Shown piece after piece: positions 1 to 64,000 of a stretch of 64,000 nucleotides of DNA. The notes under the pieces are model-generated. The model did no database searches, had not been told where the DNA came from, and saw nothing but the letters and a program-made list of their open reading frames with translations. The position numbers and the translations under genes are program-made. Origin of the DNA: a virus (Duplodnaviria > Caudoviricetes); the IMG/VR virus record IMGVR_UViG_3300042463_000545, positions 7,768-71,767 of that record; one strand, 5' to 3'. Within the stretch, counting starts at the first letter, position 1. Each line of letters opens with the position of its first letter.

Positions 1-1738
1 TCAATAGTTTCTCACCATCGCTACCACTTGTTACATAGTAACGAATGAGCTTATTGTAAATGGATGGCTCCATTCCTTTTCTATATCCCTCATAATGAAA
101 ATCACTGGTTGATTTCTGTCTTATACAAAAATCAAAAGGATTTCTATGAAGAATAATACTTTCAGAAATAGGAACACCACTAACAAAGTAAGACTCAAGA
201 GCAAGAGGGACAATTCTGGCGGATTTGTTTTTATGAAGTTCAAAATCCGTGAGAAAATCCCCTTTCTTTTTAATTTCTCCATCTGTTTTGATTGCTATGT
301 AGTCATTAACTGTTGAGAATATAATCTTTTTGTAATCAGCTCTCTCAAGCTCATATCCTGTAATCTTACACCACCAGTCATTAATCTTATTCATCTCAGC
401 GAGTTTGCTTTTATGAATATGGATTGTAACACCGTCAGTATTTGCTGATATCACACGTATGTCTTTAGTTTCATACGCTTCAATAAGCATCATCAAGGAC
501 AATTCTCCTGTGATGGTTGTAAACATAGTTAGTTGTCTATCATATATCCAACTATTCATGTCACTAGATTTACCATACACAGAGTTTACAGCAAGCTTCA
601 ACGCACCAACAATACCTTTAATCTTCTTATCATTCTTTGCAAAGGGCTTTAGTTCAAGACGTTTCTCATACATCTTTTTATAGCCTGTAAGGAACTCTTT
701 ACCTAAATGATATGGATACTGCTTATTGTTGATGATAATGGCAGGATAGTAGCTAGAAACGTCCCAGTCAATGATTAGATGATCTTCATCCTCCTCAAAA
801 ACTTCTGGTTTGTTTTCTGTGTGCAATCCACCTTTCATGAACGAATACACGTTGTCATAGAAGTGTATATGTTCCTTGAAATCATCTGTGAGCTCCAGAC
901 GCATCTTCTTAATCTTCTTAAGAAACTCTGTGAGTTGGACAGTCTTGAACTGTACATACGGAGCTATGCACTGGCTAATGAAGATATATTTTCTAAAGTG
1001 ACCTTTTCTAGGAAGTGTTTTGATATCAATCTTCTTCTCTTCAGAATAGTATTTCTTGATGATCTCATCACCAATTTTACTATCTGAATAGTTTATACAT
1101 GGAATATCAAACTCTTTTTCTATATCAAGTCTTAGCTGTATCTGATCATTACCCTTGTACAACGGATGATCTGTTTCACCTATGGTCACCTTGTAAAACT
1201 CATAAGTGGCCATAACATCATTCTTACAATACTGACGTGTGAGCTTTCTATCTTCTAGAGTCATTCCCACTTTTGTGTGGTGAATTGGCATCTCTTCAAT
1301 GTTCTCAAGATCCATTTCAAACTCTAGTCTCTTCAAACTAACACGCCTGTTCTTATTGTCAAAGTGATGTATCTTGAACAAATCAATCTGCTTGAGTGTA
1401 AGATCTTCTTCACGATATTCAGCAAACACATCATAATTAGCATCATGAATAACATCCTGCGCTTTCTGAGCAATCATACCTGCTACTTCTAGATTAGATT
1501 TTTCTCCCCAGTCATGACACTTTCTCAAGATCCATTCAACTACCTGGCTATCAAATCTTAGATTGTTGTAACCCACCCAATAGAAGTCTTTATACCTCTC
1601 TGAGAACTCCACAAACCTATCTAGATCGTATTTGCTTTTGCTCACCTCAAACTCATGATATGTGTTCTCGTGAGGAATATAAATCCCCACGAGAAACATT
1701 TCTTTTAGAGTTTCTATGTCATAGATTAAGACATTCAT
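1..1738 (-). CDS. polB: DNA polymerase family B (runs off the left edge; C-terminus missing)
   Basis: Not in the ORF track because no stop falls in the window. Manual translation from ATG at 1738 (overlapping the upstream TAA) gives MNVLIYDIETL (Exo I), GYNNLRFD (Exo II), DWDVSSYYP (motif A), KLAVNSVYGKS (motif B) and VISANTDGVT (motif C). Confidence 0.93.
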   Translation of the reverse strand, partial: MNVLIYDIETLKEMFLVGIYIPHENTYHEFEVSKSKYDLDRFVEFSERYKDFYWVGYNNLRFDSQVVEWILRKCHDWGEKSNLEVAGMIAQKAQDVIHDANYDVFAEYREEDLTLKQIDLFKIHHFDNKNRRVSLKRLEFEMDLENIEEMPIHHTKVGMTLEDRKLTRQYCKNDVMATYEFYKVTIGETDHPLYKGNDQIQLRLDIEKEFDIPCINYSDSKIGDEIIKKYYSEEKKIDIKTLPRKGHFRKYIFISQCIAPYVQFKTVQLTEFLKKIKKMRLELTDDFKEHIHFYDNVYSFMKGGLHTENKPEVFEEDEDHLIIDWDVSSYYPAIIINNKQYPYHLGKEFLTGYKKMYEKRLELKPFAKNDKKIKGIVGALKLAVNSVYGKSSDMNSWIYDRQLTMFTTITGELSLMMLIEAYETKDIRVISANTDGVTIHIHKSKLAEMNKINDWWCKITGYELERADYKKIIFSTVNDYIAIKTDGEIKKKGDFLTDFELHKNKSARIVPLALESYFVSGVPISESIILHRNPFDFCIRQKSTSDFHYEGYRKGMEPSIYNKLIRYYVTSGSDGEKLL

Positions 1739-2346
1739 TAACTACCACATCTATGGTTGTATGTAACACCTGTAAACTCAATTCTCAAAACTTCTGAATT
1801 ATATCTAGTAGGATTGAAGAATTCATCCACTGTAGAATCAATTGCAGACAGGCTAGATTTCAGCTTATCTGTCATTCTCTTCTTGAGTCTATTGATGGAC
1901 TTACGTTCTAATTCTTCAAATGGAAGAAGCTCATCACCAAATCTAGCAATCATGTGTTTTACATACTCATAGGTTCCTACCTTGATGTAACCAACTACAA
2001 GAGGATCTGGAGAAGCGTCATCATACCAAATACAAATCTTATCAAAGAATTTCAGTCTTTCAGCCATAGCAATTTCTCTCAATACATCTCTTGGGATGGT
2101 AGACTTGTCATATTTCTTGTAATCAACCACTTCTGGACAAAGGATTGCAAATACACGCTCTGCTTTAGCGTTCATGTGGATGTATGGAGAAGGATTCTTA
2201 TCACTCTCTTCTCCTGACTTTGGTGTAATCAGTTTCAACTGACCTTCCATACCAAGTTCTTCAGCAAGCTGTTTCCACTCTTCTGTTACTTCTACAGAAC
2301 CAACCATCTCTTCTAGTTCAGGTTCTAAATAAATTTCTACTGCCAT
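1738..2346 (-). CDS. Hypothetical protein, 202 aa
   Basis: Clean ORF translationally coupled to polB (TAATG overlap); no recognised motif. Confidence 0.8.
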   Translation of the reverse strand: MAVEIYLEPELEEMVGSVEVTEEWKQLAEELGMEGQLKLITPKSGEESDKNPSPYIHMNAKAERVFAILCPEVVDYKKYDKSTIPRDVLREIAMAERLKFFDKICIWYDDASPDPLVVGYIKVGTYEYVKHMIARFGDELLPFEELERKSINRLKKRMTDKLKSSLSAIDSTVDEFFNPTRYNSEVLRIEFTGVTYNHRCGS

Positions 2347-2350
2347 AATT

Positions 2351-2890
2351 TTAGTTTTTTGTGAAATACAATTTTAATTCTTCGATTCTTCTTTTTTTTA
2401 ATCCTTTTAACACTCTTCCTCTTGATGTCGTAAAATGCATAAATTCTTTTTGAATTCTAGGATCATTAGGATTTGTGTTTATCATTCTTAAAAGTTTTGA
2501 CTTTTTAAAATTTCCATATCCAACATTGTACAAAAGACTAATTAATGCAGATTTTTGATTCTGATTAAGTTTAGTTTCTACTAAGTTTTCTAACTGTCTT
2601 CTTGTTTGATTTACATGAAAATTATAAAGCTCATTCATTCTATTCCTACTGATTTCATCTCCCATTCTCACTCTTGTCCCATCCTCATAGCGAGTAGAAC
2701 CCATTCCAATTGTTGGAATTCCTGATGGACATTTATAAGCAGTTAACTTTATTCCCTCAAACTTCTCAATTAATGACCTTGTTGTTTGATCACTTTCATA
2801 GATGTATTGAAAGGACATTGTCTCACTGTTAATATTCAATTGTACAGTGGGAATCAGAAATATTAGAAATGTTGACAAGTATAAATTCAT
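2351..2890 (-). CDS. Phage lysozyme/endolysin (GH24) with N-terminal hydrophobic segment
   Basis: IEKFEGIKLTAYKCPSGIPTIGMG fits the E-x8-(D/C)-x5-T triad; also ALISLLYNVG and GLKKRRIEE. Confidence 0.9.
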   Translation of the reverse strand: MNLYLSTFLIFLIPTVQLNINSETMSFQYIYESDQTTRSLIEKFEGIKLTAYKCPSGIPTIGMGSTRYEDGTRVRMGDEISRNRMNELYNFHVNQTRRQLENLVETKLNQNQKSALISLLYNVGYGNFKKSKLLRMINTNPNDPRIQKEFMHFTTSRGRVLKGLKKRRIEELKLYFTKN

Positions 2891-2923
2891 AACTTTTTCC
2901 GTTAGTAAAATACATAATTTTAA

Positions 2924-3442
2924 TTAGTCTTCCAAGTATTCATCCCAATCATGATCATCTTCATATATATCATCGTCAAATTGATACTTCATGATAACTT
3001 CTTGGTCTTCTGTGATGGTGTAGATTGTACCATCTTGATCATAAGCTTGTTCATCAATTAGTACATGCACCACACCATTATTATTCTGAATAATCCAGTT
3101 AGCATCATCAATATCAAACTCTCTGATTGAGTCATCATCCTGATGAATCCATCCTATTTCTGGAAAATATGCAACGATGTAATCAGGCTCATCAGGATTG
3201 TTCATCTCTAATGTAACCATTATCTCAACAGGAAAACCATTCTTGTTGACAAAGTTGTCATACTCTTCTTCAACTATGTCTTCTTCAAGCAACCATAGCT
3301 CAACAAACTCTTTGTCTGTTCCTGGATATAAACTATTCATAAAGATCATACCCTGCTCAAGTTTCTCAGGTTGGTAGAAGCTAACCTTTAAGTTAGCCTC
3401 TAACCACATGAGATGTCTCATATCAAATAATGACCCAGCCAT
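2924..3442 (-). CDS. Acidic hypothetical protein
   Basis: 172-aa ORF, very D/E-rich, in the tightly packed minus-strand operon. Confidence 0.75.
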   Translation of the reverse strand: MAGSLFDMRHLMWLEANLKVSFYQPEKLEQGMIFMNSLYPGTDKEFVELWLLEEDIVEEEYDNFVNKNGFPVEIMVTLEMNNPDEPDYIVAYFPEIGWIHQDDDSIREFDIDDANWIIQNNNGVVHVLIDEQAYDQDGTIYTITEDQEVIMKYQFDDDIYEDDHDWDEYLED

Positions 3443-3665
3443 TGTCTTTGTCTAGTTTATCTTGAATATCCATCCAATAATTATGACCTTCGTTTGATTT
3501 CTCCCAAACGAATGCAGAATAAAGAAATTCATTCTCGAATACATTCACAGTTGAAGGATCTATTGATACTTCTTGATTTGCCATATTAGCAAAGAATTTG
3601 TCTGCATTGTCCTTGTCCAGATATGAATTTGCCCAATGCTTGTAAGTGTTTAGTTGTTTTTCCAT
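3423..3665 (-). CDS. Hypothetical protein
   Basis: 80-aa ORF containing SAFVWEKSNEGHNYW; overlaps both neighbours. Confidence 0.7.
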   Translation of the reverse strand: MEKQLNTYKHWANSYLDKDNADKFFANMANQEVSIDPSTVNVFENEFLYSAFVWEKSNEGHNYWMDIQDKLDKDNGWVII

Positions 3666-3808
3666 GATGGATCTGGTTTTCTTGCTTCAGTGAATATATG
3701 TTCAAATACTTCATTGAACCCGTAGGTTCCTCTAATTGTGCTTTTTACGCCTCTTGGTGCTAAGTCTCCTGTTCTTTGAATTTCTCGTGCTTTAAATAGT
3801 TTCTTCAT
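3650..3808 (-). CDS. Small hypothetical protein (start revised to MKKLFKARE)
   Basis: Internal ATG at 3808 with an A-rich leader; avoids a long overlap with the upstream gene. Confidence 0.55.
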   Translation of the reverse strand: MKKLFKAREIQRTGDLAPRGVKSTIRGTYGFNEVFEHIFTEARKPDPSWKNN

Positions 3809-4016
3809 CGTTTTCTTTTTTACGTGCTTTAAAATTTCTTTTTGCTGTTTCCATTGCCTCCACTTCTGTGTCAGCAAACCCTGTATCATACGTCCAACCA
3901 TCGTTGAACCAATACAACCATTCTCCTACATGTGACTGAAACACTCCTATTGAATCAATGGGAATATCTCTGCCATAGAATAGGCTCTTCGCTTGTTTTC
4001 CTAAATAGACTTCCAT
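3792..4016 (-). CDS. Small hypothetical protein (start revised to MEVYLGK)
   Basis: ATG at 4016 lies just downstream of the terminator-like hairpin. Confidence 0.6.
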   Translation of the reverse strand: MEVYLGKQAKSLFYGRDIPIDSIGVFQSHVGEWLYWFNDGWTYDTGFADTEVEAMETAKRNFKARKKENDEETI

Positions 4017-4022
4017 AATGCT

Positions 4023-4058
4023 AAAATAAAAATGTCCAGCGATTAAAACTGGACATTT
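4023..4058 (-). terminator. Probable intrinsic terminator
   Basis: 10-bp inverted repeat AAATGTCCAG/CTGGACATTT followed on the minus strand by TTATTTT, directly after the stop of 4057..4257. Confidence 0.7.
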
Positions 4059-4257
4059 ATTCTTTTCCTTCAACAATATCTTTGAGTTGATTCCAGATTC
4101 TCTCTGCGTTCTCTCCCCAATACATATCACACTTACCATCCTTAATTGGAGCTTCCATAAAGTATGATTGCATATATTCGCTAGGTTTTGCTGTAAATCT
4201 ATAGCATTTTTCTTTCTGGGGACAATTTGTCCCTGGGCACATTGTTATGTCAGGCAT
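4057..4257 (-). CDS. Small Cys-containing phage protein
   Basis: MPDITMCPGTNCPQKEKCYRFTA...CDMYW: four Cys, possible Zn binding. Confidence 0.75.
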   Translation of the reverse strand: MPDITMCPGTNCPQKEKCYRFTAKPSEYMQSYFMEAPIKDGKCDMYWGENAERIWNQLKDIVEGKE

Positions 4258-4456
4258 TTTCTCCGTATGTTTCGTTATAATACTTTCCTAATTCAAATTT
4301 GTGCAAAAGAGTAGCAGATGCACCGTTTAAATTTGCCCTCTCAATTTGCATCTTCTCTCTTTCCTTGGCTTCTTTCAAAATGCTTTGCCATGCAAACTTA
4401 TCTTTTGGTGTTTCCCATAATCTGTTGAACAACCAATCTACTGCTGTCTGTTTCAT
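4250..4456 (-). CDS. Small phage protein (MKQTAVDWL type)
   Basis: 68-aa ORF preceded by the AAACGCAC leader motif. Confidence 0.75.
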   Translation of the reverse strand: MKQTAVDWLFNRLWETPKDKFAWQSILKEAKEREKMQIERANLNGASATLLHKFELGKYYNETYGENA

Positions 4457-4614
4457 GTGTGCGTTTGTTTATTTTTATTCAAATCTTCATCAAACAAATC
4501 TTCTCCTTTGTAATCAGGATGATTCTCATGCATGTAATTTATGCCTCTCACCCAAAATACAGCAATGAATGTAGAAATGCTGGTGACAATTAATATGCTA
4601 ATTAGTAGTTCCAT
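4453..4614 (-). CDS. 53-aa membrane microprotein (not in ORF track)
   Basis: MELLISILIVTSISTFIAVFWVRGINYMHENHPDYKGEDLF...; ATGA overlap with the next gene; one hydrophobic helix. Confidence 0.65.
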   Translation of the reverse strand: MELLISILIVTSISTFIAVFWVRGINYMHENHPDYKGEDLFDEDLNKNKQTHT

Positions 4615-4633
4615 GTGTTTTGTTTTTAGTGTG

Positions 4634-4737
4634 TAGTCAGGGTAGGATTTGAACCTACACGCACATCTAAGGTTATCTCAATGTGCCATTACTTTTACAA
4701 GCAGTTCCAATGTGTGTCTCCATTCCACCACCTGACT
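4634..4737 (-). tRNA. Atypical tRNA-like RNA (Leu-type acceptor and D arm, enlarged anticodon arm, long variable arm; identity undetermined)
   Basis: Acceptor AGTCAGG/CCTGACT plus A; D arm GTGGAATGGAGACAC; T arm GTAGG-TTCAAAT-CCTAC; variable arm GCACAT...ATGTGC; anticodon arm CATT...AATG enclosing 18 nt. Confidence 0.7.
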
Positions 4738-4787
4738 AGTTTGCCACTGGAAAGCACTGGCGACTTAATTAACATCAAACCCAATAT

Positions 4788-4931
4788 TTACCCTACTAAT
4801 GAACGCTTCTTAAGCTGATAATACACTTGTGTAGGCTTTTTCTTCATTGTCCATGCCATCTCTTTTATTGTAAGCTTATCACGCCACAATTCTATGAGAG
4901 TGTCTATTTCTTCTTCTGTGAATGCGCTCAT
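4788..4931 (-). CDS. 47-aa helix-turn-helix microprotein (not in ORF track)
   Basis: MSAFTEEEIDTLIELWRDKLTIKEMAWTMKKKPTQVYYQLKKRSLVG fits an HTH pattern. Confidence 0.65.
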   Translation of the reverse strand: MSAFTEEEIDTLIELWRDKLTIKEMAWTMKKKPTQVYYQLKKRSLVG

Positions 4932-4935
4932 AACT

Positions 4936-5103
4936 CTATTCGTAATAGCCCCATTGGATTAGTTTATCCTCAGGGGCTGTAACATGATAATTGTTTTTTA
5001 CTTGTTTAACATGAAATTTGACATTGAACTTGTCAGCAATTGCTCTAAAGTTCTCTATCTCCTCTTCTGTGAGTTTTATTGTTTTGGTCTTTACGTGGCT
5101 CAT
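4936..5103 (-). CDS. 55-aa hypothetical protein (not in ORF track)
   Basis: MSHVKTKTIKLTEEEIENFRAIADKFNVKF...WGYYE*; fills the gap in the operon. Confidence 0.55.
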   Translation of the reverse strand: MSHVKTKTIKLTEEEIENFRAIADKFNVKFHVKQVKNNYHVTAPEDKLIQWGYYE

Positions 5104-5299
5104 ACATGTATATTGTTAATAGAATCGTCAACGAAGCTATTACATGAGCTAGAAATCCCAAAGATGGGTGTAATTCCAATGTTCTACACGTTATTATCAA
5201 CACTAGCGTAATCATGTAATACACAAATATGTAAAACGCTAAGATCATTGCAATAAAACTTGTCATATTTTTCATATGTTCTTTCAGTTGTGGTTTCAT
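5045..5299 (-). CDS. Small membrane protein
   Basis: Two hydrophobic stretches; ATGA coupling to the upstream gene. Confidence 0.5.
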   Translation of the reverse strand: MKPQLKEHMKNMTSFIAMILAFYIFVYYMITLVLIITCRTLELHPSLGFLAHVIASLTILLTIYMYEPRKDQNNKTHRRGDREL

Positions 5300-5559
5300 A
5301 TCCTAAAGATTTTCATAAGTTTCTCAATCATATCTGACCTCATCACTCTAGTGTTCTTAATTTCCACCTCATCTGTAACTATTCTATAAACCACCTCAGA
5401 ACGATGTCTAATATTGGTGTACCATCTGTTTGATATAACCAAAGGTTTAACCCCAGTGACATCACTAACACGTTTAAAAGCGTAAGTGAGGTTTGTGGGA
5501 TAAAGCTTAACCATTGTAATGATTAAGTTGTCGAGTTGTTCTTTATTCTTCACTTTCAT
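5296..5559 (-). CDS. Hypothetical basic protein, possibly DNA-binding
   Basis: 87 aa; AFKRVSDVTGVKPLVISNRWY is HTH-like. Confidence 0.65.
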   Translation of the reverse strand: MKVKNKEQLDNLIITMVKLYPTNLTYAFKRVSDVTGVKPLVISNRWYTNIRHRSEVVYRIVTDEVEIKNTRVMRSDMIEKLMKIFRI

Positions 5560-5564
5560 GGCTA

Positions 5565-5840
5565 TTAAGAGTTGAATAGTAAGTCAAAATGATCAACCAC
5601 TTCATTCATTGTATCCCATTTGTAAACAAAATGAGATCCCACTTCTTGATGTACACTTATTGCAAAAGGAATAAATGTACGTGTAAGAAAAGCCTGTCCT
5701 TTTAGAGAAGTGAATTCATCTTCTCCTGGATAGGAATAATAAAAACTGTTCTCGTGATCTGTAATCACAACGAACCTCTTTGTTGCTTCAGGTGTATTGA
5801 TGTCCATCAACACGTCTGCAATTGTTTGGTGTGCTTTCAT
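5565..5840 (-). CDS. Hypothetical protein (start revised to MKAHQT)
   Basis: ATG at 5840 directly follows the AAACGCAC motif. Confidence 0.65.
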   Translation of the reverse strand: MKAHQTIADVLMDINTPEATKRFVVITDHENSFYYSYPGEDEFTSLKGQAFLTRTFIPFAISVHQEVGSHFVYKWDTMNEVVDHFDLLFNS

Positions 5841-5944
5841 GTGCGTTTTTGCTTTAATTGTGTGTTTATTTGCTTTAATTTTACTTAATGCTATAATAAT
5901 TGAGCAGTTTATTCTGATGCTCAGCAGGCGCACAATAATCAATG

Positions 5945-6223
5945 TTATTGTTCCCTGTTACTCATGAATTCATCATAAGCACTCAACATTTCTTCTTCAT
6001 TGTTTACAGAAGTAACCTTCCACTTTGCTAGTGTAAATCCTTCAGGTAAAGCATCTCTTTTGATAACTGCTTCACCAAACTTACACTTGAAGTCATTGGT
6101 TTGTGGTTCACAATAGTGAAACTCGTTTGGTCCTAATAAAAGAAAGAAGGTGTCCTTTTCAGACACCATTCTATCCTTGATTATTTCATTAAAATGATGA
6201 TCAATACTTTCTACTAAACTCAT
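5945..6223 (-). CDS. Hypothetical protein (start revised to MSLVES); probable paralog of 5565..5840
   Basis: ATGA overlap with the upstream gene; shares an N-x-F-x-Y-x2-P-x4-F-x4-G-x-A-x3-R pattern with its neighbour. Confidence 0.65.
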   Translation of the reverse strand: MSLVESIDHHFNEIIKDRMVSEKDTFFLLLGPNEFHYCEPQTNDFKCKFGEAVIKRDALPEGFTLAKWKVTSVNNEEEMLSAYDEFMSNREQ

Positions 6224-6600
6224 TTCTCTTTCTTTATGTAGATACGTTGAGGATAATCTGCTTGAAATACATACTTTGTAACAGGACAAAGCCATAACTC
6301 ATGACCATCAATGATTGATTTGTAGTATGCACCACCATCAACTCTTGCGTGACCCACTGAGTCTAAGTACATATCATCATGACCTAGTTTTGTTCTATCC
6401 AACGTGTCTGTAGAACCTTCAAAGTTTACATCTGAGAATGACACAGTCACCTCACCAGTATTGTTTGATAGTCTATCTAAATATGTATCAGATCCTCCAA
6501 CCATCATCAAGTTAGCCTTTGTTCCAAGTCCTAACATGAGAAACTCTGGAAGATCTATATACCATATACCTTCTTCTTTATAAAATCTATGCGTTTTCAT
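6220..6600 (-). CDS. Conserved phage protein, resembles DUF6717
   Basis: FYKEEGIWYIDLPE...LMMVGGSDTYLD...LWLCPVTKYVF..YP; family name is from recollection, not searched. Confidence 0.65.
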   Translation of the reverse strand: MKTHRFYKEEGIWYIDLPEFLMLGLGTKANLMMVGGSDTYLDRLSNNTGEVTVSFSDVNFEGSTDTLDRTKLGHDDMYLDSVGHARVDGGAYYKSIIDGHELWLCPVTKYVFQADYPQRIYIKKEK

Positions 6601-6602
6601 TC

Positions 6603-6734
6603 TTAAAATATAATTTCTGGAAAATACTTAATGAACTCAATCCACCACACAGTGAGTGTGATGGCTAGAGCTGCTAACAAACTGTAGAACACAATGGCTC
6701 TACTGAGTGCTTTTTTGTCAATTTGTTTTTTCAT
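6603..6734 (-). CDS. 43-aa single-TM microprotein (not in ORF track)
   Basis: MKKQIDKKALSRAIVFYSLLAALAITLTVWWIEFIKYFPEIIF*; ATGA coupling. Confidence 0.6.
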   Translation of the reverse strand: MKKQIDKKALSRAIVFYSLLAALAITLTVWWIEFIKYFPEIIF

Positions 6735-7042
6735 TTCTCAATGAGGTTTTTTGTATAAACTACACGATATGTAATACTTCCAGCTTTCACACTTCCATCC
6801 TTCAATGTGTCTTGCCAGTAGGTTGTAGTATTCTCATTCATCCACCTTATTGGATAATACTCGCTTCTTCCATTTGTGACAATACATATACTGTCTGTAC
6901 CAATTCTTAAAGCATCTTCAATGATACCTTGCCTATCTCTAATCTCTATTGGTGTTCCATCAATAGGATCTTTTGTGATGTACTCTGGAGTACATGCACT
7001 AATTAGTCCTAAGAATAGGACTGCAATAAATGATTTTTTCAT
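6731..7042 (-). CDS. Predicted lipoprotein
   Basis: MKKSFIAVLFLGLISAC: basic N-region, hydrophobic core, lipobox ending in Cys. Confidence 0.8.
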   Translation of the reverse strand: MKKSFIAVLFLGLISACTPEYITKDPIDGTPIEIRDRQGIIEDALRIGTDSICIVTNGRSEYYPIRWMNENTTTYWQDTLKDGSVKAGSITYRVVYTKNLIEK

Positions 7043-7056
7043 GTGCGTTTTTATTT

Positions 7057-7287
7057 TTAATCTTCTAATTCACCAAATAACTCTCTCCATTCTGTTGGAT
7101 GGATACCAGATATGATAAACTCACGTTCATCAATAGACAAATGAGGAAATGCTTCTTGAATCAATCCAAGTCTTCCATTAAAGAAATCATTCAACTGCTG
7201 TTGAGTGACATCTAATTCCATCTGATAAGTCTTACCAGATACAATACTCTGTCTTTCAATTATCATAATCTTCAGCGTCTTGTTCAA
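7057..7287 (-). CDS. Conserved small phage protein
   Basis: LIQEAFPHLSIDEREFIISGIHPTEW motif; true start may be an internal Met. Confidence 0.7.
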   Translation of the reverse strand: MNKTLKIMIIERQSIVSGKTYQMELDVTQQQLNDFFNGRLGLIQEAFPHLSIDEREFIISGIHPTEWRELFGELED

Positions 7288-7471
7288 AATCTTCCCATTC
7301 TGTGTAGTAGATTACATCATCAGCGTAAGCATCGTCTATATCTCTATATCCTCTGCTTACACACCATTTGCGTGCATCTTTTTCATATTTGAAATACACA
7401 CATCCATCATCTCCAACCCATCCTTGATTCATCCCTTCACCTGTAATAGAACAACTCCTTGCCCATTTCAT
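7256..7471 (-). CDS. Small phage protein (start revised to MKWARSCSITGEGMNQGW)
   Basis: ATGA overlap with the stop of the upstream ORF. Confidence 0.7.
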   Translation of the reverse strand: MKWARSCSITGEGMNQGWVGDDGCVYFKYEKDARKWCVSRGYRDIDDAYADDVIYYTEWEDFEQDAEDYDN

Positions 7472-8070
7472 AGAAACAGACAAAGAGTTGACATACCTAA
7501 CAGAAATACCATCATCCAGATACACTGTTTGATAGTTGTTTGATGAACTTTCTTCATCGCTTCTGATTCAGTGCTTCTTTTACTAATCTCTGCATCAACT
7601 GCAATAGCATACAATGATGATAAACAGAAGATTGCAAGAGAACCAAGAAGATTATAATCATTAAGACCCACCTGGAGCCCATAAATCATTATAAAAATCA
7701 TTCCTACTGCTGCGAGGATAGCAGTGCTGAACGCTATTCCTCTAACTAATTTTAGTGTGCTCATTTTGTTTGTACTTTGGTTTGTTTGTTTTTCTATTTT
7801 TTCAATTGGTAATTCTTGAATTTCAATCATGTGACGTGTTACATCCTCAGGTGTGAGAAAACCTAACACATCATCTGTTATATGTGTACCATAAGTGATT
7901 TCACCATCACTATCTAAGACAGCAAGTTCATATAAACCTGTTTTCCCACCATAACTGTAAGGACCCTTGACAACAGATACACCATATCCATTGTCAAACT
8001 TCATAAATGCACGAATCCAATTACTATCATCGTCCACTATATTAAATGATAAATCTTTAAATGTTTTCAT
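7468..8070 (-). CDS. Two-part ORF: soluble phage domain fused to a membrane protein
   Basis: MKTFKDL...FDNGYGVSVV...SYGG..GLYELAVL domain, then an A-rich linker and an internal ATG at 7764 opening a part with about 3 TM segments. Confidence 0.65.
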   Translation of the reverse strand: MKTFKDLSFNIVDDDSNWIRAFMKFDNGYGVSVVKGPYSYGGKTGLYELAVLDSDGEITYGTHITDDVLGFLTPEDVTRHMIEIQELPIEKIEKQTNQSTNKMSTLKLVRGIAFSTAILAAVGMIFIMIYGLQVGLNDYNLLGSLAIFCLSSLYAIAVDAEISKRSTESEAMKKVHQTTIKQCIWMMVFLLGMSTLCLFL

Positions 8071-8185
8071 AAATAATGATATAAGATTGGTAAACAATAA
8101 ATACTATCTAATATGAGACATGTAACAAATGCTTTCAATGTCTCTTTTCCTGTGCCCTTGAAATTGGGCATTACACATACTGTAA

Positions 8186-8377
8186 TCATAACTCTGATTG
8201 ATTTAATTGTTCGTATTCAAGACGCATGCTCTCTTCATACTCATGGATTTCTTTCCATAGTTCTTCATCTGATTCGAAGTAACGTCTGTCCTCATTAGCA
8301 AAATACTCATTGATGGTGTCTTGTTTAATAGAAGAAATAGTCTTAGGAAACAAGAAAATTAAAATTGATTTTAACAT
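8186..8377 (-). CDS. Small hypothetical protein
   Basis: 63 aa, preceded by the AAACGCAC motif; first gene downstream of the ribozyme-like region. Confidence 0.6.
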   Translation of the reverse strand: MLKSILIFLFPKTISSIKQDTINEYFANEDRRYFESDEELWKEIHEYEESMRLEYEQLNQSEL

Positions 8378-8442
8378 GTTGTTGTGCGTTTAAATGAATA
8401 AATAAATGCAGGCTTTGCACCTGCTTGGGAGCATCTGACCCT

Positions 8443-8590
8443 CCAAATCCCTCTGCACTCAGTTGTAATTACTCATGGTTGGGTTCTATTTACCAGAGCC
8501 AAGGAACATAGTTCTCCTATAGATATTAGTCTGTAGTTAGTTTATTACAACTGCTCACCCTTGGGAAGTGAGTTATGGTGCATTAAATAG
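8443..8590 (-). ncRNA. Twister-like self-cleaving ribozyme candidate A
   Basis: Minus strand: UAA-UGCAC...CUCAC-UUCCCAAGG-GUGAG-CAGUUGUAAU[74 nt]AUUACAACUG-A-GUGCA-GA-GGGA. Twister order P2/P4/P5 with the UCCC:GGGA pseudoknot. P1 is weak. Confidence 0.72.
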
Positions 8591-8843
8591 TAGAGTTTCA
8601 CTTCGCATTATATCTCTACTAAACCCCGCTTCTAGGGTTAATACTTTTAGTATCATCAGAAGGTTCTAGTTTTCTTACACTCATAAACCTACAATTTGAG
8701 AAGCCATTTACAGGAATTCTTTAGTTGTTCATGTAACCTTTTTATTTTACACGGTGGTCAACCCGTGGATTCAAGAACCTATCTAGTATAGGATTACCTG
8801 CATATCAGTGCAAGTTTTACCAGTTAGATTATAACTAGAATAT

Positions 8844-9001
8844 CATTATCCCTCTGCGTTCAGTTGTAGCCCCACATCTTTGGCGATGTTATACATGCTG
8901 TCATCTATGTGACAGTAGGTCTACAGATTATATCCTAACTAGTAAGGACATAACCAACTACAACTGCCTGTCCTTGGGAAACAGGTTTGACGCATTATTA
9001 C
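8844..9001 (-). ncRNA. Twister-like self-cleaving ribozyme candidate B
   Basis: Minus strand: UAA-UGCGU...CCUGU-UUCCCAAGG-ACAGG-CAGUUGUAG[88 nt]CUACAACUG-A-ACGCA-GA-GGGA. Compensatory changes relative to copy A in P2, P4 and P5. Confidence 0.72.
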
Positions 9002-9187
9002 TCTCACAAGGCTGTAATCCTTGAATGTTGGTTATCCTTAGCCTGATGTCCATTGAATACTAGAATATTTAGATCTAGAGGCAAACACCTACAATTGGAT
9101 GAGAGTGTGTATAAATTGTATGTCCATCCTACATGCTTTCACATGCATCACGGATGGATTAAGGCACTACGTGGCCACATACAATTA

Positions 9188-9412
9188 TTAAAATGAACAA
9201 AGATCATCTAGACTATATCCATCTAATAATGAATCATCATCAGCAGATAAATCTAATTCAATAGATCTAACACCCATATTTTCCATAATGCTAATACAAT
9301 CTTTCATCTTTTGCGATCTTTCATCAACAAAAGAATAGTCTTTAGTATTAGCATTATCAATACTACTATCAATCAATGCATTCATTAATGATGGAGAGAT
9401 TATCAGTTCCAT
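9188..9412 (-). CDS. Small acidic protein (start revised to MELIISP)
   Basis: ATG at 9412 with an A/C-rich leader; acidic C-terminus. Confidence 0.55.
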   Translation of the reverse strand: MELIISPSLMNALIDSSIDNANTKDYSFVDERSQKMKDCISIMENMGVRSIELDLSADDDSLLDGYSLDDLCSF

Positions 9413-9764
9413 AACAACTAGTTTGTTAGTTAATGCTATATAAAATAGTGAATAGTAAAAACGACACTTACGAAAACACCTCATTATAATGTGTGTGGTG
9501 TCACTCCTACTCTTATTCACTCAACAAATTCTTTGTAAAGTACAACATGAAGTTTTAGTTTTCCCGTGTAAAACTTTATTAAATTGTACATTACCATAAA
9601 ACCATTGTACTTTAGTAAGGATGGACTAATTACACAGTCTCACACCATATACATACGCAACTGTATTTATGTATATGTCTGATTTGCACAGATGCATTGA
9701 CTGCGTAACAAGCCCACCCAAACGTTAGTACTCCCACCCTGTATATAAAAGAAGAAATAGTGGC

Positions 9765-10175
9765 TTAAAAAGCCACTAGATCTTCGTAGGTAGTCTTAAC
9801 CTTATCCTTCTTTAGTTGAGTGAAGGAGAATTCTTCCTCCTCACCAGAAGAACCACGAGGTGCCATGATGAACATTCTGCCATCTTCATCTTCACCAATT
9901 TCTAGGTTGAAGATAACAGAGGCAACTTCCTCTTTAGTGGAACCAGTGTCAAGAGCCTTCTTGATGGTTGCACTAACTCTCTTTGACAAAGGACAGGTTG
10001 CGCTAGCACCTGTCTTGTCAATGAGGATCATGTTCATTGACTTGATGACACCGTTGTTATAACGGTCAATAGTTCCAGGAACAAATTTCAATTTCCCGTT
10101 AGGGATAATGTCATTAACTGTTCCAAGAGATTCCAACGTGTTGGATGGTTCATAAACTTTAAATTGTAGTGCCAT
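9765..10175 (-). CDS. Hypothetical protein, first gene of the leftward unit
   Basis: 136-aa ORF with A-rich leader; ends YEDLVAF. Confidence 0.8.
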   Translation of the reverse strand: MALQFKVYEPSNTLESLGTVNDIIPNGKLKFVPGTIDRYNNGVIKSMNMILIDKTGASATCPLSKRVSATIKKALDTGSTKEEVASVIFNLEIGEDEDGRMFIMAPRGSSGEEEEFSFTQLKKDKVKTTYEDLVAF

Positions 10176-10367
10176 TTTCGTTTTTAGTTTGTGTGTTTTG
10201 GCAAACGGGGGAGTCCCTCGACTTCCCCAATTCTACGTGGGGTTTCTGTTGGAAGTAACCTACTCCCCCATGCACAAAAAACTTTTCCAAATTCTCATGG
10301 AACAGGGGGGCTTGATTATTACAATCAATAAGGGAGGGGTGCTCAAATAAAAACAGAAATAATAAAA

Positions 10368-10400
10368 TTTGTTATTTTCAAGGAGGATGTTTTATATTTG
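10368..10400 (+). promoter_or_regulatory. Bacteroidota-type sigma promoter for the structural module
   Basis: TTTG (10368-10371), 21-nt spacer, TATATTTG (10393-10400) matches the -33 TTTG / -7 TAnnTTTG consensus, 18 nt upstream of ATG 10419. Confidence 0.65.
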
Positions 10401-10418
10401 TTAGAAACCAATAGGAAA

Positions 10419-10766
10419 ATGATTGTACAACGATTAAAGAAGGGATTACAGAATGACACGGATGTGTCGTACAGATATTATTCTGTTCTTTCTGCATTGA
10501 ACGATTTGGAGCTTACGACAAGAGAAGTTCAGTTGATGTCTTTCATTGCTGTTTCTGGAAGTATTTCTATTCCTAGTAATAGAGAAAAGTTTTGTTCTAC
10601 GTATGAAACCACAGGAGCGACAGTGAACAATATGGTGAGCAAGCTCAAGAAGCGTAACCTCTTGCTTAAGAAGGATGGAAAGATTGTTGTCAATCCTTTA
10701 ATTTCCCTAGATTTCTCCAGTGACATTACATTAGAGATAAAGATTTTGCATGAAGGAAAAGCCTAA
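10419..10766 (+). CDS. Winged-helix-like DNA-binding protein (start revised to MIVQRL)
   Basis: LTTREVQLM...TVNNMVSKLKKRNLL...IVVNP is a wHTH-like pattern. Confidence 0.65.
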   Translation: MIVQRLKKGLQNDTDVSYRYYSVLSALNDLELTTREVQLMSFIAVSGSISIPSNREKFCSTYETTGATVNNMVSKLKKRNLLLKKDGKIVVNPLISLDFSSDITLEIKILHEGKA

Positions 10767-11163
10767 TTCAATGTCCCATAGGGATTGGTTTGTTAAACAG
10801 CTTGCCCATTCCTTGAACATGGATGTGAAGATTGTTGATCAAGTGATAAGGCATCAGTTTGATAGTGTGCTGGCAGCCCTACAGAAAAATAAGACAGTGG
10901 AGATTTCTGGGTTTGGTACGCTAAAGTGGAATGATAGAGCTGCTCAGAAAAAGCTTGATGCTATGGATGGTAAAATCATGAGTTTGAGAGATATGATTTC
11001 TAACTCTGACAGTGATGTTAGAACAGAGAAGTGGGATGAGGATATTGATCAGATGTTGTTGAAGCGTAAAATATTAATGAATAAGATAAATGAGCTTAAC
11101 ACAGATTTACGAAGGTTGGAAAAACAATCTGCTTCCAGAAGAAAAACTAAAGGAACAGATTGA
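10750..11163 (+). CDS. HU/IHF-like DNA-binding protein
   Basis: LAHSLNM...VDQVIRHQFDSVLAALQKNKTVEISGFGTL matches the HU/IHF signature. Confidence 0.8.
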   Translation: MKEKPNSMSHRDWFVKQLAHSLNMDVKIVDQVIRHQFDSVLAALQKNKTVEISGFGTLKWNDRAAQKKLDAMDGKIMSLRDMISNSDSDVRTEKWDEDIDQMLLKRKILMNKINELNTDLRRLEKQSASRRKTKGTD

Positions 11164-11368
11164 TCAAGTGTCAGCGGAGAGAATGAGCATTTGTAATGAA
11201 TGCAAGTTTCATTCTAAAAACCATAAGACAATACGTTTTGACGAACATTGTACACATTGTGGATGTACGCTGTCAGCTAAAACAAAATGCTTGTCTTGTG
11301 CGTGTCCTACAGAGAAATGGAAATCAGTGATGACAAGAGAACAAGAGGAGGAAATTGATGGAGAATAA
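11090..11368 (+). CDS. Zinc-finger-like Cys-rich protein
   Basis: CNEC...CTHCGCTLSAKTKCLSCACP..KW. Confidence 0.75.
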   Translation: MSLTQIYEGWKNNLLPEEKLKEQIDQVSAERMSICNECKFHSKNHKTIRFDEHCTHCGCTLSAKTKCLSCACPTEKWKSVMTREQEEEIDGE

Positions 11369-11606
11369 AGAGGTGAGGTTTAGAAAAATCAGCTTGCAGC
11401 TGCTCCTAGATACGTTGACACATATATGGGACTCTGGAGCTGATTATGTTGACATCATTGGTATTCAGGGAGAAGATCAAGATGTCATTAATATTGTCGT
11501 GAAAGAAGAATACATGTCAGAAGAAGACAATGATGTGTACGATGAAGAAGAGGAAGACAATGACAATGACACACTTTCTGATGAGGATATAAACAATTTA
11601 ATATGA
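11355..11606 (+). CDS. Acidic hypothetical protein
   Basis: 83 aa with a D/E-rich tail; overlaps neighbours. Confidence 0.7.
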   Translation: MMENKEVRFRKISLQLLLDTLTHIWDSGADYVDIIGIQGEDQDVINIVVKEEYMSEEDNDVYDEEEEDNDNDTLSDEDINNLI

Positions 11607-11797
11607 ATAGAGCTATGGTTGGACAAGAATCAATGTCCGTAATTGAAAGATTGGCAGCGTTGTGTGCCACACCTGGGATTGATGACAAAACCAAGGAGAT
11701 TGCTAACAAGCAAATTCAGGAGCTGCTCAGTGGTCCAATACAAACCTCTGTCACAGAGCTGAAGACAGCTGCTGCTGGTATTGTAACCCTATCGTAA
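11603..11797 (+). CDS. Hypothetical protein
   Basis: 64 aa, coupled on both sides (ATGA and TAATG). Confidence 0.65.
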   Translation: MNRAMVGQESMSVIERLAALCATPGIDDKTKEIANKQIQELLSGPIQTSVTELKTAAAGIVTLS

Positions 11798-12129
11798 TGG
11801 CTGCTCCAAAGAAAACTACATACATAAACACTGAGCTCGATTGGGCAGAGCAGCAACTTTCTAGCTGGAAGCAATATGTTGATGCCAATCCCATGCATGA
11901 GCTTAAAGATAGGATTGAGTGGAAACCTACAGCTAAGGGTGGAATGCTGCCTATGGTGATTGCTAGTATTGAATCTCAAGGAAAGTTTATTCAGGAAACC
12001 ATGAAGAACTATCTAGCTCTTCTTGAGGTGGTGGATAAGCTGAGAGAGAAAGAAGAATCTAAGGTGGAAATACGTGGTAATGGTGAGCTTGGCTCAATGG
12101 CTGAAGATTTTCTTAAAGGTAGACGATGA
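11797..12129 (+). CDS. Hypothetical protein, possible terminase small subunit
   Basis: Helical 110-aa protein coupled to terL; function inferred from position only. Confidence 0.55.
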   Translation: MAAPKKTTYINTELDWAEQQLSSWKQYVDANPMHELKDRIEWKPTAKGGMLPMVIASIESQGKFIQETMKNYLALLEVVDKLREKEESKVEIRGNGELGSMAEDFLKGRR

Positions 12130-14150
12130 ATCTAGAAAATGTTAAATACAGTGAGTGGTTGATTAACCAAACACGTCTTCCTGATAAGACATCAGAGGAA
12201 TACAAGCCCTTCTTTGACTTTCATAAGAAGCTGTGTCTTGATGGATTTATGATGGATGGTGTGTTCATCAATCCTTTTCTGTATTGGCATTTGAATCTTT
12301 GGCATACAGAAGTGGATGTTATAGATGACAGAGGACGCATCTATCAGAAATATGCCAATCCCTCACTCAGAGACAATGAATGGTTAGTTACGAATGAAAT
12401 AGACAGAGCCCATGCTGAGAAGCGTGGGTTGGTTATTTTGGGTATTAGACGTTTTGCTAAGTCTGTGCTTGAGGCTAGTTACATTGCTTGGGGAGCTACA
12501 TTCGATGAGAACTCACAGAACGTTATTGCTGGCTTGAATGCTCCAGATATTAAACTAATTACAGACAAGCTTGACAAGGGCCTCAACTTCCTTCCTGAAT
12601 ACTTTAGATGGCAGCGTGTAGAGGATAATTGGAAGAATCAGGTGACGTTAGGAATAAAGACAAAGGGAGGAGAGAGAATACCATTCTCTCAAATTCTTAT
12701 TCGTAACTTAGATGAGGGTAATAACGAAGAAGCTATTGCTGGTACAAAGCCACGTAAGCTCATTATTGATGAGATTGGTAAAGGATCTTTCTTGAGAGGC
12801 TTACAGGCTGCTGTTCCTGGTTTTACAACGCCATTTGGATGGGGCTGTTCCCCTATTCTTACAGGTACAGGTGGTGATATGAAGCGGTTTATGGATGCTA
12901 AGTCATTGATGTTTGATGTTGACAATTACAACTTCCTAACATACAATAACGAAGAGGATACAAAACGTGTACATGGGCTATTCATTTCTAACAAATATAG
13001 AATGGAAGCCAAAGAAGATTCTACATTAGGAGAATATGTAAAAGCTTCTAAGAATAGCGATCTTCATAATGTGAAGATGTTGGTTTCTAATGAAGAGAAA
13101 GCTGACAAAATCACCACTGATAACTTAGAAAGATTAAAGAAAGCTGGCGATAGAGTGGCGTTTCTAAAAGAGAAGATGTACTATCCACAGAAGGTGGATG
13201 ACATATTCCTAAACGAAGACACTAACATCTTTGATATAGAAGCTGCTAAGAGACAGAAAATCAGACTATTGCAGAACGAAAGAACAGGAACACCTGTTAT
13301 ATTATTTAGTGACGAAGGAAAGATAGGACATGAGTTCACAGACAACCTACCTATTACAAACTTTCCTCTCAAGAGTACAGATAGAAAAGATGCTCCTGTA
13401 GTGATATATGAGTTTCCTATAGAGAATCCTCCTTATGGATTATACGTTGCAGGAGTTGACCCCTATAGACAAGGACAGGCAAAGTATTCAACTTCACTAG
13501 GTTCTGTGTATATTTACAAGAGAATGCACGATCTCACTGGTGAAAAATATCAGGATATGTTCGTAGCTTCGTATTGTGCAAGACCTGATAAGAAGGAAAC
13601 GTGGGAAGAACAGGCTAGATTACTGATTAAATATTACAACGCTAGAGCTCTTTGTGAAAATGACGATATTTCGTTCATTGAATACATGAAAAGCAAAGGT
13701 GACGCACACTATCTAGAGAAGCAACCACAATGGTTGTTAGAAGTGATTCCTAATACTACTGTGAAACGAGAGTATGGAATTCACAGATCAGCTCAGAAAA
13801 TAATTGACTATCTACATACATCGTTGAAAAGATATATGGAAGATGTTATTTATTCTGAGAAAGATGATAATGGCATTGTAACTAGAGAAGTTACAGGGGT
13901 GAGTAAGATATTTGACCCAATGCTTCTTGAAGAAATCATCCAATACAACGATGAGGGAAACTTCGATAGGATTGTAGCAGCAGAACTTGCTATAGCTCAG
14001 GCACTTAAGATGGACCCCATATTAGGAAAGATTGGAGGAACTAGTGATGAACGAGTTAAATCGTTATATTCAAAAAAGTTAAAGAGTGGGAAGCTGTTTA
14101 GCAGCTCTAAAAATATGTTCAATACGAGGAAAAATAAATTATTTTCATAA
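12126..14150 (+). CDS. terL: Terminase large subunit
   Basis: Walker A variant GIRRFAKS, Walker B LIIDEIG, LTGTGG coupling motif, nuclease YVAGVDPY, CEND and NFDRIVA. Confidence 0.95.
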   Translation: MNLENVKYSEWLINQTRLPDKTSEEYKPFFDFHKKLCLDGFMMDGVFINPFLYWHLNLWHTEVDVIDDRGRIYQKYANPSLRDNEWLVTNEIDRAHAEKRGLVILGIRRFAKSVLEASYIAWGATFDENSQNVIAGLNAPDIKLITDKLDKGLNFLPEYFRWQRVEDNWKNQVTLGIKTKGGERIPFSQILIRNLDEGNNEEAIAGTKPRKLIIDEIGKGSFLRGLQAAVPGFTTPFGWGCSPILTGTGGDMKRFMDAKSLMFDVDNYNFLTYNNEEDTKRVHGLFISNKYRMEAKEDSTLGEYVKASKNSDLHNVKMLVSNEEKADKITTDNLERLKKAGDRVAFLKEKMYYPQKVDDIFLNEDTNIFDIEAAKRQKIRLLQNERTGTPVILFSDEGKIGHEFTDNLPITNFPLKSTDRKDAPVVIYEFPIENPPYGLYVAGVDPYRQGQAKYSTSLGSVYIYKRMHDLTGEKYQDMFVASYCARPDKKETWEEQARLLIKYYNARALCENDDISFIEYMKSKGDAHYLEKQPQWLLEVIPNTTVKREYGIHRSAQKIIDYLHTSLKRYMEDVIYSEKDDNGIVTREVTGVSKIFDPMLLEEIIQYNDEGNFDRIVAAELAIAQALKMDPILGKIGGTSDERVKSLYSKKLKSGKLFSSSKNMFNTRKNKLFS

Positions 14151-16744
14151 TGGCAATCATTAGATATACAAAGGACGCAACCATACGATATGCCTACCTT
14201 AACATTTTCCCTGATCAATTTAAGACAGAGAAAGAAAAGCAGGATGAGAGCTGGGTAAAAAACACGATGGATTATTTTGCAAACAAGTCGTATGCAGAAT
14301 ACATGAAGAGTCGTGACACGTTTGTTAAAAACTATGACCTTGTAAAAGGCATTCTGAGAATGGAAGACTTTTACCAGGAGCCAGATGTAAAATCTTTTAC
14401 AGAGATGCTTCAAGCAGATTTAGGTTTGCCAGCATATGTTAAGCATTATTCTATTGTAACTACTCCCATCAATAACCTTGTAGGTGAAATATCTAAGCGT
14501 CCAGATACATTTCGTGTAAAGGCATTTGATGATGATAGTCAAGCTGAAGAACTGCAATTCAAAACAGATGTTCTTCAGGAATTTATTCTTTCTCAGGCAA
14601 GACAGAAGATAATGCAGAAGGTAGCTATGCAGGGTGAGGAGATTGACGAAGAGCAGCTTAACCAAATGACAATGGAGCAAGTGAAGGATCAGCTAGATTC
14701 TTACACTTCTGTAGCAGAAAAGTGGGCTAACCACATTCTAACATGCCAGAAAGCTGAATTCAACCTCAAAGAAAAGAGTGAAGATGCATTCAGAGATCTT
14801 CTTATCTCTGCTAGAGAGTTCTATCACATTTATGAAGACAACTCTAAGCTTGGATTTAACATAGAAGTGGCCAACCCAAAGAATACATGGTTCCTCACTA
14901 CACCAGATAGAAAGTGGATTTCTGATCCAACAGGAAGAAACCAAGGAGCGTATGCTGCTGGTACTGTGCAAGTTATGGAACTTTCTGAAATCATTGAATC
15001 TATCCCTGATCTCACTAAAGAAGAGATTGATCACCTAAGAAGCTCATTACAAGACTATGGACTCATCAATGTTCGTGAATCCAACCTTGGTAATCCTAAT
15101 GCTGCTGATGGCATTGACTCTATTCAATATGACACATTTGATCCTCTTGTTCTTCAGACAAGAATGATGATTGAAAGTGAGATGAAAGAGAATAATGATG
15201 GGCTAAAAGACTTTTTAGGACTAACAACAAACGTGTCTACATTTGGATACAAGTATGTTGTTGTTAGATCATATTGGATTAGTAAAAGAAAGATTGGTAA
15301 GCTCACCTATACAGATGAAATGGGCAATGATCAAACTGTTCTTGTAGATGAAAACTACAAATCAGGAACCATTCCTACACAAATCTCTCTTGAATGGGGT
15401 TGGATTAACCAATGGTATCAAGGAACAAAGATTGGCCCAGACATCTACCACATCAAACCTCTTAAAATCCTTAACTATTGTCCTATTATAGGCACTACGT
15501 ACGAGGTGAAGAACACAGAAGCCAAATCACTAGTGGATTTAATGAAGCCATTCCAGGTGTTATACAACATTTGCATGAATCAGCTCTACAAACTACTAGA
15601 AAAAGAAATTGGTAACGTAGCTTCTGTAAACATTAGACGTGTTCCTAGATTGAAAGATGGAGATGATCAAGATGCTCTAGATGTATGGGAAATGGAAGCA
15701 AGAGAGCGTGGTATTATATTTGATGATGATAGCCCAGAGAACACAAAGGCTGCTGTCTCGAACACTACCATTGCAAGAAACATAGATTTGACTAGAACTA
15801 GTGAAATCCAGTCTAGATATAATCTTGCTCTACAACTGAAGAATGAATGTTGGGAACTTATAGGCATCTCTAGACAGCGTTTAGGGACTGTACAAGCGAG
15901 CGAATCTGCCACAGGTGTCAACACAGCTGTCAGTCAGTCATACGCCCAGACAGAGCCTCTATTTATTGCACACGAGTATGTATTAGGTCAATTATATCAA
16001 GCTATTGTAGATGCTGCACAGTATGTAGAAAGTGCTAAACCCATGTCTACACTATCATACATTACATCTGAGGGAGAATCCGCATTTATACAAGTTAATG
16101 GTAATGATTTGAAGCTTCGTGATCTTAAAGTGTTTGTAACTAACAGACCAGAAGATACACAAATGTTTAATGAACTTCGTCAGCTATCTCAAGCTGTCAT
16201 TCAGAATGGTGGCACACTATATGATGTAATAGAATTGTATTCTACTAAGTCTATGAGAGAGATGAAGAAGACATTCAAAAATCTCAAAGATCGTCAGCAA
16301 CAATTGCAAGACCAGCAGATGCAAATGCAGCAGCAGCAGCTTGAGCAACAACAACAAATTGCAAGTGCTCAGCTACAAGCTCAACAACAGCAAGCTCAAG
16401 AAGCAGTGGCTAATGAAAACTATCAGAAAGAACTTGATAGAATTAATAAGAAAGAAATAGCTCTCATTAATGCTGCTGCAAAAGGTGAAGCTGCAACACA
16501 AGATGTTGATCAATCAGGAACTGCTGATATATTAGAGATTTCTAATCTATCTATGCAACAAACCAAAGCAGCTCAAGATTATCAATTTAAGATGCAAGAT
16601 ATTCAATCTAAAAACTTACAATCTATGCAGAAGCTACAGGTTGAAAAAGAAAAAATAAATGTTGCTAGAGAGAATATGAAAAATGATGTTGAAGTGGCTA
16701 AGATAAATGCTTCAAACAGAGCGTCTAAAAACAATAATAAATAA
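14150..16744 (+). CDS. Portal protein
   Basis: 864 aa directly after terL; KHYSIVTTPINNLVGE..KRP, IGISRQRLG and a Q-rich C-terminal coiled coil typical of crAss-like/P22-like portals. Confidence 0.9.
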   Translation: MAIIRYTKDATIRYAYLNIFPDQFKTEKEKQDESWVKNTMDYFANKSYAEYMKSRDTFVKNYDLVKGILRMEDFYQEPDVKSFTEMLQADLGLPAYVKHYSIVTTPINNLVGEISKRPDTFRVKAFDDDSQAEELQFKTDVLQEFILSQARQKIMQKVAMQGEEIDEEQLNQMTMEQVKDQLDSYTSVAEKWANHILTCQKAEFNLKEKSEDAFRDLLISAREFYHIYEDNSKLGFNIEVANPKNTWFLTTPDRKWISDPTGRNQGAYAAGTVQVMELSEIIESIPDLTKEEIDHLRSSLQDYGLINVRESNLGNPNAADGIDSIQYDTFDPLVLQTRMMIESEMKENNDGLKDFLGLTTNVSTFGYKYVVVRSYWISKRKIGKLTYTDEMGNDQTVLVDENYKSGTIPTQISLEWGWINQWYQGTKIGPDIYHIKPLKILNYCPIIGTTYEVKNTEAKSLVDLMKPFQVLYNICMNQLYKLLEKEIGNVASVNIRRVPRLKDGDDQDALDVWEMEARERGIIFDDDSPENTKAAVSNTTIARNIDLTRTSEIQSRYNLALQLKNECWELIGISRQRLGTVQASESATGVNTAVSQSYAQTEPLFIAHEYVLGQLYQAIVDAAQYVESAKPMSTLSYITSEGESAFIQVNGNDLKLRDLKVFVTNRPEDTQMFNELRQLSQAVIQNGGTLYDVIELYSTKSMREMKKTFKNLKDRQQQLQDQQMQMQQQQLEQQQQIASAQLQAQQQQAQEAVANENYQKELDRINKKEIALINAAAKGEAATQDVDQSGTADILEISNLSMQQTKAAQDYQFKMQDIQSKNLQSMQKLQVEKEKINVARENMKNDVEVAKINASNRASKNNNK

Positions 16745-16877
16745 TAAAATATGGAAAAATTGATGTTAATGCTATACGTGTCAAAAAAACAACAATTTTG
16801 ATTATTCTATATTTGATTATTTTACAAACGAAAGTACATTTATATCATACAAACCAATCAAATAATTAACTACATAT

Positions 16878-18113
16878 ATGGCAGACAACCTAGACACTCC
16901 GTCATTTGGTAACTTTGGTATTGAAGATACTATGGAGATGGGAGTAGGTAACACGCAGCTGTTGGACGATTTATTCTCTCCAGAAACTTCTACAGAAGAT
17001 CCTGACAAACTAGAGACAATCGTAAAGACAGCAGAAGAACCAAAAGCTCCTAAGAAACCAGAAGTATCAAAAGGTAAAGAAGTTGTCCAGAAGCTAGATG
17101 GTGAGGAACCCACTCAACAAGATGTTTTGAAAAACTTTCTTGGAGATGACGATGATGAAGAAGAAGCAGAAGACGATGTTGTAACACCACCAGCCAAAGC
17201 AGCAGCTGAGGAAGAAGAGGATGATGTTGCAGAATCACCATTTGTTTCTTTATCAAAGGACCTTTTCAAACTTGGTGTTTTTACACAAGATGATGATGAA
17301 GAGGATGCTGTAATTGAAACTCCTGAACAATTTTTGGAGAAGTTCAATTCAGAAAAGAAAAAAGGTGCAATTGAAATTGTTGACAACTTCATAGGTCAAT
17401 TTGGAGAAGATTACCAGAAAGCGTTTGATGCCATATTTGTAAAGGGTGTAAGCCCTAGAGATTATTTTGGTGTATATAACAGTGTGGTAAACTTTGCTGA
17501 GTTAGATCTTTCTAGCGAAGACAATCAAGTGAGAGTAATCAAACAAGCTCTAGCAGACCAGGGATTCGATGATGAAGATATCACTACAGAAGTTGAAAGG
17601 CTTAGAAACTACGGTGATTTAGAAACAGTTGCTAGCAAGCATCACAAAGTGCTTGTCAAGAAGGAAGCAGTGAAGTTGCAACAGATGGAGCAACAAGCTG
17701 AACAACATCTTCAGCAGAAAGCAATGATTCGAAATCAGTATATACAAAACGTTCAGTCTGTCCTACAAGACAAATTGAAAACAAAGGAGTTTGATGGAAT
17801 TCCATTAAACCCCAAATTGGCATCAGAACTACAAGACTTCCTTTTGGTAGACAAGTACAAAACTCCTTCAGGCGAAACCCTGACAGATTTTGACAAGACT
17901 ATCCTGGAACTTAAGAGACCTGAGAACCACGCTATGAAAGTTAAGCTGGGACTTCTCCTTAAGATTTTGGAAAAAGATCCTACGCTATCTACCATACAAA
18001 GAACAGGAGTGACTAAGAAGTCAACCCAGTTGTTTGAGGAAGTTGCAAGGCAGACCAGTAAAAAACCTGGTTCTGGTGGCAATCCTGGAAAAGCGAACTC
18101 ATGGTTCTTATAA
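16878..18113 (+). CDS. Acidic putative scaffolding/capsid assembly protein
   Basis: Very D/E-rich N-half, helical C-half; lies between portal and capsid genes. Confidence 0.7.
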   Translation: MADNLDTPSFGNFGIEDTMEMGVGNTQLLDDLFSPETSTEDPDKLETIVKTAEEPKAPKKPEVSKGKEVVQKLDGEEPTQQDVLKNFLGDDDDEEEAEDDVVTPPAKAAAEEEEDDVAESPFVSLSKDLFKLGVFTQDDDEEDAVIETPEQFLEKFNSEKKKGAIEIVDNFIGQFGEDYQKAFDAIFVKGVSPRDYFGVYNSVVNFAELDLSSEDNQVRVIKQALADQGFDDEDITTEVERLRNYGDLETVASKHHKVLVKKEAVKLQQMEQQAEQHLQQKAMIRNQYIQNVQSVLQDKLKTKEFDGIPLNPKLASELQDFLLVDKYKTPSGETLTDFDKTILELKRPENHAMKVKLGLLLKILEKDPTLSTIQRTGVTKKSTQLFEEVARQTSKKPGSGGNPGKANSWFL

Positions 18114-18138
18114 ATTAAATAAAACAAAGTAAAAAACA

Positions 18139-19692
18139 ATGGCAATTCAAACAATCCCAGGTTTAACTGGCTTTACCTATGCCCGTGTTGCGTCAATGGA
18201 CAAGCGTGCAGTAGGAAAGCTAACTGATTCAAATCACTTGGAGTCATTCCACTCTACTGAGCCAGCTGACTATGACAAGAAGATCATCTCCTTGTACACT
18301 CAGAGCTCATTATACAGCAATGACTTCCTTGATATGATCAACAAGTCCACTCCTTATTACATCGACAACAACAGCGATTCTTGGAAGTGGGACGTTCAAG
18401 TTCCTTACAAATTCCCTAAAATCATCGACATCCCTAGCTCTACTGCTGAGTTGAGCAAGCCAGGTATTGATGGCCAGGAGTTTCAGGTGGTATTGGACAC
18501 TAACGAATTCTCTAAGAACGCTATCGTTTCTGTAGGTTCTCGTCAGTATGGTCCAAGATGGTATGCTGTAAAAGATCCAGTTCCATGGAATGCAGGTTTT
18601 CTTTACACTTTCACATTGGTGTCTGATAACCCAATCTTGGATTTCGTAAGCTCTACCTTCTTGCAAATTGGTATCGAACTAGAATTGGTTGATGCTGCAA
18701 TTGGTGAATTTGATCAGGACCTTCTTGGTTTACCAAGACTTGGTGAGAAAATCACTATGTTCGAATCTCTTGGTTCTGGATATGGTTTCGAGCACCAAGT
18801 TACTGCATGGGCTGATGATAAGACTATGCGTGATGCTTCTGGCAAACCTCTTGATATCTTGGTATACGCTCCTCAGCGTAGAAACCAACTTCCTCTAACT
18901 CGTAATGATGTTAAGTGGGAGCCATTCGTAGAATTCATGTTGAGAAAAGCAATGCTTGAACTTAAGGTGAAGCGAATGATCTGGTCTAAGCCAGGCACTG
19001 TAAAAACTAATGGATCTAAGCAAGAATTGAAGCGTGTATCTGCTGGTGTTTACCACAGAATGCGTAACAATGGTAACTTGGTACAATACAATCGTGGAGA
19101 ATTCTCCGCAAACCTTATCCGTTCCGTATTTGGAGACTTGTTCTACAGACGTGTGGATGTTAAGGATAGAAGAGTTAAAATGTACACTAACGAAGCTGGC
19201 TTCGATGTGTTCCAGCAGGCTCTTAAAGCAGATGCTTTGAACTCTGGTCTTACTTTCATGGCAGATTCTGGAAACAGATATATGCAAGGAGAAGGACAGC
19301 ACATCACTTACAACTTTGCATTCGATGCAATGGTAACTCGTGAGACTGGTCGTGTTGAACTTATCCACTTGAAAGAACTTGATCTTCCTCAATCCAACTT
19401 GGAATTTGGACAGAACAAGAAATCAACTCCTGTGTTCATGGTATTTGACGTATCTCCAATGTCTGATGGCTCTATGGTTAACAACATTCGTGAAGTACGT
19501 ATGAAGGGTGCTCCTTCTATGACTTGGGGTTACATTGATGGACGTAGACACCACTTAGGCTTTGCTAAGTCTCAGGGTATGTCTTCTGCCAACAAATTCC
19601 CAGGCTACGAAATCTGGATGCAAGATCGTTGCGATGTATTCATCGAAGACTTGTCACGAACTGTTCTCATCGAAGAAATTCCACAGTTCTAA
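18139..19692 (+). CDS. Major capsid protein
   Basis: 517 aa in the crAss-like MCP position; codon usage suggests high expression (ttc, aac, cgt); strong terminator follows. Confidence 0.88.
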   Translation: MAIQTIPGLTGFTYARVASMDKRAVGKLTDSNHLESFHSTEPADYDKKIISLYTQSSLYSNDFLDMINKSTPYYIDNNSDSWKWDVQVPYKFPKIIDIPSSTAELSKPGIDGQEFQVVLDTNEFSKNAIVSVGSRQYGPRWYAVKDPVPWNAGFLYTFTLVSDNPILDFVSSTFLQIGIELELVDAAIGEFDQDLLGLPRLGEKITMFESLGSGYGFEHQVTAWADDKTMRDASGKPLDILVYAPQRRNQLPLTRNDVKWEPFVEFMLRKAMLELKVKRMIWSKPGTVKTNGSKQELKRVSAGVYHRMRNNGNLVQYNRGEFSANLIRSVFGDLFYRRVDVKDRRVKMYTNEAGFDVFQQALKADALNSGLTFMADSGNRYMQGEGQHITYNFAFDAMVTRETGRVELIHLKELDLPQSNLEFGQNKKSTPVFMVFDVSPMSDGSMVNNIREVRMKGAPSMTWGYIDGRRHHLGFAKSQGMSSANKFPGYEIWMQDRCDVFIEDLSRTVLIEEIPQF

Positions 19693-19701
19693 TAGGAAAG
19701 A

Positions 19702-19727
19702 GCCCCTCAAAACGAGGGGCACTTTTT
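19702..19727 (+). terminator. Intrinsic terminator after MCP
   Basis: GCCCCTC-AAAAC-GAGGGGC followed by ACTTTTT. Confidence 0.8.
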
Positions 19728-19816
19728 CCCCTTTAAAACAGAGTGTAGGTCAGTGAGCCTAGCCATTTGATTGGCACACTCTGCAAACAAACCAATAATA
19801 ATCAAATAACTACGTA

Positions 19817-20785
19817 ATGGGTAAATTAGGGAAAATCTCCACGATTAAGAAGGAGTACAACAGTTCTGGCATGCAAACCATGCAAGGAGGATTATCACAA
19901 AGAGGGCTATCTAGAATTCCAGGAACTGGAGTTTTTAAATATCCTTACAAGGAACTTGATGGAAGATACAGAACAGGCTTAGATGCTGATGCTGCTTACA
20001 TCAAAAGAATTGCTGATCCTACAGAGCGTGAGCTAGAAGTTGAACGTGTAACAGAGCTAAGAAAGAAGCTTGAAGATGCTCTAGGAGGAATAGATCTTGG
20101 ACCAAGAGCTATTTTCTGGAACTACGGCTTATCAAAGTCTACAGATGACACTACTCATGTGCAAACTGTAAAACTTCTTGATGGTGATAACTACTTCGAT
20201 TTAACAGTACCTTTTCAAGAACTTGCGTTCTCTTGGTTGAGAGTTCATCCAACAGTTGCTAGTTCTTACCAAGCATGGGAAAGAGGTGACTATCCAGCAG
20301 ATACACAATTCTACGTTGTAGATGATGATATCGAAAATGCTGTAATCTTCAAGAAGAAACAATTGATCAACAAGGCAATCTCCAAGTTTGATACAATGTC
20401 TCCTGAGAAGAAAAGAAAAGTTGCAAGACTTCTAGGACTTCCAGTTACAGAAGATTCCAAAGAAGATTTTGTATATAATCAAGTGGATAATATTCTCAAG
20501 CAGACTGAATTCAAGTCTGGTAAATACCAAGGATTGTCAACAATCGAAGTGTTTAACAGATTTGCAGACATGAAGGAAAATTTACTCCATATCAAAGATT
20601 TGGTTAAGCAAGCTATTGCACATTCAGTTTACAGAGTTAAGTCCAGTGGACGTGTCTTTGAAGGCGAATTTGAACTAGCAAAAGACGAAGAGGAATTGGT
20701 GAAGTTCTTGGCTAACGATGATAATCAGGACGAACTAATCACTCTAGAACAAAAGTTGAAATCTAAGAAACTCGCTTCTGTATGA
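19817..20785 (+). CDS. Conserved crAss-like virion/assembly protein downstream of MCP
   Basis: 322 aa; YRTGLD...FW...LLDGDNYFDL..P; assigned by gene order. Confidence 0.7.
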   Translation: MGKLGKISTIKKEYNSSGMQTMQGGLSQRGLSRIPGTGVFKYPYKELDGRYRTGLDADAAYIKRIADPTERELEVERVTELRKKLEDALGGIDLGPRAIFWNYGLSKSTDDTTHVQTVKLLDGDNYFDLTVPFQELAFSWLRVHPTVASSYQAWERGDYPADTQFYVVDDDIENAVIFKKKQLINKAISKFDTMSPEKKRKVARLLGLPVTEDSKEDFVYNQVDNILKQTEFKSGKYQGLSTIEVFNRFADMKENLLHIKDLVKQAIAHSVYRVKSSGRVFEGEFELAKDEEELVKFLANDDNQDELITLEQKLKSKKLASV

Positions 20786-21513
20786 TACCTGTAGATAGTT
20801 TATTATATAAGATTGATCAAAAACTAAATAAACTATCAACTAATGAGCATCAGCAGATTCAACTAGAAGATAAAATACTTGCGCTTAACGAAGCGCAAAT
20901 AAAGTTAATCAAACAGAAGGTTGATGGATTTAGTGTTGTTAGTGGTATGGGGTTGGACTCTTTTAAAAAGCGTTACGAAGACCTACAAAGACTTGTAATT
21001 AATTACAATGCTGGTAAGTTAAACCTCCACCTCAAGAACGAAACATTAAATCAGTGGGCAGCTGATATTGATTTACTTGATCCAAAATACATGTTTTACA
21101 TTGACAGCTATGTTTTAGCTGACAAGGGAGTGTGCAAGGATCGACAAATTTGGATAAACAAAGATTTGGCAAAACATGGTGATTTGCAGTTCTTATTGAA
21201 CAACGTTCACTATAGACCATCTTTCGAATATCAAGAGACATTTAATTTTATCTCTTCAGATGAAATTAGTATATTCACTGACGGAACGTTCACTCCAACT
21301 GCGATATACATCTCTTATATGAGATATCCAATCTACATTGATAAGACAGGCTACATCAGGTTTGATGGTCAACCCTCAACAGACGTTGATTGCGAACTTG
21401 AAGCTTATCTGGAAGACGAGTTAGTTGATTTAACTGTCCAGAACTTAGCAATGTATACAGAGAATGCAGCTGCGGTACAAAGTGCCCAGTTCAGAATACA
21501 AACAAATGAATAA
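20782..21513 (+). CDS. Putative head-tail ring/adaptor protein
   Basis: LNEAQIKLIK...YMRYP...CELEAYLEDELVDLTV pattern of crAss-like ring proteins. Confidence 0.7.
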   Translation: MIPVDSLLYKIDQKLNKLSTNEHQQIQLEDKILALNEAQIKLIKQKVDGFSVVSGMGLDSFKKRYEDLQRLVINYNAGKLNLHLKNETLNQWAADIDLLDPKYMFYIDSYVLADKGVCKDRQIWINKDLAKHGDLQFLLNNVHYRPSFEYQETFNFISSDEISIFTDGTFTPTAIYISYMRYPIYIDKTGYIRFDGQPSTDVDCELEAYLEDELVDLTVQNLAMYTENAAAVQSAQFRIQTNE

Positions 21514-21538
21514 ATAAACTTAACAAACAAACAAAAAA

Positions 21539-22717
21539 ATGGCTGATTTCTCGTTAACCACCCTTTTTGTAGTTCCAGTAGGGCAAACTTCGCTCCCTAG
21601 CACTGGTTCTACTCAGGATCTAACTGCTGGTCAAGTTGGTTTTTTCAGAAACGATTACAGTGTGGCTACAGCTGGCAATATTGCTGCTGCTCCATACTTC
21701 TATGTAGCTCAAGGTAGACAAAACACCTACCTACAAGGCTCTAAGCGTTCTGATAAAATCAAGGGTTGCCCTTCTGGTTCAGGTTGCTCATCTAACGTAA
21801 CTGAATGGTACAAAGTATCAGGTTGCGGTACTCCTGCTGTCCAAATCACTGATGTGACTAATTGGAATGTACAGTGTGGAGAAGTTGTGACTCTTACTCT
21901 AAGAGGACACTCTAGTTATCTTGACACCTTGTACTTCAACGGTTTCACCCGTTCAGTAACTGTACAAGCTCCTTGCTGTGATTGTGGTGCTGATCCTTGT
22001 GCTGATGTTAACACTAACGCATTGATCAACCAGTTCATCTATCAGTTGAACCTTGCTGCTCCTGGTAACAACCCTGACAATATCACATTGTCTGATTTCT
22101 ATACTTTCGAAAACGTAGGTGGAACTATCCTTCGTATTTCTGGTAAGCCTCTTACCAAGTATGGCCAGCCTTGCGATATTGCTGCATTCCCTTGGGAATA
22201 TGACAGAATGTACTTCCGTACTTTCGTTTACCAAGGTCCTGCTACCACTGCTGACTTCATCGTTGCTGACAATTGTGATATTGTAGCTGACCCTGTTGTT
22301 GTTCAGAGATCTTCTTACCCAACTGGTACTGCTGAAGAAATTGCTCAACTTGAGAAGAACTTCTACAGCTATCAGGCAGGTTACTTGAAGCACTTGTACA
22401 GAATGAATGGCTACAACGAGAACTTTGAGACTTATGTAACTACTGGTACTATTTATGATACCTACTACATCAAGTTCAATCAGTATGATCGTTCTGCTTA
22501 TCAGTGGGGTGACTATATTTATGAGGATAGCATGGTTATTCTTGCTGCCCCTAATGCTGCTACTGCTGGTAACGCTGGTATTGCTGCTGCGGTTGAAGCT
22601 GTTCTTGAAGCTGCTCTTGGTACTGTAGTTGACAACAATGTTTGTATCACTACTACTACCACTACAACTTCTACACCTCCAACAACTACTACCACTACTA
22701 GCACTTTGATTCCTTAA
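21539..22717 (+). CDS. Abundant virion protein (auxiliary capsid/decoration-like) with poly-Thr tail
   Basis: 392 aa, MCP-like codon bias, Cys pairs, C-terminal Thr tract, followed by a terminator. Confidence 0.7.
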   Translation: MADFSLTTLFVVPVGQTSLPSTGSTQDLTAGQVGFFRNDYSVATAGNIAAAPYFYVAQGRQNTYLQGSKRSDKIKGCPSGSGCSSNVTEWYKVSGCGTPAVQITDVTNWNVQCGEVVTLTLRGHSSYLDTLYFNGFTRSVTVQAPCCDCGADPCADVNTNALINQFIYQLNLAAPGNNPDNITLSDFYTFENVGGTILRISGKPLTKYGQPCDIAAFPWEYDRMYFRTFVYQGPATTADFIVADNCDIVADPVVVQRSSYPTGTAEEIAQLEKNFYSYQAGYLKHLYRMNGYNENFETYVTTGTIYDTYYIKFNQYDRSAYQWGDYIYEDSMVILAAPNAATAGNAGIAAAVEAVLEAALGTVVDNNVCITTTTTTTSTPPTTTTTTSTLIP

Positions 22718-22746
22718 TAGTAGGTAAGTTAAAATTTCTACAACCT

Positions 22747-22796
22747 ATGCCAGAGGGTGAGAGGATTAGTTCTCAAAATCCTCTGGCATTTTCTTT
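22747..22796 (+). terminator. Intrinsic terminator / long hairpin
   Basis: ATGCCAGAGG...CCTCTGGCAT followed by TTTCTTT. Confidence 0.75.
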
Positions 22797-22805
22797 ATAA
22801 CTCCC

Positions 22806-23372
22806 ATGCCAACTCTGCAACTAGACATTCTCGTAGTTCCAACATACAACACGCTAACGCTTGCTGTTGCTGATGCTTCTACATATCCAACTACACCACC
22901 AAATGTTACATCTCCATCTATTGAGATAAATGTTCCTAACTTTGGCATAGTTAATATTCCATTTGTTGTTAATTCGTTGAATGTATTCACAAGTGTTAAC
23001 TTAGGAATTTCAACAGTTACTAACGACCCACTTCCTGATGGCATCTACTATCTAAAGTATTCAGTGGCTCCAGCAAACGTAAACTTTGTTGAAAGGACCA
23101 TCATGCGTGTAGAGAGACTTCAAGAGAAGTTTGATGGAGCATTCATGAGACTTGACATGATGGAGTGTGATAGAGCAATTAAAACACAATCTAAGGTGGA
23201 GCTTACAACTATATCATTCTTTATTAACGGGGCTATAGCAGCTGCAAATAATTGTGCTACAGTTGAAGCAAATAGATTGTATCTTCAAGCTGACAAAATG
23301 CTGAACAATTTCTTAAGAAACAACTGTGGATGTTCAGGAAATAATTACGCAACAGTAACAACCTATTATTAA
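22806..23372 (+). CDS. Putative virion structural protein
   Basis: 188 aa; LPDGIYYLKYSV beta-sandwich-like segment and a Cys-containing C-terminus. Confidence 0.65.
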   Translation: MPTLQLDILVVPTYNTLTLAVADASTYPTTPPNVTSPSIEINVPNFGIVNIPFVVNSLNVFTSVNLGISTVTNDPLPDGIYYLKYSVAPANVNFVERTIMRVERLQEKFDGAFMRLDMMECDRAIKTQSKVELTTISFFINGAIAAANNCATVEANRLYLQADKMLNNFLRNNCGCSGNNYATVTTYY

Positions 23373-23373
23373 T

Positions 23374-23502
23374 ATGGCAAAGTGTTCAAGATGTGGAGCA
23401 AGTGTTGGGTGTGGATGCAATCTGAAAAATGGATTGTGTGCATTTTGTGCACAGAAGAAAAAAGATGAAATCACAGTTGTTCCACCATCAGATAAAAACT
23501 AA
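23374..23502 (+). CDS. 42-aa Cys-rich microprotein (not in ORF track)
   Basis: MAKCSRCGASVGCGCNLKNGLCAFCAQKKKDEITVVPPSDKN*; exactly fills the intergenic gap. Confidence 0.7.
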   Translation: MAKCSRCGASVGCGCNLKNGLCAFCAQKKKDEITVVPPSDKN

Positions 23503-23507
23503 AAGAT

Positions 23508-23774
23508 ATGTTACAACCTAGATTAACATCTTGTCCTGAATGTGTTGATATTCCAACATTGTTAGGTGATATTGAATGCAAGATTACAGAAGTTGCAAAG
23601 AATCTTTACAACAACACTGTGTTTGCATTGAATATGCCTGTTCCATTTACAACATTGATAGATCTTCTAAACTATAGAAGGATCTTGACATATAAGTATT
23701 GTAACCCAGATTACGCTAGTCAATTTAGCGTATGTCAAATAGCTAGTAAAGTAAAACTTCTAAAATATAAATAA
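23508..23774 (+). CDS. Small Cys-containing structural protein
   Basis: 88 aa, in the fibre gene cluster. Confidence 0.65.
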   Translation: MLQPRLTSCPECVDIPTLLGDIECKITEVAKNLYNNTVFALNMPVPFTTLIDLLNYRRILTYKYCNPDYASQFSVCQIASKVKLLKYK

Positions 23775-24902
23775 ATGAGCTGCTCTAATTGCTTTAACGG
23801 ATGCACAGAAATCATATCTGATCAGTGCGTAAGATATACAGGATTTAATATTCCTGCTCTTGGTATTTCAAATGGTGATACTCTTGCCCATGTTGAATTA
23901 CAAATTTCAACATTCATAATAGATTTGTCTACAGGTAATGGGATTATTCCTGTTATCAATCCAGCTGATCTCTGCTCATTGGTGAGTGGGTTTCTTCCAG
24001 TGTCTGGTGACATTACACTTAATGATGTTATATCAGCATTGATTCGATCAATTTGCGCTTTAAAAACCAGTGTTACAGCAATTGAATCAACACTCACCAC
24101 CCTTAATGCCAATTACACAATTGGATGTCTTACAGGTGTAACATCATCGTCTGATACACATGACATTCTTCAAGCAGCTATTAACAAGCTTTGTTCAACA
24201 GCTACTGATCTAACAGCACTAACACTTAATGTTACAACCAATTATGTTGAGCTGGCTGATTTGAATACGCTTATTCAAGCCTATTTGAATAGCATTGCTC
24301 CATCCAATTTGTACAAGAACAACATGGTACCATATATTGCTTATGAATACTATGGTCCTATTACAGGTTTTGATATTACAGGAGCAGGTTCTGGACAATT
24401 TATAGATGTGTTCTTGTGTAATGGTAGCAATGGTACACCAGATAAGAGAGGACGTGTTGCTGTAGGAACTACAGATGGTAGTATGGCTGGCTCAATTCCA
24501 ATGAGTTCAATAGTTAATCCATCCACAGCAGGTAATCCAAGCTATTCACTATTTGGTGTAGCAGGTTTGAACAATGTAACCTTATCAGCTACTCAAATCC
24601 CTTCTCACACGCACACAGCTACAGCTACATCAACAGCTACTCCTCACAGTCACTTCATTGCTAAGAGTGGTGCTAACATTGGTGATTTGACAAGTACAAG
24701 TCCTCTTGACACTTTATTTGATGCAGGTAGTAATTATTCTTATAATCTTAAAAGTACGGCAGGAACTGCTGATCTAGGGCCAACTAACAATGCAACAGTA
24801 AATGTTACAACTAGTGTAGTTGTTGATGTAACAGGTGGTGGACTATCTCATAATAACATCCAACCTACAATTGGTGCGTATTACATCATGTATATCCCAT
24901 AA
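23775..24902 (+). CDS. Tail fibre protein with phage tail-collar-like domain
   Basis: LCNGSNGTPDKRGRVAVG...VTLSATQIPSHTH...GGGLSHNNIQP...YIMY. Confidence 0.82.
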   Translation: MSCSNCFNGCTEIISDQCVRYTGFNIPALGISNGDTLAHVELQISTFIIDLSTGNGIIPVINPADLCSLVSGFLPVSGDITLNDVISALIRSICALKTSVTAIESTLTTLNANYTIGCLTGVTSSSDTHDILQAAINKLCSTATDLTALTLNVTTNYVELADLNTLIQAYLNSIAPSNLYKNNMVPYIAYEYYGPITGFDITGAGSGQFIDVFLCNGSNGTPDKRGRVAVGTTDGSMAGSIPMSSIVNPSTAGNPSYSLFGVAGLNNVTLSATQIPSHTHTATATSTATPHSHFIAKSGANIGDLTSTSPLDTLFDAGSNYSYNLKSTAGTADLGPTNNATVNVTTSVVVDVTGGGLSHNNIQPTIGAYYIMYIP

Positions 24903-24906
24903 AACT

Positions 24907-25422
24907 ATGCCATTCAATACTAATTGCCCAGGATGCGGATCTTTAGGTCCATGTGGTTGCAGCGGTGATCATTGTAATTTTGTATCTTCTGAAAATGTTA
25001 AATATGTAGGTCCAAACCTGGCAGGAACAGGAATACAAAGCTGTGATGATCTCACAGTTGCATTACAGAAGATTGACAATGCAATTGCTCTTATAGAAGC
25101 ACAGATTTCTCCAACACCACCTACAACTACCACAACTAGTACATCAGGTGCTCCAACTACTAGTACAACTAGTACAACAACTACAGGACCTGGATATTAT
25201 GCTTGGTATTTAGGAGGACTGGCAAATATTGCAAATCCATGCACAGCAGCCATACTTCTACCTATATTGTATACATCTGTTCCTGTACTAGCAAATGGTG
25301 TAGTTTTATATACTAACACTGGTTTAACAACTACTTATAGTGGGTATATTTACATAACCAACTTGAGTACTAAGTGGACAGTATCAAGTGGAGGTGTGCT
25401 GAGTGCAGCAACTTCTTGCTAA
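24907..25422 (+). CDS. Short fibre/decoration protein with Thr-rich linker (start revised to MPFNTNC)
   Basis: N-terminal module similar to that of 23775..24902, then a Thr tract and a small beta domain. Confidence 0.7.
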   Translation: MPFNTNCPGCGSLGPCGCSGDHCNFVSSENVKYVGPNLAGTGIQSCDDLTVALQKIDNAIALIEAQISPTPPTTTTTSTSGAPTTSTTSTTTTGPGYYAWYLGGLANIANPCTAAILLPILYTSVPVLANGVVLYTNTGLTTTYSGYIYITNLSTKWTVSSGGVLSAATSC

Positions 25423-25441
25423 CTATTAAATCAAAAAGTGC

Positions 25442-25693
25442 ATGTTCATATACATAACTCTTACATCAGCTGGAGCAGATTCAGGACCGTTCAACCTTTA
25501 TTCAAATGTTGATGGGTATGTATCAGCATTTGCTACAAATGTTCCTAAAGCAACTTTATTAGCAGGATATGCTGTAACTGCTCCAGCTGGTACAACCACT
25601 GTAAGAATATTGAGTGATGGAGTGTGCACAAACTTTATTGACGTAATTGTAAGCACTACAACCACAACTACCACTACGAGTGAACCATTATAA
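25442..25693 (+). CDS. Small beta-module protein with poly-Thr tail
   Basis: ITLTSAGADSGPFNLYS..DGY module, paralogous to 33678..34133. Confidence 0.75.
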   Translation: MFIYITLTSAGADSGPFNLYSNVDGYVSAFATNVPKATLLAGYAVTAPAGTTTVRILSDGVCTNFIDVIVSTTTTTTTTSEPL

Positions 25694-25736
25694 ACTAAAT
25701 TCAAATAAACTCTACTTTATTGGTTTTGTAGGTTTT

Positions 25737-25770
25737 CTCCCAGACATTAAATGTCTGGGAGTTTTTATTT
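25737..25770 (+). terminator. Intrinsic terminator
   Basis: CTCCCAGACAT-TAA-ATGTCTGGGAG followed by TTTTTATTT. Confidence 0.85.
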
Positions 25771-25822
25771 GGAAAAATGATTAAATTTGAGTAGATATAA
25801 CTCTGAAAATCAGCAACACAAG

Positions 25823-26551
25823 ATGTCAACATTAAGAAAGCTAGTCTCTGACGTTAGGAGCACGCACAAAATCATATCAACAGATAGTCTCATCACAGAC
25901 AGAGCAATTGCGTCTGAGGTGCGAAATAATGCACTATTGTTGATAAAAAGAGAAACCAATCTTAGAAAACTCTGGGCAACAGATACACTTTTTACAACAA
26001 TTCCATGTTTGGAAATGTGTGAGGTTCCCATCTCAGAATGCTGTGATTATGCAGATCCTTGTTCTGTTGCAAGGTCAACATATCAACTTCCTAGAATATC
26101 TGAAGGAAATTATCAATACGTTATTCAAGGTGTTTATTCAATAAACGCAATGTCTGGACAAGGCACTAAGATAAAAGAGATAACTGTCAATCGTTATCTC
26201 AACCTATTAAAACTTCCTGTTATTAAAAAAGAACAGTATTTCTGGATTTCAAATGGTTATCTTTATGTCAGCAATCCAGCATTACAGGCAGTTAGGTTTG
26301 TAGCTCTTTTTGAAGAAGATATACCTAACGACATCATGTATCCTGAATGCGGATGCGGAACTCCAAGTTATACAACTGACCAGCTTTGTCAGAACCCTCT
26401 AGATAAAGAGTTTGCTCTTCCAGGATACTTGGAAAAGCAAGTGCTAGACTTAACTTCACAGAAGCTTCTACAGAGCTATTTCAATCTGAAGACTGACATG
26501 ACTGATGATGGAATAGATGGTCAATCACCAAACTCACCACAATTTAGATGA
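25823..26551 (+). CDS. Putative tail ring/tubular protein (start revised to MSTLRK)
   Basis: crAss-like tail cluster position; YFWISNGYLYV...ALFE...EFALPGYL. Confidence 0.7.
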   Translation: MSTLRKLVSDVRSTHKIISTDSLITDRAIASEVRNNALLLIKRETNLRKLWATDTLFTTIPCLEMCEVPISECCDYADPCSVARSTYQLPRISEGNYQYVIQGVYSINAMSGQGTKIKEITVNRYLNLLKLPVIKKEQYFWISNGYLYVSNPALQAVRFVALFEEDIPNDIMYPECGCGTPSYTTDQLCQNPLDKEFALPGYLEKQVLDLTSQKLLQSYFNLKTDMTDDGIDGQSPNSPQFR

Positions 26552-27027
26552 GAGTACCAATAGATTGGCGAAGTGCCTCAAAAGAAAACTACAATAATTT
26601 CAAGAGTGAGAAACCTGAAATAAACCTCTCTTTCGATGACTGGAAGAGAGTTGTTTATGGTTTTAATGAGATGTTTGTTGAACACATGCTTGAAACAGGG
26701 GAGAAGGTAAAACTTCCATGTGGAATAGGAGACTTTGCAATCAACAAAAAGAAAAGAGTGAAGACCACAGTGGTCAACGGTAAAGAGTATATAAATCTTC
26801 CAATCGACTGGAAAAAAACTAGAGAGAAGGGAAAATACATTTACAACTTCAACTACCATACAGAAGGTTATTATTTTGGATGGAAGTGGTTTAAAAGATC
26901 TTGTAGATTTAAGTTTTCTGATTTGTGGTTATTCAAACCAACGAGACAAAACTCTAGATTGATTAACCACTATCTGAAAGTTGACGAGAAGTATCAACAT
27001 ATTTATGCAACATGGAATCGTAATTAA
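26548..27027 (+). CDS. HU/IHF-like basic protein of the tail cluster
   Basis: FNEMFVEHMLETGEKVKLPCGIGDFAINKKK...IDWKKT; crAss-like phages carry IHF-like genes here. Confidence 0.7.
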   Translation: MRVPIDWRSASKENYNNFKSEKPEINLSFDDWKRVVYGFNEMFVEHMLETGEKVKLPCGIGDFAINKKKRVKTTVVNGKEYINLPIDWKKTREKGKYIYNFNYHTEGYYFGWKWFKRSCRFKFSDLWLFKPTRQNSRLINHYLKVDEKYQHIYATWNRN

Positions 27028-27029
27028 AG

Positions 27030-28004
27030 ATGAGCTATTACTATAAATTTAACTTCGTAAGCCCAGATCCAATCTACTCCACTGTCAAAGAAGAATTGAA
27101 AAGCTACTTTGACACAGGTGCTGTGGATGATTTGTTATTCCCCACCTATCTAGATAAATGTCTTAGAAAGCTGGGAAGAGCTACATACGTGATAGCTGAG
27201 ACAGCTCTTGTTGTTGATAACTTTGAAGCAAGACTTCCAGACAACTTTTATGCTGTTCGTGAAGCATGGATGTGTACAGTGATTAATGGCTTCCCATATC
27301 AAACAGCCAATTCATTCTATTCTCAAGCATCTACACAAACCACTATACAAGTAAGTCCAATCACTACAGCTTGTTCTACTGAAAGCCCTTGCTGTGGAAA
27401 TGTAGGATGTGATGGCTCTTGCATGCCTGAGTTCATGCAAACTGTCTACAAGACAAACAATGAGACAGCAATGACCTACCAAAGACAATATCTTCTAAAG
27501 CCAGGAAACATTTCTGCAAGAGGACATTGTGATGTTAACTATACAGAAAACTGGGAAATGTATGGTCAAGGAGCTGTTCCAATTCATAACTTTACACCAG
27601 GTTCATCAGTATATGATTCATTCGATATTAGAGACAACAAATTCGTTACGAATTTCAGAAATGGTGTTGTCCATCTTGTTTTCTATGCTCAAGATTACGA
27701 CAGTCTTGGAAACCAGCTTATTCCTGATAATTATCGTATTAGAGAATATCTAGAACACTTTATTAAATACAAAGTGTTTGAGATGTTGGTTAATCAAACC
27801 AATGATGAAACCTTTAATCAGCTTCAGCAAAAACTTGTATACTATAAAGGACTTTCTGACGAAGCATTCATCATGGCGGACATCGAAATCAAGAAGCAAG
27901 ATGTTTGGACTAAGCAGCGTAGAATAAGACAACAATTGAATAAATTTGCTATGTACGAGCTTCCTAACAGAACAAATCGTTGGGGATACAGAAGAAATAA
28001 TTAA
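27030..28004 (+). CDS. Putative tail tubular/ring protein
   Basis: 324 aa immediately upstream of the muzzle gene; assigned by gene order. Confidence 0.7.
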   Translation: MSYYYKFNFVSPDPIYSTVKEELKSYFDTGAVDDLLFPTYLDKCLRKLGRATYVIAETALVVDNFEARLPDNFYAVREAWMCTVINGFPYQTANSFYSQASTQTTIQVSPITTACSTESPCCGNVGCDGSCMPEFMQTVYKTNNETAMTYQRQYLLKPGNISARGHCDVNYTENWEMYGQGAVPIHNFTPGSSVYDSFDIRDNKFVTNFRNGVVHLVFYAQDYDSLGNQLIPDNYRIREYLEHFIKYKVFEMLVNQTNDETFNQLQQKLVYYKGLSDEAFIMADIEIKKQDVWTKQRRIRQQLNKFAMYELPNRTNRWGYRRNN

Positions 28005-28009
28005 TACTT

Positions 28010-31000
28010 ATGGCAGACGAATTAGACAAAATAAAACAGATCATCAATGGTGATCAAGGTAACGTCAGACAAGAGTATAATAATGCTACCACAGGATTGA
28101 ATCTTGATCAGTCACTGAATCAAATTCAAAAGGGGAGGCTAACGTATGCTCTTAACGCTGCTGTTGAAAACTTTGATTCTAATTCTGTAAACTATCAGAA
28201 TGAATCTGGTAACGAATTCTGCCTTCGTGTACCTGAAGGATTTGTTGTTATAGGTGAACACTTAATCGTAGAAAAAAACAAACACATATTCTTCATTACA
28301 AATCCCTCCACAGGAGATAGTCAAATTGGCTACATGGATAATAATGATTGTGTTTACAGAGTGTTAGTAAATGCTCCTTGCTTAAACTTCAACATCAATT
28401 ATCCTATACATAAAGTTGTCCACAGAATCACAAACTGCAATACAGAGATTTATTGGACAGATGGTTATAATCCTAGAAGATACTTAGACATTGATGACAT
28501 TCCTAAGATATTAAGATCAGGAAGTCCTCTTTGCAGCCCAATCTATACGGATGATCTTGATTGTAATCAACTCAAGCTTCAGCCTAATTTTAATATTCCT
28601 GAGATAGTAATCACTGACGTTGTTAGTGGAGGAAACCTTATTTCTGGTACATACCAGTTTGCTATTCAGTATTCTGATCCAGCTGGTAATCCATTCACAT
28701 CCTACTATTCAGTTACTAATCCTACACCTATTGCTGATGAGTTCATTACATCAGTTAATTTCAACTATCCTGTAGGAAAGTCTATTGTTGTTACTATTGA
28801 CAACCTTGATACAACTGGGCAGTTTGAATATTTCAATCTTGCTGTAATCAAAACAATCAATGGTGTATCATCTGTTGATCTTGTTGGTACATACTTTATT
28901 GACAACAGTATTAGACAGATCACATATACAGGGCAATCAACAATTATCCTAGACATTGCTGACATCTTTGAGAAGTTTCCATTCTATGAGATTGCTCAAG
29001 ACTTAACAGCTGTACAAGATGTTCTTGTATGGGATCAGCTAACATCTATTGATAGAATCAACTATCAACAAATTGCTAGCCAGATTACATTTCAATGGGA
29101 ATCTTGGAGAATTCCTCCAACAGAAAACTATGCAAACGAAATAAACGCAACGAATCTGAGAGGATATCTTCGTGACGAAGTGTATGCTTTTGAGATAGTG
29201 TTCCTTCTAAAAAATGGAAAACAGACAGATGGTTTCCATATTCCAGGAAGAGCTATTACATCATACGAACAATTATTACCAAGAATTCCTGATACAGATC
29301 CAGACTTTATAGGCAACCCTGACCCAGTTACACATGATTCACCGTATTGGAAGATTTATAACACAGCTTCTGTCACAGGGTTCTCTCCAGAATATTCAAC
29401 AAATGATGCTTACAAAGGACCATATCAATTTGGCGAATTTGCCTATTGGGAATCTGCTGAAGAATATCCATGCAACACAGACGTGTGGGGGAACCTTGCA
29501 GGACAAAAAATCAGACATCACAAGTTCCCAGATGTAAACATCTCACCTATTTACGAAAGTAAAGTTTTCTCTACGCCACAAACAATGGTGATGGGAAATG
29601 ATGCTGTCTTTCCTATTGGTGTAAAACTTGATCCTTCTCAAATACTAAATCTTATTCAAGTATCAAATCTTACAGATGATCAGAAAGCTGACATTGTAGG
29701 ATTTAAGATTGTTCGTGGTGATAGAAGTGTTAACAAGTCTATTGTTGCTAAGGGTATTCTAAGAAACGTTGGTGAGTATCAAAGAGAAGAACAATCGTTC
29801 TACTTTCCTAACTATCCTTACAACGATCTTAACGAAGATCCATTCCTTACAACAACAAACAATGCTTACCAGAGTGAGTGTAAACCATTTGATATAATCA
29901 TCACTAGCCTAGGAACTGATCCAATTACTGGCGTTCCATTGGCTAGAATCCAATACTACGCTTGCGAGAACAACAGACTTGTTTATAAAGACTACACTTC
30001 TATACAGGATGATCAAATATGTTCTGTTGGAAAACCAACAATTATCATTGGTCAAGGTGAAGTGGGATATGCTGATTATGATGTTTATGAATTAGATGCT
30101 CCATTTGGAGCTACATTCACAGCTTCTTATGATGATAGATTCTTAGGACCAACAACTCTAAGCGTTGGTGACACAGCTGATATTGTTGAAGTTGTTGCTG
30201 ATACAGCAGTTATATGTATAGCAAGTTGCGCAGATGCTCAAATCAGAAGAATACGACAAGTGAGATCTGGAGCAGATTGTGGTGGCACAACACTACTTGA
30301 TGGCTTTAAAGATGAGAATAGATATAGACAAATCTTCAACTCTCCAGAGACATCGTTTGGTCAACCATTCCTAGCAGACATTCTCAAGCTTGAGAGTGTA
30401 ATGTTTGGTACTGGTAAAGCTCACTTTGTTGAGGTGAGAGACAATGCTAAATATAAATTGCTCTCTGAGGCTGCTCAGAAGGCTGCTCTTGATAGTTCTG
30501 CAAGACTTGGTGGTATCACTACACCATTTAGTGCAACAGCTATGTTCACTGCGTATCAGTCTTATTTGACCATTTACATTAATGGCATCACTAGAAGAAA
30601 CTACGCCTACTCATTCAACTCTATTGGTGATTACAACTATGGTGTAGGAGTTCCTGATAATCAACGAATCAAGCAAAGAGAACTTGATATATCTAGATAT
30701 CTAATTCCAGGTGTACAAGCTGTTGGCGATGATCTACCAATCAATAACTGGAATAGAGAAAGCTCTGTCTTTGTAAAAACAAACATAGACACAACAGCTC
30801 TACCTTATCCTAGCCAGAGTCCAAACATGCTTTCTGGAACAACAAGTATTGTTTCAGATAGATCAAGATTCACTATTTCAGAAATAGGAAACTGTGGAAC
30901 ACCAGCTAAAGAGGAGCCTATACAGGTTGTTTCATATTATGCATCATTGAAAGATATAATTATCAATCAGTGGGGACAAATCTATTCATACGAAACAATT

Positions 31001-33640
31001 GATACAGGGTATCAATACATAATTAACTCACCTAATCCAACCACTACAGTGTTTGGTGGTGATACATTTATTAGCAGATTCGCATTCAAAACAAAGCTTC
31101 CATTCTTTATTGATAATAGAGTGAATGCTCCTGATGATAGCGACATCTTCTATGATGAGATAGGTAATGTTGCATATCCTAGATACTGGCATTCTGCAAG
31201 ATCAATTCTCGAGAACTACAGCATTCCTGGACAAGGAGTGATGGCAAACATCATTTCTTACAAAGCACATAACTTTGATTGTCCTAATGAAGTGGGAACA
31301 GATGTGATTGTATCTACATCTACCACCACTACTAGTAGTACAACTTTCCCTCCAGGTGGATCTGGGGGAGTGACACCAAGTTCAACCGTTACATATTATG
31401 ACGGTTACTTCTATCTGTTTGCTTATGGTATTCCAAACTTCTATTGTGAGAGCTCTTACAATCTTGATTTAAGACAAGCATTCAACAATAGAGAAGGAGA
31501 CTTCTGGCCACATGTTAGTACAGACATTCCAGATGACTGGTTGCAGCAGAGCTTTGTTCCTATTGCACAAGACAATACCTACTACTATAATACAACATTC
31601 TCAAAGCAAAATAGAGAGAACACATTCACACACTTACCTCCTGATTGGGAAGCAAGACTGTGCTTCACAAACTATCCATTCAGAACAATCTATTCTGATG
31701 CTCAGAATATCGATGCTGATAACAGAGTGAATAACTGGCTTATCTATAGAGCTATTTCTTATTTTGATTTCCCACAAAACTATGGAAATCTTGTAAGCTT
31801 AGATGGTATACAGAACAAAGCTATTCTAGCCAGATTTGAGAACAAGACATTGATGTACAATAATCTATTGACTATTGATACAAGCAACCCTCAAGCTGCT
31901 TATGTAGGTAATCCATTATTGTTCAGAGGTGCTCCTCCAATTGACTTTGCTGAAACTGATCTTGGATATGTAGGAAGCCAACATAGAATGCTTTTGAAGA
32001 TTCCTCAAGGTCAAATTATAGTTGATGCAAAAAGAGGACAAGTGTTCTTGATATCAGGAACAGAGGCAATTGACCTATCTGCATTTGGATCAGGAATGAA
32101 TAGATTCTTTGTTGAGCATCTACCATTCATGATTGACAATAACTTCCCAGATGTAAAGATTGATAATCATTTCAAAGGATTAGGATTACATGGTGTATAT
32201 GATGCTGTATATGATAGAGTGATTATTACAAAACTTGATTATGCACCAAAGTCAAATAACATTCTGTATGATCCAGTTGAACAAAGTTTCTACATCAACA
32301 ATGTTGTTAATGGTCTAACCATTAGACAAGACATTAGTCTTAGTGATGAAGAATACTTCTGTAATGTATCATGGACATTGTCTTTCAACATGAATACAAA
32401 GAGTTGGGTAAGCTTTCACAGTTATATTCCAAACTTCTATGTTGCTGAAAACAATTTCTTCTATTCTGGACAAAACAACTGCTGTGAAGACTTTGATTTC
32501 TTAGTGGGAACGTTGGTTCCAAATCCATCTACCACCACTACGACATCAACAAGTACATCTTCTACAACTACAACAACAACTACTGTTGCTCCTTTGCAAT
32601 GTGACATAACAGCTACAGTTCAGGAGATAAACTGTTCTCTTGCAGGTGTTGGAGTAATTGTATCTTTAGATTGTATCTTGGTTGGACCAACAACCACTAC
32701 TACTTCTACATCTACAACCTCCACATCTACAACAAGTACAACGTCAACTAGTACTACTAGTACAACCACTAGTACAACAAGTTCTACAACAACTACAACC
32801 ACTACAGCCGAACCAACAACAACTACAACAACTACAACAGGAGAGCCAACAACAACTACTACTACCAGTACAAGTTCTACAACTACCACAACTACCACTC
32901 CATCTCCAACAACAACTACTACCACTACACCTGCACCTCTTACTGCTGAATGTTATATATTAACATCAGCTCCATTTGGTGGATGTACATTTGTATACAA
33001 GGATGAAAATGGTGTAACTATAACTTACAACATACCTTCTCAAGACGAGGGCTTATGTTTCACTGCATGTGTTACAGAAGTTATAAGTGATGATTGTGGG
33101 TTCTTTGCTCAAGGTGTTGGTTGTCTTGATCCGCAGTGTGATTGCAGTCCTCCTCCACCTACTACAACAACTACAACAACTACTATTGAACCAACTACAA
33201 CCACTACTACAACTACAACTTCTGAACCAACTACTACAACCACTACAACAGCACCACCGTCTACTACCACTACAAGCACTACAACAAGTGCTCCATATTG
33301 TTATGAAATAACAAGTGTTCAAAGTGCTCCTGGTGAATGTTTTGATTGCCCTGGTTATTTTGCAAGTACAACTGATACGTTTATCACTTTCTACGATGGT
33401 TGTGGTGGAACTCAAATAGCAGCCCCATTTGATATAAATGTGACCGCAAATTATAGCGATGCTTCAACACAAAGTACATTTATATCTTCAGGAACTAGTG
33501 GTAGTGTATTGATTGCTACAAGTGATATTCAGTGTGTGTCAGCTCCTACATGTGGTGAAACTGCAAGTCCAACATTTGTAAGTGCAAGTGTAATACCTGT
33601 AACAGGAAGTATTAGTGAATGTTGTGGGGGGCCATCTTAA
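28010..33640 (+). CDS. Tail stabilization (muzzle, P22 gp10-like) protein, N-terminal part, with Thr/Cys-rich extension
   Basis: IYWTDGYNPRRYLDID, YLRDEVYAF, IRHHKFPD, FGGDTFISRF, YVGSQH, WTLSF...WVSFHSYIP are hallmarks of crAss-like muzzle proteins. Confidence 0.85.
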   Translation: MADELDKIKQIINGDQGNVRQEYNNATTGLNLDQSLNQIQKGRLTYALNAAVENFDSNSVNYQNESGNEFCLRVPEGFVVIGEHLIVEKNKHIFFITNPSTGDSQIGYMDNNDCVYRVLVNAPCLNFNINYPIHKVVHRITNCNTEIYWTDGYNPRRYLDIDDIPKILRSGSPLCSPIYTDDLDCNQLKLQPNFNIPEIVITDVVSGGNLISGTYQFAIQYSDPAGNPFTSYYSVTNPTPIADEFITSVNFNYPVGKSIVVTIDNLDTTGQFEYFNLAVIKTINGVSSVDLVGTYFIDNSIRQITYTGQSTIILDIADIFEKFPFYEIAQDLTAVQDVLVWDQLTSIDRINYQQIASQITFQWESWRIPPTENYANEINATNLRGYLRDEVYAFEIVFLLKNGKQTDGFHIPGRAITSYEQLLPRIPDTDPDFIGNPDPVTHDSPYWKIYNTASVTGFSPEYSTNDAYKGPYQFGEFAYWESAEEYPCNTDVWGNLAGQKIRHHKFPDVNISPIYESKVFSTPQTMVMGNDAVFPIGVKLDPSQILNLIQVSNLTDDQKADIVGFKIVRGDRSVNKSIVAKGILRNVGEYQREEQSFYFPNYPYNDLNEDPFLTTTNNAYQSECKPFDIIITSLGTDPITGVPLARIQYYACENNRLVYKDYTSIQDDQICSVGKPTIIIGQGEVGYADYDVYELDAPFGATFTASYDDRFLGPTTLSVGDTADIVEVVADTAVICIASCADAQIRRIRQVRSGADCGGTTLLDGFKDENRYRQIFNSPETSFGQPFLADILKLESVMFGTGKAHFVEVRDNAKYKLLSEAAQKAALDSSARLGGITTPFSATAMFTAYQSYLTIYINGITRRNYAYSFNSIGDYNYGVGVPDNQRIKQRELDISRYLIPGVQAVGDDLPINNWNRESSVFVKTNIDTTALPYPSQSPNMLSGTTSIVSDRSRFTISEIGNCGTPAKEEPIQVVSYYASLKDIIINQWGQIYSYETIDTGYQYIINSPNPTTTVFGGDTFISRFAFKTKLPFFIDNRVNAPDDSDIFYDEIGNVAYPRYWHSARSILENYSIPGQGVMANIISYKAHNFDCPNEVGTDVIVSTSTTTTSSTTFPPGGSGGVTPSSTVTYYDGYFYLFAYGIPNFYCESSYNLDLRQAFNNREGDFWPHVSTDIPDDWLQQSFVPIAQDNTYYYNTTFSKQNRENTFTHLPPDWEARLCFTNYPFRTIYSDAQNIDADNRVNNWLIYRAISYFDFPQNYGNLVSLDGIQNKAILARFENKTLMYNNLLTIDTSNPQAAYVGNPLLFRGAPPIDFAETDLGYVGSQHRMLLKIPQGQIIVDAKRGQVFLISGTEAIDLSAFGSGMNRFFVEHLPFMIDNNFPDVKIDNHFKGLGLHGVYDAVYDRVIITKLDYAPKSNNILYDPVEQSFYINNVVNGLTIRQDISLSDEEYFCNVSWTLSFNMNTKSWVSFHSYIPNFYVAENNFFYSGQNNCCEDFDFLVGTLVPNPSTTTTTSTSTSSTTTTTTTVAPLQCDITATVQEINCSLAGVGVIVSLDCILVGPTTTTTSTSTTSTSTTSTTSTSTTSTTTSTTSSTTTTTTTAEPTTTTTTTTGEPTTTTTTSTSSTTTTTTTPSPTTTTTTTPAPLTAECYILTSAPFGGCTFVYKDENGVTITYNIPSQDEGLCFTACVTEVISDDCGFFAQGVGCLDPQCDCSPPPPTTTTTTTTIEPTTTTTTTTTSEPTTTTTTTAPPSTTTTSTTTSAPYCYEITSVQSAPGECFDCPGYFASTTDTFITFYDGCGGTQIAAPFDINVTANYSDASTQSTFISSGTSGSVLIATSDIQCVSAPTCGETASPTFVSASVIPVTGSISECCGGPS
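32528..33290 (+). repeat. Degenerate ACN-codon repeats encoding poly-Thr (mucin-like) tracts
   Basis: Several runs such as TTTTTTTAEPTTTTTTTTGEPTTTTTT, separated by Cys-rich mini-domains. Confidence 0.9.
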
Positions 33641-33677
33641 AATAAAATAAATAAGCAATAGCGTTAAAATTTGAAAC

Positions 33678-34133
33678 ATGACTATAACAATAACATTGAG
33701 CGCAGCTGGGGTAGATACAGGCCCATTTAGCCTCTTCTCTGATATAGATGGATACACTACAGCGTTTGTAACAGGTGTGTCTAGAACAGCTCTTTTAGCT
33801 GGATATACAACAACTTTAGCTCCTGTAGGAACTACAATTGTTCGTGTGAAGTCCACTGGCTTATGTAGTAATTATATAGACATAACTCTTACATTTCCTA
33901 CAACTACTACAACAACAAGTACATGTCCTACATATTATCAACTTGCAGGATGTGATCCAGCGGATAATGCATTTACATTGATTCAGCCAACTCTTGGTGC
34001 AGGTCAACAGTATGTTCTTCCTGGTTCACCAGTTAAGTATTATACATACACAGGAGCTAGTATAACAAGTTGTATTGCTCCAGGTACATATGACGCTTCG
34101 ATTCAACAAACATTAAATATTGGATGCCCATAA
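33678..34133 (+). CDS. Small beta-module plus Thr linker plus Cys-rich domain
   Basis: ITLSAAGVDTGPFSLFSDIDGY, paralogous to 25442..25693. Confidence 0.75.
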   Translation: MTITITLSAAGVDTGPFSLFSDIDGYTTAFVTGVSRTALLAGYTTTLAPVGTTIVRVKSTGLCSNYIDITLTFPTTTTTTSTCPTYYQLAGCDPADNAFTLIQPTLGAGQQYVLPGSPVKYYTYTGASITSCIAPGTYDASIQQTLNIGCP

Positions 34134-34134
34134 C

Positions 34135-35001
34135 ATGTCAAAGACTATCACTATAAAGCTAACAAAGACAGGCCCTAACTCAGGGCCTTTCACCATTACA
34201 GATGCGTATGGGAATATTATTGCCTCAGGTATAACACTTTCTGAAGTGACTACAGGTATTAGTTTCATTGTAGATGATAGTGTTGACTTGATTACAATTA
34301 CATCTGAAGGAAAGTGTGCATATCAAAAATCATTTGCTGTTACAACCATTACACAGGATCAATATCAAAACACTCCTTTAGAAACTATTCAAACAGCCTG
34401 TTTATGGAGACATCTTAATAATCATGCTATTTATAATATATTCTATGGAAACATAGAACCATATATTATTGAATATCCTTTTGCATATCAATACCAAGAT
34501 GAAATCTTACAGAATGTAAAGGATTACACCAAGGTGTATAAATACTTTAATGATCCTTATGGTATATCAAATGATGTGTCAAGAATAGAACTTGACAATG
34601 TTTGGTTTAATAAAGCTGTTCTTTACAATGGGCAACAGTCTACAGGTGTGCTTGAACTTGTGCCAAAACCAATCAATAATTTGAAATCCTACTTACAATA
34701 TCCTATATTAAATGCTGAAAGCAAGACTATTACATTTACTAAGAGTGATAACTTCTATCAGTATAATACATTCTGGTCTGTAGTGAAAGACAAGAGCATA
34801 CCACTATTTGTAAGAACATGTCAATCACTTTCTCTTGATAAAGAAGTGAATCAAATCAACATGGACTATGGATCAAGATCATTTAAGAAAGAACCTCTCA
34901 GAGCTAAAGAATTGAAAATCAGACACATTCTTGATAATAAATCAGACGCTCATTTAGTTTCACAATTCATTATAGCTCCAGCACAAATCTCGTACAAGTA
35001 A
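34135..35001 (+). CDS. Probable C-terminal part of the muzzle protein fused to a divergent beta-module (start MSKTITIK)
   Basis: LWRH...YNIFYGNIEPYIIEY...FNKAVLYNGQQSTGVLEL resembles the C-terminal portion of crAss-like muzzle proteins (from recollection). Confidence 0.7.
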   Translation: MSKTITIKLTKTGPNSGPFTITDAYGNIIASGITLSEVTTGISFIVDDSVDLITITSEGKCAYQKSFAVTTITQDQYQNTPLETIQTACLWRHLNNHAIYNIFYGNIEPYIIEYPFAYQYQDEILQNVKDYTKVYKYFNDPYGISNDVSRIELDNVWFNKAVLYNGQQSTGVLELVPKPINNLKSYLQYPILNAESKTITFTKSDNFYQYNTFWSVVKDKSIPLFVRTCQSLSLDKEVNQINMDYGSRSFKKEPLRAKELKIRHILDNKSDAHLVSQFIIAPAQISYK

Positions 35002-35002
35002 T

Positions 35003-38000
35003 ATGAAAGGATGGTTAGATAACTTTGGCAAAGCAGACAACGCTAATGACTCAAACGTTAGCCTTCCTGAAGGCTTTGTTGGACTAGGATATAACACAAA
35101 AGGAAGAAACTATTCTCCCGCATGGGGAGGACAGTTTGCTATGGGAGGTTCTATTCCTGGTTCTGTAGGATTCACATACGCACGTACAGGAAGCACACCA
35201 TCAAATGGTAAGTATGCAAAGAAGACAATGGCTTCTGCACAGAATGGTCAAGAAATGAAATTCTATCAGAATGGGTTGGATTGGAAACCAAAGAGTATGC
35301 AGAATGGTGGAGAAGAGATATATGAAGGTCGAGAACTTCCTGAGTTTGTTGTAGAGGGTAAGGATGAGCGTATGAGAGAAGCCATGTCTCAGGGAATGGC
35401 AAAATTCTATGGACATGTTGGTGAGTTGATGGGTGCTCCACAAAAGGAGGCAATGCAATTGATTACAGGAAAAGAACAAACACCTTCTGAGGCGTGGGGA
35501 TTCCAAAAACCTGGTGGTTGGTTAGATAGCTATTCATCATTTGGAAAGAACCTTTCTAATTTTGGAATGGATGCTCTTGGAGATCCATTGAATGCTGTAC
35601 CTGGTGTAGGATTAGCTGATGACGTTTTTAAACTAAGTGTAAAAAACGTTGGTAAAAACCTCACTGAAAATCTTGGAAAGGGAATTGGTAAAAGAGCTAT
35701 CTTACAAGCACCATCTCCTCAAATGATGGCAGATAATGTATTAGCCTCAGCCACTCCTAACGCATCAGATGTAACTAATAAAAAACTTCGATTTGCAGAA
35801 TTAAATCATCCTCAAATGGATTTGCTTCAAGAATTAAAGCAAAAAACCATTGATAGACTTGATACTCCAGAGGGCAGAAGAAGACTTCAGTACATGATAA
35901 ATAAAAACTTTGGAAGAAGTCATAAAGCTTGGGGAAAACCAGTAGAAAGTTGGGGAGAATTCTTCTCAGAGGGTTTGAAAAATTTTGAACTTAGTGGTTA
36001 CAAAAAGCTAACACCTGAAGATATTATTGAGGAATTTAGAAACTTAAAGTTTGTTGAAAGTGATGATCTTTTGAGATTTGATAAAGAAAATGCATTTGCA
36101 GCTCGTGAAGGAGGATATGATCCTGGTTCATTTCCTGTAATGTACGTGGGTCAAAATCTTACTCCCAAAGATATAATGCATATATTTCCACATGAGATTA
36201 GTCACCACCTTCAAAGAAACAGTCGCAGAGTAACAAATCTTGATGATCAACTTTCTAAGCTAAAATTAAAAAAACAACAAAGCTCACTTGATTTAGATCC
36301 TTCAGAAGAAATATTGGAAGATGCTGATTTTTCAAAAATAAGCCAAGGTTGGGGATATGGTTTTGATCCATCTCTTGATTACTTTCTTACAGGTAGTGGA
36401 GGAATGGAGAAACTACCTTATGCTGCTGAGATTAGAGAAAGTTTATTGCGTAGAGGAAAAATAAAAGATTACTATGATGAGATAACCCCTCAAATGATAG
36501 AGGACCATTATGATCTTTACAATAAAACAGGAGGTAGTAAATACAAACTAAGATTGTATGAGATTATGGAAAAAAATCCTAAGAATTTCAAAATCTTGAG
36601 TGAAACTTTAAATAAACTTCCTGCTGTAACTTTACCAGTTGCTGGAGGTGCAGCTGCTGTAACATCTACATTAAATCAAAATCAACCAGTACAGAAGCAA
36701 AAGAATGGTGGTATAACTAAAGACAATAGAGGATATTGGAATCCAGACAACTGGGGACAGCCTGTTGAAATAGATTCTAACATGATTACAATGCAAGGTG
36801 TTTACGAACCTCTTCTTGGAATCTCTGACACTGGTGATACAAAGCTTATGCAACCAGGAAAGAATTACAAGTTCAATGGTAAAAAGGTTACAGAGTTTCC
36901 TGTTGCACAAACAGGGAAAGATACTCCTGCTCAACAAGAAGTTTCAAGACAAGATTACTTGTCCAAATTCAATATGTATGATGATGTTTTGAAATCAAAA
37001 AACTACACCACTCCATATTACAAAGACAATAATATCGACACCTCTGAGGGAGATATGAATTGTATAAATGGAGTTTGTTATATGGTTTCAAATATTGCAG
37101 GTGTGAAGTTTGACAAAGGTCAGACTAAAGATACATACACTGGAAATGCAACATTTGCAGACAATGCAATGGACGAAGGATATTACAGATCTAATCCTGA
37201 GAAGGAAGGATTTGGTGTAGGTGATATATTTCAATATGCTAGAAAAAAGGGTAGCATGGGTTCACGTTTTCCTGGGGAAGTTGATTTTAGAAATGAAAAT
37301 GATCTTTATCCAAATCATGCAGTGTTGATTGTTAATGAATTTGTAAAGGATGGAAAAAAGTATTTTAAGGTTGCGAACAACTCAGGTGGAGACAAAGTCG
37401 AAATTGAAGATTTATCTGAATCTGAATTGATGAACAGATATAAGAAGGGGTATAAAACTTTTGATGGAGGAATCACATATCGATATGATCCAGATAAAGT
37501 AACATCTATAAAAAAGGAGAACCAAGACAAGATCAATGTATTAAAAGGTAAAAATCCTTATTCTGGTCAATATTCAAAATTTGATACTTCAAACTTAACT
37601 TTCTTTAATAATAAAGTAGATGGATTGAATGTTAAAAATGAATTGGCTCCAGACAAAAATTTACAAAGATATGCAGATGTATATAAGACTGTCTACAATG
37701 ATCTTGGTAAAGGTTCTAACATGCCAATTGATTCGTTCAATAAATTAATAATGAATCAGATAGGTATTGCTGGGCAAGAAACTAAATTTGGTAAACTTGC
37801 ATCTAATCCAAAAGATATTGTTCCAGACAGTCTTTTACCCTATGCGAGAAGAGTTAGAGAAATCTATGATTACAATTTTGGTGAAGAAGATAATTGGAAA
37901 AAGGACTATTGGGATAAGAACGCTGATAATGTTCAAAAAGAATTTAGCTCATATCAAGACTTTGTAAAAAGCCTTGACTCTGAAGGTTCTGATTATAATC

Positions 38001-38536
38001 CGTACAGAACACCTAGAAGTATTGGTGAATTCCAACAAAAAGACTTATCTCAAAGAGGTAACTTCTATAAATACGATTTAGATTCTTTCGAAGGCCAGGT
38101 TAAATCTTCATTGGCATTAGCTGTCGACAACTACCATAAATTGAAGGCTAAGTATCCAGATCTTTCTGAAGACCAGATTATTGATTTGACAACCTTGATG
38201 CATAATGCCCCAGGAAAAGCACTTGAGCCAAGATTTGTAAATTACTACTTGAAAAGAAATGATGTTGATTATATTGACAAAGTGAAAGGTTTTGCACCAA
38301 AATCATTTGGAAAAGATCAATCTAAAAATGAAAAGATTGAATGGAAAACAGAGAAGATATCTCCAGAAGAGGCTAAGTCAATAGCTGACTATGTTAAATC
38401 TTTACCTAAGACCAAACGAAATGGTGGTGACGTGGGAATCAATCAATTAGATGCCCAACCAATGAAAAAATTAAATCAATTACTTAACTTTACAAATAAC
38501 CCAGACAAAGATAACTGGCTGGATAAATACAACTGA
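35003..38536 (+). CDS. Modular virion cargo protein with zincin-like, NlpC/P60-CHAP-like and lysozyme/SLT-like domains
   Basis: HEISHH (~36191); NCINGVC...GDIF...HAVLI (~37058-37330); IAGQETKFG...SIGEFQ...HNAP...YIDKV (~37765-38284). Confidence 0.7.
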   Translation: MKGWLDNFGKADNANDSNVSLPEGFVGLGYNTKGRNYSPAWGGQFAMGGSIPGSVGFTYARTGSTPSNGKYAKKTMASAQNGQEMKFYQNGLDWKPKSMQNGGEEIYEGRELPEFVVEGKDERMREAMSQGMAKFYGHVGELMGAPQKEAMQLITGKEQTPSEAWGFQKPGGWLDSYSSFGKNLSNFGMDALGDPLNAVPGVGLADDVFKLSVKNVGKNLTENLGKGIGKRAILQAPSPQMMADNVLASATPNASDVTNKKLRFAELNHPQMDLLQELKQKTIDRLDTPEGRRRLQYMINKNFGRSHKAWGKPVESWGEFFSEGLKNFELSGYKKLTPEDIIEEFRNLKFVESDDLLRFDKENAFAAREGGYDPGSFPVMYVGQNLTPKDIMHIFPHEISHHLQRNSRRVTNLDDQLSKLKLKKQQSSLDLDPSEEILEDADFSKISQGWGYGFDPSLDYFLTGSGGMEKLPYAAEIRESLLRRGKIKDYYDEITPQMIEDHYDLYNKTGGSKYKLRLYEIMEKNPKNFKILSETLNKLPAVTLPVAGGAAAVTSTLNQNQPVQKQKNGGITKDNRGYWNPDNWGQPVEIDSNMITMQGVYEPLLGISDTGDTKLMQPGKNYKFNGKKVTEFPVAQTGKDTPAQQEVSRQDYLSKFNMYDDVLKSKNYTTPYYKDNNIDTSEGDMNCINGVCYMVSNIAGVKFDKGQTKDTYTGNATFADNAMDEGYYRSNPEKEGFGVGDIFQYARKKGSMGSRFPGEVDFRNENDLYPNHAVLIVNEFVKDGKKYFKVANNSGGDKVEIEDLSESELMNRYKKGYKTFDGGITYRYDPDKVTSIKKENQDKINVLKGKNPYSGQYSKFDTSNLTFFNNKVDGLNVKNELAPDKNLQRYADVYKTVYNDLGKGSNMPIDSFNKLIMNQIGIAGQETKFGKLASNPKDIVPDSLLPYARRVREIYDYNFGEEDNWKKDYWDKNADNVQKEFSSYQDFVKSLDSEGSDYNPYRTPRSIGEFQQKDLSQRGNFYKYDLDSFEGQVKSSLALAVDNYHKLKAKYPDLSEDQIIDLTTLMHNAPGKALEPRFVNYYLKRNDVDYIDKVKGFAPKSFGKDQSKNEKIEWKTEKISPEEAKSIADYVKSLPKTKRNGGDVGINQLDAQPMKKLNQLLNFTNNPDKDNWLDKYN

Positions 38537-38537
38537 T

Positions 38538-41500
38538 ATGAAGGCTGAAATTTTAAAGATAGCAGGTGTTAAGTCTGAGAAGGAGTTCTACAAAAAATTC
38601 CCTACGGAAGAATCTTTTATGAAGGTTCATGGGAAAGCTTTGAAGAAAGCTCAAGTTGGAGCTATGATTCAAGGAAGCTCATCTTCTCAGTTTAATCCTC
38701 AACCAATTAACTTTCAACAGTTGTATGACCAGAATGATATGTTCATAACTGGATCAACGCAAAATATGCGTAATGCACAAGCACAACAATCAATGCTTGC
38801 TGGACAACAAAACATGCCTAATAAAAAATCAGGAGTTGTTGATGCAATTAACCAAATAGGAAAAATTGCAGATGATGCCTCTAATGGTGCTAAGAATGGT
38901 AAGAAGTTAAAAAAAGCTCAGGGTGGTATAGCGGGTGTTGTTGGAAAAGTTGGTAAAGGACTTGGTAAAGGTGTAGATAAACTTGGTGGCCCAATGGCTG
39001 CTGCTCAAGCAGTTGGTGATGTAGTTGGTGGTATTCAGCAAATGCGTGATGAGAAACAACTTATGAAACAAGCCCAGCAAATGGCTGGTGTAAGTGATGT
39101 TGCTTTTCAAGCTTCTATGACACGTCCTGAACAAGTTCAGAAAAAATATGTACGTCCAGAAGACAATATAAATACAGGGCAAGAGTTCTTCCCTATCTAT
39201 GGTGTAGGAACCACCCTTGCAAAGAATGGTACAGAGATAGCAAATACATTTGCTCCTAATACTATCTACACAGATTTAGAAGAAGCTCAGAATGGTATAA
39301 CCAAGTTTGCACAACAAGGTGGTGGAGATGCTCTTTCTCAACTCACTGCTGGACTAGGAAATCCAAAAGGATATGGTGTTAGTGGTGGTGGAAAACTAGG
39401 TGCTGGTGTTGGAAGTGCACTTGGTAATATAGTTGGTGGTCCAGTTGGAGGTATGGTTGGAAAGGTTGCTGGTCAAACTCTTGGTAATGTATTAGATAGA
39501 AAAGCTGAAAAGACAGAACAAGCTAGAGGTGTTGTTGATAGAAATATTACATCAATGGCCTTTAACCAAGGCACCCAGGGATTGCAACAACAAAACTACT
39601 CTCATATGAGAGATGGTGGTATGGCAAATCCACAAGTAGCGACAGAGCTAGAGGGTATACCATTAACTAGATTGTTTGCTCCAGATCCAACAATGGATAC
39701 ACTACGTGCAGGTGGACATTTGAAAAGCTATACAGCTCCTAGCGAACGTGCAATGTATACAGGAAGAGATCAGTTTGCTATGGGTGGCAATCTTGAAACT
39801 CATTGGGGTGGGCACGCAGAACCTATGTCTTACAATCCTTATCTTCCTGAAGGAGGAGAAACTGTAATGTTTAGAGGTAGGTCTCATGATGAGTCTGATG
39901 GAAAAGGTAATACAGGTATTGGAATCACCTATGGTGAAAGTCCTGTAGAAGTGGAAAGAGGAGAACCAGCTGTACAACTTCGTAATGGCTCAGATGGAGA
40001 TAATAGTCTTACAGTTTATGGTAACTTGAAAATTCCAAAAATGGGAGCTGAGATGATTGGTTCGCCTAAAGCAACAGGTAAGAAGTTTAAAAACTATGTT
40101 GCTGACCTATCTAAAACTGAGCAGAAACAAAATAAACTTATTGACAAGTCTGTTACAGAACTTAATAACCTAGATGTAAATAACCCATACGACCTACTTA
40201 AGTTTCAATCATATAAAGCAAACATTCTTGGGGCAAATCAAAAACTCAAGAATATTGCTGATGAGAAAATAAAATTAGCTAATCTACAATCTGCTATTAA
40301 TGACACTGCTGAAGAATACAATCTTGTAGCTGATGATTTAGCACAGGGTAAAGTGAAGCAGGCTAAGAAAGGAGCTTCTATCAAGAAGGCTCAAACTGGA
40401 GTTACACAAGACGCTAGTGGTAAGATATACGAAGGTCAGGAACTTCCTGAGTTCACCGTAACTCCTTTTGATGAGCAATATCCATTTTATCAATCTCTTT
40501 CTAATGAACAGAAAAGATACATCAATGAGGATAGTCCAATAGGAAGAGCAACTAGAGCACTAGCAGCCACTGGTAAGAGAGGTCAAACTGCTAGCGACAT
40601 ATCTAATGTTGTTAGAGACGTTGAGAAGTTTGGATATGAAGCAAGTGGAGTTCCAGGTACTATAAGATTTGCAGGCGATCCTGTTACAAATTTAACAGGT
40701 ACAGGTAAAACTTTATTGGATCTTGGTGTTACTGGAGCTTCTGCATTTTCGCCAGCTGGGTATGGATCACTTGGTGGGTATAATCCAATAACAGGAGAGG
40801 AAATGTTCAATCAGCAAAATCTAGAAGGAACATTCAATACATTAGATGCGTTGGGTATGGGCTCCATGATGGCTGCGCCACTCATTAAACCAGCTAGTGC
40901 AGCTGCGAGAACAGTTGGAAAAGCAGCTGGAAAAGCAGTTGCTCCACACATGATAAGTATAGAAAATGTTAAAGGTCAAGTTAAGGGTGTTGCAGATAAA
41001 ATCAAAACGCTTAAGGAACTTGAAAAGGTTGGAATGGAAGGTGTTCCTATGATGGAAGGAGTTGATCAAGTTAAAGAAGTTAGAAATTTTGGTAAACGAC
41101 TTAACGAATTCCAATCAAAAATTAAAGGTGCTAAAAGTAGTGAGCTTTCTAAATATTATGATGAGTATAATGAACTAACTGAAAAAGCTGATAAACTTCA
41201 ATCATTAGGCGAAGGAACAGACTACAGTAACGTATTATCTTCTTTAAATAGAAAACTAAATGATTTAGCAGGCTACAAACATGATGATTTCATAGAAAAG
41301 CTTAAAAACTTAGGAGGAGACCCATCAACTGTAGCATATTTACAGAGTAACCCAGATGTAGCAGCACAATATGCTAATAGAACATCTAGATTCAGTGATG
41401 AACAGATATTTGACGACCTTGATCATGGATACTTTGTTCGAGAAGTTACAGATGCTATCAATCGTCCTTCACGTAAAATGGATAATTTCTCACCTTACAC

Positions 41501-43307
41501 AAATTCCATAGATCCTATAGTTGGAATAGACCCTGTAGAAGGTACCTTCATAATGAATGATAATTCTCGTTCGTGGGGGTCTGATGCATTGATTCAAAAA
41601 GATGGGAAGATATATACAAAAGGTACTTATGGAGATCCTGATAAATTTTATTCATATCCATTTTATAAAAATGTTGGCGATAAGCTAATAGATTTATATA
41701 CTAGTGCAAAACTTTCAGGATCTAAAATTCTTCCGCAAGTAGAAAGTGGTCAAGATGCTACAGAGTTACTACATACTTTATTTGCAAGAGATAATGATGT
41801 TGTAAGTATGCTCCGTCAAGCTGATCGATATGTAAGCGAAGCAGATAAAGGATTGTTTTATCCAGCAGGTAGTTTGTCTGGTGATAGTTATCCGTTATCA
41901 GTTAGTATGATAAATAGAATGTTGAAAAAGGATCCTGAATCAAAATTAAGATTCCTTGGTTATAAACAATCTAATAATCTTGGGTTTGCTGATAAAATGC
42001 AAAACCCTCAGTTACTAGCATCTGAGCTTACTCAATTAGTAAATGATCTTGAGAAAACTACTGGTAGCGCTCTACCTAAACCGTTCCGTCATGCAAAAGC
42101 CACAGAAGATTCAAACGTCTTCTTTCCAACGTTTGGTGTTTCAAAAGGTGAGACAAATAAAATAATTGATGAATATTTGAAAAATGCCCCAATCTCAGAT
42201 AGACTTGGTCTAAAAAGATCTGTTATTAAAGTTGCAGATCAACCTTCTATTAACATGACTCCAGGTAGTAATATATTAAAAGATGGAGGATTTGTAAATA
42301 TTAAGAAAGCTCAGCTAGGTGTTACACAACCACCTACAGTAAATCTTCAACCAGTAAATGTTACTGCTTCAAGCTTGATGGCTAATAGAAATCCATTTGG
42401 TCCAATTCAGGTTCCTCAAAGTGTTATAAACGCTGGTATTAAAAAGCCTCGTCAAACATTGGCACAAATGAATAGTTGGAAACCAACGTTAGGTAATCTT
42501 CCACAGATCAGACCTTTCTATAGTCCTTTCTATACGCCTCCTGCTGGTCAACAAGCAGCGCAAAATGAAGAAGGTAAAATTAACTGGATGGATGTAGTTA
42601 ATCAGATTCTTCCTTACGTTAGACCAACTGATGCAGAAGCTCTTGACCCACGTCAACTATCTGGAGAAATGCTTGCCCTTGCTACAAACCAAGTGGACCC
42701 TGTACAAATGCAAAGCATTCAACCACAACTAACTGCTCCATTTGATATATCTCTTCAGGACATCATTAATCAAAATCAAGCTGACTACAGATCTGCTCAA
42801 AGAATGATGGGATACAATCCAGCTGCTCAAGGTGCATTGAATGCACAGAAGTATGCAGCTAATCAAAAAGTACTTGGTGAACAGTTTAGAATGAACCAGG
42901 CTATGAAAAACCAAGTGTACGCTGATAACAGAAATATTCTAGATCAAGCTAACTTGCAAAATATGCAAGGTATGGATCAACAATATGTAAGACAGCAAGA
43001 GGCTCTTTCTAATACCAAGCTTACAGCTCAAGCTGCTCTTAGTTCTATTGCTTCTAAATATCTACAGAACCAATCTGAGAATAGAACTCTTCAGACATAT
43101 GAAAATATGTATAACTACAGATTCGATCCACGTTTCAGAGCAGGAAACATGAATCCTCTTGCACAGTTCAACACTGATATATCAGGACTTTCTTATGAAC
43201 AACTCCAAGCATTAGCTGATCTTAAGAAAAGCCAAACTCCTGTCACTACAACTAACACTACAACTATCAGAAATGGTGGTATAGTGAGAGCAATTAAGTC
43301 CATGTAA
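38538..43307 (+). CDS. Large virion cargo/ejection protein
   Basis: 1589 aa; Gly-rich hydrophobic hairpins, GRSHDESDG...VEVERGE motif, many AQxG/xGG repeats, Q-rich C-terminus. Confidence 0.75.
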   Translation: MKAEILKIAGVKSEKEFYKKFPTEESFMKVHGKALKKAQVGAMIQGSSSSQFNPQPINFQQLYDQNDMFITGSTQNMRNAQAQQSMLAGQQNMPNKKSGVVDAINQIGKIADDASNGAKNGKKLKKAQGGIAGVVGKVGKGLGKGVDKLGGPMAAAQAVGDVVGGIQQMRDEKQLMKQAQQMAGVSDVAFQASMTRPEQVQKKYVRPEDNINTGQEFFPIYGVGTTLAKNGTEIANTFAPNTIYTDLEEAQNGITKFAQQGGGDALSQLTAGLGNPKGYGVSGGGKLGAGVGSALGNIVGGPVGGMVGKVAGQTLGNVLDRKAEKTEQARGVVDRNITSMAFNQGTQGLQQQNYSHMRDGGMANPQVATELEGIPLTRLFAPDPTMDTLRAGGHLKSYTAPSERAMYTGRDQFAMGGNLETHWGGHAEPMSYNPYLPEGGETVMFRGRSHDESDGKGNTGIGITYGESPVEVERGEPAVQLRNGSDGDNSLTVYGNLKIPKMGAEMIGSPKATGKKFKNYVADLSKTEQKQNKLIDKSVTELNNLDVNNPYDLLKFQSYKANILGANQKLKNIADEKIKLANLQSAINDTAEEYNLVADDLAQGKVKQAKKGASIKKAQTGVTQDASGKIYEGQELPEFTVTPFDEQYPFYQSLSNEQKRYINEDSPIGRATRALAATGKRGQTASDISNVVRDVEKFGYEASGVPGTIRFAGDPVTNLTGTGKTLLDLGVTGASAFSPAGYGSLGGYNPITGEEMFNQQNLEGTFNTLDALGMGSMMAAPLIKPASAAARTVGKAAGKAVAPHMISIENVKGQVKGVADKIKTLKELEKVGMEGVPMMEGVDQVKEVRNFGKRLNEFQSKIKGAKSSELSKYYDEYNELTEKADKLQSLGEGTDYSNVLSSLNRKLNDLAGYKHDDFIEKLKNLGGDPSTVAYLQSNPDVAAQYANRTSRFSDEQIFDDLDHGYFVREVTDAINRPSRKMDNFSPYTNSIDPIVGIDPVEGTFIMNDNSRSWGSDALIQKDGKIYTKGTYGDPDKFYSYPFYKNVGDKLIDLYTSAKLSGSKILPQVESGQDATELLHTLFARDNDVVSMLRQADRYVSEADKGLFYPAGSLSGDSYPLSVSMINRMLKKDPESKLRFLGYKQSNNLGFADKMQNPQLLASELTQLVNDLEKTTGSALPKPFRHAKATEDSNVFFPTFGVSKGETNKIIDEYLKNAPISDRLGLKRSVIKVADQPSINMTPGSNILKDGGFVNIKKAQLGVTQPPTVNLQPVNVTASSLMANRNPFGPIQVPQSVINAGIKKPRQTLAQMNSWKPTLGNLPQIRPFYSPFYTPPAGQQAAQNEEGKINWMDVVNQILPYVRPTDAEALDPRQLSGEMLALATNQVDPVQMQSIQPQLTAPFDISLQDIINQNQADYRSAQRMMGYNPAAQGALNAQKYAANQKVLGEQFRMNQAMKNQVYADNRNILDQANLQNMQGMDQQYVRQQEALSNTKLTAQAALSSIASKYLQNQSENRTLQTYENMYNYRFDPRFRAGNMNPLAQFNTDISGLSYEQLQALADLKKSQTPVTTTNTTTIRNGGIVRAIKSM

Positions 43308-43323
43308 TCTGGACTATTACTAC

Positions 43324-43331
43324 TAAATTTG
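43324..43331 (+). promoter_or_regulatory. Possible Bacteroidota -7 promoter element
   Basis: TAAATTTG 16 nt upstream of ATG 43348; no clear -33 element. Confidence 0.35.
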
Positions 43332-43347
43332 ATAAAACAATAATAAT

Positions 43348-46080
43348 ATGGCTTCATTCACAGATGCGATACCTCAGTTTAACCCATACATTCAACAGCT
43401 TCCTGTTGAGGCTATGGTTAATGTTGGTATGGAGAAGCAACAGCGTTACGACCAAGGGATACAAAGAATCCAGTCTCAGATAGATCAAGTTGCAGGGCTT
43501 AGTATTTCTAGACCTCAGGATAGAGAATACCTACAATCTAAACTTAACGAACTTGGCTCTAAGCTAAAGACTGTTGCAGCTGCTGACTTTTCAAATTATC
43601 AGCTAGTTAATTCTGTAGCAGGCATGGCTGGTAGCATTGCGAAAGACCCAACTATTATTGCATCTATGCAATCAACAGCTCAAAGAGCAGCTCTACAAGA
43701 AAGAATTAAAAAAGATACTGAAGCTGGAAAATATAATCCTGCAAACACCACGTTATATAATATATCAGATCAAGAATGGTTTAACGATCCTAATGTTGGG
43801 GCTAAGTATACTGGCTATTATAAAACTCCCCATGACGTATGGGGAAAGATTAAAGACATAGCAGAAGAGGTAGGTATTGATTCAAAAGAAGTAGATAATC
43901 TTTTTGAAAGAGATTCTATTACAGGAGAAGTAAAGCGTGACAAAGATGGCAATCCAATCTTTGATGAGATGCTAGTTCAGAAAACTTTAAAAGGTAAAGA
44001 TCCAGCAAAGCTGCTCTCTGCTTTTCAAGGTGCTCTCACTCCAGAAGATTACGAACAGCTTTCTATTGAAGGCAGATATAAGTATTTGAATTCTACACCT
44101 GAAGAGCTTAGAGAAAAGATTGTAACTCCTTTGAATGAAAAGATTGAATTTAATAATGGTAAAGTTGAGTTGTTAAAAATTGCGTTGGTTGATGAGAACA
44201 ATAAAGCCAAAAAAAATCCACAGCTCATTGAATCATTGGGTAAACAAATTGAATATTTTGAAACGGAGAATACCAATTTAAAAAAATCTCAAGAAAATGG
44301 ACTGAAGTCACTTGCAAGTAATCCAGAAGGTGTTAAAGCAATGCTTTTTACAAATGATTACTTATCAATAATGTCTAGAGTCTTGTCAAGTGAAGAGGTC
44401 TCTACAAAGTATTCTGTTCACCCATTGTTTGAAATTGCAATGGATAAGAAGAACTTTTTGTTAAGTGAAAGAGTGGCTCAAGAAAATGCTTATTATAAAG
44501 CACAAGAAAATAAAAGAGCTCAAGAAACATTTGAGCTCACCAAAGAAGAAAAACTACTTGATATAGAAAAAAAGAGAAGGGGACTATTTGGTGGTTCTGG
44601 ACCTGGAACATCTGGATTACCACAAGGTATTACAGAGTTAGGAACTCCTGCTGAAATACTTGCAGGTAAAAACACAGAATTTTCAAACACTCTATCTACC
44701 TATAACGAACTAAATAAAAATATTGCTATTCAATCATTGAAAGCTGCAAACCCTAAACGTGCTGGAGAAACTGACGCAGCTTATGAAACACGACTAGCAG
44801 TTAAACTTAAAGAAATTGCTAAAGTTGTAGATCCAGATTCTGGAAGTATCAATGTAGCAGTTGAGAAACTTGCAATCTCTCAGCTTGAAAAATGGAGAAC
44901 AGATCCAGATAACATGCCACCAACTGCAAAAAATTTAATTGGAAAACAAAATGATGCACTTAAAACATTGAGCGTTCTTGAGACAGAAATGAAATCAGCA
45001 AGAGAGGAAGCTGATCAGATTGCTATTTCAAGAGGCATTGATATCGATGCTTATAACAAAGTTATGAAGTCTGTTAAACCAACTTCTATAAAGATACAAA
45101 CAGGAGAATCAATCACTCTATCGCCAGAAGATCAACTTGATCTTGTTAATCTTCGTCCAGAAAGATTTAATACATTTGGAAGCTTGTTCCAAACTGATCA
45201 ACAATCAAAGCTTAGTAGTCAAGCAAGAATGAAACTTAATGCTAAGTATGGTGCTGAGAAAGTAAATAATATAGAAAAATTACTTTTCCCTTCCGCAGAT
45301 TTTAATTCTGTATTTGGTGGTACTTTGAATTCTCCAATATTAGAAAATATATCAGATGGTATAAGAGATTCGCAAGTTGCAGACTATAGCGAAATATTAG
45401 CTGGTGTAATGCAAAAGAGTGGAATGGTTGCACAACCATCTGTGTTTGACATACCTCAAGGAGATTTGAAAGAGGGTGAATATAATGCTAAGTATTCTAA
45501 AGTTTTAGAAAACTATAGAGCTATCGCTCCAGACGAAGTTTCAGAAATTTCTAGCATTGTGTTATCTGGAAAATTTGCAGGAAATGCAATCGCTATTCCA
45601 GGAAATGCGGGTGTGCCAGATAGATATTATCTTAATGTCACTCCTTCGTCTGGAGAAGCACCCACTCCTATTCAAATAAATAGACAAGAGTTTGAAGAGT
45701 TAACCTTGACTCAAGCTCCACAATCTTCTTCATTTACAGGTCCTTCATCATTACTGCTGAGAAAAGGAACAACCAATATGAATTCTTCTGGAGACTACAT
45801 GAGTACATATTTTTCACCAAGTGATTTCTTAAACTTCCAAAGTTCTAATTATTCACTTCGTGGGGATTTAGAAAAAGATTTAAATGATCCAAACTTATCT
45901 TTCATGAAACTTTATCTTATTGATAAAAATAGTGGTAATTTAGTGGATGATGCTTGGGTCAGAGATATCCCATTCGATATTACTTTGAGCAATGGTTCAC
46001 CAAACTCAAATCTTAATCGAGCCTCTCAAGGGTTTAATAGCCAAAATGTTCAATTGATTTTCAATAGACCAGTAAATTAA
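43348..46080 (+). CDS. Virion cargo protein upstream of the RNA polymerase
   Basis: 910 aa, helical; FNPYIQQLPVEAM..VG..KQQRYD N-terminus; coupled to the RNAP gene (TAATG). Confidence 0.75.
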   Translation: MASFTDAIPQFNPYIQQLPVEAMVNVGMEKQQRYDQGIQRIQSQIDQVAGLSISRPQDREYLQSKLNELGSKLKTVAAADFSNYQLVNSVAGMAGSIAKDPTIIASMQSTAQRAALQERIKKDTEAGKYNPANTTLYNISDQEWFNDPNVGAKYTGYYKTPHDVWGKIKDIAEEVGIDSKEVDNLFERDSITGEVKRDKDGNPIFDEMLVQKTLKGKDPAKLLSAFQGALTPEDYEQLSIEGRYKYLNSTPEELREKIVTPLNEKIEFNNGKVELLKIALVDENNKAKKNPQLIESLGKQIEYFETENTNLKKSQENGLKSLASNPEGVKAMLFTNDYLSIMSRVLSSEEVSTKYSVHPLFEIAMDKKNFLLSERVAQENAYYKAQENKRAQETFELTKEEKLLDIEKKRRGLFGGSGPGTSGLPQGITELGTPAEILAGKNTEFSNTLSTYNELNKNIAIQSLKAANPKRAGETDAAYETRLAVKLKEIAKVVDPDSGSINVAVEKLAISQLEKWRTDPDNMPPTAKNLIGKQNDALKTLSVLETEMKSAREEADQIAISRGIDIDAYNKVMKSVKPTSIKIQTGESITLSPEDQLDLVNLRPERFNTFGSLFQTDQQSKLSSQARMKLNAKYGAEKVNNIEKLLFPSADFNSVFGGTLNSPILENISDGIRDSQVADYSEILAGVMQKSGMVAQPSVFDIPQGDLKEGEYNAKYSKVLENYRAIAPDEVSEISSIVLSGKFAGNAIAIPGNAGVPDRYYLNVTPSSGEAPTPIQINRQEFEELTLTQAPQSSSFTGPSSLLLRKGTTNMNSSGDYMSTYFSPSDFLNFQSSNYSLRGDLEKDLNDPNLSFMKLYLIDKNSGNLVDDAWVRDIPFDITLSNGSPNSNLNRASQGFNSQNVQLIFNRPVN

Positions 46081-49000
46081 TGGAAGAAGAATTAGGAGTA
46101 TTTGGACAAAATAGTTCGTCAAATCAAAACCCTTCAACACAATTACCTTCTCAGAATCAAAGATCAATTATTGATACTTTCAATACATTGATGAATCAAG
46201 GTGCCCCAAAGTTAGGGCAAGGTAATAATACATTTACATACACTCCAGCTGCTGGACTTGATTCTTCAGGTAGATATGATAAAGTTTATCCAGGAATGGA
46301 TAACGAAGATCTTTATGCCACATACCAAGGAACCGCTGAAAAACTTGGCAATGGTGTTGCTAAGTTTGTTGGTATTGCTGGTTCGACATTTATAAATGGT
46401 ACAGCTGGTTTAGTTTATGGTGCTTTTGATTGGGCAAGAACTGGCAAGTTCTCCTCTATGTTTGATAATGATCTTACTAAACAACTGAATGATTTCAATA
46501 ATGAATATCTAGAAACAACATTTGCTAACTATAAAACACAGAGAGAAACAAATGGTGACTGGTGGGAACCAGAAAATCTTCTTACAGCTAACTTCTTAGC
46601 TGATAATATTATTAAAAATCTTGGATTTGCAGTAGGTGCTTATGCCAGTGGTTTCGCATGGTCTGGTGCCTTCAAAGCAATTGGTTTGACATCTAGACTT
46701 GTTGGACAAGGAAGAAATATGGCAGCGTCTGCTGATGCTGCTGTAGGTTCAGCTAATGCTCTTCCACAGGCACAAAGACTATCAACTATAACCAATGCAC
46801 TAAATAAATTAGGAGCATCTTCTAAAGTTGCTACTGGTAGAGCATTGATGGGAGCTGAAAGAGGTATTGTAGCAACCTTTGGTGCTGCTGGCGAAGCTGG
46901 TATAGAAGCTCTTAATGCTTCCCAAGAATTCAGACAATCATTGATTGATAAATACACTGCTGAGAATGGATATTTACCACAAGGAGATGATCTAGCTAAT
47001 ATTAATGATCTTGCAGAAAGAGCTGGTAAAACAGTGTATGGATTGAACATTGGATTACTATCAGCTTCTAACTTTATACAACTTCCTAAAATATTCTCTT
47101 CTACATTTAGAGGGGAAAAGAATATTGTTAACAATGTAATGTTTAAAGATGGGAAGTATCTTTCAGCACTTCCTGAAAAAGGATTAGCCAAAACTTTTTA
47201 TAAAGCTAGAAGCATTGCTGGATTAGCATTCAATACAACTGAAGCACTCGAAGAGGCTTCACAATATGCTGCACAAGTTGGTACACAGAACTATTTCTCA
47301 AAGCTTGATGAGACAGGAAGTGCTTCTATTCTAAATGATCTATTCTTTGATGGTGCTAAAGAGGCATTGACTAGTGACGAAGGTTTACTTAACCTATTCA
47401 TTGGTGGTGTATCTGGAGCTATCATGACATCTGGAATACCAACACTTGGTATGACTGGTGATATTAGAGAGAGAGGATTTACTGGATATGGTGGTCAGCA
47501 AGCAAAGCTTAGAGATGAAGCTATCACTATATTCAATAGCTCCCTGATTAAAGATAAACTTAAGGATTCTTCAAAAGTTATAAATGCTGCTGAAGCAATT
47601 CAACAAGAGAGAGCACAGAAGATTATACAAGGAGATGTATCAGGATCAAAAGATCTTGAGTTTGATTTTCTTTTTGGCACAATATTAAATCGTGCCAAGT
47701 ACACATCTACAGAATTTGTAAATCTTGAGCTTGAAGAACTTAGATCTGTTGCTAATACAGAAGAAGGATTTTTGCAATTACAGCAAGAGGGATATGCGTA
47801 TCAAACTGATACTAGACAATCATTCTTGAATAGACTTCAAACTATTGAAAACCAAGCTAATTATATTGATAAAGCCTATCAAGATATTAGCCTAAAGTAC
47901 AAAGGTGTTGTTGATAACAAGGGTGATCGTGTTTATAGCGATGTTGTAATTGACAAACTCACTTATGCTGCTTCTAAAGTATTTGATTATGATAGTAGAA
48001 TACCTAGCCTAAATAACAAGTTAATATCTGCTGGTGTAAATACTGCTGAGCTATTCAATGATGTATTGTTGAATGGAACTCCTAAAGAGGAGGCTGTTGA
48101 AAAAGCTCTATCAGAAATCAAATCAAAAGGTTCAATCAATGAGGATGAGTTAACTCAAGATCTGTTTGAGCTTGTTGAAATGGGTATGAAGAGAAAGAAG
48201 TTTCTTGATGAATATTCTGAGATGAAATCTACTCCTGAGAAATTCACTCCAAAAGAAAAGGAACCTGAAACAGTTATTCCTCAAGAAGAAGTTGGTAAGA
48301 CAGTTAAAATCAAAACCAAGGATGGTGAGAAAAATTTTAAAATAGGTGAGGAGTACTTTCTAGGTAAAGTTGTAAAGTATGATCCAAAAGGAAATGAAAT
48401 TTATCGTTTTCCAAAACTTACTATTCTTGGACAAAATCCAGATGGTACCATTAAAATAAGAGATAACAAAGGAGAAAGAGATATTGATGCTGAAGAATTA
48501 CAGGATTACAAATTAGGAAGAGTTTCAGCAGTTGCCAATAATCCCATAGCTGCATTCTTCATGAAGAATGCTAATACCGTTGTAGAATGGAACATGGGTA
48601 AAGATAAGGGTGGTGTTAAGAAAGGAAGACTTGAGTTTGATAGTGATAAAAATCAACTCATGTTTACTTATGTCACCAAGGGTAAGAAAGGTAAATCAGT
48701 TGTAAAATCAATACCAGTTGATTTAAAATCATTCGAACCAAAACCTGGATTTAAAACAGCAATGTTCTCTCTTGGTAGACAATTAACCACTGAAGAGAAA
48801 GAGCAAATTAAGCAATCTAAAGATGCAAAGAAAGATGCAGCTCCTTCACAATTCTATGCACAAGTTATAAATGATTACCACAATGAGGTTATTGAGAAAC
48901 AAGCTGAGTTAGAAAAAACAATTAAGCAGAAGAGAGCTGATGTTATAACTATTGAAGAAGAGCTTGAAAAAATCAATAAGATTATTCAACAAGGTGGAGA

Positions 49001-52000
49001 TGATGCTAGAGCTAAGAAGGGTACAAGACTAAAGTCTTCTGTAAGAAAAGCTCTTGATGCAGCAATGCGTTTGTCAAGAGCTAAGGAAGATCTATTGCAA
49101 GAAATTGCTGAACTAGAATCTCAGAAAGAAGATGGTGAGTTACTTCTTGCATACTTGCAGGATGCAGTTCAAAACATTTCAGAATTTACTGAAGGCCAAC
49201 AATCTACTATTGATCAATTAGAGTTTGAGACAGAACTTCTAAAAGAATCAATAGAGGAGAATGGTAAACAAATTAATGCAATCACAAGACTTGCAGATGA
49301 GATTGATAATACAATTGATTCTGCTATAAAATTCTTGAGAAGTGTAATTGATGAGTTTGAAAAAAACTATCCAAAGGCTCCTACAATCATGGGAGTGGAG
49401 TTCAATGAATTCCTGAAAGCTAATCCAAACTTCTTAAAACTAAAACCAAATTTCATTTCAGACTTGCGTGAGTTAGAAAGACTCATTGCTGAAGTGGAGG
49501 ATATGGAAATTGCTGTAAATGAAGAGAAGTTAAATAAGGTTCTAGATGATATAAAATCATTAAAAGAATCTCTTCAGACAGAAGTGAATGAGCTAAGATT
49601 CAAGGAAGAACTTCTTTCAAAAATGAAGAAGGCTTACCAAGATTATCAATCTAACATTCTTGAAGAAGAAAAACTTGCTAAGGGTGATGCTCTAAGAAAA
49701 CAAATCTTAGGCACTGCTGATAATGATAATCCAGTTCCTGTTGTGTTTGATAGGGAGTTTGAGGTTGATGCTAAGAAGCCTGTATCTATTATCCCTAGAG
49801 CTACAATACCAGTTGATAGAGGGAAGGATCATCAAAAGAGAGCTCAAAGATTTGGAATGAACTTCCAATCGTTTGGTGAAAATCAAAAGAAAAACATCAA
49901 AGGTGTCTACATCACTTCAAAGAACCAGGATCAATTGATTCCTGGATTGATGGACTTCTTGAGAACTGATGAGAATGGTATTAATGAAACAGTTGATGCA
50001 AACAAGATCATTGCTATGGTCATGGTTGATATGTCAACTGGCGAACCTGTATTGGTTAATGAGAGTGGATTACCTCTTACAGAAGAACAACTACAAGATC
50101 CTCTTAACAACTCCATCTACCAAGTATTTCCTTTAGAAGATCTTAAGTGGTCTGGAGACTACGGTGATAAGTCAATGTTTGCTGAGAGTGTTTCAGAGAA
50201 TGTAAGAAGTGAAGTTAGAAAGCAATATGCTCAATGGAGAAGTGAAGTTCTCAAGATAGAAGATCTTTCTGAAATCCATTCTATTGATGTATCATTTGGT
50301 TTTCCAAAAGTTAACCAAGATGCAGAAGGAAAGAAACTTTACGACACTAGAACAAGTGTTCAAGATGCTGGTCTAGTTACAGACTACGATATTGACAACT
50401 CTCCAATAATCACTGTTGCGACAAGTGATGAATCTATCATTAGAGGCATAAGTGTAACTAAGTCTGCTCCAGGTAGAGTGTTTCTTGATATGGGCAATGG
50501 ACTTGTTCCATTGAACAATAGACAACATACTAGAAAAGAAGCTGAGACAATATTTAACGCTATTCTACAGTTTTCAAAGAACGCTCTTGATAAGTCTAAG
50601 GGTGTTAATGATGATCAAAGTAAGACACTTTTATCATTCTTGAAATCTGTTGTGTATTGGGGAATACCAGTTAAAGAAGCTGGATTTAGTAGCGTCTTCT
50701 TCAGAGATGGGAAGTTGTACATGTCTGGAAAAGGGGCAGCCTTCCCATTCACACCATCAGGTCTTTTACAAAACAAGGAGGACATCATTGCTACATTACA
50801 AGGAATGTATCACAATGTAAATGGTAAATATGCTAGAGAAGTTGGAATAGAATATGAGCAGATTACAAACATCTCTGAAGATGGTACAATTGAATCTGTT
50901 ACCTGGCCAAACTATCAATCCTATTTACTTTCTACAACCACTCCTGATGGTAAGCAAAGATCTGGAGAACAACTTCCTCTTTCTACCTACATGCGTCCTC
51001 TAGAAGGACCAAGTGATGTAAACAGATCTGGAATCTACTTCTACACTACAGACACTGAGGATGCTTACATTATTCCAGAAGCAAAGAAAGAAACTAAGCT
51101 TGCACCAGTAGCAACTGAAAGTGCTGAGCCTACATTAATTCTTGATGGTGAAACACCAAATCAATTAAGATCATCTAAGACAAATAGAATTATTGTTTTC
51201 GCAGCACCTTCTGTAAATCCAACATTAGAAAATATAAAAATATATAAGTCTGATGACTTAGCTGCTGTCATGGTAGATTTTGAAAAAGAAGGTAAAGATC
51301 CAAAAGTTGCTATTAAGGAAATGGTTCTTAAGGTTGTTCAAAGACAAATTCAATCACAAACACCAAGTCCTAAAACTGAGAAAACCAGAGAAAGATTATT
51401 TGGAAAACAAGCAGCTAGCACTCCTGCTACTAAAGAGGCTGAACAACCTAAAGAATCTAAGACTGAAGGAACTAGAGCTCGTTTATTTGGCAACCAACCA
51501 CCTATTATTGAAGAAGAAGAAAGTGACGAATCTGCTGATGATATTTTAAATAAATTTAACCCTAATCCAAAGAACGATAAGGCTGACTACAGAGAAGTAG
51601 TTGAGAAGCAGGCCAAGTCTATGAAGATTGAGGACTGGAATGAAATAGAAGCTTTCTGGAAAAAAGCTATTCCTGGTGTTCCATTATATAGACTTAAGAA
51701 TTTAATTCAAGCTACTAATGGTGCTCAAGCTTGGGGCATGTTGAAGAATGGTGCAATCTATGTATATGAAAATGCAGAGGTGGGTACATTCTACCACGAA
51801 GTTTTTGAAGCTGTATGGAAGATGTTCACTGACCCAGCTGAGCAACAATCTATTATTAAGGAGTTCAAATCTAGAACAGGAACATTTGTTGATAGACCTA
51901 CTGGTGAGACAGTTAAATATTCAGAAGCCACACCTCAGCAAATCAAAGAACAACTTGCTGAAGAGTTTAGAGACTATGTACTATTCAATAAGGTGCCTAC

Positions 52001-55000
52001 GAAACCAAAGGATGGAAGACCTTTTATAGTTAGACTATTCTCTGATATTGTTAATGTCATCAAGAAATTCTTTACAGGTAAAGATGCAACTATCAACACT
52101 GAAGAACTATTCAAAAGAATAGGCACTGGCTACTATGCTAAGTCTATTCCTTCAACAGGAGTACTTGAGAACGTGCCTACTCAGATAGTAGACATTGAAG
52201 ATGCATTTGCTACAGAAGAAGATGAGTTGAGAATTACAATTCCTTATAAGCAACAGAATGAGTTAATTCAACACATGGCTTATAAAACCTTGTCTCTTCT
52301 TGGAAACACTGATCAGAGCTTGTTTAATGTTAACAAACTTTCTAAAAATTATTTGTACAATGAATTGCGTAACACAATTCTAGGACAACTTGATGAAGAT
52401 GGAAATCATCTTAGAGATGAGCAAGGTGTGGTAATTCAGAATGGACTTATAAATGATTTACGAGTAGCAAATGCTAATAATGAAAAAGCAGGTAAGATAT
52501 CAAACCTTGAATATAAAACACTTAATAAGTTTTTAAAACAAACTAATATAAAAGTAGCTGAGGAATGGGATGAGCTCTTCAAAAAGTATGAAGAGTACAT
52601 GGCACAGTATCAAATTGAATTTGATGAGAATGAGGAGTTTGAAATCCGTGATGAAGAAAAGACCAGAGAAATCAGTCCAGATGCAACAAAGATTGATGCA
52701 TTTAGAAAAGCAAACTCAGCAATAAAACTATTGCTTGCAACACTTCCTAGAACAACAGGGAAGAAGAATGTTGATGGTACTGATGAAGCAATGGTTACAT
52801 CTGTTGGTGGAAATGAATTGCTACCTCTTAGTCAGACATTCATTACTGTAATGAATAAACTTCATGCATCTAGAGATGTGAATGAGATGATGGAAAATCT
52901 CAAACAACTTGCTATAGAGGATGGAAACTATTCTAGATTATATGAAAGACTTGCTAAGAAGAAAGCAAGCGATGGTAATTTTGAATTTAAAAAATTAACC
53001 AATCCTCATAGCATTCAATTGCTATCCTCTTTCTTCAGTACATTTAAAAAACAAAATCCAGGAGTTAAGAACGTATTCATTCTTGAGAATGGAGACGTAG
53101 TTGTTGGTGATGCAAACTTGTCACAAGCTTCTGCACAGATTGCAAATGATTATGAGAATGGAATCATAATGTCTGCAAGAGATGGTAAAGGATATCTTGA
53201 ATATAGTGTTGCAGAAAAAGCTTATGTTGCAAAAGATTCTATTAACAAACTAAAATTCGATTCTTCAAACATTGCAGATAATGACAATGCAATGTTAAGA
53301 TTCCTGAATGACATTGGTGTTGAGTTTGATAAGAACAATTTCAAAAAACTTAACAATAATGACAAGACTAAATTTAGAGAAATTGTAAAAGGTATTAGAG
53401 ACAGTCTTGTTAAGAACAAAGTTTTAATGACCCTTTCTAAGAAGACACTTAGTATTCAAGGAAGACTTACAGAACTTGCTATTTTAAAAATAAAATCTTC
53501 CAACCCAGAGATTGAAAGCACATACTTTAACATTTCAAATGAGCGTACACAGTCTTACATTGGCGTAAATCCACTAAGCGACTTACGAGATTTTATATCT
53601 TCTGTGGAAAATCTCAGTGATAATAGCGTTAAAGAAAGTCATTACAAATACCTTGTAATGGATCCTTTTGTAAAAGGTTCTTCTGTAATATTAAATAAGC
53701 TATTTCCAAAGGGAGGACAGAAGACTTCTCCATCAAATCCTAATTATGATTTATTGACAGTCGAATATGTTGGAGGTACTAAGAATGATATCAACGGTAA
53801 GCAAAAACCTTCTGCTAGACTAAACTATCCAGAACGTCTGACACAAGAAATTAATCTTAACCTAGATGGATATTATTTAAACCTTGTTCCTGGAGATGCT
53901 TCTATTGAATGGATGATTAAGATGGGTAACCATGTATCATCTAAAAACATGAGCATGGGTTATGGGAAGGTGATGGAAATATTCAAAGAGTATTTCAAAG
54001 CTGAATACGAACTTGCTAAGTCTCCAGATAGAGTTGTTGATGGATCTAGAGAGTCTGAGAGAAACAATCTTAGATTCTTCTATGATATCTTAGGTAAGGA
54101 CCTACACAATGAAATTATGGCCTTTAAAGAGGTTGATGCAGATGCTGTATATAACAAGTTTGAAAAGAAAATTGAAACTGCTGTAAAGAAGTATATTGAA
54201 TCTAGAACAGAAGCATTTAGAAATACATTAAGTAAGTATGGTATTCTTCAATACGATGGTGCATCGTTCACTCTAAAGAATATCAAAACTAGTGAAGATG
54301 GAATGTATTCATTGAGCAAATCAATGAATGAGCAGACATTGAACAACAACTTGTCAGCACTCACTGTCAACTACATGATTGCTAACATTGAGTTGCACAA
54401 GCTTATATATTCTGATCCATATCAATACAAGGATGAACTTAAGCGTATTAAAAGCTTTAGCTCTCCAAGACAAGCTATTATGTCTGATCCAGATAACTTA
54501 ACTGTTGGATTTAATATAAATGCAGCAATGCAAAATGTATTGAATGCAGGATTTAAAAAAGGAGATGTTGGATATACAGACTTTAATAGAAACTATTTCA
54601 GAACAGTTACACATTCTGATGTAATTGGTATTGTGGATGTTCCTGGACAAGATTACGAATCATACAAAGAGACGGATGGTTCAGGCATAATTTCTATGAA
54701 GGCCCATAGAAACCTAAAGTTTAGAGCGGGTCAGTGGACAGAGACTAATGAACTTCAATATAGACACGATGTTGCCTATGAGGAGCTTGTTAAATCTGGA
54801 GCAGATCTAGATACAATTAATAAGTTTGAAGAAAACAATCCTGGTGATCAGAGCACTTACACTCCTGTAAAACCAATTGTTGCTGGAACTACTGACAATA
54901 AGCAAGGATATAATGAAGTTGTTCTTGACAAGTTTGCCCTTTATCCTCTATCATTTAGAATTATGCATAAGGTGAATTCAACATCTAATGCAATGAAGCT

Positions 55001-58000
55001 TTATGATAAAATGCAGAGAGAGGATATTGATTACATTGTATTTAATAGTGGTAGAAAGGTTGGAGCAAGAAATCCACATTCTACATACAACGCTGATGGG
55101 TCATTCAACAACACTCCTTACATAGATGATGAAAAGGGTCAGAATGTTATCAATGTCCCTTTCAAGATTATGGCCATACAGGCAGAAGTTCCTTCTAAGG
55201 AAAAAGCTCTTGTTACTAGAGGTTCTCAAATGACAAAGCTTTTGACAATGGACTTCATGGCTGCTGGTGTTCCTGTTGACTTCATGCCTAATGAAACAAA
55301 CTTCAATAAGAGATACCAAGCATGGAATGCTCTTGACGAAGCTGGTAAAGAAAAGTCTAAGCTTTACAAAGAAATAAAGAACAACAGAGAATTGCTACAA
55401 GCAATGACTGAGTTTGGTTACCAATCTCTATTGAAAAAGCTTGGTATTGTAGAGACAGAAGGAAAATATGAAATAACTGACTTCTCTGTTGCAGCTGATA
55501 CATTAAGAAAAGAGATGCTAAAGAGAGAAGTGAATGACAACGTGATTAAATCACTTGACTCATTCCTTGAAGGTAAAACTATTCTTGAAGCAACACCTGC
55601 ATATCAGCAAGTGAGAAACATTCTATATTCTATTGTTGATAGTAATGTGGTTTCTCCAAAAATATCTGGAGGAATGAAGGTACAGATTCCTTCCACACTA
55701 CTAGAATCAAATAAGATAGGAGTGCAGGAAATCAATGGTAAGAAAGGATTTGTTTCTGACACACTGAAGTTCTATGAGAAGGATGGAGAACGTGTAGCTG
55801 AAGTGATGATTGGTAGATGGTTTGATAGCCCTCTCTCTGATGAAGAGCTCATGAACTATTTTAACAATACAAAAGAGGGTCAGAAACAACTATCTGCTCT
55901 ATTTGGTGTTGCATTCCGTATCCCTACACAAAACCAAAACTCAATTGATGCAGTCAAGATTGCTAAGTTCTTACCAAAAGAATTTCGTGATTCTGTAGTT
56001 ATCCCTTCTGCACTTGTAGCTAAGGTTGGATCTGACTTTGACATTGATAAACTTTCAATGTATTTGAAAAATGTTTATCTAGACATAGATGGTAACATTA
56101 AACTTGTTCCATTTGAAGGTTATGGTCAACAGGCTATTGATAAGTTTAAAGACCTATCAAGAAGAATTACTGAAGCGGAGATTACAATCAAAGAAGAAAA
56201 GATTGCTAAACAATCTAACCTCCAAAGAATATTTGGAGATATTGCTATAGGCAATGCTTCAGATAAACTTACTGAAAAATGGATTCCTATATTCAGACAA
56301 TGGTTTGCTAATGATCTTGTTAATAATCAACTACCTGTTCAATTGATTGAAGAAATTTTTATCAAAAGAATTGAGGACTTAAATAAAAAAGTTGAAGAAC
56401 TTACGACAAAAGATTTGAGTGAGTTATTCATACAAGAACATGCTGAGAGACTGTACAAAGCATCTCTAGAAAATGCTTACATCGAATCATCTGAGAATCT
56501 AATTAAGAGTGACGAGAACTACGATAAGTTAATGACTCCAAACTCTGCTGATCAAATGAAAGCATTGTCTGAAGAGATTGCTAAGAAAACTGTAGGTGGT
56601 TCTTACAACTATAGAAACGTAGGTAACATGTTGGATAGAAACTTCATGTCATCACTACGTCACGCATTTGTAACTGGTAAATATGCAATTGGTATTGCAG
56701 CTGTTAATCAAACAAACCACTCACTCATGCAGAGATTTGCATCATTTGTAGATCCTGCTAGACTGGAGAATGTATCTCCAGTAGATGCAAAATGGCTTGG
56801 TGATGCAAAGGTGAAGTTCCAAAACTTCAATCAGTTTGATGGTAAGGCTACAATGTCAATGATTAAGAATGCTGATGGTCAGTTTATTTCTGACATCATT
56901 GGTCAATTCATTGATGGTTACGTAGACATTTCAAATGGACCTTGGATTATGGAACTTGGTGCTACACCAAACGTAGCGTCTACATGGTTGTTCTTGGTTA
57001 AGATAGGTGTACCTATTGACACTGTATCTTATTTCATGAACCAACCAATCATTCGTCAATACCTAGGAACTATTGAGAACGCTGGTTACTCTTGGTTATT
57101 CATAGATGATTTTGCATCAATTGCTATGGATAGCTTTGATCCAAAAGCAAAAATGGCTCCTAGAGATATAATACCAAACACTGCTTCTCTAAGAAGTATG
57201 GTTGGTAAGAGTGTAGAAGATCTTTCGCCAAATGAGAAAGCTGATCAACAATTTATTCTTGGTGAGTTCTTGAAGTATGCTAAGATGGCAGAACACATGT
57301 TCCTTGTTACGCAGGGCACAAACTATGACACATCTAACTTCAATGACCCATATCTACTATTTAAAAAACATGAACAGCTTGTTAGAGCTCGACAAACTAT
57401 AATCAGCTCTGTAGATGAGATATTGGATAATTCATTCATTGGAACAACAGCTGAAACGTTGAACAAAACAAGAGATGGCGTAGCTGAGATTCTTGCTTCT
57501 GATAAAAGCAAAGTGAGAAATGTTATACAAAGAGTTTTGAAACCATACGTTGATCTAAATGATCGTGACTTTGTTAAACTAGCACAGAAAGCCGTAGCTG
57601 ATTTATTTGACTACGCTGTACAAACAAATACAGCATTCAAAGACAGAGTGTTTCAAACAATGATTTCTGATGGTGGATATGCTAATGACATCATGCAAAT
57701 GATTAAGGAGATTAAAGCAAATCCTAATCACCCATTGTTTGACAATCATGTTGTTAACATAATTGTACCACAGCTTGCACCAGAAGCTTCTCCAGAAAGT
57801 GCTAACAACATTAAGATTAAAGGAGCAACAAATAAAATATACGATCAGAATAGCATCATATACAGCTTCAGAGAACTTAAAGAATATCTTGAGAGTACAG
57901 GAGATATAGCCAAATACAACAAGTTCAAGACTTTGGCCTTGTATCAGTCTGGACTTTCTGTAAACAGACTATCATTTACATCACTTCTTCCTTTTGAAGA

Positions 58001-58739
58001 TTTTGAAGATATCTACAACGATACAATTCAAAAACTTGAGAGTCTTGATAATCTAGAAACATTTGCAGATTTGAATGTATTCGAAAGAAACAATTGGGGA
58101 AATGATGACATAGTTCCTTATGAGAAAGCTAGATGGATTAGGAAGAAAGATGGAACGATGGATTATAATCCAGCAATGAAGTATCTTCCTAAAAAGGTTC
58201 AGTCAGCAGTGGAAAATAATCAAATCCCTCCAATCATTTCAGTTAGCGTACTTGGAAGAAAATCTAATTCTGATTTCTTCGTATATTCGTGGGAAGACGC
58301 TAGTATTACAAAAGAGAAGAAAGCTGAGATGAGAAAGAAGGGAGACTTCTCTTACATCAAACGTGGATTGTTTAGAAAAGTGAAAAACAATGGTAAACCA
58401 TTTGTTCACACATCTAATGATAAAGACTATTACATCTATCAAGCTGTAAACGCATGGGGTGCTAGAGAAAGAGCTCAAGAATTCTACGATGTTGAGAAGA
58501 AGTCACAGATTGATAATGGGTTCATTAAAGTGGGTAATGTAGCAGCTGACGAAAGAATTATTAACATCTTCACTGGTGGAAAAGCTGCAACGGTTGCAAA
58601 AACAAAAGCTTCTAAAGAAGTTAGCATATTATTGAAAAATGGAAAAACTTATCCATCCTCAAAAATTAATTCTAAAATGCTTGAGGTAATTGGATACAAT
58701 CCAGAACAAATAGGTAAAATATTGAAATCACTCTGCTAA
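46080..58739 (+). CDS. Giant virion RNA polymerase polyprotein (crAss-like, phi14:2 gp66-type)
   Basis: 4219 aa; catalytic GSDFDIDKL (~56028-56054) preceded by FRIPTQNQNSI; ETDGSG; N-terminal hydrophobic segments, coiled coils and a zincin-like YHEVFE. Confidence 0.93.
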   Translation: MEEELGVFGQNSSSNQNPSTQLPSQNQRSIIDTFNTLMNQGAPKLGQGNNTFTYTPAAGLDSSGRYDKVYPGMDNEDLYATYQGTAEKLGNGVAKFVGIAGSTFINGTAGLVYGAFDWARTGKFSSMFDNDLTKQLNDFNNEYLETTFANYKTQRETNGDWWEPENLLTANFLADNIIKNLGFAVGAYASGFAWSGAFKAIGLTSRLVGQGRNMAASADAAVGSANALPQAQRLSTITNALNKLGASSKVATGRALMGAERGIVATFGAAGEAGIEALNASQEFRQSLIDKYTAENGYLPQGDDLANINDLAERAGKTVYGLNIGLLSASNFIQLPKIFSSTFRGEKNIVNNVMFKDGKYLSALPEKGLAKTFYKARSIAGLAFNTTEALEEASQYAAQVGTQNYFSKLDETGSASILNDLFFDGAKEALTSDEGLLNLFIGGVSGAIMTSGIPTLGMTGDIRERGFTGYGGQQAKLRDEAITIFNSSLIKDKLKDSSKVINAAEAIQQERAQKIIQGDVSGSKDLEFDFLFGTILNRAKYTSTEFVNLELEELRSVANTEEGFLQLQQEGYAYQTDTRQSFLNRLQTIENQANYIDKAYQDISLKYKGVVDNKGDRVYSDVVIDKLTYAASKVFDYDSRIPSLNNKLISAGVNTAELFNDVLLNGTPKEEAVEKALSEIKSKGSINEDELTQDLFELVEMGMKRKKFLDEYSEMKSTPEKFTPKEKEPETVIPQEEVGKTVKIKTKDGEKNFKIGEEYFLGKVVKYDPKGNEIYRFPKLTILGQNPDGTIKIRDNKGERDIDAEELQDYKLGRVSAVANNPIAAFFMKNANTVVEWNMGKDKGGVKKGRLEFDSDKNQLMFTYVTKGKKGKSVVKSIPVDLKSFEPKPGFKTAMFSLGRQLTTEEKEQIKQSKDAKKDAAPSQFYAQVINDYHNEVIEKQAELEKTIKQKRADVITIEEELEKINKIIQQGGDDARAKKGTRLKSSVRKALDAAMRLSRAKEDLLQEIAELESQKEDGELLLAYLQDAVQNISEFTEGQQSTIDQLEFETELLKESIEENGKQINAITRLADEIDNTIDSAIKFLRSVIDEFEKNYPKAPTIMGVEFNEFLKANPNFLKLKPNFISDLRELERLIAEVEDMEIAVNEEKLNKVLDDIKSLKESLQTEVNELRFKEELLSKMKKAYQDYQSNILEEEKLAKGDALRKQILGTADNDNPVPVVFDREFEVDAKKPVSIIPRATIPVDRGKDHQKRAQRFGMNFQSFGENQKKNIKGVYITSKNQDQLIPGLMDFLRTDENGINETVDANKIIAMVMVDMSTGEPVLVNESGLPLTEEQLQDPLNNSIYQVFPLEDLKWSGDYGDKSMFAESVSENVRSEVRKQYAQWRSEVLKIEDLSEIHSIDVSFGFPKVNQDAEGKKLYDTRTSVQDAGLVTDYDIDNSPIITVATSDESIIRGISVTKSAPGRVFLDMGNGLVPLNNRQHTRKEAETIFNAILQFSKNALDKSKGVNDDQSKTLLSFLKSVVYWGIPVKEAGFSSVFFRDGKLYMSGKGAAFPFTPSGLLQNKEDIIATLQGMYHNVNGKYAREVGIEYEQITNISEDGTIESVTWPNYQSYLLSTTTPDGKQRSGEQLPLSTYMRPLEGPSDVNRSGIYFYTTDTEDAYIIPEAKKETKLAPVATESAEPTLILDGETPNQLRSSKTNRIIVFAAPSVNPTLENIKIYKSDDLAAVMVDFEKEGKDPKVAIKEMVLKVVQRQIQSQTPSPKTEKTRERLFGKQAASTPATKEAEQPKESKTEGTRARLFGNQPPIIEEEESDESADDILNKFNPNPKNDKADYREVVEKQAKSMKIEDWNEIEAFWKKAIPGVPLYRLKNLIQATNGAQAWGMLKNGAIYVYENAEVGTFYHEVFEAVWKMFTDPAEQQSIIKEFKSRTGTFVDRPTGETVKYSEATPQQIKEQLAEEFRDYVLFNKVPTKPKDGRPFIVRLFSDIVNVIKKFFTGKDATINTEELFKRIGTGYYAKSIPSTGVLENVPTQIVDIEDAFATEEDELRITIPYKQQNELIQHMAYKTLSLLGNTDQSLFNVNKLSKNYLYNELRNTILGQLDEDGNHLRDEQGVVIQNGLINDLRVANANNEKAGKISNLEYKTLNKFLKQTNIKVAEEWDELFKKYEEYMAQYQIEFDENEEFEIRDEEKTREISPDATKIDAFRKANSAIKLLLATLPRTTGKKNVDGTDEAMVTSVGGNELLPLSQTFITVMNKLHASRDVNEMMENLKQLAIEDGNYSRLYERLAKKKASDGNFEFKKLTNPHSIQLLSSFFSTFKKQNPGVKNVFILENGDVVVGDANLSQASAQIANDYENGIIMSARDGKGYLEYSVAEKAYVAKDSINKLKFDSSNIADNDNAMLRFLNDIGVEFDKNNFKKLNNNDKTKFREIVKGIRDSLVKNKVLMTLSKKTLSIQGRLTELAILKIKSSNPEIESTYFNISNERTQSYIGVNPLSDLRDFISSVENLSDNSVKESHYKYLVMDPFVKGSSVILNKLFPKGGQKTSPSNPNYDLLTVEYVGGTKNDINGKQKPSARLNYPERLTQEINLNLDGYYLNLVPGDASIEWMIKMGNHVSSKNMSMGYGKVMEIFKEYFKAEYELAKSPDRVVDGSRESERNNLRFFYDILGKDLHNEIMAFKEVDADAVYNKFEKKIETAVKKYIESRTEAFRNTLSKYGILQYDGASFTLKNIKTSEDGMYSLSKSMNEQTLNNNLSALTVNYMIANIELHKLIYSDPYQYKDELKRIKSFSSPRQAIMSDPDNLTVGFNINAAMQNVLNAGFKKGDVGYTDFNRNYFRTVTHSDVIGIVDVPGQDYESYKETDGSGIISMKAHRNLKFRAGQWTETNELQYRHDVAYEELVKSGADLDTINKFEENNPGDQSTYTPVKPIVAGTTDNKQGYNEVVLDKFALYPLSFRIMHKVNSTSNAMKLYDKMQREDIDYIVFNSGRKVGARNPHSTYNADGSFNNTPYIDDEKGQNVINVPFKIMAIQAEVPSKEKALVTRGSQMTKLLTMDFMAAGVPVDFMPNETNFNKRYQAWNALDEAGKEKSKLYKEIKNNRELLQAMTEFGYQSLLKKLGIVETEGKYEITDFSVAADTLRKEMLKREVNDNVIKSLDSFLEGKTILEATPAYQQVRNILYSIVDSNVVSPKISGGMKVQIPSTLLESNKIGVQEINGKKGFVSDTLKFYEKDGERVAEVMIGRWFDSPLSDEELMNYFNNTKEGQKQLSALFGVAFRIPTQNQNSIDAVKIAKFLPKEFRDSVVIPSALVAKVGSDFDIDKLSMYLKNVYLDIDGNIKLVPFEGYGQQAIDKFKDLSRRITEAEITIKEEKIAKQSNLQRIFGDIAIGNASDKLTEKWIPIFRQWFANDLVNNQLPVQLIEEIFIKRIEDLNKKVEELTTKDLSELFIQEHAERLYKASLENAYIESSENLIKSDENYDKLMTPNSADQMKALSEEIAKKTVGGSYNYRNVGNMLDRNFMSSLRHAFVTGKYAIGIAAVNQTNHSLMQRFASFVDPARLENVSPVDAKWLGDAKVKFQNFNQFDGKATMSMIKNADGQFISDIIGQFIDGYVDISNGPWIMELGATPNVASTWLFLVKIGVPIDTVSYFMNQPIIRQYLGTIENAGYSWLFIDDFASIAMDSFDPKAKMAPRDIIPNTASLRSMVGKSVEDLSPNEKADQQFILGEFLKYAKMAEHMFLVTQGTNYDTSNFNDPYLLFKKHEQLVRARQTIISSVDEILDNSFIGTTAETLNKTRDGVAEILASDKSKVRNVIQRVLKPYVDLNDRDFVKLAQKAVADLFDYAVQTNTAFKDRVFQTMISDGGYANDIMQMIKEIKANPNHPLFDNHVVNIIVPQLAPEASPESANNIKIKGATNKIYDQNSIIYSFRELKEYLESTGDIAKYNKFKTLALYQSGLSVNRLSFTSLLPFEDFEDIYNDTIQKLESLDNLETFADLNVFERNNWGNDDIVPYEKARWIRKKDGTMDYNPAMKYLPKKVQSAVENNQIPPIISVSVLGRKSNSDFFVYSWEDASITKEKKAEMRKKGDFSYIKRGLFRKVKNNGKPFVHTSNDKDYYIYQAVNAWGARERAQEFYDVEKKSQIDNGFIKVGNVAADERIINIFTGGKAATVAKTKASKEVSILLKNGKTYPSSKINSKMLEVIGYNPEQIGKILKSLC

Positions 58740-61700
58740 TGGCTACATGTCCTAATAAAAGTCTTAATGAATGGAAATCTTTAGTTGCAGCTAGAGGAGA
58801 AGATGTTGCTTTCTATCTATGGGATAAGTATGATGGAAATGTTCCAGAATCAGAGAATCAATCTATTTTATTTCAACAAGAACAATCTCAATCATCTGTA
58901 GCTTCTCCAGAAACTCTTTCTAAGGTGAAAGAAATTTTGAAGAAGATGGGAGTGAATATTGAATCACTCACTGATTACGCAAGAAAGTCTTCTACAGATG
59001 TATCTGGAGCTAATGCTGTTGCAGATCTTGTAGGAGGTGTAATTGCTGTGGCTGAAGGTAAAGAAGATGTAGCTCTTACGGAAGAGATGGTTCACGTTGC
59101 TACAGCAATCATTGAACAAAAGAATCCTAGTCTTGTCACTGAGATGATATCAAAGATTGACAGATTTAAGATTTACGCACAAACATTAGAGCAATATAAG
59201 AACAATAAATTCTATCAGCTTCCTAATGGAAAACCTGATATTAGAAAGATTAAGAAGGAAGCTGTTGATAGATTGATTTCTGAATTGATTATCAATGGAG
59301 GTCAAGATGCTGCACAATTCCCAGAGCTTTTACAAGAAGAAAATAGATCAATCATCAGACGTTGGTGGAATGCTATCACTGACTTCTTCAGAGGAATGTA
59401 CAAGTCTTCTAATATTAGCATATTTGAAGAAACTGCAAAGCAGATTATAGAGGGAGAGATTGAAGGAGAGGTGTCTGAAATTACAGAGGGAGATGTATTC
59501 TTCCAACTTGCAGAACCTACAAAAGCGCAGAAAGAAATACAGAGAAGAATTCTTGAGACAACTCAAAACTTAAGAAAAGGGGATGTTGATCCTACAACAG
59601 ATCTTCTTACTCTTGGTGATTCTGATGCAAGTAACTTCTACGAATACAAACAACCAGATGGTACATATACACGTGTTTTAAAACGTGTAACTGATCGTGT
59701 AAAAAGATATTACAAAGACAAGTTTGGAGATCCTGCTTTCACTAAAGAAGAGAAAGCATTCAATGAATTCAAGCGTAATCTTGGTGTAAAATATCATGGA
59801 TACTTTGAGGAGATTCATGATAGATTCTTTAACAAGGATGGAACAAGAAAAGCAACACCTGACGCTAGACCAGACATAAGAGATAGGGTGGATGCTGAAG
59901 TGTATGCTAAGATTGAGAACTATTACACAGACCTGATTGAAGCTCGCTCTAAAGGAGGTAAGAACATTCTTGTCTTCTCTGAAGTGAAGGTATATGATGC
60001 TAGAGAAAAAGAAGCTGGTACAATTGACTTACTAATTGTTGATGAAGATGGAACTGGTCACATCGTTGACTGGAAGTTCATGAGTGTTGGTGAAGGTCAG
60101 AGAGATGTTCAATGGTATAAGCAAGAAGCATACGGTATACAGCTAAGAAGATATCGTGATATACTTCTAACCAATTATGGTGTTAAGAAGGTGGGAATGA
60201 ATAGAGCTATACCTATTCTTTTCCAGATAAAACCAGCTGATAAGAAGGTGGAGAATTCAAAACCTACTCTTACAGGAATAAACATTGGTTCTGTTGATAC
60301 AACTAAAATAGAAAACTTAACACTTGTTCCTGTTTCTGAAAAAACAGAAAGCACAGGATTCAAGAGTCTTGATAAATTCATTGGAGAATTAAATGCAATT
60401 CTTGATAGAATATCTAAGACAAAGGCTACATCTGATGAGGAGCGTGAGTTCAAGAGAGAGCGTCTAAACATTGTTAGAGAAGCCATACGAATGGCTCAAG
60501 GAACGATGAACATTAAACCTGTGGTTGATGTAGTGTTAGTAATGATGAAGGAGGGAGAAAACCTCATCAGTGATTATAACATGATCTATAAGGATGCTAA
60601 TCCTCAGTCCAACGAATTTACTAACGAACAACTATCAGATTTCTCTTCAGATCTAAGAGACTATTTAGCAATTGCTGAAGTGTTTGGAAAGATTAGTGAT
60701 ACTATTGGCGATCTCATTTACAATAAGGACATGGAGAAAATGGACATGTCTGAAGAAGAGCTTGCTGATAGAAAAGAAATGCTAGAAGACCTTACTAAGA
60801 ATGCTACGCAGATTAGAAAATCTAGAGAGCAAGTGTATGAGATTGCTGGACAATTTGCAGACAAGTATATGGGATTGAGAAATCTTGTAACTGGTCTCCT
60901 TAATCCATCAGCTGTAGTGAAAGGACTAGGATCATTGTTTAGATCTATTAGCGAAATACCTTTAGCATCTGTACAGATTCTTTATAAGCTCACTGAAAAT
61001 GCAAAGGTTAGAGCATCCGCTGATGCAAAAGATGAGGTGCAGGATCTAATGAAGATTAGAGAAAAACTGGCTAGCAGAGGAGGAGATCTCAGACAATTAA
61101 TTAAGAAAATTTATCGTAAGGACGATAAGGGTAATTTTGTAAATAAACTAATTTATAAATATAGTCCTGAGTTTAGAGATGGTGTTAAGAACAACTCCCT
61201 TGAAGACAATAGAAGTAAGCAATGGTTAAAGGATAATATTGATGTAGAAGCTTATTTGAAAGAAGCAGATGCTCTTCTTGAGAAGCGAATAGCTCAAATA
61301 GAAAAAGACTATGCCAACAATGAAGAAATGAGGGATAGACTAATTCTTCAGGAAAGACAAAAGTGGGATTTGAGAAGACCAGACTTCACTGGTTGGAACA
61401 ACTATGTGATACTACGTCATCCAAAAGATAAGTGGTTATCTGAAGAATATAGAGAGCTGGAAAAAGATCCAGAACTACTTGAGCTATATAACTTCATAAG
61501 TAAGATTAATGAGAAAGCCAAAGATGTAGGATATCTAAGCAACCAAGGTGTGTCAACATTCTTACCGTGGGTGAGAAAAAGTATGGCAGAAAGCTTGGCT
61601 TGGGATTTTAGTTTGTCCACAGTGATGAACTTTGGCAACAAACTATCTATAAGAGCTGACGATATTGGATATGGAAACATTGATGCTCTTACAGGTGAAG

Positions 61701-63649
61701 TTGAGAACGGTATACCAAAATACTACACTACAGACTTTACACAACTTCCAGGTGGAGAGGTGGATACTTCTGAAGTGAGCGAAGACTTATTTGCTAACAT
61801 GATCCTTTACATAGGACACATGAATAACTATAAGTATTTGTCTGAGGTGGAGGACCAAATAAAACTTGTAAAGGATATAGAGACCTTCAAAGAACATCAT
61901 CTACAAACCTCCAGAAGTGGAAATGTTGTTGTAGAAAATGGCAGAGTTATAGAAGAAAAAGGAAACGAAGAGAATGCTAAGATTTATGATCAGTTCATGA
62001 GAGCTGTATTGTATGATCAAAAGTATCCACTAGATGATACAGATGTTACAATATCCACTGGTGTAGTTGATTACATGAAGAAGGCTGTGAATAAAACAGC
62101 TAAGCATTTTGGAGGAAAGGAAATATTTACAATAGAGGATAAGCCAAGTTCAGTTTCTCTTGTTAAGTCAATGGAAACAATGAACAGATATTTCCAATTA
62201 AAAGCACTTGGCTTTGAGTTTGTATCTGGTGCTGTGAACTGGTTTGGAACAAACGTTCAATTGGCTGCTCAGTCTGGTGTATATTTTAACAGTGGGGAGG
62301 TGCTTAAGAAGCAATACGAAATACTTGGAAACAAAGCAAGTAAAGAAAAGCAAGACATGTTTGTAGAGCTTATAGATAAGTTCATGCCTCTTAGAGAAGA
62401 TCCAAACTATGAAGCTTTGCAGAAGGCTGGAATGAGTGAACTTACAAAAAGAAACTTTGGAGACTATCTAATGTTCTTCATGAGAGCTCCTGAACAGTTT
62501 ACAGAAAAGGCTGTATTCATGACTCTTCTTGACAACATCATGGTTCAAGATGGAAAGTTTGTGAACATTCGAGATGTCGTAAAAAGAAAATATGCAGAAG
62601 AAAGAAAAGGTGCTTCTGCAACAAGGCTGAAAGAAATTAACAAGGAGATTGAATCTGAGATTGAACAATTGAAGAAAGAACAATCAATTGGTTCAACTAT
62701 GAAACTAGAAGATGGTAATCTTGTTATTCCTGGATTTGATTTGAATAATCGTGATGAGATTCAAAGACTGACAAGACTCACTAGAAGAATATCAACAAAT
62801 GCAACTGGTGGTATCAACGCACAAAATGTGAACAGAGCTCAGATGAATATCTGGATGAAGTCAGCAATGATATTCAAGAACTGGATTCCTGGTCTAGCGT
62901 TCACACGATTTGATCATTTGAAGAAGGTGTCTGATGACTTCTCTGTAACTATTAATGAAGATGGTACAACAGAAGGAGAAAGATATGATATTGGTAGACT
63001 TAGACTATTCATGTATGTCTTGGGAACAAGTATTGTTCAGCTTTCCAGTAACATAACTAACATAATGCAACTCAATGAAAAAGGAATGGTTGAGTTAGAC
63101 AAAATGTTTGAGAAGTTCTCTGAAGAATATCTACAAAGAACTGGAGAAACTCTCAACATGACTAGAGAAGAATTCATTGATTTGATTAGAACTAACCTTC
63201 GAAATCAATTAAGAGAACTTGCTTTAACATTGTCATTGCTTGGTTTATCCTTCTCAATGGGAATCATTGGTCCAGATGATGATGATACTAGAGCTGAGAA
63301 AAATGCATTCAGATATAGTCAAAGAATAGTTGACAAGTTTGTAAGTGAATTAACATTCTTTATTAACCCATTCGAATTCCAGAATATACTAGAAGGTAAT
63401 CTACTACCAGCTATTGGTGTTGTTACAGATGTTACAAGATTTGGAACACACTTAACAAAAGAGATGACAGGCTTTGATGTATCTGATCCAACCAAGTCTT
63501 TTGAAGAAGTGAAAAGGGATGCTCAACCAATTAAAAACTTGGCTAAGATGTTCCCATTAACAAAGTCTTTGATTAACTATGCTGCAATGATTGACGAAGA
63601 GTTTGCTAAAGAATACGACATTACAGTATCAAAGACTCCTGGTAAGTAA
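58739..63649 (+). CDS. Large RNAP-associated virion protein with PD-(D/E)xK nuclease-like domain
   Basis: SEVKVYD...AGTIDLLIVDEDG..HIVDWK...YGIQLRRY; C-terminal hydrophobic segments; coupled to the RNAP gene. Confidence 0.8.
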   Translation: MATCPNKSLNEWKSLVAARGEDVAFYLWDKYDGNVPESENQSILFQQEQSQSSVASPETLSKVKEILKKMGVNIESLTDYARKSSTDVSGANAVADLVGGVIAVAEGKEDVALTEEMVHVATAIIEQKNPSLVTEMISKIDRFKIYAQTLEQYKNNKFYQLPNGKPDIRKIKKEAVDRLISELIINGGQDAAQFPELLQEENRSIIRRWWNAITDFFRGMYKSSNISIFEETAKQIIEGEIEGEVSEITEGDVFFQLAEPTKAQKEIQRRILETTQNLRKGDVDPTTDLLTLGDSDASNFYEYKQPDGTYTRVLKRVTDRVKRYYKDKFGDPAFTKEEKAFNEFKRNLGVKYHGYFEEIHDRFFNKDGTRKATPDARPDIRDRVDAEVYAKIENYYTDLIEARSKGGKNILVFSEVKVYDAREKEAGTIDLLIVDEDGTGHIVDWKFMSVGEGQRDVQWYKQEAYGIQLRRYRDILLTNYGVKKVGMNRAIPILFQIKPADKKVENSKPTLTGINIGSVDTTKIENLTLVPVSEKTESTGFKSLDKFIGELNAILDRISKTKATSDEEREFKRERLNIVREAIRMAQGTMNIKPVVDVVLVMMKEGENLISDYNMIYKDANPQSNEFTNEQLSDFSSDLRDYLAIAEVFGKISDTIGDLIYNKDMEKMDMSEEELADRKEMLEDLTKNATQIRKSREQVYEIAGQFADKYMGLRNLVTGLLNPSAVVKGLGSLFRSISEIPLASVQILYKLTENAKVRASADAKDEVQDLMKIREKLASRGGDLRQLIKKIYRKDDKGNFVNKLIYKYSPEFRDGVKNNSLEDNRSKQWLKDNIDVEAYLKEADALLEKRIAQIEKDYANNEEMRDRLILQERQKWDLRRPDFTGWNNYVILRHPKDKWLSEEYRELEKDPELLELYNFISKINEKAKDVGYLSNQGVSTFLPWVRKSMAESLAWDFSLSTVMNFGNKLSIRADDIGYGNIDALTGEVENGIPKYYTTDFTQLPGGEVDTSEVSEDLFANMILYIGHMNNYKYLSEVEDQIKLVKDIETFKEHHLQTSRSGNVVVENGRVIEEKGNEENAKIYDQFMRAVLYDQKYPLDDTDVTISTGVVDYMKKAVNKTAKHFGGKEIFTIEDKPSSVSLVKSMETMNRYFQLKALGFEFVSGAVNWFGTNVQLAAQSGVYFNSGEVLKKQYEILGNKASKEKQDMFVELIDKFMPLREDPNYEALQKAGMSELTKRNFGDYLMFFMRAPEQFTEKAVFMTLLDNIMVQDGKFVNIRDVVKRKYAEERKGASATRLKEINKEIESEIEQLKKEQSIGSTMKLEDGNLVIPGFDLNNRDEIQRLTRLTRRISTNATGGINAQNVNRAQMNIWMKSAMIFKNWIPGLAFTRFDHLKKVSDDFSVTINEDGTTEGERYDIGRLRLFMYVLGTSIVQLSSNITNIMQLNEKGMVELDKMFEKFSEEYLQRTGETLNMTREEFIDLIRTNLRNQLRELALTLSLLGLSFSMGIIGPDDDDTRAEKNAFRYSQRIVDKFVSELTFFINPFEFQNILEGNLLPAIGVVTDVTRFGTHLTKEMTGFDVSDPTKSFEEVKRDAQPIKNLAKMFPLTKSLINYAAMIDEEFAKEYDITVSKTPGK

Positions 63650-63720
63650 TACAATTACACTTAACCTGTTGAGAAATAAACGTATATTGATTAGTTTTAC
63701 ATAACTACAGGAAGTTAACT

Positions 63721-63758
63721 AAACCTAGGGGCAGTATAGTCTCTAGGTTTTATATTTT
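63721..63758 (+). terminator. Probable intrinsic terminator
   Basis: AAACCTAGGGGC-AGTATA-GTCTCTAGGTTT followed by TATATTTT. Confidence 0.65.
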
Positions 63759-63782
63759 CTGAAAACATAAGACAACAAAAAC

Positions 63783-64000
63783 ATGGCAGAAGTATATTGC
63801 GGATCTGAACCTTGCCCATTATTCCTCAACTCCACGTGTGTGTTTTACACAGGCGAGAGTCTTCTTTATATAGGTGTACAGAACAATGACACTCTTGAGG
63901 CAATCATTATAAAGATTAACCAAGCATTTCAGAATGCTGGGGTGGGATATGCATTTACAAATGGCTTGATTCAGCCTACACCATTCCAACCAGTGCAACT
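63783..64000 (+). CDS. Fibre-like protein, N-terminal fragment (runs off the right edge)
   Basis: MAEVYCGSEPCPLFLNSTCVFYTGESLLYIGVQNNDTLEAIIIKIN shares the N-terminal module of 23775 and 24907. Confidence 0.75.
   Translation, partial: MAEVYCGSEPCPLFLNSTCVFYTGESLLYIGVQNNDTLEAIIIKINQAFQNAGVGYAFTNGLIQPTPFQPVQ

What the first reader, a model, noticed from the sequence alone, without database searches (positions are those of the whole stretch)
8443..9001. Tandem twister-like ribozymes that could excise a ~412 nt structured RNA from the leftward transcript
Seen: two same-orientation elements sharing UAA-UGC, loop UUCCCAAGG, a P5 stem starting CAGUUGUA and 3' GCA-GA-GGGA. Stems covary (UGCAC/GUGCA vs UGCGU/ACGCA; CUCAC/GUGAG vs CCUGU/ACAGG) while the P5 inserts are unrelated. 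Established: twister cleaves at U^A leaving 5'-OH and 2',3'-cyclic phosphate, which are RtcB substrates, and P1-reduced twisters can be active. Deviations from consensus: 5-bp P2, 9-nt L4 ending GG rather than GC, weak P1. Inference: cuts at 8997/8996 and 8585/8584 release a 412-nt RNA that might circularise, and give the downstream mRNA a decay-resistant 5'-OH end. This would be a phage self-processing ncRNA cassette.
Basis: partly seen in the sequence, partly recalled or inferred. Interest (0 to 1): 0.88.

Follow-up and report, generated by a model that had tools for sequence, protein, structure and literature searches.

The report
Two phage twister-type ribozymes in tandem
Two neighbouring RNA elements in a gene-free stretch of an uncultured crAss-like phage fold like the self-cutting twister ribozyme and belong to a large phage family that the RNA catalogue misses; they probably cut the early message, but nothing shows that the piece between them becomes a circle.

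Summary
Two same-strand elements (minus strand, 8839-9008 and 8438-8596) share the described core, and their P2 and P4 stems differ by compensatory changes.

They are two members of a large family in uncultured phages. On 117 aligned members P2 and P4 pair in 99.7-100% of cells with many double changes. The twister-defining T1 pseudoknot covaries as predicted: CCC:GGG, CAC:GUG, CCA:UGG. The AA at the cut site and the G after P2 are nearly invariant.

Rfam's twister models score none of them, even short members scanned alone. No cleavage has been shown.

My reading: divergent type-P1 twister ribozymes with an obligatory P5 stem, cutting the leftward transcript at U8997/A8996 and U8585/A8584. 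The 412-nt arithmetic is right, but the unit is not conserved. One relative has a single ribozyme between the same flanks, and another has two about 195 nt apart. Nothing supports circularisation.

This scan has already found the same family on other phage DNA.

The parts
8839..9008 (-). Ribozyme A, whole model match (core 8997-8850). Predicted cut between U8997 and A8996.
   Evidence: R1 covariance-model hit, 84.4 bits, E 2.8e-21; sequence.
8972..8980 (-). A: loop L4 UUCCCAAGG. CCC 8978-8976 pairs with GGG 8852-8850 (pseudoknot T1).
   Evidence: family covariation of T1.
8869..8958 (-). A: 90-nt variable insert inside P5. P5 base is 8966-8959 with 8868-8861.
   Evidence: The P5 domain 8966-8861 folds as a closed three-branch structure, -37.6 kcal/mol, z -3.99.
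8850..8854 (-). A: 3' strand GAGGG. G8854 is the conserved G after P2 (candidate general base).
   Evidence: The G is kept in 114 of 116 family members with a letter at that column.
8586..8849 (-). Spacer between the ribozymes. It has no ORF of 40 aa or more and ends in two hairpins (8639-8622 and 8621-8588), the second stopping 3 nt before the cut site of B (P0-like).
   Evidence: 8586-8640 folds with z -2.90. The last ~55 nt are shared with relative L097; about 200 nt are not.
8438..8596 (-). Ribozyme B, whole model match (core 8585-8449). Predicted cut between U8585 and A8584.
   Evidence: R1 hit, 94.8 bits, E 3.2e-24; sequence.
8559..8567 (-). B: loop L4 UUCCCAAGG. CCC 8565-8563 pairs with GGG 8451-8449 (T1).
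8468..8545 (-). B: 78-nt variable insert inside P5. P5 base is 8553-8546 with 8467-8460.
   Evidence: The P5 domain folds closed, -20.4 kcal/mol, z -2.48.
8408..8424 (-). Terminator-like hairpin GCAGG...CCUGC followed by AUUUAUUUAU, about 25 nt downstream of ribozyme B.
   Evidence: The same hairpin sits directly upstream of another family member in L081.
9007..9023 (-). Hairpin CAAGG-AUUACAG-CCUUG, 10 nt upstream of the cut site of A.
   Evidence: weak: -4.4 kcal/mol, z -0.54. The CCUUGUGAGAGUA context recurs upstream of members in L050 and L091.
9116..9189 (-). Conserved ~74-nt structured module just after the stop codon of ORF 9188-9520. In relatives the first ribozyme follows it directly.
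   Evidence: Nearly every aligned column of 9189-9116 (68 of about 74) is invariant between the window, L097 and L065.

Best explanation
Both elements are divergent type-P1 twister-class self-cleaving ribozymes of a phage-specific subfamily.

Architecture: a variable P1; the cut-site loop N^AA; a 5-bp P2; the linker C-A-N-N(-N); a 5-bp P4 capped by the 9-nt loop UUCCCAAGG; then directly an obligatory P5 stem with a conserved base (CAGUUGUA/UACAACUG) that carries an unrelated structured insert; one A; the P2 3' strand; and GAGGG.

Proposed mechanism: as the leftward transcript of the small-gene arm is made, each element folds. The CCC of L4 pairs with the GGG of GAGGG (pseudoknot T1). The final G(G) of L4 pairs with the C(C) that follows P2 (T2). 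By homology with solved twisters, the RNA then cuts between U8997/A8996 and between U8585/A8584, leaving a 2',3'-cyclic phosphate and a 5'-OH.

Expected products:
1. The upstream message, ending just after a hairpin.
2. A 412-nt piece made of ribozyme A plus a hairpin-rich spacer.
3. An RNA headed by ribozyme B. It either stops at the terminator-like hairpin 8424-8408 or runs on into ORF 8377-8186.

What is shown: the fold, its covariation, and the family's intergenic, gene-co-oriented position.

What is inferred: cleavage itself, the exact cut site, and its effect on RNA stability or expression.
For: 1. Family size. Of its 121 matches, 101 had the exact closing strand TACAACTG within 260 nt and lay whole inside the stored locus.

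2. Stem covariation on 117 aligned members.
- P4 is paired in 100% of cells, and 5 of 5 pairs show double changes.
- P2 is paired in 99.7%, with 3 of 5 pairs showing double changes.
- P1 is paired in 70.9%, with 5 of 5.
- The whole structure is paired in 93.5%, against 27-44% when partners are slid by 1-3 columns.
- 0 of 500 shuffles reached any observed measure.

3. A prediction test of the T1 pseudoknot. Loci were picked only by a changed L4, so the 3' strand was free to vary.
- All 19 of 19 complete elements with L4 CAC have GAGUG.
- 16 of 17 with L4 CCA have U opposite the A (15 read GAUGG, 1 reads GCUGG). One keeps GGG.
- The one assessable CCU element has AGG.
- In one search the two variable T1 pairs read CG 93 / AU 23, and CG 96 / AU 18 / UA 1 / other 1.

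4. Core nucleotides that no search pattern fixed: AA after the cut site in 116 of 116, the G after P2 in 114 of 116, the following A in 115 of 116, and U before the cut in 113 of 116.

5. Agreement with the twister definition in review PMC5408937 (passages read): essential P1, P2 and P4; optional P0, P3 and P5; T1 of three pairs between L4 and L1; T2 between L2 and two L4 nucleotides; the cut 5' of a conserved A; and a conserved G. The rice P4/L4 16-mer quoted in PMC11662667 section 9 carries UCCCAAGC where this family has UUCCCAAGG. That section gives 'NC' as the 5' strand of the two-pair pseudoknot, and CC or UC here fits it.

6. Tolerance of the deviations. PMC11662667 sections 32 and 33 report that natural twisters tolerate imperfect P1, P2 and P4, and that every P5-bearing twister they tested cleaved more than 0.80.

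7. Genomic position.
- 147 of 165 model hits overlap an ORF of 80 aa or more by no more than 30 nt.
- Of 115 hits with ORFs on both sides, 87 are co-oriented with both and 0 oppose both.
- 27 of 134 locus-strands carry more than one copy, mostly 164-723 nt apart.
Against: - No Rfam twister model (or any ribozyme family) scores these RNAs. That covers the window at gathering threshold and E<=10 scans of window 8200-9300, five whole loci, a 104-nt member alone and an 81-nt minimal member alone.
- Self-cleavage has not been tested for any member.
- P2 has 5 covarying pairs where the review describes 4 and warns that changing the number may disturb the active site.
- The fifth P2 pair (CG 89, UA 27, UG 1) uses the nucleotide that a two-pair T2 would need, so T2 is uncertain.
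- Both window copies have a poor P1 (3 of 5 pairs).
- Copy B has a hairpin ending 3 nt before the cut site. P0 hairpins roughly halved cleavage in PMC11662667 (0.40 against 0.85).
- Some family copies are decayed or carry a changed G (for example L027, L068 and L015), so not every copy need be active.
- Contigs from RNA libraries run across the homologous site in relatives. Contigs cannot show ends, and DNA may be present, so this weighs little either way.
Confidence: 0.72

Rival explanations
1. The elements are folded but non-catalytic RNA modules. In this reading the twister-like scaffold only presents the P5 insert, or binds a phage or host protein. The conserved nucleotides would serve folding or binding, not cleavage.
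For: - The Rfam twister models fail on these RNAs.
- The P5 base is nearly invariant in sequence: 8 of 8 base pairs never vary in A1. A plain helix does not need that.
- A scan with the 3' half alone found the same P5 base and GUGCAGAGGG strand in two other architectures that cannot form the twister core. About 10 matches are three-way junctions in which CCCUUUGCAC and GUGCAGAGGG form one continuous helix. About 20 lack the cut-site, P2 5' and P4 5' strands.
Against: - The nucleotides that are catalytic in twister are kept in 114-116 of 116 members, although they lie in formally unpaired positions. These are the AA at the cut site and the G and A after P2.
- The T1 pseudoknot is kept by compensatory change.
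- The canonical architecture is the majority form. About 72 of the 119 loci found with the 3' half alone were already in the canonical set.
Confidence: 0.17
2. Circular-RNA cassette. In this reading the two cuts release the 412-nt RNA, and a host RtcB-type ligase, or ribozyme reversal, joins its ends into a stable circle.
For: - Two same-strand cuts would leave a 5'-OH and a 2',3'-cyclic phosphate on one fragment. This is chemistry known for twister (recalled, and stated in the review read).
- Tandem copies 164-723 nt apart recur in the family.
Against: - The unit between the cut sites is not conserved in length or content among close relatives.
- No RtcB (PF01139) or RNA ligase (PF09414) is found in the record, although the record is only 62% complete and the host is unknown.
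- I see no helix that brings the 3' end (...CUCUACUAUUU) next to the 5' end or onto the P1 3' strand of A (by eye).
- No contig carries the 8585-to-8996 junction. The one backward joint (8852 to 8452) lies in the shared CAGAGGGAU core of a 93-95% relative and fits a rearranged relative or an assembly switch.
Confidence: 0.06
3. DNA-level repeat: a mobile or recombination element. Its conservation would reflect DNA function or recent spread, not RNA structure.
For: - Copy number and arrangement differ between close relatives: one, two or three copies between shared flanks.
- Contigs from relatives join the modules in other orders.
- The sequence identity of the core is high across many contigs.
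Against: - Compensatory changes in P1, P2, P4 and T1 keep pairing on one strand only.
- The elements are co-oriented with flanking genes: 87 of 115 with both neighbours, 0 against both.
- G-U pairs occur, such as the 34 UG at the P1 closing pair. These pair only in RNA of that strand.
Confidence: 0.03

Closest known systems
Twister self-cleaving ribozyme, type P1 with optional P5 (Rfam RF03160; class reviewed in PMC5408937; natural variants tested in PMC11662667)
   Same: - The same order of elements: P1, N^AA, P2, linker, P4 with a pseudoknot-forming L4, P5, P2', GAGGG, P1'.
- T1 of three pairs between the CCC of L4 and the GGG of the 3' strand, shown here by covariation.
- An L4 core UCCCAAG, as in the rice P4/L4 quoted.
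- A conserved A after the cut site and a conserved G after P2.
- A variable, often weak P1, and frequent hairpins just upstream (P0-like).
   Different: - It is not recognised by any Rfam twister model.
- P2 has 5 covarying pairs instead of 4.
- L4 has 9 nt, with an extra 5' U, and ends GG rather than GC. Its partner after P2 is CC or UC rather than GC.
- P5 is obligatory, has a nearly invariant base sequence, and carries 3-160-nt unrelated inserts.
- P4 and P5 abut with no linker, and only one A separates P5 from P2'.
- It was found only in uncultured phage contigs.
Twister-sister ribozyme (Rfam RF02681)
   Same: A small self-cleaving class, often in phage-related DNA and in tandem between genes.
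   Different: According to the review passages, twister-sister cuts on the opposite strand of the loop and shows no pseudoknot. The present family has a covarying T1 pseudoknot and the twister-side N^A site. Rfam gives no twister-sister hit either.
Tandem-ribozyme circular-RNA systems (viroid-like RNAs, retrozymes; reviewed in PMC7761336, of which I saw the search listing and abstract only)
   Same: Two same-sense self-cleaving ribozymes would release a unit-length RNA with 5'-OH and cyclic-phosphate ends.
   Different: Those systems repeat one unit, so its ends are brought together by the ribozyme's own helix. Here the two copies flank unrelated, non-conserved sequence in a double-stranded DNA phage operon. 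No end-joining helix and no junction read was found.

Membership tests
Twister ribozyme (type P1) | [quoted passage not shown] | tested here: met
   On 117 members P2 is paired in 99.7% of cells, P4 in 100% and P1 in 70.9%, each with double changes. P5 is present in all. In the window's two copies P1 has only 3 of 5 pairs.
Twister ribozyme (type P1) | Pseudoknot T1: three Watson-Crick pairs between L4 and the 3' strand of L1 | tested here: met
   Three T1 states are seen: CCC:GGG, CAC:GUG (19 of 19) and CCA:UGG (16 of 17), plus one CCU:AGG. The loci were chosen by L4 alone. T1 cells are paired in 99.7%.
Twister ribozyme (type P1) | Pseudoknot T2: a dinucleotide after P2 (consensus GC; 'NC' in PMC11662667) paired with two L4 nucleotides | tested here: inconclusive
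   - The C after P2 against the penultimate L4 G reads CG 115, UG 2.
- No real element varies that G: 0 real among 18 pattern matches.
- The first T2 pair reads CG 89, UG 26, UA 2. Both elements with a final L4 A have U opposite.
- The same nucleotide also covaries with the P2 3' strand: CG 89, UA 27.
Twister ribozyme (type P1) | Cut site N^A with a conserved A, and a conserved G 3' of P2 | tested here: met
   AA in 116 of 116, G in 114 of 116, and U at N-1 in 113 of 116. None of these columns was fixed by a search pattern. This shows sequence conservation only. The cut site itself is inferred by homology.
Twister ribozyme (type P1) | P2 of four base pairs | tested here: not met
   Five covarying pairs. 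Counting the stacked layers of P2 plus T2, 5+1 equals the canonical 4+2; that equivalence is my inference.
Twister ribozyme (type P1) | Match to the Rfam covariance models (RF03160, twister-P3, Twister-P5) at or near the gathering score | tested here: not met
   No hit at gathering threshold or at E<=10. No candidate in the own record.
Twister ribozyme (type P1) | Site-specific self-cleavage giving 2',3'-cyclic phosphate and 5'-OH ends | not testable with these tools
   Only contigs of RNA libraries were available, and they cannot show ends.
Twister-sister ribozyme | No pseudoknot, and a cut on the opposite strand of the loop (PMC5408937) | tested here: not met
   The covarying T1 pseudoknot does not fit this class.

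The most novel reading that the evidence does not exclude
The phage twister variant may be a self-trimming carrier for small RNAs rather than mainly an mRNA-processing signal. In this reading each copy presents a different structured 'cargo' in its conserved P5 socket, and tandem copies cut the early transcript into separate ribozyme-capped non-coding RNAs, such as the 412-nt piece here. The same P5 socket is also used by non-cleaving three-way-junction relatives and by a 5'-truncated form. In the truncated form the P2 and P4 3' strands have no partner in cis, so they could even pair with, and cut, a target in trans.
Probability: 0.2. Interest if true: 0.85.

Novelty: new variant of a known kind. 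Interest (0 to 1): 0.62.

Why it matters
What twister ribozymes do in bacteria and phages is still unknown; the review PMC6765202 says so in the passages read.

This family offers a large, uncatalogued, phage-specific twister subfamily. Its features are an obligatory, sequence-conserved P5 stem, unrelated inserts, frequent tandem copies, and a fixed place between early genes. That gives many natural variants for asking what cleavage is for.

It also shows that covariance-model catalogues miss real members of a well-studied ribozyme class. For this phage, it predicts where the leftward early transcript is cut and which non-coding pieces arise.

Tried and rejected
Rfam
- Whole window at gathering threshold: only a tRNA-like hit.
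- E<=10 scans of window 8200-9300, five loci, and two short members alone: no ribozyme family.
- RF03160 on the own record: no candidate.

GenBank phages
- blastn with the 901-nt region and with the 51-nt 5' core found nothing.
- The family model R1 found nothing on the two cultured relatives picked by terminase similarity, Leptolyngbya phage Lbo-JY46 and Cellulophaga phage phi17:2. There was only a 13.7-bit partial hit.

Prokaryote genomes
- Only 7 of 52 pattern matches look like real elements. The 6 contigs that hold them are metagenome-bin contigs, 5 of them 2.6-4 kb long.
- The other matches are at the level that I estimate chance would give.
- No host could be named.

Sequencing runs
- Four runs held only 6-9% of the sampled words.
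- Laid as contigs, they cover mainly the conserved cores of relatives with other P5 inserts.
- They show no ends and no 8585-to-8996 junction, so I use them neither for expression nor against cleavage.

Other negatives
- RtcB and RNA ligase: none in the record. This is no evidence about the host.
- Spacer 8585-8846: no ORF of 40 aa or more and only a weak fold signal.
- The third R1 hit, at 50274-50340 (+), scores 20.6 bits. It lies inside the 4219-aa ORF and lacks P5, so I treat it as chance.
- ARAGORN finds no tRNA in the window.

Literature
- Three searches found no paper that describes this family: twister ribozyme + bacteriophage + tandem; twister + ribozyme + crAss-like (0 papers); twister ribozyme + phage genomes + metagenom (1 unrelated paper).
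- Supplements were not opened. The supplementary twister lists of Roth et al. 2014 (recalled, not seen) and of PMC11662667 could contain members.
Full report
**The observation**

On the minus strand of the window lie two elements with the same order of motifs.

- Element A runs from U8997 to G8850.
- Element B runs from U8585 to G8449.
- Each reads U-AA, then a 5-nt strand (UGCGU in A, UGCAC in B), C-A and two or three more bases, then a 5-nt strand (CCUGU / CUCAC).
- Next come the loop UUCCCAAGG, the complement of the second strand (ACAGG / GUGAG), and CAGUUGUA.
- An unrelated insert of 90 or 78 nt follows, then UACAACUG, one A, the complement of the first strand (ACGCA / GUGCA), and GAGGG.

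The shared pattern gave 3 matches in the window at up to 3 mismatches (2 of them exact) where 0.12 are expected, and 0 of 100 shuffles reached 3. No ORF of 40 aa or more lies between 8377 and 9188 on either strand, apart from a 47-aa plus-strand frame at 9053-9196.

**The Rfam test**

It is negative at every level I could try:

- the whole window at gathering scores;
- the region at E<=10;
- the own record with RF03160;
- five related loci at E<=10;
- a 104-nt member scanned alone;
- an 81-nt minimal member scanned alone.

In the last two scans, hits of 11-13 bits were listed for unrelated families. The twister models therefore scored below that level or were filtered out.

**A large family**

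- Of 121 matches, 101 had the exact closing strand TACAACTG within 260 nt and lay whole inside the stored locus. These gave 91 distinct sequences.
- I aligned the 37 with the shortest inserts (A1) and built model R1 from them, without the window's copies.
- R1 scores the window's elements at 94.8 and 84.4 bits. It finds no further copy in the 71.8-kb record.
- It finds 120 matches in the first 100 loci.

**Covariation**

I then aligned 117 matches (A4). The sources were the window and 99 loci that I chose, including the L4-variant loci described below.

- P4 pairs in 100% of cells, with double changes at all five pairs.
- P2 pairs in 99.7%, with double changes at three of five.
- P1 pairs in 70.9%, with double changes at all five.
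- The whole structure pairs in 93.5% of cells, against 27-44% when 3' partners are slid by 1-3 columns.
- No shuffle out of 500 reached any observed measure.

The alignment was fitted to the model, which favours the structure. However, the MAFFT alignment A1 gave the same picture: P4 100% and P2 98.4%.

**The pseudoknots**

The fold that defines twister is a double pseudoknot (review PMC5408937, passages read).

T1 was invariant in the first set because the search pattern fixed L4. So I searched for L4 variants, leaving the 3' strand free.

After separating real elements from chance matches by P4 complementarity and the presence of the P5 closing strand, the counts were:

- 19 of 19 complete elements with L4 CAC carry GAGUG.
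- Of 17 with L4 CCA, 15 carry GAUGG, one carries GCUGG (the U is still opposite the A), and one keeps GGG.
- The one assessable CCU element has AGG.

Rows without a 3' strand in reach were not counted (L103, L134, L135, L187, L217). Decayed copies (L153, L207, L190) were not counted either.

For T2 the picture is less clear.

- The penultimate L4 G never varies in a real element: 0 real among 18 matches.
- It always faces the invariant C after P2 (CG 115, UG 2).
- The last L4 G changes to A in two canonical elements, and both have U at the facing position.
- That same position also covaries perfectly with the P2 3' strand (CG 89, UA 27, UG 1).

So either P2 has five pairs and T2 one, or the fifth P2 pair and the first T2 pair alternate.

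**Core nucleotides**

These columns were not fixed by any search pattern:

- the AA after the cut site is kept in 116 of 116 members with a letter there;
- the G after P2 in 114 of 116;
- the next A in 115 of 116;
- the U before the cut in 113 of 116.

These correspond to the conserved adenine at the scissile bond and the conserved guanine of twister.

The rice P4/L4 sequence quoted in PMC11662667 has UCCCAAGC where this family has UUCCCAAGG.

**Where the elements sit**

The phage has a terminase and a portal of crAss-like type. Its nearest cultured relatives by terminase are Leptolyngbya phage Lbo-JY46 (39.8% identity) and the Cellulophaga, Flavobacterium and Bacteroides crAss-like phages.

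The two ribozymes lie in the leftward arm of small genes, between ORF 9520-9188 and ORF 8377-8186.

Across the family:

- 147 of 165 model hits are intergenic, meaning they overlap an ORF of 80 aa or more by no more than 30 nt.
- 87 of 115 hits with ORFs on both sides are co-oriented with both, and none opposes both.
- 30 of 136 hits with a downstream same-strand ORF end within 60 nt of its start.
- 27 of 134 locus-strands carry more than one copy, mostly 164-723 nt apart.

Tandem copies are therefore a family habit, not a peculiarity of this window.

**The 412-nt piece**

An alignment with two close relatives shows a 74-nt module that is nearly invariant just after the upstream ORF's stop codon (9189-9116). 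The downstream block is also shared with L065 (GAGGGAUUUGG..., the two hairpins, and the start of the next gene).

Between these flanks:

- L065 has one ribozyme.
- L097 has an A-like copy directly after the module, then the same two hairpins as the window (8639-8588), then a B-like copy. The model starts of these two copies are about 195 nt apart.
- The window has an extra ~105 nt before A and an extra ~200 nt in the spacer.

The spacer has no ORF of note. It folds only slightly better than shuffles (z -1.84), although its last 55 nt form two good hairpins (z -2.90). The P5 domains fold as closed three-branch structures (z -3.99 and -2.48).

About 25 nt after ribozyme B stands a terminator-like hairpin (8424-8408).

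So the ribozymes behave as movable cassettes. The fragment between the cuts is whatever happens to lie there.

**Circularisation**

I found nothing in its favour.

- The record encodes no RtcB or RNA ligase. It is 62% complete, and the host is unknown.
- By eye, the 3' end that cut B would leave does not pair with the 5' end or with the P1 3' strand of A.
- Four public runs held 6-9% of the sampled words.
- Laid as contigs, they cover mostly the conserved cores of relatives with other inserts.
- One backward joint (8852 to 8452, in a 229-nt contig at 93-95% identity) lies inside the shared CAGAGGGAU. It fits a relative with another module order or an assembly switch.
- No contig joins 8585 to 8996.
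- Contigs cannot show ends, so they say nothing about cleavage.

**Distribution**

- No GenBank phage record matched the region or its 51-nt core.
- The model found nothing in two cultured relatives.
- In prokaryote genome contigs only 7 of 52 pattern matches look real. The 6 contigs that hold them are metagenome-bin contigs, 5 of them 2.6-4 kb long.
- The family is thus known only from uncultured phages, many from freshwater samples by their record titles.

**Relatives with other architectures**

I noticed these while testing L4 without bias. A scan with the 3' half alone brought 47 new loci with 50 matches.

- 16 had no exact P5 5' strand within 330 nt and were left unresolved.
- About 20 have a conserved UUAAUCAG joined directly to the L4 sequence. 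They lack the cut-site loop and the 5' strands of P2 and P4.
- About 10 have CCCUU before the P2 strand and a small loop in place of L4. In these, CCCUUUGCAC and GUGCAGAGGG form one continuous helix that closes a plain three-way junction (RNAfold).

The P5 base and the 3' strand are thus shared by cleaving-type and non-cleaving-type architectures. This hints that the P5 domain has a role of its own. It feeds the rival reading (a non-catalytic scaffold) and the novel reading (a cargo carrier).

**Earlier notes of this scan**

After my own tests I looked up earlier findings. The same family has been reported on other phage DNA several times, with the same verdicts: an uncatalogued twister variant, cutting untested, and no support for circles. 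I did not use these notes as evidence.

**Verdict**

The twister-type reading is well supported by comparative structure, although the Rfam test failed and one defining feature (a four-pair P2) is not met. I therefore call it a new variant of the twister kind rather than a catalogued member.

Excision of a 412-nt RNA follows if both copies cut, but the unit is not conserved. Circularisation is unsupported.

Noticed in passing
window 4634-4737 (-): Rfam tRNA model hit (40.3 bits) with intact acceptor, D and T arms but 43 nt where the anticodon arm's 11 should be; ARAGORN calls no tRNA. A similar tRNA with a 30-nt insert lies in related locus L035 at 817-902 (-).
   Followed up: no
window 9116-9189 (-): A 74-nt module just after the stop codon of ORF 9188-9520 is nearly identical in the window, L097 and L065. 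It can form an outer 8-bp stem (UUGUAUGU/ACAUACAA) around inner hairpins. In both relatives a ribozyme follows it directly.
   Followed up: partly
L328-L372 (e.g. L337:622-778, L340:1758-1922); L097:9871-10021 (-); L001:7445-7636: 'Type 2' relatives have a conserved UUAAUCAG joined directly to the L4 sequence, then P4 3' strand, P5, GUGCA and GAGGG. The cut-site loop and the 5' strands of P2 and P4 are absent, so two conserved strands have no partner in cis. About 20 of the 50 matches from the 3'-half scan are of this type.
   Followed up: partly
L330:11778-11945 and 12497-12655; L326, L327, L346, L357, L359, L366: 'Type 3' relatives have CCCUU before the P2 strand and a 2-6-nt loop instead of L4. 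CCCUUUGCAC and GUGCAGAGGG form one ~11-bp helix closing a three-way junction that shares the P5 base with the ribozymes. They have no cleavage loop and no pseudoknot.
   Followed up: partly
flanks just upstream of family members, e.g. L058, L083, L034, L112; also L079:1380-1400: Recurrent small hairpins sit directly before the cut site. One has a covarying 5-bp stem and a conserved 11-nt loop of the form UGA..A.AAAC. Others carry GGGUAAUCA, CCUUGUGAGAGUA or UGCGAAGUGAAAC. They may be P0-like stems or 3'-end protectors of the upstream product.
   Followed up: no
L112:3494-3643 (-): A weak match to the alpha-proteobacterial two-piece tmRNA model (25.6 bits, E 7e-4, below the gathering score) lies in a phage locus that also holds a ribozyme and a tRNA.
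   Followed up: no
window 8452/8852 and 8847/9185 (contigs of runs X1, X3): Contigs from RNA libraries of relatives join the modules in other orders: the B-type core followed by A's downstream spacer, and an A-type ribozyme followed by AAA and the sequence that lies upstream of the 74-nt module here. This fits cassette shuffling among related phages.
   Followed up: partly
window 50274-50340 (+): A weak R1 hit (20.6 bits) lies inside the 4219-aa ORF and has no P5. I take it as chance.
   Followed up: no
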